From: Octopus bimaculoides
Lineage: Eukaryota
Length of the DNA: 57,454 bases
NCBI RefSeq assembly: GCF_001194135.2
Contig: NC_068993.1
Location: 27,396,637 to 27,454,090, forward strand
Direction of reading: 5' to 3'
Shown here: positions 1-57,454 of the stretch, piece after piece
Layout: every line of letters starts with the position of its first letter
How positions within the stretch are numbered: position 1 is the stretch's first letter
Program-made: the position numbers and the translations under genes
Notes under the pieces: model-generated
Databases searched by the model: none
Seen by the model: the letters and a program-made list of their open reading frames with translations, nothing else
What the model was told of the DNA's origin: nothing

Positions 1-739
1 GCCCCTACCGATCCCTTTTGATCGGATTTTTTTTTTTTCTTAAAGAAAAGCTCTACAGTTGTATTTGTCCCCTCTGTGTGCAGCCCTGTGTGGCTAATAA
101 AAGAAAGTTATCTATCTACACCTATGTAAGTTCTACCAATTAGTAATGATAAGTATATATAACAGATTGACTCTTTAAAAAAGAGAGATTATGACTGATA
201 GAATAATGAAAGCAGTATTTACTAAGCAAGTGAGCACTATTATACAAAGAAATAATTAGACGTAAAATATAAAAATTATTAGAATTGGGAATCAAATGTG
301 GAAGCATTATCGAATGGCTAGCAGTGGGATTGATACTTGAAGAAAAGATAAATTGGAGGGGAGAGGATGAGGAGATTTTTTGGTCGTGGGGGAGAAAGAA
401 AGTGTGTATAAAGCAAGGTAGGGTGAGGAATTTAAGCACGGCTAGCTAGTTGTTGGTCGTCAAAGGGCTTTTATGGCCGAAAGGCAGAAATTAGCAGGGG
501 AGTGGTAAAAAAACTGTGTGAAGTAGTGGAGGTGTATGTATTTGTGAGCTTACGGATGGAGGGGGTAGGAGGGGAAAGGGAGTTGAAATAAAATATTTTA
601 GACGTAAGTAAAAATACGGAGAAAATTTGTAATTGACGATCAAGGAATTAAAAGGGGAGAAAAATATTAAAACAAAGTGGTAGTGAGGGTGGATGAGTAG
701 AATATACATATATATATGAGAGTTAGGAGAGACAAGAGC

Positions 740-1400
740 GGGGTGGGGTTGTAATTATTTGTATTTTAAGAATAAATTTAGTGCCCGATGTTTGCAGGTG
801 AATATTATACTGTTGCGTTCATTGAGACAGTCCGTGGATTGCAAAATAGCCATGACCTATGCAGAGATCACACTTGTTGCTATATCCACTGTAAGGTTTG
901 GTGTGGGTGACTATGAACCACTTGAGAGTGTAAGGGGTTGAATCAAGCAGTAGTTTACTGATAAGTTGAGATAACGATGTACTGTTAGATTTTGTTTGGG
1001 ATTTGAAGCTAGAGTAGTGATTGCTCACCTTAGGTTTGAAGGTGGTGCTACATGAGCCGATGTAAATGTAGTTACACTTGTTATTAGAATTTGCACTTAT
1101 AAACTATGTTTTTAGTGAAACAGCGGTTATCTAAAGGGCATGAAGGTGGGGTGCTTCGGATGAGCTTGTTATTTAGTGATGAATCGATGTTCGATTCGTT
1201 ATTATAGTTGGTGCTGAGGTTATCATTTGATAAGGAGTTGAAGGTGTTGTTGTTGGGTTATATGGTATGATAATTATTGTGTCCGGTGGTATCTTCTGGG
1301 ATGTTCTCTATTATGACAGGAGGTTTTCGTGGAAAATAGCTCGAATGCTGCAGATGCGAGGTTCATAGCTAAAGGGGTCGAGTGAGTTGTAGCTTCCCCA
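740..1400 (-). mobile_element. Penelope-like element relic, GIY-YIG endonuclease region (Neptune-like)
   Basis: Minus-strand translation across a frameshift gives CPLDNRCFTKNIVYKC...YIYIGSCSTTFKPKVSNHYSSF...STSLSQLISKL...PYSGYSNKCDLC, the Cys-linker plus GIY-YIG plus C-terminal CxLC pattern of PLE endonucleases. Boundaries approximate. Confidence 0.7.
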
Positions 1401-1649
1401 GCGGCTCCTGAAGCCTCTGCTTTTCTTGTGTTTCAATAGCATTTTAGCTGTTTCAATCAGTAAACCTTGTGCAACAATTCTGCAGTCTTGATTGTTTAAA
1501 ATTTATTCATTTCTTGAAGCTAGATATTGTAAATTACCTACTATAATACACATCAAACGTACCTGGTTGGTGTAAACACTACCGCAGTGACGTCACGTAG
1601 GCATCGATTATTTTACAGGAACATGGTGTCAAATATACCATAATAATTT

Positions 1650-2000
1650 GCGACCATGCTGTAGCACCGCCCTTAGTCGAAGAAATCGCCCCCAGGACTT
1701 ATTCTTTGTAAGCCTAGTACTTATTCTATCGGTACCTTTTGCCGAACCACTGAACCGCTAAGTTACGGAGAAGTAAACACACCAACATCGGTTGTCAAGC
1801 GATGGTGGGGGACAACACACATACACATATATATATATACGGGCTTCTTTCAGTTTCTGTCAACCAAATCCACTCACAAGGCTTTGATCGACCCGAGGTT
1901 ATAGTAGAAGACACTTGCCCAATGTGCAACGCAGCGAGGCTGAACCCGAAACCATGTGGTTGGGAAGCAAGTTTCTTACCACACAGCCACGCTTGCGCCT
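1650..2000 (-). mobile_element. tRNA-derived SINE (octopus-type), 3'-truncated
   Basis: Minus strand starts AGGCGCAAGCGTGGCTGTGTGGTAAG (A box) and has GGGTTCAGCC (B box-like), a central (TA)/(TG) tract and a body matching the copy at 25248-25418/26755-26985. Confidence 0.85.
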
Positions 2001-2343
2001 TGTGAATAATATTATATTGTAATATATTAAAAATGTTGTTAGTATTTTCTTTAATTTGTAAATTTTGTCTTGCTTCACATGACTATTTGTAGGATTGTGT
2101 TTGAATTGTTTGCACCAGTTTCTGATCTACTCTATTCTAATACATTTGATTACATCAGTGTATAATATTAATATTTGAGTGCTAAAGATGACAAGTATAC
2201 TGAATACATTTATTACAGAAACATAAATATATACATCTATTTAATATACTAATTCACAATATTTTAAAAGCAAATTAAACAATGAAGATTTCAATTTTAT
2301 TAACATAGTTCAATAAACTAATCATTACTTCAGTCATCATATA

Positions 2344-2525
2344 TTAAAAACCTTCAAAAGACACATCATCATCATCTTCTGACATCAGAAATTCATGAAA
2401 TACATCGTGAGATACATTTATCAGAGAATCATCATAAGGATCAAGCTCAGAATCAGATGAAGTGGCTTCAACTTCTGCTTCCCTCTCATCCTCCCACAGC
2501 TTGTCATCCTCGGTACCATCTAGTG
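2344..2525 (-). mobile_element. pogo-family (Tc1/mariner) transposase C-terminus, downstream half of split element
   Basis: SLDGTEDDKLWED...acidic tail...SEDDDDVSFEGF*. Joins in frame to KKCRISNSLD at 9343-9370 once the hAT insert and one copy of TSD ATCTAGTG are removed. Confidence 0.85.
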
Positions 2526-2873
2526 ATTGTTTTGGCTCAGGGCCACTTTGAGAGTGATTAGCGGAGGGCCGCACCTTCTATAACTGATTGTATTCATTAG
2601 TTGACATTATATTTCATGTAATGTGAGGTGTAAATTACATCATAAAATAATAGCAGTACACAGAAAAGGTTTCATTAAATTTATTTATGTGCAAATTACA
2701 CTTGCCTGCAAGTTTTTGTCAGTTACAGGGGATCTATTTTTACTCATGTTGATTTTCATGCAAGAAAAACTTTGCTCACAAATATATGTGGATCTAAAAA
2801 TAGAAACCATTTTTCCAGCAATGTTTTTCACACACGGATATTTGTCAGCCAATAGAGATTTTTTAAATTTTAT

Positions 2874-3732
2874 CTATGTCACAGAATTAAACATTTCTTT
2901 CAGTGTGTGAGCTGACTGCATGTCAATTAGTTCAAGTTTCACCTCCTCAGGTGCTGTATCAATATCAACAGCAAAAGGATAAGGTAGCAAATTTAAATCA
3001 GGCTCAATTTTCTTAAAATCCTGAAATCTTCTGGTGACCTCGTCCTCCAAACTCAGCAAATGATCCCTAATCTTGGAAGAAACACTTGTAGGCACTTTCT
3101 GTTTTCTTAATAAAGGGAAATTACAAAACTTGCCCTCACCTGCTTGCCTTGCAAATAGACCAAGTTTTGTTTTGAATGATCTCACATACCTAAACATTTC
3201 ATGTACAAACAACCCCTTTCCCTGCAATGTCACATTCAATTCATTTAATTTCTCAAACATATCAGCTGCAAACATTATCTCCTATCTCCACTCCTCACAT
3301 CCCATTTTGGTCACAAAATCACATGAAAGCCCCAAACCTGTAATTCCCAAACCTGATTTAGCATTTTGCCCAGGCTCAACAACTGAACACTGTTGTGGCA
3401 AATCACATCTCCATACTCTGTCTCCATATCCTCAAAGCAGAGATTTAAGTTGTTGACGGTAGAGTGCCCTTGCTCTGATTGTGTTCACTACGCTCACTAC
3501 AAGATTCTCTAAAAGTTTAAACATACCCAAATTTTTTTCCAGTAAATTCTCTGACCCCATTTGTTGTAATTCTTGCCATTCTATTCCATGACAAGGCACG
3601 TTTCTCCAGCTAATCCACAACACATTGAAACAAGTCCTGGTTGTATTTTTCATTGATTCCAAACCAAGCAGTTCCTCTGTGATGATGAAATTTTCATCAA
3701 CTCCGCAGACAAAGATAAGTAACTGTGCAGTG
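2874..3732 (-). pseudogene. Buster/SPIN-type transposase central part
   Basis: Resumes (DIA)QLLIFVCGVDENFIITEELLGLESMKNTT, then VVSVVNTIRARAL and FAADMFEKLNELNVTLQGKG..FKTKLGLF..FPLL..RFQDF, with frameshifts and stops. Confidence 0.85.
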
Positions 3733-6589
3733 CAGTGGCAGATCTACTATAAAACTAATGAAGCAACTTAATTTTTTCATTCTGTCAATTTTTTTTCATT
3801 TTTGTATTTTTCTGTGCAGATTGCTGTTACCAGTCTCAGTGGATGTCATCTCACTCCTACACAGAGTCTAGAAATGTAGTATCTAGCCATGAGCTGTTCC
3901 ACCTGCTGTTTCTGCCAACATGGAGTAGCATAAAAAATAAAAGTACAATAAAAAGTGCAGATAATTCGCTTTTCTTGAATTATTTTGGAAACTTCAGCCT
4001 TTGGAAGCATCATCAAATATGTCTACTACTACATTAGCATGGTAGATAAGAATTCTTATTTTCTCAGCAGGACATCACTATTTAATGACCAATGAAAGGG
4101 TTTGCCTCCTAATTCTGAACTTACCATCTGTTCAGTACAAAGCATTTTTTCTACTTTAAAAATTGCTTGAATATCACCTTGTACAAAATGAACAATTCTT
4201 AATTTATGACTATATATTAAGTTGTGGACCCTTTGAGCGGATACCAGAAACGCCAACTCAAGGAAAAGCAATCTAACAAAATTTCTAAATGTCAAAAACT
4301 ATCAAACTATTTTACAATGTCAAGTAAAAGTTTGTCATCACCTGCAACTGAAACAAGCCATGTAAGCACCAGTGAAGTCAATGATAGCATACAAACCATG
4401 AGTGTTCTGTATTGCAATAATCAACCTACTGTTGACACTTTTGGTGCAGATGATGATCACAGTGGTCAAGAACTTCAAGAAAAGAGAGAGCAGAAAAAGG
4501 AAACAAGAAGCAAATTTAGTGATTTCAAAGAATAGAGTGACCTGACAAACTGGCCCGTAACAATTGATAATAAGTTCATACAAAACTGTTTAATGCAAGG
4601 CATCNNNNNNNNNNNNNNNNNNNNNNNNNNNNNNNNNNNNNNNNNNNNNNNNNNNNNNNNNNNNNNNNNNNNNNNNNNNNNNNNNNNNNNNNNNNNNNNN
4701 NNNNNNNNNNNNNNNNNNNNNNNNNNNNNNNNNNNNNNNNNNNNNNNNNNNNNNNNNNNNNNNNNNNNNNNNNNNNNNNNNNNNNNNNNNNNNNNNNNNN
4801 NNNNNNNNNNNNNNNNNNNNNNNNNNNNNNNNNNNNNNNNNNNNNNNNNNNNNNNNNNNNNNNNNNNNNNNNNNNNNNNNNNNATGGAACATAACAGGGT
4901 GATGTTGAGCTGGCTAACGTGAGAGTCAATTAAAAAACACTGTGGATCAGCAACTTGAGGAACAGTTGAGAAAAAACATGCAATACTATTTTAAAGTACT
5001 AAAAAGAGTTGTAGCAGTTATAAAGTTTTTAAGTGAAAGAGGTTTAGCATTTAGAGGTCATAAGGAAAAGTGGGGCTCCCCAAACAATGGAAATTTCAGG
5101 GGGTGGGGCATTGGGCTTAATGCAGTGTTTGACCCATTTTTACATGAACATTTAGAGAAATGTTAAAAGGAAAAAGTAAATATAATTTATCTATCCAAAT
5201 TCATGTATGAAGAATTGATAGAAATCATGGGAAAACATGTGAAAGATGAAATGGTGAATCAGACCAACAACCTAGACATCAAATACTACTCAATTATTGT
5301 TGACTCTACACCTGACATGACACATGCTGACCAGCTGGTAATTGTGGTTCGATACTGTTATAATGGAAAGCCCTGTGAGAGATTTTTAGCATTTTTACCA
5401 ATAGAAAACCATTCATCCACGACCTTGTTCAACAAAATAACAGAATTTCTGGGGGAGCATAAGCTTTCACTTGAAAATATCCATGGTCAGTTGTACAATA
5501 ATGCTTCCAATATGAAGGGCTTGGAGAAAGGGCTGCAAGCACTTCTTAAAAACATTAACAGGTATGCAGACAATGTACCATGTGCAAGCCATTCACTCAA
5601 CCTTGTTGGAGAAAAGCAGTGTCTACTGTACCTGAAGTTGTNNNNNNNNNNNNNNNNNNNNNNNNNNNNNNNNNNNNNNNNNNNNNNNNNNNNNNNNNNN
5701 NNNNNNNNNNNNNNNNNNNNNNNNNNNNNNNNNNNNNNNNNNNNNNNNNNNNNNNNNNNNNNNNNNNNNNNNNNNNNNNNNNNNNNNNNNNNNNNNNNNN
5801 NNNNNNNNNNNNNNNNNNNNNNNNNNNNNNNNNNNNNNNNNNNNNNNNNNNNNNNNNNNNNNNNNNNNNNNNNNNNNNNNNNNNNNNNNNNNNNNNNNNN
5901 NNNNNNNNNNNNNNNNNNNNNNNNNNNNNNNNNNNNNNNNNNNNNNNNNNNNNNNNNNNNNNNNNNNNNNNNNNNNNNNNNNNNNNNNNNNNNNNNNNNN
6001 NNNNNNNNNNNNNNNNNNNNNNNNNNNNNNNNNNNNNNNNNNNNNNNNNNNNNNNNNNNNNNNNNNNNNNNNNNNNNNNNNNNNNNNNNNNNNNNNNNNN
6101 NNNNNNNNNNNNNNNNNNNNNNNNNNNNNNNNNNNNNNNNNNNNNNNNNNNNNNNNNNNNNNNNNNNNNNNNNNNNNNNNNNNNNNNNNNNNNNNNNNNN
6201 NNNNNNNNNNNNNNNNNNNNNNNNNNNNNNNNNNNNNNNNNNNNNNNNNNNNNNNNNNNNNNNNNNNNNNNNNNNNNNNNNNNNNNNNNNNNNNNNNNNN
6301 NNNNNNNNNNNNNNNNNNNNNNNNNNNNNNNNNNNNNNNNNNNNNNNNNNNNNNNNNNNNNNNNNNNNNNNNNNNNNNNNNNNNNNNNNNNNNNNNATGG
6401 AACAAGTGATAGGGCTTCTTTAAAAGGGTTGAAAAATTTAGGATAGAAGTTCTAAATCAAGTCTATGACTGCTTGATAATCCAGTTAAGCAAGAGGATGG
6501 AAGGTTCAAGTTTCTCTCAGAATTGATTAACAATTCAGAATTTATTTACATTATTTACATGGATATTTGTCCTCATCTTGTTTGTTGTT

Positions 6590-6635
6590 AACACAACATT
6601 TTGGCTGATATACCCTCCAGCCTTCATCAGGTGTC
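6590..6635 (-). ncRNA. Minimal type I hammerhead ribozyme motif, decayed (PLE family A pLTR)
   Basis: Minus strand GACAC-CTGATGA-A-GGCTG-gagggtatat-CAGCC-AAAAT-GTT-GTGTT. Stem I GACAC/GTGTT and stem II GGCTG/CAGCC are present, and canonical GAAAC is changed to AAAAT by two CpG-type transitions. Confidence 0.6.
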
Positions 6636-6691
6636 TTGGAGAAATTTCGAATCTGGGTTCTCATTCCTAAGGTATTTTTTGATATTATTCA

Positions 6692-6766
6692 GGTCACTGC
6701 CTGGAATCAAAGTCAGAATCTTGGGGTTAGTAGCCTGTGCTCTTTTAACCACTACACCATATGCCC
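6692..6766 (-). other. tRNA-like Pol III head embedded in PLE family A pLTR
   Basis: GGGCATATGGTGTAGTGGTTAA (A box), loop CT-ACT-AA, GACTTTGATTCC (degenerate B box). The same segment sits at the same pLTR position at 24890-24930. Not a functional tRNA (acceptor stem poor). Confidence 0.6.
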
Positions 6767-8511
6767 ATGGGCAATTATGGGCTTATAAATCTGATATTTT
6801 CCTATCCTTCCTTAATACTGGTTTCCATATGCTATTCATTTCTGCACTCGGTCTACTTAGGAGGTTGTTGTGTCCTAGCATATGTGCTGCTTCTTTTAGT
6901 TTTCAGATTTTCCAGTGGCGTTCTCTGTCTATAATTTTAACTTCATCCCACAGGGGGAGGTGGTCTCCATTTTTCCATACATGATCAGCTATACCCGATT
7001 TATCAATATCTCTACAGCTTTGCGATGTTCCTCTACCCTTATTTTGAGGGGGCGACATGTTTCGCCTTTGTATAACCTACCACAGCTGCATGGGATGGAG
7101 TACATGCAGTTTTTGGTCATATTCTCTTCTATTGGTGGTTTTACTTGAAGGAGATATTTGCAAAGTGTTGTATTACTCTTGAATACTGTCCTGATGTCAT
7201 ATGGGCCGCATATCTTTTGTATAGGGTAAACCGACTGTGGACAGTTTATTGGTTTCATCCTCTCTTTTCTTCATAAGTGGAATGGATAGTATGTTTTGGG
7301 GGTAGTAGTTGCTTAATAGATTGTTACTGAGCTTGATCATTTCTTCGTGGTGTGTATCATGATTACTACTTATATTCTTTGCTCGATATTTTAGGCACTA
7401 AGCAATCCCTCTCTTTACACTGTATGGATGGTGGGAATTGAAGTTCAGGTATCATCCAGTGAAGGTTGGCTTGTGGTATATGGCTGTCCTGAATCCATAC
7501 TTGGTGTATGTTAATAATACGTCCAAGAGCTGTTAGATTATGTGAACTCAATAAAGCCATCCATACAGTTCACAATGGAAAAGGAAAAAGACAATCAGCT
7601 AGCATTCCTGGATGTATTAATAACATGCACCAAATATACTTCTGTATACTGCAAGCCGACCTTCACTGGACGATACCTCAACTTCAATTCCCACCACCTC
7701 AGAACACAGAAGAAAACACACCATCTAAAATGCAATGCACAGAAGTTCTTCAGCTTATTTAAAAGCAACAATTAATTGAAGTGTTCCCTAATATTACTAC
7801 TGCACTTAATCTGTACTTGACAATGCCTATCATGAGCTGTGAAGCAGAAAGGAATTTCTCAAAGCTTTCCAAAGAATAAATTTTAGTCTACCATGACTGA
7901 AGAGCGCTTAAATTCCTTATGCATATTGTCTCTAGAAAATGACATTGCAAGGAAGTTCTCATATGATAAAACTGTAAGGGAATACGTTGCCATAAAAAAC
8001 AGAAAAAAGAGTATTTTGTAATTTGTATTTTCATATGTATCTTAAATATAAGATTAATATTAGATTATATTAACTGTGGTATTTGTTATGTTTTATGTCT
8101 TTATTCTCTGAAGTATCATGCATGCTTCCTTAATTTTCAAACCCTATAACTTTAAAAGTATAAGGCATAGCCTGGAAAATATTTGTTTACACCAGTGACT
8201 TTGAGAATCACAATCTGAAATATAATGCTTAAATTTGTAAAGAAAATTGTGGTGATCCGCCATGGAACAACTACATTGACAAAGATATTTGTGATTAACC
8301 ACCCTTTGTTTCTGGTGGAAAGAGGGCTCACTGTCAGACTCATTTTTAAGAACTCCACCATTTGGGCTATCAGCACCTCAAGGTTGGCGTTCCTGCAAGG
8401 GCATGAAAATTCTTTGACCTTTGTTGGATGTTCTCTTACTGTTGCTGGTTGTAATGGGGGACCCCATAGCATTTTAAACTTCGGGGCCCCAATGTTGTAA
8501 ATCTGCCACTG

Positions 8512-9030
8512 GTGCAATGTCTTGGTTATCAGTGCTCTCATCCAGTGCTTAAGAAAACCAGACAAAGTTTTTACTCACAATGTTCAGCTGTTCTGTTAGT
8601 TTGTCACTGTGCAACCATGGTCCTTCTTGATAATGAAATAGTTTCGAATTTGCTTCTTGTGTCAGAGCACAGGATGCTTGCACAATCTATCAAGCACTGC
8701 TTAACAAACTCACCATCAGAAAATGGCTTGTTTTTAATGAGGTTGTATGCTACCATGAAGCTTACCTCCATAGCACTATCCTGAAGTGTTGGTTACTTCA
8801 TGAATATGGTCTGTTGCTTCTTCAGCTTCATAACACACTGCAGCTTTTTTCTGCATTCTTCCTTAGACATTTCGCTACCAAACATACCATGTTTTGTCTG
8901 GTGGTGTCATTTCAAGTTATATTCCCTGAATACGGCAACTGTCTCATGACATAGTAAACACATTGCCTTATTCCCTGAATCGCTAAACAAATATTTGTAT
9001 GTCCAGTCTTCATTTAATGGACAACATTCT
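8512..9030 (-). pseudogene. Buster/SPIN-type transposase N-terminal part
   Basis: LNEDWTYKYLFSDSGNKAMCLLCHETVAVFREYNLK (BED-like zinc finger start), KPFSDGEFVKQCL, LSRRT, ALDESTDNQDIA, cut at the inner hAT insertion. Confidence 0.85.
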
Positions 9031-9342
9031 TTCTTGATTCTGTGCTTATTAGGAGGGCTCGTATTTTCTCGGATTGAAATATTACAGTTCTTACTGTTGT
9101 AAAGAGAAAACTGCTGTATATGAAAGGACTGTGCATGCATATGAATGGGTGCAAGTGCAATAGGTATCCACCTATTAAAACAAGGGACTAATTTTCTGCG
9201 AGACAAAGGAAGCAAGTCTTGGTTCAAGTTAGCCTTGGTATTAGCAGTTAACCATGATCAGTTTATGAAAATTTTAGACTTTGAAAATTTTTCCTGCAGG
9301 CCACAGAAAACTCTGTGGCAGGCCACAAATTGCCTACCCTTG

Positions 9343-9805
9343 ATCTAGTGAATTAGATATTCTGCACTTTTTAAGAGACCTGATGACCGTTTCTACTTTA
9401 ATATCATTCCATACCTTGATAACAAATTTACATAGTACATCCACATATATTTTCACCTTTTGTATAAGATTTTCTGCCACTAATCATCCACTTATTCCAT
9501 TGTTTACAAACATGGTCCTTGAATGGTTAGTTCAAACAAATATTGAGTGGATGTACAACTGAAGTTAAACCACCAGAAATAACTGCCATGTCACTGTTGT
9601 TCCTGGTCATGATCCCTCTGTTAAGTGACACTTAAACATATCTCATACCAAGCAGCTCTGCTGTTTTCTAAATTCACCAGGTTGCCTACAAAACACACTG
9701 TCAATTCATAACTTTATTCCTTGTTCATTCATCCAGCCATTTTATTAATGTGAACAAAAACTCCAGTAGGGAACTTGATTTTAGGCATAATTTTCCTCTT
9801 GAGTT
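9343..9805 (-). mobile_element. pogo-family transposase DDE domain relic, upstream half of split element
   Basis: Decayed reading KRKIMPKIKFPTGVFVH..NGWMNEQGIKL*IDSVF..PG..LV*DMFKCHLT..DMAVISGGLTSVVHPLNICLN*PFKDH..KVWNDIKVETVIRSLKKCRISNSLD, typical of POGK/TIGD-like DDE_1 domains. Confidence 0.85.
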
Positions 9806-9848
9806 TTGTATACTCCTTAATGAGTCTTCCTTTAATCTCCAAACACTT

Positions 9849-9879
<31 letters not shown>

Positions 9880-10064
9880 CGCAGGTTTCTTTCATTTTCA
9901 TTCTACCAAATCCATTTTCACCTAGTGTGTGTGTGTGTAACTACTTTGGGTATATGTCTATTAGTATGTTGATTAAAGCACATTCACCGTTTGGACTACC
10001 TAATGTCATCTACAGTAACATTATAATTTTCACTAGATCTATGTCAGGAAATCTGCAGTGGTTG

Positions 10065-10102
<38 letters not shown>

Positions 10103-10384
10103 CCATTATCATATTTATATCCATTTTGCCATACTGGCATTGAGTTAGAAATTTACTGAGGTAGATTTTCTATGGTAGAATGCTCTTTCAGTTGCTAATT
10201 TACACATGCTTTCTAAGTAAGATATTTTCAATTCACTGGTTCTCATACATATGAAGTGATGAAGCCACTGACCGCAGAGTACTTTTATTTACTGGAAAAT
10301 ATAAACAAAGACATCATTTTACCCCTAATACTGTTAATAAAGGCAGAAGGAAGAGACATTCACACACATTCTTGTGTACACCTA

Positions 10385-10520
10385 CATTGATGAACTTCTT
10401 AGTTTCCATAGGGCATTGATTAACCTGAGGCTATAGCAGAGGACACTTGCCATGCAATGGGACTGAACCCAGAATCACACGACTGTAATGTGAACTTTGT
10501 AAACACATAGCCATAGCTGC
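10385..10520 (-). mobile_element. Decayed SINE head fragment (same family as 1650-2000)
   Basis: Minus strand CTGGGTTCAGTCCCATTGCATGGCAAGTGTCCTCTGCTATAGCCTCAGG aligns by eye to the SINE head. Confidence 0.5.
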
Positions 10521-11292
10521 ATCCATTTACAAATATATGTATCTCAGCTCTTTCATAAAAAAATCTTATTGGTCTTTAAAAAATGACAGCTCATAAATTC
10601 TGAAAAGTCACATTGATATTGTGTCACTGACCCAAGTTCAGAACAAGTGTGGCCAAAAAGAAGCAAATATAACAATTTTTGTTTGTTCTTAAATGGCTAA
10701 AATGTCTCTTCCATGATGTAACCAATTCAGTTTTAACATAATCTCAAATCAGGTGACTTAGCAAACAAATACAACATTGAAATGAATTAGACTTATTTTT
10801 CAGAAGTAAATCTCCTCTTTCAGAGCTAGAAAATACTTTTTCTGATTCCCTACAGGTAGAAATTGTAACCCTCTTTAGAACACTGCTGACATATCTTTGG
10901 CAATGCTACTGCAGCTGTTATACACAAAATATTAAAGATAGTTTGTCTGGTGGATGTTTTTTTTTTTGTTTCTCAGTCAGATGTTTTTAGCAGAGCTCAC
11001 TGTTGTAAGAATTTGGATATCTAAACCTGTTTTGAGTATACCTTGAAATCATGATGCCTTACTTCCTACTTCCCATTAACAGTTTAGCTTGAGGCCAGCC
11101 TTGATCAAGCAGTTTGTGATTAAAGAAAATTTAATCACAACCATCTTGACTATTTTCCTTATACATAGATAATGTAGCTCTATATATACTAAGTCCTGTA
11201 TTATTAAGTCAGTGGAGTCCAATTAGCAATGATTTGGCAGTTACTTCTATCAAAGTAAACAATCACATAGAGACTCTCCTCATTGTTTCATG

Positions 11293-11903
11293 TCACAGTT
11301 TGTTAGAGAATACTTGTGGAAGTGGTTCTTCGGTAAGAGGCCTACTGTTACATGCAACAAATATTCAACTGCATGTATTAAGCCAGGGGAAACAGACCTA
11401 CATTCTGATACAAGCACCTATAGACATTAATGTCCAGCTGGACTACTTACAAGGATCCCTGGTATTTTATTTTACCAACTTTAGTTGGTTGAAAGGTTAA
11501 AGTAAACTATGATAGAATTTGAAACTTACTTTAGAGTAGATCTCATCTTTTCTGTTCTCTTGGACCCTACTTCTAAAACTAAATTATCTCTGTGCCCCCT
11601 TATAGATACCTAAGTGCAAAGTGATTGTAGTAAATTACAAAGACAACCATTTCCAAATATGCATTAGAAGCATAAACTATAGACTATAATGTGCACTGAC
11701 ATTACAAAAGATAAATTCTTGATTATATAAAGTATGTTAGTAGCAAAAAATGTTATGATTAGCAATTTCTTCAGTGAGAAGCTTGTGGTTGGCACAAACT
11801 CAAAATTTTTTATGTATGGATACAGTATTATTGATAAATGAATATCACCTCTCTTGACAATATCAAGGTAGTTGCCAATTTTTAACAGAAGCAAGTTACT
11901 TGG
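11293..11903 (-). CDS. Candidate last three coding exons of an unidentified host gene (11903-11849, 11608-11530, 11344-11293)
   Basis: Canonical AG/GT boundaries, introns of 240 and 185 nt and compatible phases (0/1, 1/2, 2/stop) give PSNLLLLKIGNYLDIVKRGIYKGHRDNLVLEVGSKRTEKMRSTLNRPLTEEPLPQVFSNKL*. No homology recognised and no transcript evidence. Confidence 0.35.
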
Positions 11904-12019
11904 CTAAAGTCAGATTTAACAATATAAGTAAGAGCAGTGAAGACTTCCTAACAGTTCCACTACTTTGTTATTTATTATGTTTCATATGTTGGATTCTTGC
12001 TTCAGCAGCTTCATCATTC

Positions 12020-12330
12020 AATGAAGCTTCATCATCATTATTGCTTAACATCTGCTTTCCATGCATGCATGGGTAGGACAACTGACAGGAGCCAACCAGG
12101 TAGATGACTACCCAGGCTATTGTCTGTTTTCGCATGGTTTTCATGGCTGAATGCCCTTCCTAACACTCTGCAGAGTGGACTCAGTGCTTTTTACGTAGCA
12201 CTAGCACAGCTGAGGTCAGTTTTGGAAAGATTTTTACAGGTGGATGCCCTTCCAAATGCAAATTACGTTACAGTGTGGAGTGGATGCTTTTTACATGGCA
12301 CCAGCACTGACAGGGTCACCAAGTAACTTG
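12020..12330 (-). mobile_element. RTE-type LINE 3' end / RTE-derived repeat
   Basis: Two GGATGCCCTTCC-type motifs (12146 and 12242 regions) of RTE-associated repeats. The minus strand ends ...CCCATGCATGCATGGAAAGCAGATGTTAAG followed by (GAT)n. A similar tail lies on + at about 17290-17345. Confidence 0.55.
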
Positions 12331-13329
12331 TTAAAGTGTCTCACCCATCACAAACTTCTGTGGTCTCCAAATGCCAAACTTTTTCCACATGGCTCCCCAC
12401 AACTACATGTTCATATATCTCCCAACAGAGCATCACTACCTTTGAGTATTGTTTTATTATGTTGCAGTGCTAAGTTCAAATTTTCATATGGTGCAATTGA
12501 ACGATGATTCCTCTAGTGACAGTTATGTACCACAAGAAATAATATTATTTAATTGTTCCATTAACTGTGTACTAAAATTTTTACAGATGTTATGGGACTT
12601 TTATAAGATAGCCATACCACAAGAAATAACACCTTAATTTTAGATAATGTACTTTGGGATACATTACACCTGGAAATAAGACAAGATCTTTGATCATAGA
12701 CATGCATGGTCAAGGGCAAAAACTTCCAACTCTGTCCCAATAACCAAGACATCAATTGAAGAATTTATAAAAGATATAAATGATAAACAATTTGAATTGT
12801 AAAGGTTATTTTACTGAACTACAAAGTACTTTGGTCTTTTGTGGAATCTTGCTAAAAAAGTCTTAAAGAAGTAATATTACTCTGATTAACAAGAGGTTCC
12901 CTTTCCTTTTCATTGTTACATTGCTAATGATAGCATTAGTACCAATTGTCTTCTTTTTTATGGCTTAGTCATGAATGGGAAAATATTCCAATTTACAAAA
13001 TAGAATGGAAAAAGAGAACACAAGACATTATAAGGCAACACTTTAAGAGCTTTAATTATGCAATTTGATTGAATAAATGCAATTTAAATGAAAAAAAGTA
13101 TATTTATTTTATTTGTCTATACAGCAGAAAAAAATCTTCACAAAATAATTATAGAAAATATATCCAATAACACATAATTTATATGCTAACAAGGCACTTC
13201 CATGGATAGTCAGAAATCATTAACAGGAGAAATAACATTCATTTTCCCCAAAATCCAACCAAAAGTCCACTAAAATGGAAATGGGTCTTGAGGTGAATCT
13301 TAAATATTAAATTTTTTTGCTTTCCTTAC

Positions 13330-14430
13330 AGAATTTCTACCATGTCAACTTACCAGCACAAATATGGTGCACATAAAAAGGGATGAATTGGAGGGCAGCT
13401 TGAATGAAAGGGAAAAAGAAGTATTCAGAGGTTCTTGGATGTTATATGTGATTGGCTTCCAGCATGATTGGCAGCATATTGTTCCAGTACATGGGCTCAC
13501 TTCTGTAGGCTCATGTTATACCAGCACTGTTGGAGATACAATCATGACAGTAGGCTTGACATGGAAAATCAACAGAAAGCCTGTAAAACATGACAGAAGC
13601 ATGTGCAGAAACAGTCCAAGAACACAAGAGCCAACTTTCAACAGAAAACATACCTAAAACATGTGAGGTTGATACTGGACTTTATCCTTCAGATATTTCA
13701 GTTAAAGAATATGCAGATGTGATTTGGAAAGAGTGCCTGCTGCATCCAAAAGATTATCCTAAAGATTTTATTAGATGGATATTGATGATATTTCATCAAT
13801 ATCCATCAAGATGTTCAATCTCGATTAATGTAACTCAAAATTCTAGCCATGTAATACAATCAATGGTCATTATACATTATGTGATGGATGGTGGTACTGA
13901 ATCTGTGGTTCAAGAATGATTTTTAAATTTTGTTGATTGTTGTAATACTTGACAAGCATAATTATGAAGACATTCAAACACTTTGAGACCAACGTGGGCA
14001 GAAATACAATAACTCTGCCAAGATGTCTAGTGAGTAACAAGGCACCAAACAGCACTTATTACTGTTAAGTATCATTGTACATTTATTATCTGTTAACCTG
14101 TTATACACAAAAATCTTGTAAAGTAGATTCTGCATTATCTTCTGGAAGTTTAACACTTGGGTACCTACCAACACTCTGCTCCTGGCTCAGCTCCAGAACC
14201 TACTTCCACTCTTAATAAATCTTGTAGTAATAGTAGTAGTGGTGGTGGTGTTCAATAAATTGCCAAAAGTTATGAACATACAGAAAGTATGTATTCACCA
14301 GATATGTTGGCAGAATTGTCATAATTCCATCCATTACAGTCTTTAATATGTATCTCACAATGCTTGTGTATTCCCATAATCAGGCTTGCTAATTCAGCCT
14401 AGTCTTCTTACAAAAATCAACAAAATTAAA
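13330..14430 (+). pseudogene. Heavily decayed ZMYM1-like hAT transposase
   Basis: SISINVTQNSSHVIQSMVIIHYVMDGGTESVVQE*FLNFVDCC resembles SIIVDxTPDxSHxEQxxxIIRYV..VQERFLxF, and QKYNNSAKMSSE resembles QGYDNAAxMSG. Many stops. Confidence 0.5.
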
Positions 14431-17400
14431 ATTGTAATTCAACTGCGAACTCAGGATCACCCTAGGTCAAATAATGAATAATATATTAATGCCAGCTAAA
14501 TAGATACTTAATTAGTTGGAAATTGAAAGTTAAGTTACTTCATTTTGTAACCTCCCGGATATAAATTTGACTCAAACTGAATCTTTTAGTAACTATTTTT
14601 TTTACATCAAACCCAGCAATGATAATCATAAATGCAACAGTTGTTGCAAGTACATTCAATAACCTTTCTGAAATAGTATTGTTGCACTGTTGTAAACATA
14701 ATGTCTTCTTTTAATAAAAGCAACTATTTGTGGTTTTCAGACATTCATTTAACTGTAATCAGGCCTCAAATGGTAAATATAAAAACAACTCTATTATTAT
14801 GATTATTTATTAAGTTAGGATTTAAAGAAGACATCCCAAAAGAGAAATGGCAAATTACAAAACCAAATCAAATAATTAGCTCAGTTAATTGTTGGTATTA
14901 TAGTATCTGTAATTTGACATTGAAGATAACATTGAGCATCGTGCACTAGATGTAACATAAGAATCCAGTCCCTACTTGTTGATTCTAAATCTTATTCCAC
15001 ATAATACTATGATACATATTTTTAGATACCAACATATTTTAGTCAACTGGTTTCACTACTGCTCCAAAAATATACAAAAGTCAAGAAGTACAAAACTATC
15101 ATGCTAATGCAGGCACAGTAAAAATAATATAAAGCAGTAAAATAGACGAAAGAGAGTCATAGAGTTGGTGCTTTATACTAAACAAGAGATAAACCACCTA
15201 CTGATGAATTCAAACTCACTATGAATTCAGAACTCACTATGAATTCAGTTGAGAGAGGATGAACTCCTACATGACTGACACATATAAAGGCTTTAGCGAT
15301 GTGCTAGCAGTAGATTTCTAAGACATGGTAACATGATGGACTGTAAGACTCTATCATCATTTTTTATATAAAGTAAATATATTAGCAGCATATGTATTGG
15401 CAGTATATGACTTCAATCCCAAATATTTTATCTTGTTTTAATAAATATAGTTTTAATAAAGCAAAAAACTTATTGTTAAAGTTATCTAACAAGTGATTAA
15501 TATCAATTATAAAAATAAAATAAAGCTTTAGAAGAATAGTATTTAAGCCATAATCACATTAGTAGTAATAAAAGCAAACAAAATAGTGAAAACAATTATT
15601 ATCGTAAGTAGAATCTTTGATCCAAAGAAAGAAGAACCATTCACAGGAGGAGACACTGTGAAAAAAAAATATTACTTATTACAGACATATAAACAAATAT
15701 CTTTCTATACATACATATACAACCAAAATAAAAATAGTAATCTTTTTCGTGGTATATAACACCCTTTCTTCTGACAGTCAACACTGTATGTATGTATGTA
15801 TGTATACACACACACACACACACAATATGCAGACATCATTAGCTGCCCCCACCCAAATATCATCAAAGAATTACTTTTTAATGATACATGATGTGATTGA
15901 GTAAACAATATTATTATAATGTTATCCACTGAAAGGAGTATCAAAAGGTGAGTAGGAAAATACAAAAAGGGTAAGTTGCTCACACATTTAATTAAAAACA
16001 AGAGACTAATGAATATTACAACATTGTAATAGTTAAGACAGTCATCAAATGTAATCACAACAAACCAGATAGAGTAATCTGAAATAGTGAATACATTTAG
16101 ATAGTTGCTTGAACGCATGATAAGTAGCCCATTTTAACATGACTACATGAGCCTTGGTTGCCTTCAGTAAAGTACACACTGTTTGAAATGCTCAGATTAG
16201 AATCTGGTTTGAAGATGATTTCCTCCTACCAGTCCTGAGACAAAGTTATCTTCAAAAAAGTAATGGCTGCTGTCCTTTCTCCTCTCTCAAACAAAATCAA
16301 ACATAAAACTCTACATAGTGAATGGTTGGCATTGTACCTATATTTATTTATGTAACTCATTATGTTATAGATTAAATTAGTCATCAAGGAAATATTTTAA
16401 TCTGTTCACAGTGTGCATACTTCTAATTTTAATTTAAAAAGTTTGGAGCTGTACCCAACTTGCAATTTCTCATTCACCAATTACTTCATATTTGGCTTAA
16501 CCTTCTACCCTCACACCCTAGTTAACATTTTATCGGGACATTTTTCAATATAGGTATGTATAGTTTTTTTTTTGTGTGAATTAGTATATAGTAAATACTT
16601 GAAACAGAGAAACTAATATATTCAAACTAACCAGGTGCATTTCTCTATGGGCTGCCTACTTCAGTTTAAAAAAATTATAACAGACATTGTGTATAAGAGA
16701 TAGGGAATACATAAAATAGCATTGGGGCTGACATCACTGGATTTGAACTCAGCATTGCAATTCAATAAAACACTTATCACAGAGTACAGCTATCTAGCTA
16801 TGTGATATCCATAGAGAGATTAGAGATCTGGATTGTTACATACTAAAGGTCTTCATCATAGATACAGAACATTAGCAGTGGGGACATGAAACCATGTGCT
16901 TGCTTTCTCATTTATCAATTATTATTGTATCAAGTCAAATATTTAATGCTTTAGGCTTTAATCATGATACATCTCGTGATAACTAAATGTTTCTTCACCT
17001 GGATAATGAAATAAATTAACTCATGCCAGAAAAATGCTCACTCAGCCTATCATGAGATATCTCCAGATTATATTCTTCCTTATAAGTTTGTTTTTTTTAA
17101 ATTTATATTTTCAGTTATCATACATAACTGTTTTTGAAAGTCTTATGGGAAGCCTAAATATTTACTGGAAACAAACCTCAGCATATATGCATTAAGCATA
17201 TGTAAGAACATCCAGTAATAGAAGCCAAGCTAAATGACTTGTATGAACGCCAGTCTATGGAAACAGTACCTCCCAATAAGATATGATGACTGATTTAATT
17301 CATGCCAGCATGGAAAGCAGACATAAAATAATGGTGATGATGATGTAGGGAAGAAAATTTTCTGTTTTACTATTAAGATTTTGATTTCTTGTTTGTTGCA

Positions 17401-17499
17401 CATATTCATATTTCATAATAAAAGATTGCTTGCTTTATTTCACTATCTATTAGCTGTAGCATCAGTTTAACTAAAATTCATTATTGTATAAAAATATGA

Positions 17500-17735
17500 T
17501 GGAGGCACTTCGCTTAGTGGCTAGAGTGTTGAACTTATGATTGTAAGATTGTAGTTCTGATTCCTGGACTGTGCAAAATGTTACATCCTTGAGCAAAGCA
17601 TCTCATTTCACATTGCTCCAGTCCACTCAGCTGGAAAAATGAGTAATCCTGTAATGGACCGGCATCCCATCCAGGGGAGAATATATGCACCACAGAAACC
17701 AGCCCTATGAGTCTGTATTACTCGGGAAGGATGTT
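17500..17735 (+). mobile_element. tRNA-derived SINE, second family, decayed
   Basis: GGAGGCACTTCGCTTAGTGG (A box), GTTCTGATTCCTGG (B box-like), CCTTGAGCAAAGCA (CORE-like) and GGACCGGCATCCCATCCAGGGG body motif. Confidence 0.6.
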
Positions 17736-17789
17736 TATCTGTATCCTATCCTATAAAAATATATTACAGTAATGACTTAATAGGTGAAA

Positions 17790-18720
17790 GAAGGTTGGTT
17801 AAAGACTACTGACCTATCTGTTTGACTATCAGCAAGATCATGGAACAAATTTTCAGAGAGAAAGATTATGTTCCTTGAACAGAATCACTCACTAAATGAG
17901 TTTCACTGAAATAGGTTCAGATAACAGTGTTAGCAATATTAATGACAATTGAAACAGCCACTCAACAAGTTAAATAAAATTTGTGGTAAACCTAACTCTG
18001 CAAAAGCTTTTGATGAAGTCAATCTTGGAGTGATCTCCTACACGTCATGTGATCTCAGTATGATGAGGGAAATTAGGACAGTGGTTACAGGATTGTTAAC
18101 AGCAGAAACTTAACTTCTGTATCTGAAGTCAAGTTTCTGCAGGTTAACACTGTCATATGGTAAAGTTGTCCATCCAGAGTGTTTTCCATAGGGAGCTGTA
18201 TTGGTACTGTTACTGTCCATAATAGCTTTTCAATAATATCCTTAAATTTAGCATACCATTCTTGACTAATACCAAGGCATGAAAAGTAATCAAGAACCTA
18301 GATGAAAACTCACAGAATCTTGATGCCATATACAGATGAGCTAATAAAAAAAAAAAAATGCAATTTAATACAAGAAGTACCTTGCTACTAGCTCCTACTG
18401 AATCTCCAAATAATATGGATATACAAAATGCAGCAGGACCACAATTCCAGAATTAGAATCTATGAGAGACACTAGGCAACTGCATGCAGATGACTAGCAG
18501 GCTGTATCATGAGAACATTAAAAACAAGTTTCCTTGATTATGGTCAGCCTGGGGAAATCCAGGGGTCCACCGAAAAAATGGTTGCTTCCATACATCAACT
18601 GAACTACTAGGAGAGATTGAAATCTTTAAGATTCAACTCACTGGAATGAAGATGGGAAAATCTGCAGCAGTCTATTTCTAGGCATAAAATGGGCCAGTTG
18701 TTCTAGGCTCATCTAGATTC
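17790..18720 (+). mobile_element. CR1/L2-like LINE reverse transcriptase relic
   Basis: Degenerate RT motifs across frameshifts: ISKIMEQI, AKAFDEVN, P*GAVLVLLL (PQGxVLGPLL), NY*ERLKSLRFNSLE*RW. Confidence 0.6.
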
Positions 18721-18840
18721 TGGAAGGACTAGCACCAAACATTGGTACTGAAAGTTCTGAAAATTCTTGAGCTAGTTGCCACAGTACAAAACACCACAAG
18801 TGAAAAAAATCGAAGATCTATTTCTATCTCAAATACTTAC

Positions 18841-18920
18841 CACATATGATTTTCTTAAGCTTTATTGGCATTTGATTACAGCCAAACTTCTTAGCACACT
18901 GCACATAAGCACTTTTGGCA
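18841..18920 (-). other. Candidate host-gene exon (80 nt)
   Basis: Strong acceptor TTTTTTCTCAAATCTTTTGACAG and donor TG|GTAAGT. One open frame: AKSAYVQCAKKFGCNQMPIKLKKIIC. Confidence 0.3.
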
Positions 18921-19151
18921 CTGTCAAAAGATTTGAGAAAAAAATAGCAATTATTTTCACTTTCACAATATAAAAGTTACAAAATTTCCTTTTTTAATAT
19001 CATAAGTAAGGTGTGAATTACAGTAGTAATGTCTCAATTGATACAGTTTTACTCCTTACATTGTTAATTCACTTGAGAAATGCATAGCTACCACATCTCA
19101 TTTAATCCTCTTCAAAACATAGTGCTAATACACCATCACCTGATCTCTTAC

Positions 19152-19190
19152 AATTAGCAGCCATATCTTCTTCCAGCTATATCTTGCCAG
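19152..19190 (-). other. Candidate host-gene exon (39 nt, phase 0/0)
   Basis: Acceptor CTTATTTTTAAAG and donor ATT|GTAAGA. Only phase 0 is open: LARYSWKKIWLLI. Confidence 0.3.
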
Positions 19191-19595
19191 CTTTAAAAAT
19201 AAGATTGAGTGGATAATGCAATCCTCAATATATTATGTCAGGAAAAATGCAAAATGGTCATGGTTGGAACCCATCTATACAATGAAAGTTCAACACAGGA
19301 AGAACAGAAAAACATTTGTCAAAACCAAGCATGAAACATATTTGATGGTGACAAATCTGTACAAAAACACTACAAATATGGAGAAAGTAGGAGCATCCTA
19401 TCCTATTTCAAATTCATCAACAGACAACACAAAGCATCAAAACCTTACTTAATCACACTGCAAATCAGAACAAAATGCATCCCAGAAGTTACCAAAAAAA
19501 GTATTAATTTAGTCTTTAGGATTTATATACAGTTAAGTTCATTATTACTATCTCTACAGTTAAATTATATGTTCTTTCTGAAATTAAAATAAATA

Positions 19596-20770
19596 CAAGG
19601 TGCATTCCAGAAATTTTGAGACTTTTTTTTAAGGAAAGTCATTTATTTCTGCCCTAGGTTACTGTAATTTTAGTACATCATTACTAATAAGCTGACCTGC
19701 TAGCTTTTGTTTATTTCCGATTGAAGAAGATGGCTGTAACAGCACTTTGAACACAACACTGTTTATCACAGCTGAATGCAGTTGGGACATGAAGATGATT
19801 TGGAAGCTCACTATTCAATAAAGTTTTGTGTTAAATTGGGCAACAATGCTACAGAAATTTATGAAATGCTCCAGACTGCTTATGGATTAGCTTGTATGAG
19901 CTGAGCATCTGTTTTTTGCTGGCAAGAGGTTCAACAATGGGAAAAAGGAGGTGAGAAACAATGAGAGGTGTGAGAGGGAAAGGGATGTCAGAATATCAGA
20001 GATGGTTGAGAAAATTCAGTTTGTGTAGCAACAGTACACAGAATTATCAATGAAGATCTGAACTTGTGCGAAGTTTGTTCTCAGGATGCTCAGTGATGAA
20101 CAGAAGGAAAGACAAATTGGTGACTGCTGGGAGATGGTTGAGCTCATTACCTCCAATCCAAGAGTACTTGAGTCTCTGGTGACCTGTGTTGACCTGTTAT
20201 GATCCAGAGTGCCCAATGAAAGTATCCTGTCTCCCCCAAACTGCATCTCATCTAAGCTGACTCTCTCCCTAATTAGTTGGGCTATGACCTTCTCAGTGAC
20301 TTTCATTACCTGGTCCAACAACTTAATACCTCTGTAATTGTTTGTATCTAAAGCGTCACCTTTACCCTTGTAGCAGTTGACTATTGTGCTGCTACACCAG
20401 TCATTGGGTATGACTCCTTCGTGTATCACCTGATTAACTATACGGGTGACTAGGTTATAGCCAACACTGCCAGATATTTTGAGTATCTCTGCAGTGATTC
20501 CTGATGGGCCAGGGGCTTTCCCTGTCTTCATACTCTTGGTCGCTTTATCTACCAAGGTACTGTCAATTAGGATAGCTGGTTCCTCTGTTGGGTCGACATG
20601 CGGCAGACTCTCTTCCTCCCATTCATTCCCTTTATTAAGCAACCTTTCATAGTGGTATCTCCAAACCCCTCTCTTTGCAGCCTCATTTAGTGCAAGTGAG
20701 CCAAAATCCTGAGACAATAAAAAATTCTTGCATTCAAACCACTAGGCAAAACTATTAACACTAGGTTTGC
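19596..20770 (+). mobile_element. mariner-type DNA transposon relic, interrupted by an RTE fragment
   Basis: TA at 19594-19595 then TIR-like CAAGGTGCATTCCAGAAA. Transposase remnants SIKFCVKLGNNATEIYEMLQTAYG and CAKFVLRMLSDEQKERQ..LESLVTC..YDPE, apparently resuming at about 20692. Confidence 0.78.
20233..20692 (-). mobile_element. RTE-clade LINE fragment (RT N-terminal region)
   Basis: Open frame MKTGKAPGPSGITAEILK..IPNDWCSSTIVNCYKGKGDALDTNNYRGIKLLDQVMKVTEKVI..LDEMQFG. Confidence 0.85.
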
Positions 20771-21752
20771 TAAACACAGCACTAGTACTATTAATGGAGT
20801 TGTGTTAACACTTGTGGCAGCATCAGTGGTTCTGTTGGTAGCATAGGTAAGTATGTTGTTTTGGCTGTTAATTCTTTTCATTTTTATTGTTCTCATTATC
20901 AATGTTGCTGCTATTCTGACAGTTCTTGTATTCACTTTTGTTGTTATTGTCATCATTGTTGTTGCTGTTATTTATTGCAGTAGCACTTTGACTCAAAGTG
21001 GGGAAGACTGCTGTTTCAAACATTATTTAATAGGATACCCTCTGGTATCCTATTACAAATTTCAATGCTATGTTTTGAGTTTCTGTAAATGGTAAACTCC
21101 ATGAAAGAAAATGAGCAAATCCCACGTCAAATGTGTAAACAAAATGGAACTGACCAGTTCAAGACCCTGATCAGTTTAGTAATACAGGAATCCTTTGACT
21201 ATCACAGGTGTTATGTCCCCCCCCNNNNNNNNNNAGTAGAAACAGTACTGTACTGTATATTTTTAAAAATTATTTTTATAATTTGTATATATTTAATTTA
21301 TCATAAATGCAAAACAACACCATACAGAAATTGGCATAAGCTTAAATAATAAACTGCAATAGGTGAACTGCAATATGGCAAGGGATTATGGTACAGAATG
21401 AAAATTTTTGAACACAGACATTTAAAACAGATAAATAAACTTATGAGTAATTCAAAGGTATGTATTGCTGATTCAATAACAACAACAATTATAATAATTT
21501 CCAAAAATTAGGACTCAGAAGTAGGGCGAGAAATTTGTCTACTTTTAGTTGATCAATTTAGTTACCTATTAATCTAAAAATTTAACTAATGATGAGATTT
21601 ATAGATATATATGATGATAATGATGATGATTTTGTCAATGAAATAACTGAAAAAAGTCAATAATATTTAATGAATATTTGTAACTTACGTGCATTTGTTC
21701 TCCAGAGTCGCTTGCATTGTTCTGTCTATCTCACTGCTGCATGCATACTCAC

Positions 21753-21808
21753 AACCTGGCATGATAAGTTAGGAAGATATGGATTATATAAAGAGGTAAC
21801 AAAACTTT
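21753..21808 (-). other. Candidate host-gene exon (56 nt)
   Basis: Acceptor ATTTCTCCTCTATTAG and donor GTT|GTGAGTAT. Two open frames: SFVTSLYNPYLPNLSCQV or KVLLPLYIIHIFLTYHAR. Confidence 0.3.
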
Positions 21809-22765
21809 CTAATAGAGGAGAAATAATATACACAAAACATATTAATAAAAGAAGATTTTAAGTGTTTATACACACCTAGGCATACTAGCATTTGCATACA
21901 GTAGCAGACAGGTAAGACACATGGAAGATTTCTGTTTTTCAAACCTGTCCAACTAAATTATGCACACTAATGTTATGGCTGTCCATCAAATTCAAGGACG
22001 ACCATCTTCATTAATCATGCTTATTTTGATGACTGCATATCTCAATCCATCTTCTCTCTCAAATGTGGATCTTTTGATTACATATCACTTATTAAGCATT
22101 AGCAACAGAGAACACCTATGCTACACCTACTGTGTGCCCTTGCAAGTTAAAAACTAAAGAAGCAGTTGTATTTATTGTCACAGACATGCAGGAAATTCTA
22201 ACCACCACAATGGTAACCATCCTGCTCAGCTAAAATTCATGATCCACACTGCAAGGGATACCTGCATAGTGAAGCTTTAAAGTAGTGTTGGAAGCATAAA
22301 TTTCCAAATATAACTATCTCTGCCATGAAGGAGACAAATTTAGTTGCAAGGGTGACCCAAGACAAATGGTACCGCTTCCAGTTTCAAGAAACTACCAAAA
22401 ATCCATGATGTTGGAAACTGATTAAAAGCTAAAACTACACTTTATTTATCTCTAAGTCTACACCATTTGAATTTCTGAGCTTAACCATAAGAGGACAGCA
22501 TGGTAGTGCAGATAAGTCACTGTCTCATAACAAAGAAACCTTATTCCTTACTCTCTTAGACATATGTCTTCATAAGAACTAGGAGACCGTTATTTTCAAA
22601 ATGATCTTAAAGTGCACTTGGTTACATCTGTTTATTTAACAGGCCTTATTTTTTGCCCTGCTGGTTTCCTAATAATTCTTCTCCCCAGGTTAATCTGGAG
22701 AGGGTGCCAGTTTAGTTACCAGCAGATATAGCAACCATAGAACAGGTTGTAATAAATTAATTACC

Positions 22766-22853
22766 AGTAAAACTCAAAGTAACATGGCACATTATCAGTA
22801 GAACTCAAAGTAACATGGCACATTATCAGTAGAACTCAAAGTAACATGGCACA
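22766..22853. repeat. 31-bp tandem repeat, about 2.8 copies
   Basis: Unit AGTAGAACTCAAAGTAACATGGCACATTATC repeated head to tail with no spacers. Confidence 0.9.
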
Positions 22854-23247
22854 CATTTGTGTCCTGCTAAACAGATTGTAGAGCCTTCTGGGCTTCAACA
22901 GTTATATTCATGCCACTCTATAGTACTATATCCATGCCATTCAAAAGTGATATTTTGCTTGCAGTGTCAGTTTCAAATCCTTTGAATATTTAACACCAGG
23001 GCTGATTGGATATTGATGGATAGCTCTAATCATGAAAAGTCAAGTAATTACACTGTACAACACTTACAAAATGTAAGTACAACACTACAAAATGTCTAGG
23101 AGGAGAATGCCTCAAAAATTGTTAAGAACTGTGTAATATCACTTACTGCAAGGCGCTAAATTCAATTGCTTTTTCACAGGACAGGAATGTTCAAATGCAC
23201 ACTTCAAGATTGTTTCATAGCCCCTATAATAGAGTAATAATAATAAT

Positions 23248-23821
23248 GAGTTGGGACCTATATACTCTGGATACCATGCCAACACTATGGAATAACAACA
23301 GAAAAAAGATGGTATAGGCACACCCCAGAAAGGGTCACAGAAAATGAAAAAGCAACCATACTCTGAGATATGCCAATACACACAGACAGAGAACTCAAGA
23401 CTAATAGGCCAGATAAAGTTGTCAGAGATCACCAAGAAAAAAATGCTTTTTAATTGATGTATCAATACCAACAGATGACAACGTTTCTCTAAAAGAAACA
23501 GGGAAACTTTCAAAATACAAAGATCTAGAAATAGTGGTAACTCAAATGTGGACCCTAAAAACAGAAACAATTCCTATCATAGTGGGCGCATTAGGTAATG
23601 ATAAAAAAAAACATTCAGACAAATACATAACAAAAACACCAGGACTTACAAGTATATATAACATACAGAAAATAGAACTACTAGGCACTGCACACATCCT
23701 ACATAAAACACTTTCAATACAATGAAAATAAGAGCACCACAACAAACCACAACCCATACCCAAGGCACACAGAGCTGTGCTTGGTAGTGCAGTGAAAGCA
23801 CGTGATAAAAATAAGACTATT
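23248..23821 (+). mobile_element. 5'-truncated R4/Dong-like RLE-type non-LTR retrotransposon
   Basis: ENEKATIL*DMPIHTDRELKTNRPDKVVRD..CFLIDVSIPTDDN..KLSKYKDLE..MWTLKTETIPIIVGALG..LLGTAHIL is a restriction-like endonuclease domain. It ends in (TAA)n. Confidence 0.8.
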
Positions 23822-23822
23822 G

Positions 23823-23838
23823 AATAATAATAATAATG

Positions 23839-23878
<40 letters not shown>
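23823..23878. repeat. (TAA)n microsatellite
   Basis: Direct reading; one interruption (TGA). Confidence 0.95.
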
Positions 23879-23879
<1 letters not shown>

Positions 23880-23989
23880 CTGCAGATAGTAAGCCTGCTA
23901 CACATGCAAGACTCCAGAAGCTCCAACAAAACCTGTGATAAAGAGATAATAATAATAATTTGCCTGTAAATAATAGGAGTGTTCAGTTT

Positions 23990-24790
23990 AGTATGCAGCT
24001 AAAATTCTAGTTTGAACTGTGAAGTGGGTGGAATTCTTTAAGTATGATGTTGACTTTCCTGCTAATGGACTGATTATATCCACAAGGAAGCAGCTCAGTG
24101 GATGACATGCTGAACCTCGACAGTTTACAATAGGTTTTAATGGAATACCATCCTTGTGAATCTTAGGTAGACCATACATGTGTGGTAGTTTACTGTAGTG
24201 TTGAGTCAGTTGTCTGTACTTCATTAATATAAAGTGATCCTTGTTCTTGATCAAGATCTGTGACAACTTCCTCTCTGTTTTCAGAGTTGGGTCTTTCTTT
24301 ACTTTGCTGTAGCTACCATCACTTATAAGACTTGCCAGTTTTTCCGAGTAGTCAGACTAGTTCATCACCACTGTAGCATTTCCCTTGTCCACCAGAAGTA
24401 TTATGACGGATTTGTCACTCTGTAGTCATTTGATAGCAAACTTTTCTTCCTTAGTGATGTTTGGTTTGGGAAGTTTCGCTTCTTCCAGTACTTGTCTCAC
24501 TTTCCCCCTTAGTTCATCTTCCTGAGCTTTTGGTATCTTTACGGCTATCTTTTCAATAGGGGCTATTATATCCAAGTATGGAATGTGCTTGATGGTTGTC
24601 GCAAAGTTGAGACTTTTGAGTAGTATTGCTTCTTCAAAACTTTCTAGATATCAGCTACTTACATTAATTACTGCTTTCATGGGTGGGTGACGGACTTCAG
24701 TCTTCATTCTCTGACCTTTGAGTTTCATAAACTTCTTAATCTCGCGTGTCTTCACCATTTCAAATTCTTTCATGTGAAAGCAGTAAGCAC
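23990..24790 (-). mobile_element. PLE family A, RT N-terminal fragment
   Basis: LNFATTIKHIP..VDKGNATVVMN*SDYSEK..DPTLKTERK..LPHMYGLPKIHKDGIPLKPIV..GSACHPLS..YLKNSTHF, typical PLE RT N-terminus. Confidence 0.85.
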
Positions 24791-24945
24791 ACTGAGTGTA
24801 GATATGAATAGCATATGGGAACTGGTATTAAGGTAGGATAGGAAAATATTACATTTATAAGCCCTAAAATTCACTCCATAATTGCCCATGGGCCTATGGT
24901 GTAGTGGTTAAGAGTGTGGGCTACTAACCCTAAAATTCCATTCAC
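24790..24945 (+). repeat. Inverted partial pLTR of PLE family A
   Basis: Matches the reverse complement of about 6730-6830 (GAATAGCATATGG..GTATTAAGG.AGGATAGGAAAAT..CCATAATTGCCCATGGGC.TATGGTGTAGTGGTTAAG) and lies 5' of and opposite to the RT fragment. Confidence 0.75.
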
Positions 24946-25247
24946 CTAGATTTCATTGCTCTTTTAAAAATTACGATTTATGCANNNNNNNNNNGTAGCT
25001 ACCATCACTTATAAGACTTGCCAGTTTTTCCGAGTAGTCAGACTAGTTCATCACCACTGTAGCATTTCCCTTGTCCACCAGAAGTATTATGACGGATTTG
25101 TCACTCTGTAGTCATTTGATAGCAAACTTTTCTTCCTTAGTGATGTTNNNNNNNNNNNNNNNNNNNNNNNNNNNNNNNNNNNNNNNNNNNNNNNNNNNNN
25201 NNNNNNNNNNNNNNNNNNNNNNNNNNNNNNNNNNNNNNNNNNNNNNN

Positions 25248-25418
25248 GTGGCTGTGTGGTAAGTAGCTTGCTTACCAACCACATGGTTCTGAGTTCAAAC
25301 CCACTGCGTAGCACCTTGTGCAAGTGTCTTCTACTATAGCCGACCAAAGCCTTGTGAGTGGATTTGGTTGATGGAAACTGAAAGAAGCCCGTCGTATATA
25401 CGTATATATATGTGTGTA
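25248..25418 (+). mobile_element. Octopus-type SINE, head half (split by PLE family B)
   Basis: GTGGCTGTGTGGTAAG A box, GAGTTCAAACCC B box, ends in the central (TA)/(TG) tract. Confidence 0.85.
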
Positions 25419-25449
25419 AAGAATAAAAAGTTTTAAATGGTACAAACAA

Positions 25450-26750
25450 AAAATGGACTATATACCTGTTGTGATTTAGTTATCCATAGTCCGATGATAT
25501 TTCGAAATACAATTCCTTCTTCAGATATTCTTAGATGGAGTCGCTGATATAATCTGTTTTCCAACGGCTTTTCTTTTTTCGGAAGCGTCTCAGCAGTGGT
25601 CTCACGAAGCTCCTTCTGGAATTCCTCATGAGAAGTGCGTGGGGTCGGCTATGTCCCAATCTCGTGTGTGTTGGTACATTTGTAGCGCTGCTTCTAAGTT
25701 ATGTATTATATGTGCAGCTTCCTGTTTTTTCTCCCTTTTTTTCTCCCTCTTCTCTTTTTTTTTGTTATAAACAATAGATGAGCATATCAAAAATGAACCT
25801 ACATGCATCCAGATGTAGCTATATAATATATTGATTACCAACCCGTTGTTAATTTAGGGTCCTAGTCTGTGTGTGAGTATAGCTTCCTTAATTCTTAAAT
25901 TACCCAAATTTCTTTCATTGGCCTCAGTTATGACTGTTATGCTTTTGTCAGTGTTCCGGCATCTGTCTAGATGTTTTCTGAAGGAGAAGGCTCTCGTGTT
26001 CAGATGTTCTTTGATGCGGACGTGTAACAGTGTTGTTGTGCTACCCACATAGAACTTGTTGCATTTGTTACATTGTATTCAATACACAACATTTACCCGT
26101 TGGCATACATCTGTGTCACGGATGGGACAATTTGTTAGTGTGCATTGATTGTTGTCCCTTGTTCGTTTCTTTGCGAGGTGTTCTCTCAGAGAGGGGCCGG
26201 AGTGGGCTAGTTGTATGTTTAGCCCTTTTCTTATGGCTCTTCGGATGGCTGTAGTTATCCTCTCGCTAAAATGGGGTATTTTAAGGAAGCATGTGTTGCT
26301 GGGTTTTCTATGTATTCGGCGTGTTGGTCGTCTTGGGTACTTAAGCCGATTTACAATGGATCTAGGATGCCCGTTGGTTTTCAATATATTTAGGAAGCGT
26401 GTAGTGTGGGTTACCTTGTCCTTGGTTCTGATGCACTTGCCTTGGATGCGTGCAAGTTCATTTCTGGCATATCCTATTTTAGCACCGAGTGGAGGTGCTG
26501 AATTGTATTGGACAAACATATCTCTACTGGCTGCTTTTCTGTAGAACTTGTTGTGGATCTCCCCTTCTTCTGTTATATTCAGTTTGAAGTCAATTAATCA
26601 TAATGATCCAGTGATGTTGGGATGTTCTATAGTGAACTTTATGTTCATGTCCATGTTACTGAACGTCGTGAATATTCTCCCAGCCTCTTCACGGGAGGTT
26701 GTGAGTATGAGGATGTCATCTACGTACCTGGTGAAGAAGGCGCATGAGGG
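25450..26750 (-). mobile_element. PLE family B (Penelope/Poseidon-like), 5'-truncated RT plus GIY-YIG
   Basis: FTRYVDDILI (RT catalytic motif intact), IKFTIEHP, CPIRDTDVCQRVNVVY..CNKCNKFYVGSTTTLLHVRIKEH..LRIKEAI. Confidence 0.88.
25493..25527 (-). ncRNA. Minimal hammerhead ribozyme motif (PLE family B 3' end)
   Basis: CTGAAGA-A-GGAAT-tgt-ATTTC-GAAA-T-ATC-ATC. Core intact, stem II 5 bp with one G-U, palindromic ATAT stem III, stem I only 2 bp. Confidence 0.5.
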
Positions 26751-26754
26751 GCAG

Positions 26755-26985
26755 GTGTGTGTGTGTATATGTTTGTGTGTCTGTGTTCGTCCCTAATCAT
26801 CGCTTGACAACCGATGCTTGTGTGTTTACGTCCCCGTAACTTAGCGGTTCGGCAAAAGAGACCGATAGAATAAGTACTAGGCTTACAAAGAATATGTCAT
26901 GGGGTCGATTTCTTCGAGTAAAGGCGGTGGTCCAGCATAGCCATAGCCAAATGACTGAAACAAGTAAATGAGTAAAAGAGTAATG
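26755..26985 (+). mobile_element. Octopus-type SINE, tail half
   Basis: Resumes in the (TG) tract: CATCGCTTGACAACCGATGC..AAGTACTAGGCTTACAAAGAAT..GACTGAAACAAGTAAA, collinear with the SINE at 1650-1820. Confidence 0.85.
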
Positions 26986-27559
26986 ACATAATGTAATACG
27001 TGTGTTCAGGTTGGTTTACCGCTAAAATTCCGGCTTGAACAGTAGCTGAAACAAATATGTTGCTGAAGCTGCCTATCAAAGATAGCCATAAGTGGTTCAT
27101 CATTGAATTGGTAGATATATATTAGAAAGAGAGATGGACAAGTAAAATATGTGGTATCACTTTAGAGAATGTAATCTATAGTTGAAACGTAATTGTAGAG
27201 TAGTTATAGTAAATAAGGGATTAAGAAATTATAGGTAAAGTTTCTTACAGTCGTTTCTAGAATAGCTGAGCTTATGTCATTGAGCAAAGCTTTGCATGAA
27301 AGCCAACTATTCCGTTTTTAGAGAAAAACAACTAACGAATATCTTTAATAAAAGATATTAGTAGTTACCAATTCATCAGATATTTAAAGAACATACTGAG
27401 TGAAAGATAAAAGTGGTTAGCACTTTCATGATCAGAGAATTAAGGAAATCCTTAGTAAAAGATAATAACATTTCGTAGTTCCATATTTGAAGAACCAAGG
27501 AATACCCTTAGTAAAAAACAAAAGAAGTTACTAGTTCCATCTTTGAAGAGAAAGTTAAA

Positions 27560-28340
27560 CATTACAGGAAACCTTGTAAATCTCATAAAAGAACTTGCCG
27601 AAGACTGTGGTGCAGAAGTAAGTCAGCAGCTTAAACGAGTTAATTTCCCATCTGATACTATGCATAATGAAATCCAAGAGGCATATACTCATCAGTAAAG
27701 AAATTGAAGATTCCATGTTTATTGATGCTATATGTGATTGTTCTGACATGGAGCAAGAACCAGTTGTTATGTTTCTGAAAACCAAGATGTCCACGAAGAT
27801 TTTTTCAGCTTTTATAACCTGAATACATTTCAGAGACACTGACTAAGGCTATTTTGGATGTTCTTTGTTTTCTAAACATTTCTCTGGGCTCAAAATTATG
27901 CTGCTTTTGCCTTTGGTAGCATACAAAAGAGATTAAAAGACATGTTTCCTGGTACATATTTTATACACTGCGGAAAGCACTCTCTGGACCTTGTCCTCCA
28001 AGAAGTTGGATTTACAGTTGCCCTGATCACTGATGTATTGAACTTTGTTCACCAATACACCATTCTTCTGAAAGCGCTATGGACACGCCTTTGTGATGAG
28101 AATGTTGTCATGTTGCAAGCCTGTGTCTGTTGTCTCAAGCGAGAGAACGTTTAGCACACTTTGCTGTTTGAAGACCTGACTCCGAACCACAATGATGCAA
28201 CTCCGTCTGACACAGTGTGCTGTAATGTATGTACATAAAATCTTGAGCAACGAATAAACTTTGGACATTCTCTTGGAAAACTTCATTGTTAAAACGAGCG
28301 AGTGCACAAAATTTTTTAAAGTGATTTGAAGCATTACTTT
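27560..28340 (+). pseudogene. Decayed hAT transposase fragment (ZMYM1-like)
   Basis: CDCSDMEQ, QDVHEDFFSF, SETLTKAILDVL, QKRLKDMFPGTYFIHCGKHSLDLVLQEV (CxxH motif). Confidence 0.6.
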
Positions 28341-28489
28341 TCCATATATAATAATAAAAGATCTTACCTAAGTTTGTTTTGATATTAAGATAGAAAAAAA
28401 AAATCGGCAAATTTCGTTTCCGGGTCACTGGGTAAAGCATCGGAAGATGGAGGGAAGGGGAAATGGGTCACACATTCCAAAATAAATGT

Positions 28490-29190
28490 ATTCAACCGCG
28501 GCCCGTCGTAATGACCACAATAGCGTTGTCACGGAGAATGGCTTACGACACTCGTTGCCGCAGCCACTCCACCTCGAGGGACTTATTTAGACGAGCGGCC
28601 GTTATCTCGATTTTGCGGAGAAAATCAGTAGTACGGGGTCCAAGAACACCTGACAACTGATAGCAGCCGGTGGGGTTCTTGTATTTATTCATTTTTCTCT
28701 TCTGCGTTACGGGCAGCGAAACCTGGGTTTGTAGCCGATGCAGCAAGGCTGGAGCCGGAGAACATGTCGTTGCACGTCGCATCCCAGATTAGGGACCTTC
28801 CTCCCTCGAACGGGGCGAAAGTAATTCCATCGAGGCACTTACTGTCAGTGCGGTCGAGGCCTTTTGGCTCCAGCTGAGACGGAAAACTAACCACGTCGTG
28901 GCCTCTTCTAATTATGTCCTGCGTGTTAAGAGAATCGACCCGCGCTAATCCTGCAGGTTAATGGATGTTGGCCGAATTCATCTACTACCACTTCACAATG
29001 GCATTTGTGCGGCTCGCACACGCGGAGACCGAGGCATTGGGCCCCTCCAGTACAAATGCGCTCATCAACTAGAAGAGTACCGGTTGATGAAGCGGGTCCC
29101 GAATTGAGTCATGTACCACTATTTGGCTGCGAGGTGCAGCAGGTTGCATAATGTCTTTGAGACCTTCCATCTTCGTCGTTAGCTCCAAAT
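28490..29190 (-). mobile_element. CRE-like non-LTR retrotransposon C-terminal fragment (CCHC plus RLE)
   Basis: GLRVCEPHKCHCEVVVDEFGQHPLTCRISAGRF; PSQLEPKGLDRTDSKCLDGITFAPFEGGRSLIWDATC; GVLGPRTTDFLRKI..WLRQRVS*AILRDNA. Confidence 0.75.
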
Positions 29191-30235
29191 GTAGTCTACT
29201 TGTTGTTTAACATACACAAATGAAACAGACAAATTTAAAACTTCATAGAAGATTGAGAAAAGGGTAAGTGTTGTTATTCTGAAAACCAGGAAAAACGGTA
29301 GTATAGAAATTGAAATTTTGAGAAAAAATAGTTTCAGAGGGTTGTAATATTGTAATTTCTGTATTTAAAATGTACAATTATAAACAATTGCAGTCTTCGC
29401 TTTTAAAAACGTAGGAATCCGAAGAATTTTTGAGAGAAAAAAAATTGAGTTGGTGTGGAATGAGTTCTCCCCAAATTTAACGATAATCATATTTACATAC
29501 GTGATATGAAAACTGATCTGTAGTTGCGTCAAGTCTGCAGATAAATGTAGTTTTACTAATGACATTTCGTAAGCCTTTTTTTTTAATACTCGCTGAGTAG
29601 TCCGTCGTTGCCGGGTCATTTTTCACAAGAGAACACCTTTATTTCAATTATTTTTTTTCTTACATGTGTGACCGAGATTTTCTTCACGGATAAACATATT
29701 GATCAGGACAGATTTCTGCATCATCTGAGGCAATTTATAACGTCTCTAAAGACGAATTATTTTGTTTTTCCATTTAGTGCATAGATGTAAAGATTTCTTT
29801 TTACTTCCTACTCCTGAACATCCAACCATGAGTTAAGCAGAGGTCATCAAATATGTAAACCAGCAACCGAAAATGTTTGCTCTTACGATTTGTTGATACT
29901 CATGGCAAAATTTAGATCACTGAAAACTGAAGACTTATGAATTGAAATAGGACATTGTCTCTCGAGTCTGTGCGATGGAGGTTCTTGTGTGTTTAACATA
30001 TGATCGATACATCCTATGCTCGGGGCTCTCCTGAGAACGAGCTACGAGGACTCGTGTTCGCATGACATCAATTCTATTCCTTCTCTGTTCAGGTGCCTCC
30101 TGGGCTCGCCGCTGGTGCTTTGTGAGGGTCTTTCAACTCTGTCAACCTAATGAAATTTTTTACACATGCATACGCACATGCTGGCACACAACACTCTCTA
30201 TCCTTCTGTCTCTCTCACGCACATGCGCGCTCGCG

Positions 30236-30239
<4 letters not shown>

Positions 30240-30291
<52 letters not shown>
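30240..30291. repeat. (CA)n microsatellite
   Basis: Direct reading. Confidence 0.95.
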
Positions 30292-30292
<1 letters not shown>

Positions 30293-30693
30293 CGTGAGCG
30301 ATATATATACACAGAGAAAGAGTGACAGAGTGTGGTAAATGCAGTCACAGATTTTGAAATTTCGAAATTAAGTGAAAATTTTCAAATTTGGCATACTGGT
30401 GTAATTTTTGACGCTGAATCCGATTTTGTGATTTAATTATACCATATAAGTTTTCAAAAAATGTTTACAGAGGTTTCAAATTTGACAATTTTTAACCAAT
30501 CAGTTAACAGGATTTGGAAGCTAACATCTGCGTGATAACAGTCTATCACAAATGAAAGTAAAAACATTACAACGACGAAGTTTTGAACAAAAGGAAAGTA
30601 ATTACATGTCAAATCAAGATACGAAACGACTGGACAAGCGAAAGAAGGGCACTCAACTAATTTATTGGGAGTTACATGTTTGATTCAAATTCG

Positions 30694-30736
30694 CTGGTAT
30701 TTTTGAGTTTTAAGCGTGATGCTAGTCGTCAGCCAT
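30694..30736 (-). ncRNA. Decayed hammerhead motif, PLE family C inverted pLTR
   Basis: TGG-CTGACGA-CTAGCATCACGCTT-AAAAC-TCAAAAATA-CCA. GAAAC and the GTC cleavage site are lost relative to the 36022 copy. Confidence 0.45.
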
Positions 30737-32727
30737 TTTGAATTCGAATAACAGAAGTTGATTGTTATTACCGTAAGGTGGGCTGCGAATGGTCGATTAA
30801 GGTCACACGGTGGTTTGATGTTGGTATATGGGTAACAGTAAGTTGGAAAATACCGCATGGCGGACAGGTAATTGACCACCTGGATGACAAGAAAAAGAGC
30901 ACTTGACGATTAGAAATCGGTCAGGTTGTTGGGGGAAGCAAGAAGGAGTGGCATATGAAAGTATGTAGTTCTATAAGTGGGTGTACAGATGCGCTAATGT
31001 AGTTTTGCGTGCATGTGTATATTGATGCGAGTGTGCGCATCTGTACATGGAGGCGCGCGCGCTCGTCAGCACACACATACACATACGCTTGGAAGGACAC
31101 GCACGCGCGCACGCACACACACATACGCACGTATATGCACACATGCACAGACACACGCATTCACAAACATGCGTATTCATTCATATGTGCATATGTATAT
31201 TCGCATGCATGTACGCATGCATACCTGTGTGCGCGCATGTGGGCAACCATCAAACACGCTCTCCTCACCCCAAAAGGATTAGGAAAAGGAGAATTATATG
31301 GTATAAACTCCCTTTTAACCTTGAAGTTTCCACCAACGTAGTGAGGGCTTCTTGTCGTTAATTGAGAAACACTCACCCCAGAGGCCATAAGTATTACAAA
31401 CTCTTCAACCCTCATAATGTTAAGGTGAGCTACTCTTACTTAGACAACATCGCATCTAACATCACACGCATCAACAGACGTAAAAATGCACCAACACCAC
31501 CCCCAACCCTAACCTGCAACTGCCAAGACCCCACCATGTGCCCTCTAGCAGGATCTTGTCTCTCAAGACCATAGTATACAGAGCCACCCTTACACCATCC
31601 GATGGCATTACTAGGCACTATACGGATATGAAAGCCAATGACTTCAAGGGAAGATACTCCCAGCATATGCACTCGTTCAGATCTAGGGACAGATAGAACT
31701 CTACTTCTCTGTCTCGTTTTCTCTGGAGACTCCTTGACCTCCAAAACGAAGCACCTAGCATCAAGTGAACTATTGTCGACAGAGCGCCACCATATTCTCC
31801 ATATTCTAACTGCCAGCTCTACCTCCGCAATAAAACTGCATATCCTCCAACAACCCGTAGTATCCATCAACAAGAAATACGATTTATCGTATTGCTGTCA
31901 CCAGAGATATGCCCTTCTGGCAAATTTCAAGCCTCTAACTACCGACAACCCGGATATACCACCTTAGCACCAGCTGCTACTCTGCACAGCCTGAACCGAG
32001 GCCACTGCTATCAACCCCATGAGCAGGACCATCATTTACCCATCCCCAACGTTTACTAGCCCACGACGCATACCAGTCTCCAACGCTTACCAATTCCCAA
32101 CGCTTATCAATCCCAACGTTTGTTTTGAATGTGTATACTCGCATGCGCGCGCGTGCCCATGTACATGTGCACGTGCATCCGTATGTGCGCGCATACGGGT
32201 ATGCACCCGTACATGCATGCGAATATATATATGCAGATATGAATGAATACGCATGTGTGTATGCGCGTATTCGTGTGCATGTATGTGCGTGTGCGTGTGC
32301 GTGTTTGTCCAAACGTGTATGTGTGTGTGTGTGTGTTTGCTTGTATGTGTGTGTGCGTGTGTGGCTATGCTGACGTGCGCTACCCATGTACAGATGCGCA
32401 CACTCGTATCAATATACACATGCACGCAAAATTATATGAGTGTGTCTGCACACCAACATACCCACATATAGAACTATATACTTGCACATGCCGCCCCTTC
32501 CTACTCCCGTCTGACCGATTTCTAATCGCTATGTGCTCTACTTTCTGTCCTCCACGTGTTCCATTTCTTGTTCTCCACGTGCTCAATTTCCTGTTCGCCA
32601 TGCTGTGTTTTCCAACTAACTGTTACCTGTATACCAACATCAAACCACGACATTGCGAGACCTTCCTTGACTAATCACAGCCCACCTTACGGTTATAACA
32701 ATCAGCTTCTGTCATTCAAATTCAAAA

Positions 32728-32767
32728 TCGCTGAAGACTAGCATCACACTTGAAACTCGGAGTCCCA
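32728..32767 (+). ncRNA. Hammerhead motif, PLE family C copy 1 pLTR
   Basis: TCG-CTGAAGA-CTAGCATCACACTT-GAAAC-TCGGA-GTC-CCA. Core and GUC site intact, stems I and II weakened. Confidence 0.55.
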
Positions 32768-32829
32768 ACGAACTTGAATCAAACTCTTTTGATACACACA
32801 CACACTGTCACATACATATATACACACGC

Positions 32830-33930
32830 ATACATAAATATAACATAAAAGTTAGAATAGATCGGCTTGTGGGCTTACCTTTGGTTTCACGTCCATAAAG
32901 CTTTTAGCTTTATGGCGCATCATCTCTAGTGAATGGCCTCTCTAGAGTATGGAGGAGGAAATGACCTCGCTACTCAATATTAACAACAAGGGATTGTCTC
33001 CTTTTAACTATCGATCACCAGTGACTCTGTTATCCTGTAGGTTCAAACAGGCCAGCAGGAATTTCTTGAAATGCAAGCACGGGCCGAAGATCTCCGTTCT
33101 GGAATTAAGGATGTTCCCCGGGTCGAGGGAGTCCTTTAGAATCCTCGCCCGTTTGCTATGCATAGTTTACAGCGCTTAGTTCATTTATGTAGGGGCCTGG
33201 ATTTTCTAGGATTCTCCATGATATTGGGTATGGAATCCCGTCCTCTTTTAGCTGCAATACATGGCTGGCTAATGACGTAACGTACTCCTTTCCGGTATCT
33301 TGAAGGAGGATCTGTGGCTGGAGAGGTGTTGTTTGAACGTATTCCCGGAACAGCCGATGTATCTCCGTGGCCGGGTGTTGGTATTGGTGTTGGCGTTGCT
33401 GCTACCACTGTTGTTGGTACTGGCGCTGTTGGTGTTGGCGTTAGTGCTGTTGATATTGGTGTCGTTTGAGGTGGCGATGGTGTTAGTGCCATTATCACTG
33501 GTGTTGGTAATATTGCTGTTGTTATTGTCATCGTCGTTGATGGAAGTGCTGTCACTGCTGTTGTAGATATCATTGGCGCTGGCTCTTCTGCTATTTCCTT
33601 TAGGGATACTGTCATTGTTTTCGATGTTGTTATTGTTGTTATCGCATACATCAGCGCTGTCGTTAGCACCCACCGCTACATCAAAGGAACCCGTGGAATC
33701 GAATTGCTTGACCCAGGTCGAACCTTTATTGAACAGCACTGTTTTCCTGGCTTGCATAATGACGTCTATATCCCTATCGCTAACGTCAGTGATATAGGAA
33801 AGTACCTTGACTAGTAACCCTTTTGATATAGATGGGTAAAAATCGACTACGTCAAACTGGGTGAACTTTTCCCAAGTTCACCCAGCTTGACATAGTCGAT
33901 TTTTGCCCGTGTATATCAAAAGAGTTACTA
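32830..33930 (-). mobile_element. PLE family E fragment with RT-to-EN deletion, Asn/Thr-rich linker and 5' foldback
   Basis: FTQFDVVDFYPSISKGLL..IMQARKTVLFNKGSTWVK..FDVAVGANDSADVCD fused in frame through an N/T-rich tract to RYIGCSGNTFKQHLSSHRSSF; KRCKLCI downstream. Confidence 0.8.
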
Positions 33931-33999
33931 AGCTTCTTAGAAATCACGCTTAGAAACTGCCACCTCAAAAGACACCAACAGCACCAACACCAACAGCAA

Positions 34000-36125
34000 T
34001 AAGATAAATCGTATTTCTTGTTGATGGATATTGCGGGTTGTTGTATTATATGCAGTTTTTTGCGGAGGCAGAACTGGCAGATAGGTGCGCCGGGTGAATA
34101 TGGTGGCGCTCTGTCGACATTAGTCCACTTGATGTTAGGTGTTTTGTCTCAGATGTCACAAATACTCCAGAGAAAACGAGACAGAGATGTAGAGTTCTCT
34201 TTGTTCCTGGATCTGAACGAGAGCATATGCTGGGAGTATCTTCCCCTGAAATCATTAGCTGTCATACCTGTATAGTACCTAGAAATCGGATGGTATAAGG
34301 TATAAAGATGGCTCTGTATACTACGGCCCTTGAGAGGAAGGGGAACATGGTGGGGTTTTGGAAGTTTCAGGTTGGGGTTGGGGTGAAGTGGGTGCAATTT
34401 TACGTCTGTTGATGCGTGTGATGTTAGATGTGATGTTGTCTAAGCAGGAGTAGCTCACCTTGACATTATTGGGGTTTAAGAATTTGTAATACTTGTGGGC
34501 CTCTAGAGAAGTGTTTATTAATTAACGACAGGAAGCCCTTAGCTACATTAATAGGATCGTCTAGGTTTTGTACCATATAATTTTCCTTTTCCTAGTCCTT
34601 TTGGTGTGAGGAGAGGGTGTTTGGGGCTTGTCCACATACGTGAGCTTCTCAGTCAACCCGCTCCTAGCCAAAGCATCGTTGTAGTGGGGGGCTGTTAAAG
34701 ATCTCTCTATTGGCCGAGAAATTAAATAGTCGTGGGTCAATACTTGAAACCAGGTTTCTAATTTTTCTAATAACAGCGGGTGATGGTCTGAGCTCTTGTA
34801 GGTGAGTACTGTTTCCTCGTTAGGCTTCTTATACGTGTAATACTTGTCTGTATTCAGCTCTAAGGTTACGTCGAAGAAATCGATGGTAGTCAGGTTGGTG
34901 ATAACTGTTATGGAAAGGCCGAACACTTTAATTCATTTATCAAGTCCTTCCTGAACCTTTCCATGGCGTTGCCGTTTATATAGCTTGAGATAACCAGCCC
35001 GTCGTACCTATAGAGGGCCGCCATATGTGGATGGGTACGTCTCTTGAGGGTATCCAAGATGTATAACTCGACGAGATCGGCGATTTCAGCCACGTCAAAG
35101 CTCCCCATAGATACATAAAACAATGGATCGCCTTCTTTCATCACCCAGAAGGAATCGTCGTTGACCAGAATTGACTTTCTGCCATTCATGATAATTCTGA
35201 TAGCAAAGATCACTAATGCTGGTGTATTGCTCAGCGGCCCCAACTGCCAGCTCTGCTTCTGCGAAAAATTGTACATCCTCAACCAACCTGCAGTATCCAT
35301 CAACAAGAAATACGATTTATCTTATGGCTGTCACCAGAGATATGCCCTTCTGGCAAATTTCAAGCCTCTGACTACCGACAACCCGGATATACCACCTTAG
35401 TACCAGCTGCTACTCTGTCCACCTGCACCAAGGTCACTGTCACCAATGAACCACATGAGAAGGACTGTTAATTACATATCCCCAACGCTTGTTATGCGCA
35501 TGTATACTCATGCATGCACGCGCGCGTGTACGCATGTGCACATGCATGTATGTGTGCGCACACTGGTATGCATGCGTATACACACGTGTACATATAAACG
35601 AATACTCATGTGTGTGTGCGTACATGTGTATGCATGTGTGTGTATACGCATGAATGTGCACCTGCGCGCACTCATGTTCGTTCACACTTGTTGTGGGGGT
35701 GCGTGCTCGCCCATGTTCAGATGCGCACGTTCACACCAATACAGACATGCACGTAAAACAATATTAGCGCGTCCACATACCCACATATACAACTATATAC
35801 TTGCACATACCACCCCTCCCTACTTTCCCTCCAACAACCCGACCAATTTCCAGTCCACCACGCAGTCGATTTACTGTCCACCATGCGGTATTTTCCAACT
35901 AGCTGTTGTCGCTGATATACCGATATACTAACATCAAACCACGACACCACGTGACCTTAATCGACCATTCGCAGCCCACTTTACGGTAATAACAATCAAC
36001 AACTTTCATTCAAATTCAAAATGGCTGAAGACTAGCATCACGCTTGAAACTCGGAGTCCCAACGAATTTGAATCAAACTGTTTTGATCCATACATGTAAT
36101 TCTCAATAAATTGGTTGAGTGCTCG
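34000..36125 (-). mobile_element. PLE family C, copy 2: RT and EN on minus (34000-35230) with inverted pLTR (35230-36125, +)
   Basis: GRKSILVNDDSFW..FYVSMGSFDVAEIADLVELY..LYRYDGL (catalytic YRDD altered)..IDFFDVTLEL..KKPN..RKRKIIWY. 34010-34590 is a reverse-complement homologue of 31270-31890. Confidence 0.88.
36022..36061 (+). ncRNA. Minimal type I hammerhead ribozyme, best-preserved PLE family C copy
   Basis: TGG-CTGAAGA-CT.AGC-ATCAC-GCT.T-GAAAC-TCGGA-GTC-CCA. Stem I TGG/CCA, quasi-palindromic stem III ACTC-G-GAGT, predicted cleavage after C36058. Confidence 0.62.
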
Positions 36126-36799
36126 TCTTTCGTTTCTCCACTCTCTCGTATATACACACACGCGCGCCCGTATGTGTAATTCATGAAATACAATGGAACA
36201 TCGAAAAAACAATAACGAATCTATTCAGTCTTGATAAATTTTGGCTGGGTCGCTTCGTCATTGGAGAATATTTCTTCTTATGTGTTCATTACATTTTACC
36301 TATTTAAAGTTATTCATAAGACTGGCAGTACGTGTACTCTGATGTAATAAGTATCATGGGGATATCAAACAATACAGGAATTAACTTTGATTTTCATTAA
36401 TCCAAGATCAATAAAATACGTACAAGCAATCAATACGGACTGATTCAAGCGCAAGCATGTCCCGCAACATTGAGAAACTCAATGTCTATTCACATATCCT
36501 ACATATGTGTGGGAAAAATCATAAAATAATATCAATATGACAAAGAAAATTAACTATATCACTGGAATCCGAGGGTATGTTGTGAAAATCTAACAAAAAT
36601 TCAGATTAACAAATGAATAGACTGCTGTCGCCAGATATATAAAGATATACGTGCGTTACGTGCTGTAACAACACTTTTAATTAAAAACAGAACGTAACTG
36701 ACACAAACTTATTTACATATACATGTAGCAAAATTTTATATATGAATATATCTCCTCAAACATTTGACTACATATTTTTATGCATACATATATTTACGC

Positions 36800-36849
<50 letters not shown>

Positions 36850-37039
36850 NNNNNNNNNNNNNNNNNNNNNNNNNNNNNNNNNNNNNNNNNNNNNNNNNNN
36901 NNNNNNNNNNNNNNNNNNNNNNNNNNNNNNNNNNNNNNNNNNNNNNNNNNNNNNNNNNNNNNNNNNNNNNNNNNNNNNNNNNNNNNNNNNNNNNNNNNNN
37001 NNNNNNNNNNNNNNNNNNNNNNNNNNNNNNNNNNNNNNN

Positions 37040-39440
37040 AAATAGGCAACAAGGATATCCAGAGGTAATGCAGTACGATCGTTTCATGCAACTCCATTTA
37101 ATTGAACAATGTAATCATGAGGTTTGGTAAGGGAAAACTTAAAACAAGATGTTGGCTGACAACTAAGGGGGGGGGGCGCCCACTAACAACCATTGATAAT
37201 GAAACAGGGGAAGTTTTATCATGTAGTACTATCGTTAAAAGTTTTAAAACAATGTTGCTATATTATATACAGGTAAAGTTTATGGCTATTCATAGGGTTA
37301 TCAATTTGGTCTCTCACCTAGTTAGGTCTCTCACCTAATTAGGGTTATTAATTTGGTCTCTCACCTAAATGATAAATCTTCCTGATAACACCAAATTTTA
37401 ACTTTACCCAATAATGATATATTTTTTTATTTAAATTTTTTCTATGAGTATTTGCTATTGAAGTTAGTAAGGTATGGATATTTTATTAGGGTTTTTAGTG
37501 AATAGGCTGTCTTTATTCTTTTTCTATGATGCTCGACCCTAACGAATCATTTTATTGTTATTATCATTGTTATTGTTATTATTATTTTATAGATGACTTA
37601 CATAAATCTAATCCTTGTTCCCCTATTATTTTATACCCAGCCTATATAAGGTAATACCGATATCTTGATAACTTAAAACTGTTCAATTTAATTAAATTAT
37701 ATATACAATTATCATGGTTTTTAACCTCGGTTGGTCTATCATTAAATATTATGTAAATCCAATTGATCAATCTTTATAGTAACCATATAATAAGTTAATA
37801 TTTAGATAGGTAATAAGTAAGTGAATATTAAACTATTTCATTTTCCTCCCTCCATTGTGGTAAAAAAAATATTTTGGTATATTTTGGTATATACTCTTAA
37901 TATTCATAGAAGTTTTTATTCTTTTGTTAAAATTTCATTCTTAATAATCTTCTTGATTACCCTGAATTTTAACTCTGTCCAATAAGACAATATTGTTTTG
38001 GAATGATCTTTTGAGATTACTTGATTTTTCTCTTTTTTAAATGGCTCTACCCTCTTTATCCTAGTATTTTATATAAGCCTTTATATAAATAACCCTTTTA
38101 AACAAGTACTACCAAGAAACTATAAATTTCATGTAAGGAGTAAAAATAATAACTTCTTTAACTCTTAAACCTATAAAATAATCCCTTAATTTATATATGG
38201 AAAGATTAGTGTAAAATTCTGAATGTTCCATAACTAAAATATTCTTTTAACTGATACCAGACATCAGTCTTTTATTGATATTAGCTATACAAGTTAAATT
38301 AAAAAGTTTTAGTCCAATATATTTTAAATCATTATACTTTCTCTATGAATCTTCTCTAATGGTGTTAATAAGCTAAATATACTTTACCATATCATTAGTA
38401 ATTAAGATATTTTATTTCTATGGTATTCTGCTCTAATTGATTATTTATTTCATTTCTTTATTAATTATCACTAGCCTTTATTTATTCATAAATAAATTAA
38501 GTAAATCTTTGTATCTCTATTAATTCATACTCAACGTATATAAAACTATACTGATATATTTACTGCATATATGAAAAAATACTCCTTAGAACATAATTTT
38601 ATTAATATATTAATATATAATTAGAATGTTTTTTTTACCTCAATACTCCTTTATTAATATCAGTATATACTTATTAATCAATATTCATAGATACCATATG
38701 ATGAGTTAGTTTTTAAGTGTACAATATATATAAGTATTAAACTATTTCTGAATAATTTTCTTTTCTTTTCCTCCCTCTATTGTGGTATAAGTTTGGTATA
38801 TGCTCAAAAGTATCCCTAAATGTCTATCCTTTTGTTAATATATCCTTATTAATAACCCTATGAATAGCCATAAACTTTATCTGTATACAGTATAGCAATA
38901 TTGTTTTAAAACTTGATAAGACTTCCCCTGTTTCATTACCAATGGTCTGCTAGTGGGCGACCCCACCTTAGTTGTCAGCCAACACCTTTTTTTAAGTTTT
39001 CCTTTACCAAACCCCATGAGTTTATGACTATACCAACCATGATTTATGTCTGCTCTCTCACTCCTACCCGTAACAGATAATGCCCTTTATTCTCTTAAGT
39101 TTTAGATATAGAAGGTTTGATATGATAGTCTATAAATCTAAACTAAAAAAAAATAAATAAAATCAGTGACAAGCAGAGTCTTCTTTGACATTTTATTTAT
39201 TAGCTTCCAAGGTGTGGCTAAAGCAAGATGTTCTCTGTCTGTCTCTTTAACTTCTTGGAGATTTTAGGTATAATTATACTAATGTGTCCAGCTGTTCTAA
39301 TTTAATTAAATTCTATGTCTTTGTGCAGCTGAGGATTGCTCAGCATTTTTAAATTGATGTAATGATTACATTGTTCAATTAAATGGAGTTGCATGAAACG
39401 ATCGTACTGCATTACCTCTGGATATTCTTATTGCTTATTT
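37040..39440. repeat. Unclassified AT-rich unit with long inverted repeat and diverged internal direct duplication
   Basis: 37040-37300 is the reverse complement of 38850-39019 plus 39362-39440. About 37750-38030 is a diverged direct copy of about 38650-38930. Confidence 0.75.
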
Positions 39441-39760
39441 TGATTTTAATCACCTTACTTTCAAATTGTACGGATAATACCGTACTAAATTCTGGTGCCT
39501 AAACTTAAGTACGATATTCACCTGAATCTATATATATATATATATATATATAAATAATAGAAATATGTTACAAAAAGAAAATAGAAACTACATGTGGAAA
39601 TGTAAGGGTAAAGTAAGAAGAAAAATAAGTGAAAATGTACATTGGAAATATAAAAAAAACGTAAAGGCTTTTTATGAAAAGTAATGATAGATATATACAA
39701 TTGGATGAACTGAGGTAGGAATAAAAGTAATAAAAGTCATTATTGTAAATTGTTAAAGAG

Positions 39761-39808
39761 ATTCAAAAGCATACCGGTTTCGTAAAATTACTAACCATCG
39801 CTTTGAAT
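39761..39808 (-). ncRNA. Hammerhead ribozyme variant (A3/U8 core), 3' pLTR copy
   Basis: ATTCAAAGCG-ATGGTTA-GTA-attt-TAC-GAAA-CCGGTA-TGCTTTTGAAT. 10-bp stem I with one bulge, 3-bp stem II, palindromic ACCGGT stem III, GUA site. Confidence 0.65.
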
Positions 39809-41526
39809 GCACACCGATTATTGAACGGTGTCAGGTCAACTAGTCCCTTAGTAAAAAGATTATGTGTAAGGGAGGTAAGTAGTTCTGGGTGGGTTTGGTG
39901 CAATTAGGGTAGATATAGATCTGTAATGTGAATGGTGTATGGGATGTATGGGGGTTAGTGGTATTAATTGAAAGGTTAGTAGTGTTCTGTATTATGTTAT
40001 GTGTTCATATTGAGTTGTGGAAGATGTTTATTGATGAAAGTTGCCTCTTTATTCATTCTTTGTTGTACTGAGGTGTTCTGTGAACATTGATAGAAGGGGA
40101 AAATTAGGAAATTAGGATTGAGATTCCTAGCACACCTTTCTATGTGTTCACTGACCTGTATCTGTCTGTATTGTGGGTGACGGATTTGTTCTTTGTGGAG
40201 AGTGGTTCTTCGACGGAGTGATATTCCAGTTTGGCCAATATAATTATTACCACACCCTAAGCATGTAATGGCATAGATTAGATTTTCCGAGGCACAAGTT
40301 AAATTTGATTTAATCTTAAATATTTCACCTTGTTTAAAGTGGAACTCTGAACCTTCCAAACAGTGGGGGCATGTACCACAGTTAGGTCGACCACATTTTT
40401 TCACTTTTGTTTCTGTTGTTAACGGATATAGTCTTGCGCTGGTTAATATTTTTTTCAATGATTTAGGTTGCATTTTGCTTTTGATAATTTTGTGTGAGCC
40501 TAAAATTTTGTTCATTGTTTTATCTCCTGTGAGGATGGGCAGATTTTGGATGATAATGTTGAAGGCTTCGTTATTTCTAGGGTTATGTGTGGAGATGTAT
40601 GGGAGTATTTTTAAGTCTGGTTTAGTATTTCGGTTAACTTCCCTTAATCTTCGTATATCTGTTTACTTAGCTCGTTTAATGCTATCATTTATTAATGACA
40701 TTGGGTAATGTCTTTTGATTAGTTCTGAGTTCAAGGAGTCTTCGTTCACGAGTATAGGTGTACGAAACTATGGTACACATTCTTTTCACTAGATTATAAG
40801 TTATATTAATGTTTATGTGTTTGGGGTGGCATGAGTTGAATAATAGGTATTGTTTAGAATCTGTGGGTTTATAGAAGATGTCTGTTTCGATGTGGTTATT
40901 GACTATTTTAATTAGGATGTCAAGAAAGGGAGTTGTATACTCCTGTGTTCCATGGTGAATTGTATGTTGCTATTAATATTGTTAAGCATTATTTTGAAAT
41001 CGAGGAGTTTGTCGCTGCTGTCTTTCCAAAGTATAAAGCAATCGTCCAAATACCTCTTCCAAGTTCTCCTTTAAATATCAATGAAATGAGGTGCCATATT
41101 TTTGTAGTGATGATTGATATATTTTAAGCTCTAGGAAACCCATTACAAGGTTCGCAATCACTGGAGCAGCTTGGGTTCCCATTGAAATTCCACATTTTTG
41201 TCGATAGTAAACTGTATCGAACATGAAATAGTTGTTCAGTAGGATGAATTTGAGTGCTGCGATTATGAATCTGTGGTTGATGCGTCCTGGGGTCTCTTCT
41301 GGGTATTTTTCTAACCAGAAGGTGATCGCTTGTATACTATAATCATGTGGGATACTAACCTTTCAATTAATACCACTGACCCCACCCCCATACATCCCAC
41401 ACACCATTCACATTACAGATCTATATCTACCCTAATTGCACCAAATCCAGAACTACTTACCTCCCTTACACATAATCTTTTTACTAAGGGACTAGTAGAC
41501 CTGACACCGTTCAGTAATCGGTGTGC

Positions 41527-41574
41527 ATTCAAAACAATGATTAATAATTTTACGAAACCGGTATGCTTTTGAAT
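41527..41574 (+). ncRNA. Hammerhead ribozyme variant (A3/U8 core), inverted pLTR copy
   Basis: ATTCAAAACA-ATGATTA-ATA-attt-TAC-GAAA-CCGGTA-TGCTTTTGAAT; predicted cleavage after A41563. Confidence 0.65.
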
Positions 41575-41613
41575 CTCTTTAACAATTCACAATAATGACT
41601 TCTNNNNNNNNNN

Positions 41614-41697
<84 letters not shown>

Positions 41698-41700
41698 TAT
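41614..41700. repeat. Compound (TA)(GA)n(TG)n microsatellite
   Basis: Direct reading. Confidence 0.95.
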
Positions 41701-42125
41701 ATGTATATGCCACCGAGTAAGATCACTTCCTAAACTCAGTAACTCCGTGTTCTATGAGTCCAAGAATTTCCTGTGTAGGAATGTAGTTGGAGTGGGTAAA
41801 GAGTTTTACAGCACTGAACAAACTTTTCAGCGTAATCAGCAATAAAACCAGTGGCACAACAGAGGTTGGGACGACCAAAAACTAACTTCACTTCAGGTTT
41901 TTTCTATGCGAATTTACCTGCTCCTGGAAGGTAGTTCTAAACGAGAACTAGGTGCCCTTCACTCCCAGTAGTTCACATGCTAGTTAACCCATAGCTGAGG
42001 TCCTAAAATGTCAGAGTAGATCTGAGAACAATAGTGACAAAGGGGTGGTTCTACACTCCTCAAAGCCTTTGAGCACCCATACCAGGGCCCCACTGCCGGA
42101 TGCACTTTGCAGTAATACATAAGTC

Positions 42126-42126
42126 A

Positions 42127-42182
<56 letters not shown>

Positions 42183-42183
42183 C
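42126..42183. repeat. (ATCT)n microsatellite
   Basis: Direct reading. Confidence 0.95.
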
Positions 42184-42400
42184 TTTGCGTTGTAGCCAAT
42201 CGATGTTCTTCCTCTTCGTAGTAGCCTACGTCTCACTTGCGAGTAAGCGCGCTGGTAGGACGGTGCTGCTGAAGAGCTTGGCACGTATGGTATTGTCTAT
42301 CTTTGTTTATAGCACATCTTTTATTGGGGCAAATACCTTCAATCTTGTCTTTATTCGTGTTGAAATTTCAGCATCCATATCTCGGTTCATATTCACTGTG
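42183..42400 (-). mobile_element. RTE-clade LINE, RT C-terminal fragment
   Basis: DAEISTRIKTRLKVFAPIKDVL*TKIDNTIRAKLFSSTVLPARLLASET*ATT..RLATTQR. Confidence 0.7.
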
Positions 42401-42749
42401 TGCCCTATACATACATAAATACATGCATATATGTACATACATATATGTACATACATATATATGTATATACACATGCATATTTGGGCACAGGACGCCACAG
42501 AACGTAAACAATTACGAAAACATGAAATACGAAATACAAAAACATGGAAGATAAACTTTTTTTGTGAACAACGAAAGAAAGAAATGGAAACCAAGACAAG
42601 CAACATAAAAAAACGACCCTTCATCAGTTGTCGGCTTGTTTTCTACTTCGTATTTCGAGCAATTCACAAGATACATTTTCGACAAACAATTAGGAAAAGA
42701 AAGATGGCCGATGGCCACGTGCGAACAAAGAGAGAGCAAAGGCGAAAGA

Positions 42750-42843
<94 letters not shown>

Positions 42844-43380
42844 CAGAGAACGGTGAAGGGGCGAGGAAAAGAATTAAAGAAAGGATGAGAGAGAAAACAC
42901 GAACGGAGGAGAAGGGGAGATAAAAAGAATTAGAGAAAGGAAGAGAGAGGAAACGAAAGAGGAGAGAGAAAGAGAAACAGGTAGAGAAAGGATAAGTGCC
43001 GCATCGAAATTATTAAGATAAAACTTACTTAGAAACGGATGCGTGGCGTTCAATTATATAATAATATAAATAATTTATAAATATATATGCATACATACAT
43101 ACATGCATACATACATACATATATGTTCATACATATATATGTATATATACATGCATATATGGGAACAGAACACCGCAGAATGTAAACGACATGAATTACG
43201 TAAACATGAAATACGATATACGAAAACATGGAATACCAACATTTTTTGCTAACAACGAAAGAAACAAATGGAAAACAAGACAAGCAAAAAAAAAAAAACG
43301 ACCCTTCATCAGTTGTCGGCTGGTTTTCTACTTCGTATTTCGAGCAATTCACGACAAGATACATTTTCGACAAAACAGTT
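42400..43380. repeat. Diverged direct repeat (about 42400-42700 and 43080-43380) separated by (GA)n at 42757-42838
   Basis: Shared block ACGACCCTTCATCAGTTGTCGGC..TTTTCTACTTCGTATTTCGAGCAATTCAC..GATACATTTTCGACAAA and a shared (CATA)-rich leader. Confidence 0.85.
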
Positions 43381-43901
43381 TCTCCCGCAAGGCAAATTAA
43401 ATAAAATTTGGGATTTCGCGGGGGGTCAAAGTTGGTAACAAAAGCAGGAAGGTGAAAACAAAGAGGAAGGGCTGCTGAGCCTCAACGAGTTGAGTTGGTG
43501 AACGCGGAGGAACAAGCTCTGGCAGGAGACAAACAAGAATGCGTCTTATCCCTGCTGCTGATCAGAAAGAAATATATTGTTTAAAGGATCGTAAGGCCAG
43601 AACAATGCNNNNNNNNNNNNNNNNNNNNNNNNNNNNNNNNNNNNNNNNNNNNNNNNNNNNNNNNNNNNNNNNNNNNNNNNNNNNNNNNNNNNNNNNNNNN
43701 NNNNNNNNNNNNNNNNNNNNNNNNNNNNNNNNNNNNNNNNNNNNNNNNNNNNNNNNNNNNNNNNNNNNNNNNNNNNNNNNNNNNNNNNNNNNNNNNNNNN
43801 NNNNNNNNNNNNNNNNNNNNNNNNNNNNNNNNNNNNNNNNNNNNNNNNNNNNNNNNNNNNNNNNNNNNNNNNNNNNNNNNNNNNNNNNNNNNNNNNNNNN
43901 N

Positions 43902-44278
43902 ACGTTGTTGTTGGCACTCCGTTGCTTACGACGTCAAGGGTTCTAGTTGATCCGATCAACGGACAGCCTGCTCGTGAAATTAACATGCAAGTGGCTGAGC
44001 ACTCCACAGACACGTGTACCCTTAACGTAGTTCTCGGGGATATTCAGCGTGACACAGTATGACAAGGCTGACCCTTTGAATTACAGGCACAATAGAAACA
44101 GGAAGTAAGAGTGAGAGAAAGTTGGGGTGAAAGAGTACAGCAGGGTTCGCCACCATCCCCTACCGGAGCCTCGTGGAGCTTTTGGTGTTTTCGCTCAATA
44201 AACACTCACAACGTCCGGTCTGGGAATCGAAACCGCGATCCTATTGCCGCGAGTCCGCTGCCCTAACCACTGGGCCAC
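43902..44278 (-). mobile_element. tRNA-derived SINE, third family (octopus-type)
   Basis: Minus strand GTGGCCCAGTGGTTAGGGCAGCGGACTCGCGG (A box), GGTTTCGATTCCC (B box), tail GGAGTGCCAACAACAAC. Confidence 0.85.
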
Positions 44279-44835
44279 ACATACATAAACTAACACTTAT
44301 ACTGTTTCCAGCAGTCATTATAGGTTTGTTATTGATAGGGTTACTCAATCGGCCCATTGATCGGGAGAAAAATTGAACGCCCTAGATAATTAATTCTACT
44401 TTAGTCAAAGTCATATCTTGTTATAACCAAGCAGAACACTTGAAAGAATGGTACAAGAATGAGGAGGGGAATGAAGAGAGGCAATAAGTACAAGTATAAG
44501 GTAAATAGAAGAGAAATAAAGAGGAAAGGGGAAAAGAAGTGATGATTTGGAAAAGAAGGACGAAAATAAAGAGAAGGAAAACACCAAAAACGGAGAAAAT
44601 GTTTTGAGAACTTTGTCATGGACAAAAGAAAGGAAATATTTACTTATTTACATTTTACCAAAATATACTACTAGCTTCAATTGTTTTTGAGACGATTTAG
44701 TTTTGCTGTAGAGGAAGAGAAATAGAAAATAAATTTAAATTAATCGTTCATGTTATCAGTTTTGGAAGTTAACATGCTTATCTTACAAAATTCACAGGGT
44801 GCTGATAGTTAGTTTCCTTTTGATGGTTAATAGGC

Positions 44836-44877
<42 letters not shown>

Positions 44878-45909
44878 CAGCAGCAGCAGCAGCAACAACA
44901 ACAGTTTAATTTTTATTGTTTCTTACCAGCACATGTATCTATATGTTCACTGACTCCTTTTTGTTTGTATTCCGTTATTTTATTTTGTGATCTAGGCACT
45001 CATGCGTTGTCTTAAGTGTATTCCCATTTGTCCTATGTGTTCCTCTCTATATTATGGACATGTAATTGCTTAGATTAGGTTTTTAGATTCACAGATGAAG
45101 TTAGTTTTTATTGTGGAGAATTATTCATGTTTAAAACAAATCTCCTACACTACAGGTGGATCTTCCACATTTTTTTACAGTTGATATTTTCAGCGACGTT
45201 TCGTTACGTAGATTCTTCGAGCTTAATGTTTGGCGTTCTTACGGCAAATATTATTTGGTACTAATATGCCTATAAGCACGACATATAACCATTTATTAAG
45301 AATATCCAATTATTTTAAAGTTAGGAAGTTTGCGCACAAACTCTTTCCAACTCATAATTCTGCAACGTCATTAGTTGAGTAACTATGGGTTTTGAAATAT
45401 AAAAATCATCGATTTTAAACTCGAATAGACTATTTAAAATTCATTGGGTAATATCGAATGTACATATGTGAAGTCCTAGAAAACTTATTAGCTGATGAAA
45501 TTTTATTACACTAAAAGCAATGAGCTATTAATTTATAGTAACCATAAAGTTTTGAAGACCTTTAAGTATTACAAAGCTAGAAATCAGTATAACGTATTAT
45601 GTTTTACCTAATACTCGATAAATCGAAAACTATAATGCTGTATATGTGATAAACCAACGCAATAATATAGAATATAATAGATTTTCGTTTGGTGTATTGT
45701 CTCCCAAAGATGTTATAAAACAATGATTTGTTTATATGATTGTATAAATAATTTTTATGGCTTTAAGCCCTTAATCTTAACTCAGTTTTAGTATACAGAG
45801 CCAGCTAAATATGTATTTCCGCTTGATGTGTGCGGGACTATTTATTCGGACGTATCTCTATGTGTATGTATGTATGTATGTATGTATTTATGCATGCATG
45901 CATGCATGT

Positions 45910-47155
45910 CATTCAGCCTTATTTCAAGGTTTCTTGCCAATAAAGAAAGAGCCGATTTCTAACCTTTGTCCAGGGCTCCTTCATTGGAATTTCAACATCA
46001 ACAAGGTATTTTTGTATGTATGTATGTTTACATGCAGTTTCGTGTTTTGTTTTATATATGTGTGTATGTATGTGTGTGTATGTGATTGTTCAGTTTTATT
46101 TCAAGATTTTTTGCCAGTAGAGAAAGAGCCGGTTTCTAATATAGATCCATGTATGTCTCTTCTATTTTTAATTATTATAAATATTCTACTGAGGAGGGAG
46201 CCGTTTCCAACAAAGATACAAGGTTCCATTTTGAGATGTAGTTAACACAGACGAATCCACATTTGGAACTTGAGAAAAGTCTTGTATATATTTACTGTTC
46301 CACTCACAGATTGCACTTGTAATGTACGAATTAGGTATCGATTTCTCTTCCTGAAAACCCCAGTTTATCCAGATTCTCCTTTAAGTATTTACTAACAAAA
46401 CCTAGTGCTCCAATTATTATTGGTATGAATATGAATTCATAGTCTGGATATAGAAGCTGGAGGGTTCGAAGCAGCTGTCCATAGATATCTTCTTCTTTTT
46501 TTTTTGGGGGGGGGATTTTCAAAGAGATATTTATATCTGCAGGGCAACTGACTTCTATGACGGTACATACCTTTGCCCCTCTGTCCCAAGCAATATTCCA
46601 CCAATATTCCTTGAGTTGGTGTTTATGAATGTATTCCATAACAGAGGGATTTTCTAAGTTCATTTCAGGACAGTCTTTTTGCGGATGACATTGTAAATTG
46701 TTTTAGTGATAACATCGTGCCGCATAGTGACAACATTTTAGGACAGCTGCTAATCACTTGCGTGATGGCTTCCGCAGAAACATGACATAGCCTAAATTTT
46801 CAGTTGCACCTTAGTATTACAAGAGCGTCACTGTCTCTCTTGTTCACCAGGTGGAAATCTTCAGTTGCTGGATTGCAAACGCATAGCCTTCAAAGTGTAA
46901 TATGATGTAGTGGTCTTGTGTCCAAGAGAGGCTGCGCTTTGTGTCAATTCTACAGTCTTTTTCAAGCTTCCAGGAAATATACCCATGCATAGCTTTTCTT
47001 TTTTGTATACACAGTGCTTTCCATCCAGGTCTTCTCTGGGGTAAGAGACAGCCCAGCTGTTTTGGGGCTGTATAGGAGATCGTCAGAAAGAAAGTGTTTC
47101 TTGAGGAATTCACTGCCAACTCGTACAATCTTGCTCACTTCGCTTTTCAGCGCCG
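45910..47155 (-). mobile_element. R4/Dong-like RLE LINE, 5'-truncated copy (46083-47155) plus an extra 3'-terminal segment (45910-46015)
   Basis: KKAMHGYI..FEGYAFAIQQ..FRLCHVSAEAITQVISSCPKM..RHDVI..EYWWNI..CTVIEVSCPAD..LQLLYPDYEFIFIPIIIGALG. Confidence 0.82.
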
Positions 47156-47394
47156 CATATATATATATATATANNNNNNNNNNNNNNNNNNNNNNNNNNN
47201 NNNNNNNNNNNNNNNNNNNNNNNNNNNNNNNNNNNNNNNNNNNNNNNNNNNNNNNNNNATATATATATATATATTTCTTTTTTTTTTTGCTGTTGTTGTT
47301 CAGCAGGTGCTACCTGAGTGATACCATACGGCATTCGAAGGTCGTCAGAACTGATCTCAGGCCTTTACAACCTTCGTATGTATGTGTGTGTGTG

Positions 47395-48350
47395 TGATTG
47401 TTCAGTTTTATTTCAAGATTTCTTGCCAATCGGTTTCTAATCTTCATTGAAATTTCAACATCATCAACAAGGTATTTTTGTTTGTATGTACGTATGTATG
47501 TATGTATGTATGTATGTATGTATGTATGTATGTATGTATGTATGTATGTGTGCAGATTTGTATGTATATGTGCAGATTTATATGTTTTGCTTTATGTATT
47601 CTCATGCATATAGTTGCATGTCTAGTCATGTTCATTTATACTTAAATGATAAACTTCTGGAAAATTTTACAGATTTTTACATTTCCACTGATGGATTGGA
47701 GCTGTAGTCTTCGAATCAGCTTTCTCCTTTTTGGTTTTGAGAAGCCTAATTTCTCAAGATTAGTATTTAGGAGTGTGTTACATATCCTAGGGCCCCAATA
47801 ATTACAGGTATAAACCTGAACTTGTAATCTGGATAGAGTAGCTGTAGATTCCTCAATAGTTCAGCATAAGTATTTCCTTTTTCGCTGATCTTTAGCTTAT
47901 ATTAATATCTGCTGAGCAGCTGATTTCCACAACTGAATAGTTTCTCTTCTCTATTCCAAATTACTATGTCACGTCTATTATGTTTACATTTTACTGAAGT
48001 TTTCACCGGGACATTCCACCAGTACTCCTTTTTTATTACGTGGCTATAGCCTCAACCATCCTGTGGGTTCTTATTCTTTTGGCCTCAGGGTTATCCCCCC
48101 GACGGATCTCATTATACAGTGTCCTAGCTACATCATCCCGGTGCTTTTTTCTAACATATCCATGCATGGTCTTCTGCTGATGTACGCTCATCCTTTCATA
48201 TCGTGATACACTGCGGTAGAGTCACGCGACTTCTTTGGACATGTATTTAAGGTTATCAGGATAGGAATGCTGCTCAAGGACCTGCTTTCCAAGTGTCATG
48301 ATGTTATCAGCCTCATGTATGCAAACCTGATCAAGAGATGCACTTTGACA
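47395..48350 (-). mobile_element. R4/Dong-like RLE LINE, second copy of a related family with internal deletion
   Basis: QKTMHGYV..DDVARTLYNEIR..EYWWNVPVKTSVKCKHNRRDIVIWNR..VEISCSAD..LQLLYPDYKFRFIPVIIGALG. Same 3' terminus (CTTGAAATAAAACTGAACAAT) as the 46083 copy. Confidence 0.82.
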
Positions 48351-48399
48351 CTTGGTAGTTAAAAGATATTCCCGATGGGTTATGATACAACATTTAAAT

Positions 48400-49500
48400 G
48401 CAGCGTGGATTGATATTATGCCTCTGCCCCTTGTTTTTGTTTTAGGTGGAAGTGGTTGTAGTGTTGGAGGTCTTTATAATTTCGTTGATGTAGGGTGTGT
48501 GGGTGTGTGGGTGTGTGATGCTTTGATGGCTTCAGTGTTTCCTCCTCTAATTTCTTTGATTTTAATCTTGTACCGCGCTTTTCATTTTGTAATTTTTTTC
48601 GTTTTTTCTTTCACCATGATCCATTCTGGCAGGTTTCTAAGATTGTTTTCCTCACTAGACGAGTTTTACAGTCGCAAAAATCTGTGGTAGTGGGGAACTG
48701 TATGTTTTCACAGTCACACATTTCTAAGCTGGTAGTCTGGTTGACTGGTGTGGGTGAGGCTTCTGTCGGTTGCGATGATGTAGGTGGTGTTATTGTCTTT
48801 CTCGGGTGTGGTACCGGAGCTGGCTGTTGCCGTTGTTGAATGGATCTCTTCTGTTGCTCTTTCTGTTGATGCCGTTGTTTTGGATGCTGCTTCTCTTGGT
48901 ACTACTACTGTTGGTATTGATACTGTTGTTGATACTGCACCTGTTGTTTTTGTTGCTGTAGTTGTTATATTTAAGCTGTCTGCAGCAGTGGGACGTTTCC
49001 TTTTCTCTGCATGGGGCAGAAAGCCTTTAAATGATTTGTTTCTCCACAAATGTGGCATCTCGGCTTTCTGCCTTCTACTGCTACAAATAACTCTGTTCCA
49101 CTTGAGAGGTTGATCAGATCAAGGATAGCTTCGATGCTGGAGGTCGGCGTGTGTCCACAATTTTATACTCCTTTCCCATTTTGTGAACTTGCACATTTTT
49201 TTCTCTACGGTTGCTATCAGTAAAGAGATGTCTACTTCTGGTGGCACACTCACTACCTTTATTTTGACAACCCGCCAACCGAGGCATGTCGGAATTGGCC
49301 GTAACTCCTCAATTCTGAGGGTTGTCATTGCATTTTGTTTGACTAATTCTTCAGTTGAGAATCTTTCCTAAGCTGTACCAAAACGTCTCGCTCAGGCGAC
49401 ATAAGTTTTTAAATCCCAGACTAGCTTCATGTATTTTTCGATCAGGCCCTGCGTCGTTAGCTCCAGTCTCCTCGACTTCATCAAAATACATTTATGTATA
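48400..49500 (-). mobile_element. Gag-like ORF1 relic of a Tx1/L1-like LINE
   Basis: VAVEGRKPRCHICGETNHLKAFCP (CX2CX4HX4C knuckle at about 49010-49060), upstream KIKVVSVPPEV, downstream Thr-rich tract. Confidence 0.6.
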
Positions 49501-49674
49501 ATGGTTTCTCTCTTAGTGTCTTCTTACACTTCCTCCAGTGTGTTAAGAGCGGCTTAGCGCCACTCAGCATTACTTTCTGTCAACTCAACTTTTTCCATTT
49601 TCCGACAAACTTGTGCGTGACCATTCCCATTTTAGTTTGAAAAAAGAACGGTCTCTGTTGCCGTTTTATTGTTT

Positions 49675-49850
49675 CTGTTGGTGGTGGTAGCGGTGGTAGT
49701 GGTAGTGGTGGTGGTATTGCGCCATTTTTAAATATATCTTGGTCGTCGCTGCTGCTGCTGTTGCTTCTATTGCTATTGCTGTTGTTGTTATTGTTGTTGT
49801 TGTTGCTGCTGCTGCTGCTATTGCTGCTGCTGCTACGGCTGCTGCTGCGG
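49675..49850. repeat. Mosaic trinucleotide tract (GGT/GCT/GTT)
   Basis: Direct reading. Confidence 0.9.
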
Positions 49851-50099
49851 TCTGTGCTTCGTTTCTCGACCACATCAGCTAGTGGTTGAAAACAATGTCA
49901 TAGCGAATGTTCCAACAGTCTTCGCTTCCCTCGATTTGGGAAGCCATATTGCTATTTTTGTTTCGAAATATTAAATTTGCAATTTTAAATCTCCGTTGTC
50001 AATTAAATAAAATTTGGAATACCAACTAAGAAAACAACAAATTTTAAAGAAAACTTACGAGCCGTGAACAAGCGTCCTCTTGCTCCAGACACAAATAAT

Positions 50100-50135
<36 letters not shown>

Positions 50136-50399
50136 TTTGGTTTGAAGGCACGTAAATAAAACTGTTCTTACCTCGACTTGCAATCAGGTATCACTGGCAG
50201 ATTGATCAATTCTTCACTCGTGTTGTCACAACCCCTCTATCTCTACGACTGGCGTCCGTCGCTGTTCGCATCCCCATGAAAAACCAAACGCAGGGAAAAA
50301 CTTTTCTTCTCAATCAATGATGTGCTGTCATCTCTCGTCGCTTCCAGTCTTCTTTCCACCATACAGCCCACTGATCCAAAGATCACTGCTCCTCTGTTC

Positions 50400-53300
50400 T
50401 GTCTCGTAATCATCCATCCACCTGGGGAGACGGCGTTCCCTTAGAGATCTCCGTAGAGTCTCGAGCCTCCCCCCTTCCCTTCGTTATCGGAGGAGCTAAT
50501 CACCCTTTGAATATCTAAGACGTGACGCGGCATTCCATCCAGTGTTCGGGGGCTTCACCCACACTTCTTCTCCAACCTTCACAGATGTAATCCCTTCCAC
50601 TTCTCGTTGCTGCAGCACCATGCTCGGATGTCTCCATTTGTATCGGAATATAGCCCTGTGCGGGACCGACTCTTCGGCTTGCCTTACCAGGGGCGACATG
50701 TTATATCAGAAGACTGCCTCCATAGGGGAGATTCGAACCCTCTCAACCATGGCTTTAATCGTACGGTGGTGCCATTCCACAATCCCATTTCCACTTGACC
50801 TGTATGCAACTCTGAAGAAGCGTTTTGTGCTCCATTTTTCAAGCATCTCTCTCAGCTGCACTGAGCGAAAAACTGCGCTGTTATCCATCAATAGCTCGTC
50901 TACTGGCTCCCTTTCCAAAAACAACGCATTCAGCACCTCTGTGACCTCGGTAGAAGTCTCCTGATTTCTCTCCATATAGCCATTCATATCAGTCAACAGT
51001 CAATAGCGTGTCACATCAATGGCCAGCCTCTTCCATTCTTCTTCTGCCTGAATCTTTCCTGGTTCATGTGTTCGGGGCAGGATCAATCGATTAGCAACAG
51101 TTACAATTCCCCACTGTCCTCCGAACACTCTCCTTGGTAACATCGGGGTCGTTCATCCCAGCCAAAAGCATCGTCCTGTCCACTCCCATATGATGCATAT
51201 TGTGAAGCCTCCTTACTTCTGTGCCCTCCAACCGACAAACCGCCACCACTCCACCCGGAACATCTACTGTTTCCAACCAATTCTTTCTCACTCTGGTTAG
51301 AACGCCCGCCTTATTCTTTTCCTAGGACACGAACACCACATCCAGTTCCAGGGCGAACTCGGCAGCTAGCTCCCTCAGGATTCCCAGACGACGCTTGATC
51401 ACCATTTCTGCGGCCCCTTTCGTGTGAATCCTCTTCTGGATGGTGATCGCACTGTGGCAGAATTAGTCCGGATCTCAACGGTTCGCAGTCCTCATCTCAA
51501 TGCTAGGTTGACGCCCTTCAACACAGCATCTAGTTTGGCTACATTGATGTGGTTGTAATCGTCCTTCTTTCTAAGCCATGCTGCGTCTTCCACCTTGAAA
51601 CCTCCTATTTCCAGCATGACTCCAATACTCCAATACTATGCTGCTTGCGTTACACCACACGATCCCTTTCTTTGTATCAGACACGTACCAAACGTCCATC
51701 ACTAGATCCTCCGCTCGCACTCTCTCCAAGATCTCTTGCATTATCACCATCGTCTTCTCTCTCACTTTATCACCCCAGTTCTCTCCTTCTGCTCTCCTTT
51801 TGAGATAGCTACATGATGTTCGGAGCCATCCTGCGACAGAGTAGTGACTCACCAACTTCCCACACATTGAGAACAGCTATCGCCTATTCATATTTAGTTT
51901 CAAGTCTGGGATCTCGTTTCCTCTGCAAAACAAGCCTACCCACTTTGTCTCTTTTGAGCCTAAGTACCTTCTTTTATACTCTCTGGCGATTTTGCTGTCA
52001 GCCCGAACCTCCTCAGATGGTCCACGATTTCCTCTGCTGATACCACATTTTCATCTGCTAAGATATCAACAATATATGAGCTGGTAGCCTTCTCCACTTT
52101 TGCCTCTTTGCCCAAAACCGACTTGAGGACCTTCGCCATGATCTTTGGCGCTGAACTCAACCGGAAACCCAATCGAATCAGGCAGTATGTTCTGCCCCTG
52201 TACTCACCAGTTGATACTTCCACAACTTCTCTGATACATGAAGCTGCAGATAGGCCGACTTGAGGTTGACGATCGTAGTTACTCCCCTCATTCACCTCCA
52301 CTCACGAGGAGTATATCCACACACGTCCGCCGCCTCGCCACCCATATGATAGGACACATTTTCGTTCAGTTTCCTGAAGTCTAACACCGGTCGAACCTTA
52401 TTTTTTGTCGGCTGAACCACAGCCATCAACAGCAGCACGCCGCCCGACATTTCTTCATTTTACGGCATCAGATTGCCCTCCTCTATCCATCTGTTCACCT
52501 TTGTCTCGAACTCAAACTTGGCTTCTCCTTTCAGGGTATGCTCGTAGCAGCTCACCCTGTTTCTCAGTACGGGAGGTTCTCCTTTCAAGAAATACTCCAC
52601 CGCCCATCTTTTGCCGTCGAACTCAGCAAAAAAGTCCTCATCCTCAACGGAAAACCCTCTCTGGGCCAGTAATTTATCACTTTTACAGTCTTCTTCAACC
52701 GCTTTACACTCACGACACGCAGCACACCGGTCACCAAACTCCACTCCTTCCCTGCCAGCTGTCATACCTCCCAATAGTGTAATCACGTCCATTCCGACCA
52801 CTACGTCGACGCTGTCCACTATCTCATCAACTACCATAACCTTCAACCTCTACATGGACCCCTGTATCTCCATTTCCGCGTCGCTGATGCCCTTACATTT
52901 GACCTCCCTACCATCTACCGCTCTGAGCCTGGTGTTTCCTCTCCAGTTCTCGACCATTCCTACTGCCACCAAGGTTGTTGTGCAACCCGGATCGACGAGG
53001 GCTCGTGCTTCTCTCGCCCCAACCTTAAGAGTTATTACAGGCAACGTTCGGTTGTGCGCCTTCAATTGGTGGTGGAGGCACAGTAGTCCTCTTCGTTCGT
53101 TTTCCTACTTGAAGTTTTCTCATGTGCCCAGGGTGGTCGCATCGGAAACACACCACTGTTGGCTTCGGTTCCGTGCACTCCCTGACCATGTGCGGATCTG
53201 AACTTCTGAAAAATGGCCCCTGGTCATTCGCCTCGCCAGACTCTTGCTGTTGTTGTTTGCTACCTGCCACTTCGTCCCGCTCGTAACCGTCGTCACCGTT

Positions 53301-53760
53301 TCCGCTACGTCTCGAGTGTCACCTTGCGTCAACACACGCGATTTATCAATCATATCTCCTACCGACATCGTTTCGATGTCCCGCATCTGCTGCAGACGTA
53401 TAGAGATATGGTCAGGCAAGCCGGTCACAAAAGCCAGCTTCACCATCCGCTCCATCGCCGCTCCAGTAAACCATGCTAGGCCCACCAATCTCCTAATCTC
53501 GCTCACGTAATTATCTATCTACTCACCGGTCTATCTAGCCTTACCGAGCTTTCTGTAGGCTTTAAAAGTCCCCTCCATGTACGCGTCCTTCAGCCGCTCT
53601 TCAATTTTTTCCGCTTTCTCTTGGTCCGCCTCATTCATCCCCAGGTAAAAATGCAATGTATTGCCTTCAAAATACAACGGCATAAGGCTTGCCACATCTG
53701 TTATTACCTGCAACTTCGCCACCAACCTCACCTTCTTCATCCAGGTCTCAATACATCATT
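50400..53760 (-). pseudogene. Gypsy gag-pol pseudogene
   Basis: Gag WMKKVRLVAKLQ..CFRCDHPGH; protease ARALVDPGC; RT KVRPVLDFRKLN, YCLIRLGFRLSSAP, SYIVDI; RNase H VWCNAS; integrase HNMHHMGV..CNC, LAIDVT, LLMDNS, SGNGIVEWHHRTIK. Many frameshifts and stops. Confidence 0.9.
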
Positions 53761-54048
53761 TCCGATTCTGACTTTTGTGGCCATTACAAACGAAAAAGAA
53801 GAACAACAAAATTTATAAGAGATCTTGCTTCTTGGAAGTATCCTCACAACTGGTAACAACGTGCCGAAATAGCTTGTGGCTTGAAGGCACATAAATAAAA
53901 TTGTTCTTACCTCCACTTGCAATCAGGTACCGCCGGCAGATTTATCAATTCTTCACCCGTGTTGTCACAACCTCTCTATCTCCACGACTGGCTTCCGTCG
54001 CTGCTCGCATCCCCAGGAAAAACCAAACGCAAGGAAATACTTTTCTTC

Positions 54049-56831
54049 CAGGGTTGCCAATTTAGCACATTTTATGCTAGATCTAGCATTTTTTTTTCAG
54101 CATTTAGCAGAAAATTTTTGAATCTAGCATTTAGCAGGGAAAATAGCACGTTTAAAATTTTATTTAGCAGTTTTTTAGCATTTTTCTCTGATCATGACTT
54201 TTCCACAATGGCTACCCTTTTTTCTTCTTTTTCCTCCTTTTCTACTTTTGTTAATGTATCTTATAGCCAAATTTTAGTACTATCGGCTATTGTTGAATTT
54301 TTCTTTCACTTCCTTGAAACTTCAAATGAAAGTTTATGAAAAGGAAGTTTATCAAGTTATGAACTTTTCCACACACCCCCACCCCGGCTTGGATACAGAG
54401 TGGTGCTGGTGGGGGGATGGGGAGAAGAGATAACTCATGTCAGCGCCTGAACTCACTACACAATTATGTAAATATGTTGCAAAGAATGTAAGCATGGAAA
54501 TTCGTCCTAACAATGCTTTATTCCGTAGTGATAATGGCCGAAAACCAATCTAAGTTATATCAGAACACAATTTTAAGATTTCTTTTCCATTTATAAGTTG
54601 GCCACCCTGCATCCTGATTCAGTATTCTTCACCTCAAGAATTTGTAAGCAGCAAACATAAGAATTGTTAATGACGAATGAAAGAATTGTTAGGGGCAAAC
54701 TGATAAGTTGTGTTTTCAATTTTATATTTTTAGTAATCATTCAATTTATTTTCTTGCTTCCCACTACATTAAAATGAGCAAAGAAAAAACAAAGTTGTAC
54801 TAGCAAAAATTCCGAAAGGAATGGCTTAAGATGCCAGCATTTACTAAGTGGTTGTGTGAAGTACCTAGTGACCAATCTAAAGTACATTGCAGATATTGTA
54901 GATGTAATATGTTGGCAAAATATTCCCTTTTAGTAAGCCACTGTAAAGCAAAACAAAAACAAAAACAAACAAAAAAAAACATAAGGCATCAACTCCACAG
55001 CATCTGATTCCTCTTACCAATTTTATTAAGACTAAAAATGATAAGACATCTATGCTTGAAGTAAATTTAGTAATGTTTATTTGTTGCCACTCATCATTTA
55101 ATAGCTGTGATCACTTAATAGAATTATGTAAGAATTATATGTCTCATAGTGATATTATATCCAAAGTGAAGTTGCACAAAATGTGCAAATATTGTGAGAA
55201 ATGTTCTAGCTCCATATTTTGATGGAGGTTTGATTTCTGATATTGGAGATAGAAAATTTAGCCTGTTATTAAATGAATCCAATGATATATCGATAAACAT
55301 GTTGTTAGGAAACATGTTGTTATATATTATAGTGACACTCACAAAAAAGTGGTACATACATGTCTCAGTATGGTATACTTAGAAACATGTGATGCAGATG
55401 GCATTGTAGATGTCTTAAAAATTGAATTAGTGAAAAAGAAATTAGATATAAAACATTTACTGGCTATAGGAACCAACAATGCTAGAGTAATGATAGGCGT
55501 CAACAATGGTGTTTTCTAGAAATTTAAAGAATGCATGCCCATAAATTTAGAATTTTTAGTATCCGAAACCTATAAATGGTTCTCTCATTCTTCAACAAGA
55601 CAAAGTGCCTTGCTATCAATGATAAAGAGCCTTTGAAGATCATGAATTCTTGTACAACTAGGTGGCTGTCAATAGAACCAGCGGTAAATAGAATTTTAAG
55701 CCAATGGTTTGAATTGAAAACTCGCTTCCAAACTACAACTACAAAAGAAAAATGCTTTACAGCACAAACGTTACATGAAATGTTTTGTGATTCTAGGAAT
55801 GAATTTTACATTTTATTTTTGCATCCAATTTCAAAATATGTTCAGGAAGTGAATAAACTGTTTGAATCCAACACTGTCGACAAAACAAAATTACTTGAAG
55901 ATCTTTCAAATTTGATCAAATCTGTTGCTAACATGTAGAATTGATCCTCTTGATACGGATGCTTCTATTGAGAAATTTCTGGATCCTAAAGCAAATTTAG
56001 GCTACAGGTTCGAGAGAAAGATAGCAGAAATGATTATCAAGAAGACTGTAACAGCCATCGAAGAAAATGATATTCGCAAAAGAGCACAACAATTTTTACT
56101 CTGCTTTTATAAAGAGCTCAAGCACCGTTTGCCAGGAGAAATTAATATACTGAGGAATATCAAATGTTTTTCAGTAGAGAATATTTTGCAGCATTTCAAA
56201 GAGCCAATTTTACCTGTCTTAGAAGCAATGCATTTAAATGAAGAAAAAAATGCTTCAATTGAAATTCAGTTTAATAGCATTCATTTAGTTAAATGGACAA
56301 ATACGTCTATTACTGAGGCATTCTGGCTGGAAGTCTTGGAATATAAAGATACTACTGGAGGAAATCCTTTTAGAGATGTTGCAAATTTTGCCATTAATCT
56401 ATTGACATTGGCAAATTCAAATGCAGAAGTTGAATGGTTGTTCAGTAGTATGGGTGTAATTTAATCAAAATTGGAAAGCAAAATGCATCTTCCTATGCTC
56501 AGACCAATATTATCTATAAAATATGGCCTGAAAAGATGTGGCAAATATTGCAAAAACTTCGATATTCCAAAACACATAATTAACAAGATTGGGACCTTGA
56601 ATGTATACAGAAGTCAAGACCTAGGCACTGCAGCTGAAAGTGATCAAATCAGTGAAATTCAAGAAATTATTTCTCAATGCTGAATATAATTAAAGAAAGT
56701 AAATAAAAATTAAGCTTTTGATATAATTAGTCTTTAGCATTTTTTTGTCATATTTAGCATTTTTTAGCATTTATTTGGTATTCTTTCTACTGAAATTAGC
56801 ATAAAATTCTGATTTTAAGTTGGCAACACTG
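54049..56831 (+). mobile_element. hAT DNA transposon (BED-finger, ZNF862-like transposase relic) inserted in the Gypsy LTR
   Basis: TIRs CAGGGTTGCCAA (54049-54060) / TTGGCAACACTG (56820-56831), 11 of 12 identical. Perfect 8-bp TSD TTTTCTTC (54041-54048, 56832-56839). Clustered TTAGCA subterminal motifs at both ends. Confidence 0.92.
54775..56683 (+). pseudogene. hAT transposase pseudogene
   Basis: QKFRKEWL..KWLCEVPSDQSKVHCRYCRC..H..KH; FSLLLNESNDIS; AIGTNNARVMIG; CTTRWLS; FWLEVLEYKD..GNPF..NSNAEVEWLFS. The CxxH region appears deleted. Confidence 0.85.
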
Positions 56832-56890
56832 TTTTCTTCTAAATCGATGATGTGACGTCATCTCTCGTCGCTTCCAGTCTTCTTTCCACC

Positions 56891-56891
<1 letters not shown>

Positions 56892-56942
<51 letters not shown>

Positions 56943-56954
56943 TGATGATGGTGG

Positions 56955-57036
<82 letters not shown>
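56892..57036. repeat. Compound (TAA)n-(TGA)n-(TAA)n microsatellite
   Basis: Direct reading. Confidence 0.95.
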
Positions 57037-57037
<1 letters not shown>

Positions 57038-57454
57038 CCCGAATGCAGTACCTTATGCCCGGATACAGTAACAGGCAGTGGTTCTCATGGCTTCTGATCT
57101 TAATTGATAGGGAGCGTTATTATGTACATTGTTTTGTCTTGGTATAAAAGGTGGGCTGCAGCAAATATTCTGCCCAATACCACAAATTTGCTTGTCAGTT
57201 GTTTGACCTTAACCAGTTGAGCATGTCCTTAGGTGGCTGACGATATGTGTATTTCTGATCATGAGCAGAAGTAGTGGGGGAACATCATAGCCATGTGTTG
57301 AGAGGAATTCTTTGGGGTTTGAATAATTCACCTTTGGAAACATGGGTGTTTTGCTCAATATCCTTAAACAAACCTTATTCAGGGACCTTTTGAGCGGGAT
57401 GGGCTACTCGACCTAATTCTAACTGGGCCCCACCTGTGCTGTATATCTTGGTAT
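57037..57454 (-). repeat. Interspersed repeat 3' portion ending in the (ATT)n tract, family unassigned
   Basis: The minus strand ends ...GTACTGCATTCGGGC followed by (ATT)n. I recall it as a common octopus repeat but see no coding motif. Confidence 0.35.

What the first reader, a model, noticed from the sequence alone, without database searches (positions are those of the whole stretch)
39735..41603. Hammerhead ribozyme with a compensatory A3-U8 core pair in both pLTRs of a Neptune/Naiad-like element
Seen: both pLTR copies (39761-39808 minus, 41527-41574 plus) have every structural part of a minimal type I hammerhead: a long stem I (ATTCAAA..CA / TGCTTTTGAAT), stem II GTA-attt-TAC, GAAA, palindromic stem III ACCGGT and a GUA site. 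The 7-nt core reads ATGATTA / ATGGTTA instead of CTGANGA. Established: C3 and G8 form a Watson-Crick pair in the active hammerhead core, and compensatory swaps partly rescue cleavage. Inference: because C3>A and G8>U are shared by both copies and complement each other, the A3-U8 pair was already in the template that made this insertion and may be the family's working ribozyme. CTGANGA-based searches would miss it. The two copies also differ by four A/G changes within 11 nt of the core, against about 6 substitutions in the rest of the pLTR. I cannot say whether this variant is already catalogued.
Basis: partly seen in the sequence, partly recalled or inferred. Interest (0 to 1): 0.82.

Follow-up and report, generated by a model that had tools for sequence, protein, structure and literature searches.

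The report
Hammerhead ribozyme relics, A3-U8 core
A dead Penelope-like retrotransposon in an octopus genome carries two relics of a small self-cleaving RNA whose key core base pair is A-U instead of the usual C-G, and five related transposon families share that swap, so it is an inherited variant that standard ribozyme searches do not see.

Summary
Window 39734-41603 is a 5'-truncated, frameshifted Penelope-like element (PLE) on the minus strand. [quoted passage not shown] Its 3' UTR/pLTR is repeated upstream in inverted orientation (about 250 nt, 10 substitutions in 244 aligned nt).

Each arm carries a minimal type I hammerhead: stem I, stem II, GAAA, palindromic ACCGGU and a GUA site. The cores read AUGGUUA (left arm) and AUGAUUA (right arm).

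A3/U8 is not private to this locus. Five other PLE families (44-72% protein identity to one another, at least four samples) have AUGAAUA at the same place. One of them is a head-to-tail array of three 98%-identical copies with long ORFs. In the same subclade one element has C3-G8 and another U3-A8, and 23 more distant relatives have C3-G8. Positions 3 and 8 pair in 30 of 30 aligned ribozymes.

The two copies here are probably dead. The left has A6G, the right has a weakened stem II, and they lie on opposite strands.

Natural U3-A8 is published, including in PLEs. I found no report of natural A3-U8. Cleavage is untested. The element is Neptune/Nematis-type, not Naiad. The host is an octopus.

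The parts
39734..39981 (-). 3' UTR / pLTR arm contiguous with the ORF (left arm)
   Evidence: Inverted repeat with 41353-41601. It continues directly from the EN stop codon at 39997-39999.
39761..39808 (-). Hammerhead relic L: stem I / core AUGGUUA (39798-39792; A3, G6, U8) / stem II GUA-AUUU-UAC / GAAA / ACCGGU / A17 (39772) / stem I
   Evidence: R2 model 21.5 bits. G6 replaces the invariant A6, and the predicted fold is diverted to an alternative pairing.
39997..41352 (-). 5'-truncated, frameshifted PLE ORF: RT from about motif 3/4 (YLDD present), CX4CxxC linker (CGRPNCGTC), CCHH, GIY-YIG. The last intact ORF is 39997-40515.
   Evidence: Three-frame translation. Pfam RVT_1 (20.4 bits, below the 29.6-bit curated cut-off) and GIY-YIG (23.8 bits, cut-off 22.6). 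tblastn to P0005 residues 300-751. 279 homologues, best 63% identity.
41353..41603 (+). Inverted upstream arm: a second 5'-truncated copy that consists of the 3' UTR/pLTR only
   Evidence: It joins the truncated RT at about 41352. Its outer end abuts the 10-N assembly gap.
41527..41574 (+). Hammerhead relic R: stem I / core AUGAUUA (41537-41543; A3, A6, U8) / stem II AUA-AUUU-UAC (A10.1.C11.1 mismatch) / GAAA / ACCGGU / A17 (41563) / stem I
   Evidence: R2 model 22.0 bits. Stem II is not predicted to form.
41604..41613 (.). 10-N assembly gap that hides the element's right-hand boundary and any target-site duplication

Best explanation
The locus is a dead head-to-head pair of 5'-truncated copies of a canonical (C-terminal GIY-YIG, Neptune/Nematis-type) Penelope-like retrotransposon in an octopus genome. 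One copy is about 1.87 kb (RT remnant, EN and 3' UTR). The other is only the last 250 nt or so.

Each 3' UTR (pLTR) carries a minimal type I hammerhead of the kind found in PLE pLTRs. It has no stable helix III, only the palindrome ACCGGU. Two copies on tandem-element transcripts would therefore pair through it to build two active sites and cut after GUA. This mechanism is inferred from published PLE min-hammerheads and from the predicted dimer folds.

In this PLE subclade the core pair C3-G8 is replaced by A3-U8. That is an inherited, selectively maintained covariation, not decay. The pair geometry is kept and the 2'-OH of nucleotide 8 remains available as general acid, so the A3-U8 form is most likely the working ribozyme of these families. 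This step is inferred and not assayed.

The two copies in the window are relics. The left copy has A6G. The right copy has a two-base-pair stem II. They are on opposite strands, so they cannot dimerise in one transcript.
For: Shown:
- Element anatomy.
- A3/U8 in both arms.
- AUGAAUA with GAAACCGGU, stems I and II, at the homologous position in L003, L075, L077, L090 x3 and L091.
- These families are 44-72% identical in protein to each other and 44-51% to the window ORF.
- L090 is a head-to-tail array of copies 97.6-98.5% identical, with 737-754-aa ORFs.
- Outside the ribozyme block the 3' UTRs are hardly alignable.
- Pair 3-8 is CG 23 / AU 5 / UA 2 with 0 unpaired.
- Stems I, II and III covary: 81% of cells paired against 52% when shuffled and 32-45% when slid; covariation score 0.67 against 0.17.
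- In NJ trees all A-U lineages fall in one subclade, which also holds L002 (C-G) and L085 (U-A). The window groups with those two at 95-100/100 bootstrap.
- The R2 model, built without the window, ranks the two copies first and second.
- Predicted homodimers form the intermolecular ACCGGU helix III with swapped stems I.

Literature:
- C3-G8 is a Watson-Crick pair of the active core, and ribozymes with covarying nucleotides at 3 and 8 are active in vitro (PMC3884650; PMC3088659 citing Przybilski & Hammann 2007).
- In a PLE hammerhead, C3G or G8C abolishes cleavage and the double mutant partly restores it (PMC11167929).
- Natural U3-A8 occurs in PLE min-hammerheads, which work as dimers (PMC4209133).
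Against: - No cleavage assay exists for any A3-U8 natural hammerhead that I could find.
- PLE min-hammerheads cleave poorly in vitro even with C3-G8 (PMC4209133). The Anolis PLE ribozyme needs its protein, and its cleavage is dispensable for insertion in vitro (PMC11167929).
- I could not collect other copies of this exact family (best protein relative 63%), so the family consensus is inferred from two arms and from sister families.
- The window's ribozyme differs from the AUGAAUA group in N7, stem II and stem I. Its closest typed relatives are C-G and U-A, so its A-U could be an independent origin or a pLTR exchange.
- Support for the whole subclade is moderate (39-72/100).
- Three typed lineages were left out of the 30 because they do not fit the standard register: L050 (C3.A8), L076 (C-AUGAAGA) and L079-83 (C-UUGAUGA).
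- The sequences were picked with an anchor on GAAA plus a palindrome, and the structure was written by me.
Confidence: 0.8

Rival explanations
1. The motif keeps a hammerhead-like fold, including the 3-8 pair, but is conserved for a role other than self-cleavage. Possible roles are a recognition or assembly structure for the PLE RT/EN ribonucleoprotein, or a transcript-end or promoter-proximal element. On this reading A3-U8 is tolerated because only the shape matters.
For: - PLE min-hammerheads have low in vitro activity (PMC4209133).
- In the Anolis PLE the ribozyme cleaves only with protein present, catalytic mutants do not affect insertion, and no RNA-seq ends map to the cut site (PMC11167929).
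- Naiad PLEs thrive without canonical hammerheads (PMC8557442).
- Elements with odd cores (L079-83, one protein identical on 5 contigs; L076) appear intact.
Against: - All catalytic nucleotides that do not pair (U4, G5, A6, A9, G12-A14, H17) are invariant in the 30 relatives. A purely structural role would not require that.
- The palindromic helix III needed for dimeric catalysis is kept throughout.
Confidence: 0.15
2. A3 and U8 are chance mutations of a decayed canonical CUGAUGA hammerhead, private to this insertion or its immediate source.
For: - The element is old and broken: frameshifts, stops and 4% arm divergence.
- Both copies carry other damaging changes (A6G; A10.1).
- Rfam finds nothing.
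Against: - Both arms share A3 and U8.
- The same two changes, still complementary, occur in five other families, including a young tandem array.
- No non-pairing 3/8 combination occurs among the 30 aligned ribozymes.
Confidence: 0.03
3. About the A/G cluster only: the four G(left)/A(right) differences are one event, A-to-I hyperediting of the RNA that templated the ORF-linked arm, fixed as A-to-G by reverse transcription.
For: - Four same-direction transitions lie within 11 nt, against 6 mixed substitutions in the other 233 nt. P is about 0.03 for the clustering and about 1e-4 with same type and direction, both post hoc.
- A6 is invariant in relatives, so the left arm is derived there.
- Two of the As would face C in stems I and II.
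- The host is an octopus, a lineage known for heavy ADAR activity (my knowledge).
Against: - G2.3-C1.3 and G10.1-C11.1 in the left arm look like the better, hence possibly ancestral, ribozyme.
- The 5' neighbours (A, C, G, A) show no clear ADAR preference.
- The stems are short for ADAR.
- There are only four sites and no outgroup of the same family.
Confidence: 0.25

Closest known systems
Minimal hammerhead ribozymes of Penelope-like elements (Cervera & de la Pena 2014, PMC4209133; Lunse, Weinberg & Breaker 2017, not readable here)
   Same: - Type I topology.
- Located in the pLTR just 3' of the RT-EN ORF.
- No stable helix III, but a palindrome (here ACCGGU) that allows dimers.
- Short stems I and II with much covariation.
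- Copies occur in tandem or on opposite strands next to truncated PLEs.
   Different: - Core reads AUGANUA, not CUGANGA.
- In the AUGAAUA group stem II opens with U10.1.U11.1 instead of the usual extra nucleotide plus G10.1-C11.1. The window's own copy has G/A10.1-C11.1.
Natural U3-A8 hammerheads (Perreault et al. 2011, PMC3088659; Schistosoma Cercyon PLE, about 1,300 hits, PMC4209133)
   Same: The C3-G8 core pair is replaced by another Watson-Crick pair, in one case in PLE pLTRs. U3-A8 also occurs among the relatives collected here (L085, L038).
   Different: U3-A8 keeps pyrimidine-3/purine-8 and is reachable by two transitions through a U.G wobble. A3-U8 puts the purine at 3 and needs two transversions. 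I found no published natural example, though not all literature was searchable.
Engineered 3-8 swaps (Martick & Scott 2006; Przybilski & Hammann 2007; Nelson & Uhlenbeck 2008; PAc PLE C3G/G8C, PMC11167929)
   Same: These show that the pair, not the identity of its bases, is what catalysis needs. Single mismatches kill cleavage and double swaps rescue it.
   Different: They are laboratory mutants. From my recollection of Przybilski & Hammann 2007 (paper not held), every Watson-Crick pair cleaved in an Arabidopsis ribozyme, while the PLMVd ribozyme preferred Y3-R8. An R3-Y8 natural lineage is therefore not a foregone conclusion.
Neptune / Nematis clades of canonical EN+ PLEs (Arkhipova 2006; Craig et al. 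2021, PMC8557442)
   Same: - RT followed by a CX2-5CxxC linker and a CCHH GIY-YIG domain at the C-terminus.
- pLTRs with a hammerhead.
- An inverted 5'-truncated upstream copy.
- Microsatellite-rich insertion neighbourhood.
   Different: Placement against named Neptune or Nematis reference sequences was not done. Naiad (N-terminal EN, no canonical hammerhead) is excluded.

Membership tests
Hammerhead ribozyme (type I, minimal PLE form) | Three helices around a junction, with stem I closed by the flanks (type I) | tested here: met
   Stem I has 10 pairs with one bulge. Stem II has 3 bp (left) or 2 bp (right). Helix III is A15.1-U16.1 plus the CCGG palindrome. The helices covary across 30 relatives.
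Hammerhead ribozyme (type I, minimal PLE form) | Invariant unpaired core nucleotides U4 G5 A6 ... A9, G12 A13 A14, A15.1-U16.1, H17 | tested here: inconclusive
   The right copy has all of them (AUGAUUA ... GAAA ... GUA). The left copy has G at position 6. All are invariant in the relatives.
Hammerhead ribozyme (type I, minimal PLE form) | Consensus C3 and G8 | tested here: not met
   A3 and U8 in both copies. The pair is retained as Watson-Crick. Across relatives the counts are CG 23, AU 5, UA 2.
Hammerhead ribozyme (type I, minimal PLE form) | Site-specific self-cleavage 3' of H17 | not testable with these tools
   Needs in vitro transcription and cleavage of dimeric constructs.
Hammerhead ribozyme (type I, minimal PLE form) | Palindromic helix III/loop that allows an active dimer | tested here: met
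   ACCGGU in both copies. Predicted homodimers of the relatives and of a repaired window sequence form the intermolecular helix III.
Rfam hammerhead families (RF00163, RF00008 and others) | Score at or above the gathering threshold | tested here: not met
   No hammerhead hit even at E<=10. Canonical C3-G8 relatives also fail, so this says little.
Canonical EN+ Penelope-like element, Neptune/Nematis type | RT followed by a C-terminal GIY-YIG endonuclease | tested here: met
   Pfam GIY-YIG passes its curated cut-off. RVT_1 matches below its cut-off (20.4 against 29.6 bits). The order along the minus strand is shown. Full-length relatives show the same order.
Canonical EN+ Penelope-like element, Neptune/Nematis type | CX2-5CxxC Zn-finger-like linker before the EN domain, and a CCHH motif | tested here: met
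   CGRPNCGTC and CLGC...H...H in ORF 39997-40515. The criterion comes from PMC8557442.
Canonical EN+ Penelope-like element, Neptune/Nematis type | pLTRs, often with an inverted 5'-truncated upstream copy | tested here: met
   Inverted arms of about 250 nt.
Canonical EN+ Penelope-like element, Neptune/Nematis type | Phylogenetic placement with named Neptune or Nematis references | not tested
   No reference set (Repbase) is available in the tools.
Naiad/Chlamys PLEs | N-terminal GIY-YIG, CxC linker, no canonical hammerhead | tested here: not met
   The EN domain is C-terminal and a hammerhead is present.

The most novel reading that the evidence does not exclude
A whole subclade of molluscan or marine-invertebrate Penelope-like elements, octopus included, runs on a catalytically active hammerhead with a purine-3/pyrimidine-8 (A3-U8) core pair. 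In this subclade the 3-8 pair has switched between A-U, U-A and C-G while staying Watson-Crick. If so, many natural ribozymes have been invisible to CUGANGA descriptors, and the subclade is a natural experiment on how an 'invariant' active-site pair can be exchanged by two transversions.
Probability: 0.55. Interest if true: 0.6.

Novelty: new variant of a known kind. Interest (0 to 1): 0.55.

Why it matters
Hammerhead searches in genomes usually fix CUGANGA. U3-A8 was added after 2011-2014. An A3-U8 lineage means that descriptor-based censuses of PLE ribozymes undercount, at least in cephalopods and their relatives.

It is also natural evidence, beyond laboratory double mutants, that the 3-8 interaction is a plain Watson-Crick pair whose orientation can be reversed. 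That bears on models in which nucleotide 8 acts through its 2'-OH rather than its base.

For this window itself the consequence is modest. The two copies are relics of a dead insertion.

Tried and rejected
- Rfam at gathering and at E<=10 gave no hammerhead hit. Rfam also misses the canonical relatives, so I dropped it as a test of the variant.
- My first strict descriptor (stem II >=3 bp, A6 fixed) missed the window's own copies and most relatives. I replaced it with an anchor on GAAA plus a palindrome.
- No other copy of the pLTR exists in the window.
- A viral contigs pattern scan for the AUGAAUA group found nothing. A viral contigs protein scan found nothing. Genome contigs gave only 4 distant loci.
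- Contigs L001, L084 and L078 have flanks too short or microsatellite-filled, so no ribozyme could be typed.
- The R2 hit at 6808-6847 (ATGAATA...GAAACCAGT, 14.9 bits, E 1.2) lies inside the EN coding region of another PLE relic and I judged it chance.
- The R1 hit at 45484-45535 (CTGATGA) lacks GAAA and has no inverted partner. I judged it chance.
- I checked whether C3->A creates the start codon of a real ORF. Only 7-26-codon uORFs follow (by eye, on sequences), so I rejected the idea.
- Lunse et al. 2017 (PMC5785218) and Przybilski & Hammann 2007 (PMC1986816) are not held. Cervera 2014 has no supplements held.
- Literature searches for 'A3-U8' and 'G8U/C3A' found nothing relevant.
Full report
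WHAT IS AT THE LOCUS

Window 39734-41603 is bounded by inverted arms of about 250 nt, at 39734-39981 and 41353-41601/3. They are 92.5% identical counting two indels of 5 and 4 nt. There are 10 substitutions in 244 aligned positions.

Between the arms, the minus strand carries the 3' part of a Penelope-like element (PLE) ORF, broken by frameshifts and stops. It holds:
- an RT from about motif 3/4 (…YRQKCGISMGTQAAP…, YLDD);
- a thumb/linker region;
- a CX4CxxC motif (CGRPNCGTC);
- a CCHH GIY-YIG domain (…NLIYAITCLGCGNNYIGQTG…), whose last intact ORF is 39997-40515.

Pfam finds GIY-YIG above its curated cut-off and RVT_1 below its cut-off.

The left arm runs on directly from the stop codon, so it is this copy's 3' UTR (its pLTR). 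The right arm is the same 250 nt in the opposite orientation, joined to the truncated RT at about 41352. The structure is therefore two 5'-truncated copies placed head to head. [quoted passage not shown]

A 10-N gap at 41604-41613 hides the right-hand boundary. A C-terminal endonuclease with a CX2-5CxxC linker marks the Neptune/Nematis type. Naiads have the endonuclease at the N-terminus and lack canonical hammerheads, so 'Naiad-like' does not apply.

A hAT-like ORF elsewhere in the window (55925-56464) has 82-86% identical relatives only in Octopus vulgaris and O. bimaculoides. The window is therefore octopod DNA.

THE RIBOZYME-LIKE MOTIF

Both arms read: stem I (AUUCAAA[G/A]C[G/A]) – AUG[G/A]UUA – [G/A]UA-AUUU-UAC – GAAA – CCGGU – A – UGCUUUUGAAU.
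- a 10-pair stem I with one bulged U;
- a short stem II;
- G12-A14;
- A15.1…U16.1 around the palindrome CCGG;
- a GUA cleavage triplet.

Position 3 is A and position 8 is U in both arms.

The four differences between the arms in this stretch are all G in the left arm and A in the right. They fall at positions 2.3, 2.1, 6 and 10.1. Two of them matter for function. G6 in the left copy replaces a nucleotide that is invariant in every relative. A10.1 in the right copy leaves stem II with two pairs, and the stem is no longer predicted to form. The two copies are also on opposite strands, so one transcript cannot contain both in sense. Both are best read as relics.

IS A3-U8 PRIVATE TO THIS LOCUS?

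I therefore used the ORF. A stitched 444-aa translation finds 279 relatives. The best is 63% identical, and the named ones come from molluscs (Argonauta, Mytilus, Saccostrea). I fetched the contigs of the closest relatives and 75 more loci from metagenome and genome collections. In each I looked 130-290 nt after the EN stop for GAAA followed by a palindrome.

Five further PLE families have an A3-U8 core, always AUGAAUA:

| Locus | Stem I 5' | Core | Stem II | GAAA + helix III | H17 | Stem I 3' |
|---|---|---|---|---|---|---|
| L003 | ttctcc | AUGAAUA | u-ca(c)…(u)ug-u | GAAACCGGU | U | ggaaaa |
| L075 | tcc | AUGAAUA | u-ccc-cgaaa-ggg-u | GAAACCGGU | A | gga |
| L077 | acc | AUGAAUA | u-ccc-uguaa-ggg-u | GAAACCGGU | U | ggu |
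| L091 | uuaaucu | AUGAAUA | u-ccc-cgcaa-ggg-u | GAAACCGGU | U | agauuaa |
| L090 | uucc | AUGAAUA | u-cugu-guaaa-acag-u | GAAACCGGU | A | ggaa |

L090 is a 13.7-kb contig with three head-to-tail copies 97.6-98.5% identical. It has 737-754-aa ORFs, and the ribozyme follows each copy.

These families come from at least four different samples. They are 44-72% identical to each other in protein and 44-51% identical to the window's ORF. Outside the ribozyme block their 3' UTRs barely align.

In the same subclade:
- L002 has the canonical core: cgcuaa CUGACGA … GAAACCGGU U uuagcg.
- L085 has U3-A8: aagaaau UUGAAAA gc-uacac-gc GAAACCGGU A auuucuu.
- The proteins of L002 and L085 are 75% identical.

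Twenty-two more distant relatives have C3-G8 and one (L038) has U3-A8.

On a 30-sequence alignment that excludes the window, the 3-8 pair is CG 23, AU 5, UA 2, with none unpaired. For the whole structure:
- 81% of cells are paired, against 52% when shuffled and 32-45% when the partner is slid.
- The covariation score is 0.67 against 0.17, reached by 0 of 500 shuffles.

Two cautions apply. I chose the sequences with an anchor and wrote the structure myself. I also left out three lineages that do not fit the register:
- L050: C3.A8.
- L076: ccac-C-AUGAAGA.
- L079-83: aaacuc-C-UUGAUGA with a 7-nt 'stem II'.

PHYLOGENY

NJ trees were built on a query-anchored tblastn alignment. All A-U lineages fall in one subclade, together with L002, L085, L076, L079 and three untyped contigs. 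Bootstrap support for that subclade is 39-72/100 depending on columns and membership.

The window groups with L001, L084, L002 and L085 at 95-100/100. The A-U state therefore sits along the base of the subclade, and the C-G and U-A elements are nested next to the window.

The simplest reading is one switch to A-U at the base, followed by a later change in the L002/L085 lineage. Independent origins or an exchange of pLTRs are not excluded, because the window's ribozyme differs from the AUGAAUA group in N7 and in both stems. On any of these readings, A3-U8 is old and has been kept across roughly 50% protein divergence.

DETECTION

- A covariance model built only from C3-G8 relatives aligns the window copies in register (A under C3, U under G8). 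It scores them at only 14.7 and 13.7 bits, E about 0.3-0.5.
- A model built from all relatives, with the window excluded, gives 22.0 and 21.5 bits, E about 0.05-0.07 with rough calibration. These are the two best hits in the window, and the next is at 14.9 bits.
- Rfam finds no hammerhead here, but it also finds none in the canonical relatives.

MECHANISM

Shown here:
- the anatomy of the element and of the motif;
- conservation of all unpaired core nucleotides;
- covariation of the three helices and of pair 3-8;
- the palindromic ACCGGU.

Inferred:
- Like other PLE min-hammerheads (PMC4209133), two copies on a transcript of tandem elements pair through ACCGGU. This builds an extended helix III and two active sites, which cut after H17. 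Predicted homodimers of L090, L091, L075, L003, L085, L029 and a repaired window sequence adopt exactly this arrangement.
- The A3-U8 pair replaces C3-G8 without loss of the fold. This rests on published work. C3-G8 is a Watson-Crick pair in the active structure and was confirmed by swap experiments (PMC3884650). Ribozymes with covarying nucleotides at 3 and 8 are active in vitro (PMC3088659). In a PLE ribozyme, C3G or G8C kills cleavage and the double mutant partly restores it (PMC11167929).

The same last paper is the main reason for caution. That ribozyme cleaved only with the PLE protein present, and cleavage was not needed for insertion in vitro. A non-cleaving structural role therefore remains a live rival.

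WHAT IS KNOWN

Hammerheads in PLE pLTRs are well described. Natural covariation of the core pair to U3-A8 was reported in 2011 (PMC3088659). In 2014 it was reported specifically in Schistosoma Cercyon PLEs, with about 1,300 hits (PMC4209133). The U10.1.U11.1 opening of stem II seen here is also known.

I found no report of a natural A3-U8 hammerhead. There are 0 papers with 'A3-U8' and hammerhead, and nothing on octopus PLE hammerheads. Lunse et al. 2017 and the 2014 supplements could not be read.

I therefore rate the finding a new variant of a known kind. The purine-3/pyrimidine-8 orientation needs two transversions. By my recollection of Przybilski & Hammann 2007, at least one natural ribozyme context disfavours it.

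THE A/G CLUSTER

Four same-direction differences within 11 nt, against six elsewhere, is unlikely by chance. P is about 0.03 for the clustering and about 1e-4 if type and direction are also required, both post hoc.

Because A6 is invariant in relatives, the left arm is derived at that site. If one event made all four changes, it was A-to-G on the sense strand of the left arm's template. ADAR-type hyperediting before reverse transcription would do this, and it is plausible in an octopus.

Against this, the G's at 2.3 and 10.1 make better stems, which suggests changes in both arms. Only the family consensus can decide.

VERDICT

The locus itself is a dead relic. The interest lies in the clade-level A3-U8 core.

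Noticed in passing
window 55925-56464 (+); also 5203-5640 (+), 2874-3275 (-): hAT-like transposase ORFs. The 179-aa ORF at 55925-56464 has 82-86% identical relatives only in Octopus vulgaris and O. bimaculoides, which places the window in an octopus genome.
   Followed up: partly
window 24021-24494 (-), 25848-26123 (-), 44919-45196 (-), 7203-7529 (-) with 7521-7736 (+): Further decayed PLE fragments of other families (tblastn 25-50% identity). The pair around 7530 is another head-to-head inverted RT arrangement. A non-LTR RT fragment lies at 20016-20717 (-).
   Followed up: partly
window 39778-39808 (-) versus 41527-41557 (+): Four G(left)/A(right) differences within 11 nt at ribozyme positions 2.3, 2.1, 6 and 10.1. 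They could be ADAR-like hyperediting of one template RNA or independent transitions. This cannot be resolved without the family consensus.
   Followed up: partly
L079-L083 (about 2590-2640 in L079): One PLE protein (P0009) is identical on five contigs, including two TARA ocean samples. Its ribozyme reads aaacuc-C-UUGAUGA-uaauaau-GAAACCGGU-U-gaguuu. That means an extra nucleotide in the core or a U3.G8 wobble, with almost no stem II. L076 similarly reads ccac-C-AUGAAGA.
   Followed up: no
L090 1-8479: Head-to-tail array of three PLE copies (spacing 3.87-3.93 kb, 97.6-98.5% identity) with upstream ORFs and 737-754-aa RT-EN ORFs. Each copy is followed by an intact A3-U8 ribozyme, and the third has a C-to-A change at position 2.1.
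   Followed up: partly
L003, L004, L006, L010, L022, L027, L075, L077, L079, L090, L091: 20-120 nt upstream of the ribozyme: Clusters of TGACGT(C/T)A (CRE-like) motifs in the pLTRs of many relatives, possibly promoter elements. They are not evident in the window's pLTR, which instead has a short hairpin ACACCG-N9-CGGTGT just 5' of stem I.
   Followed up: no
window 6808-6847 (-): ATGAATAGC…GAAACCAGTA scores 14.9 bits with the R2 model (E 1.2). It lies inside the EN coding region (…AEMNSIWKPV…) of another PLE relic and is probably chance.
   Followed up: yes
window 39525-39552, 41614-41700, 42118-42180, 42750-42840: The element sits among microsatellites: (TA)n, (GA)n, (GT)n, (CTAT)n. This is consistent with the microsatellite insertion bias reported for PLEs with the CX2-5CxxC linker. 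The target-site duplication cannot be read because of the gap.
   Followed up: no
core positions 3-5 in all A3-U8 ribozymes (e.g. window 41537-41539): C3-to-A turns core nucleotides 3-5 into an AUG. Only 7-26-codon reading frames follow it, so it does not start the main ORF.
   Followed up: yes
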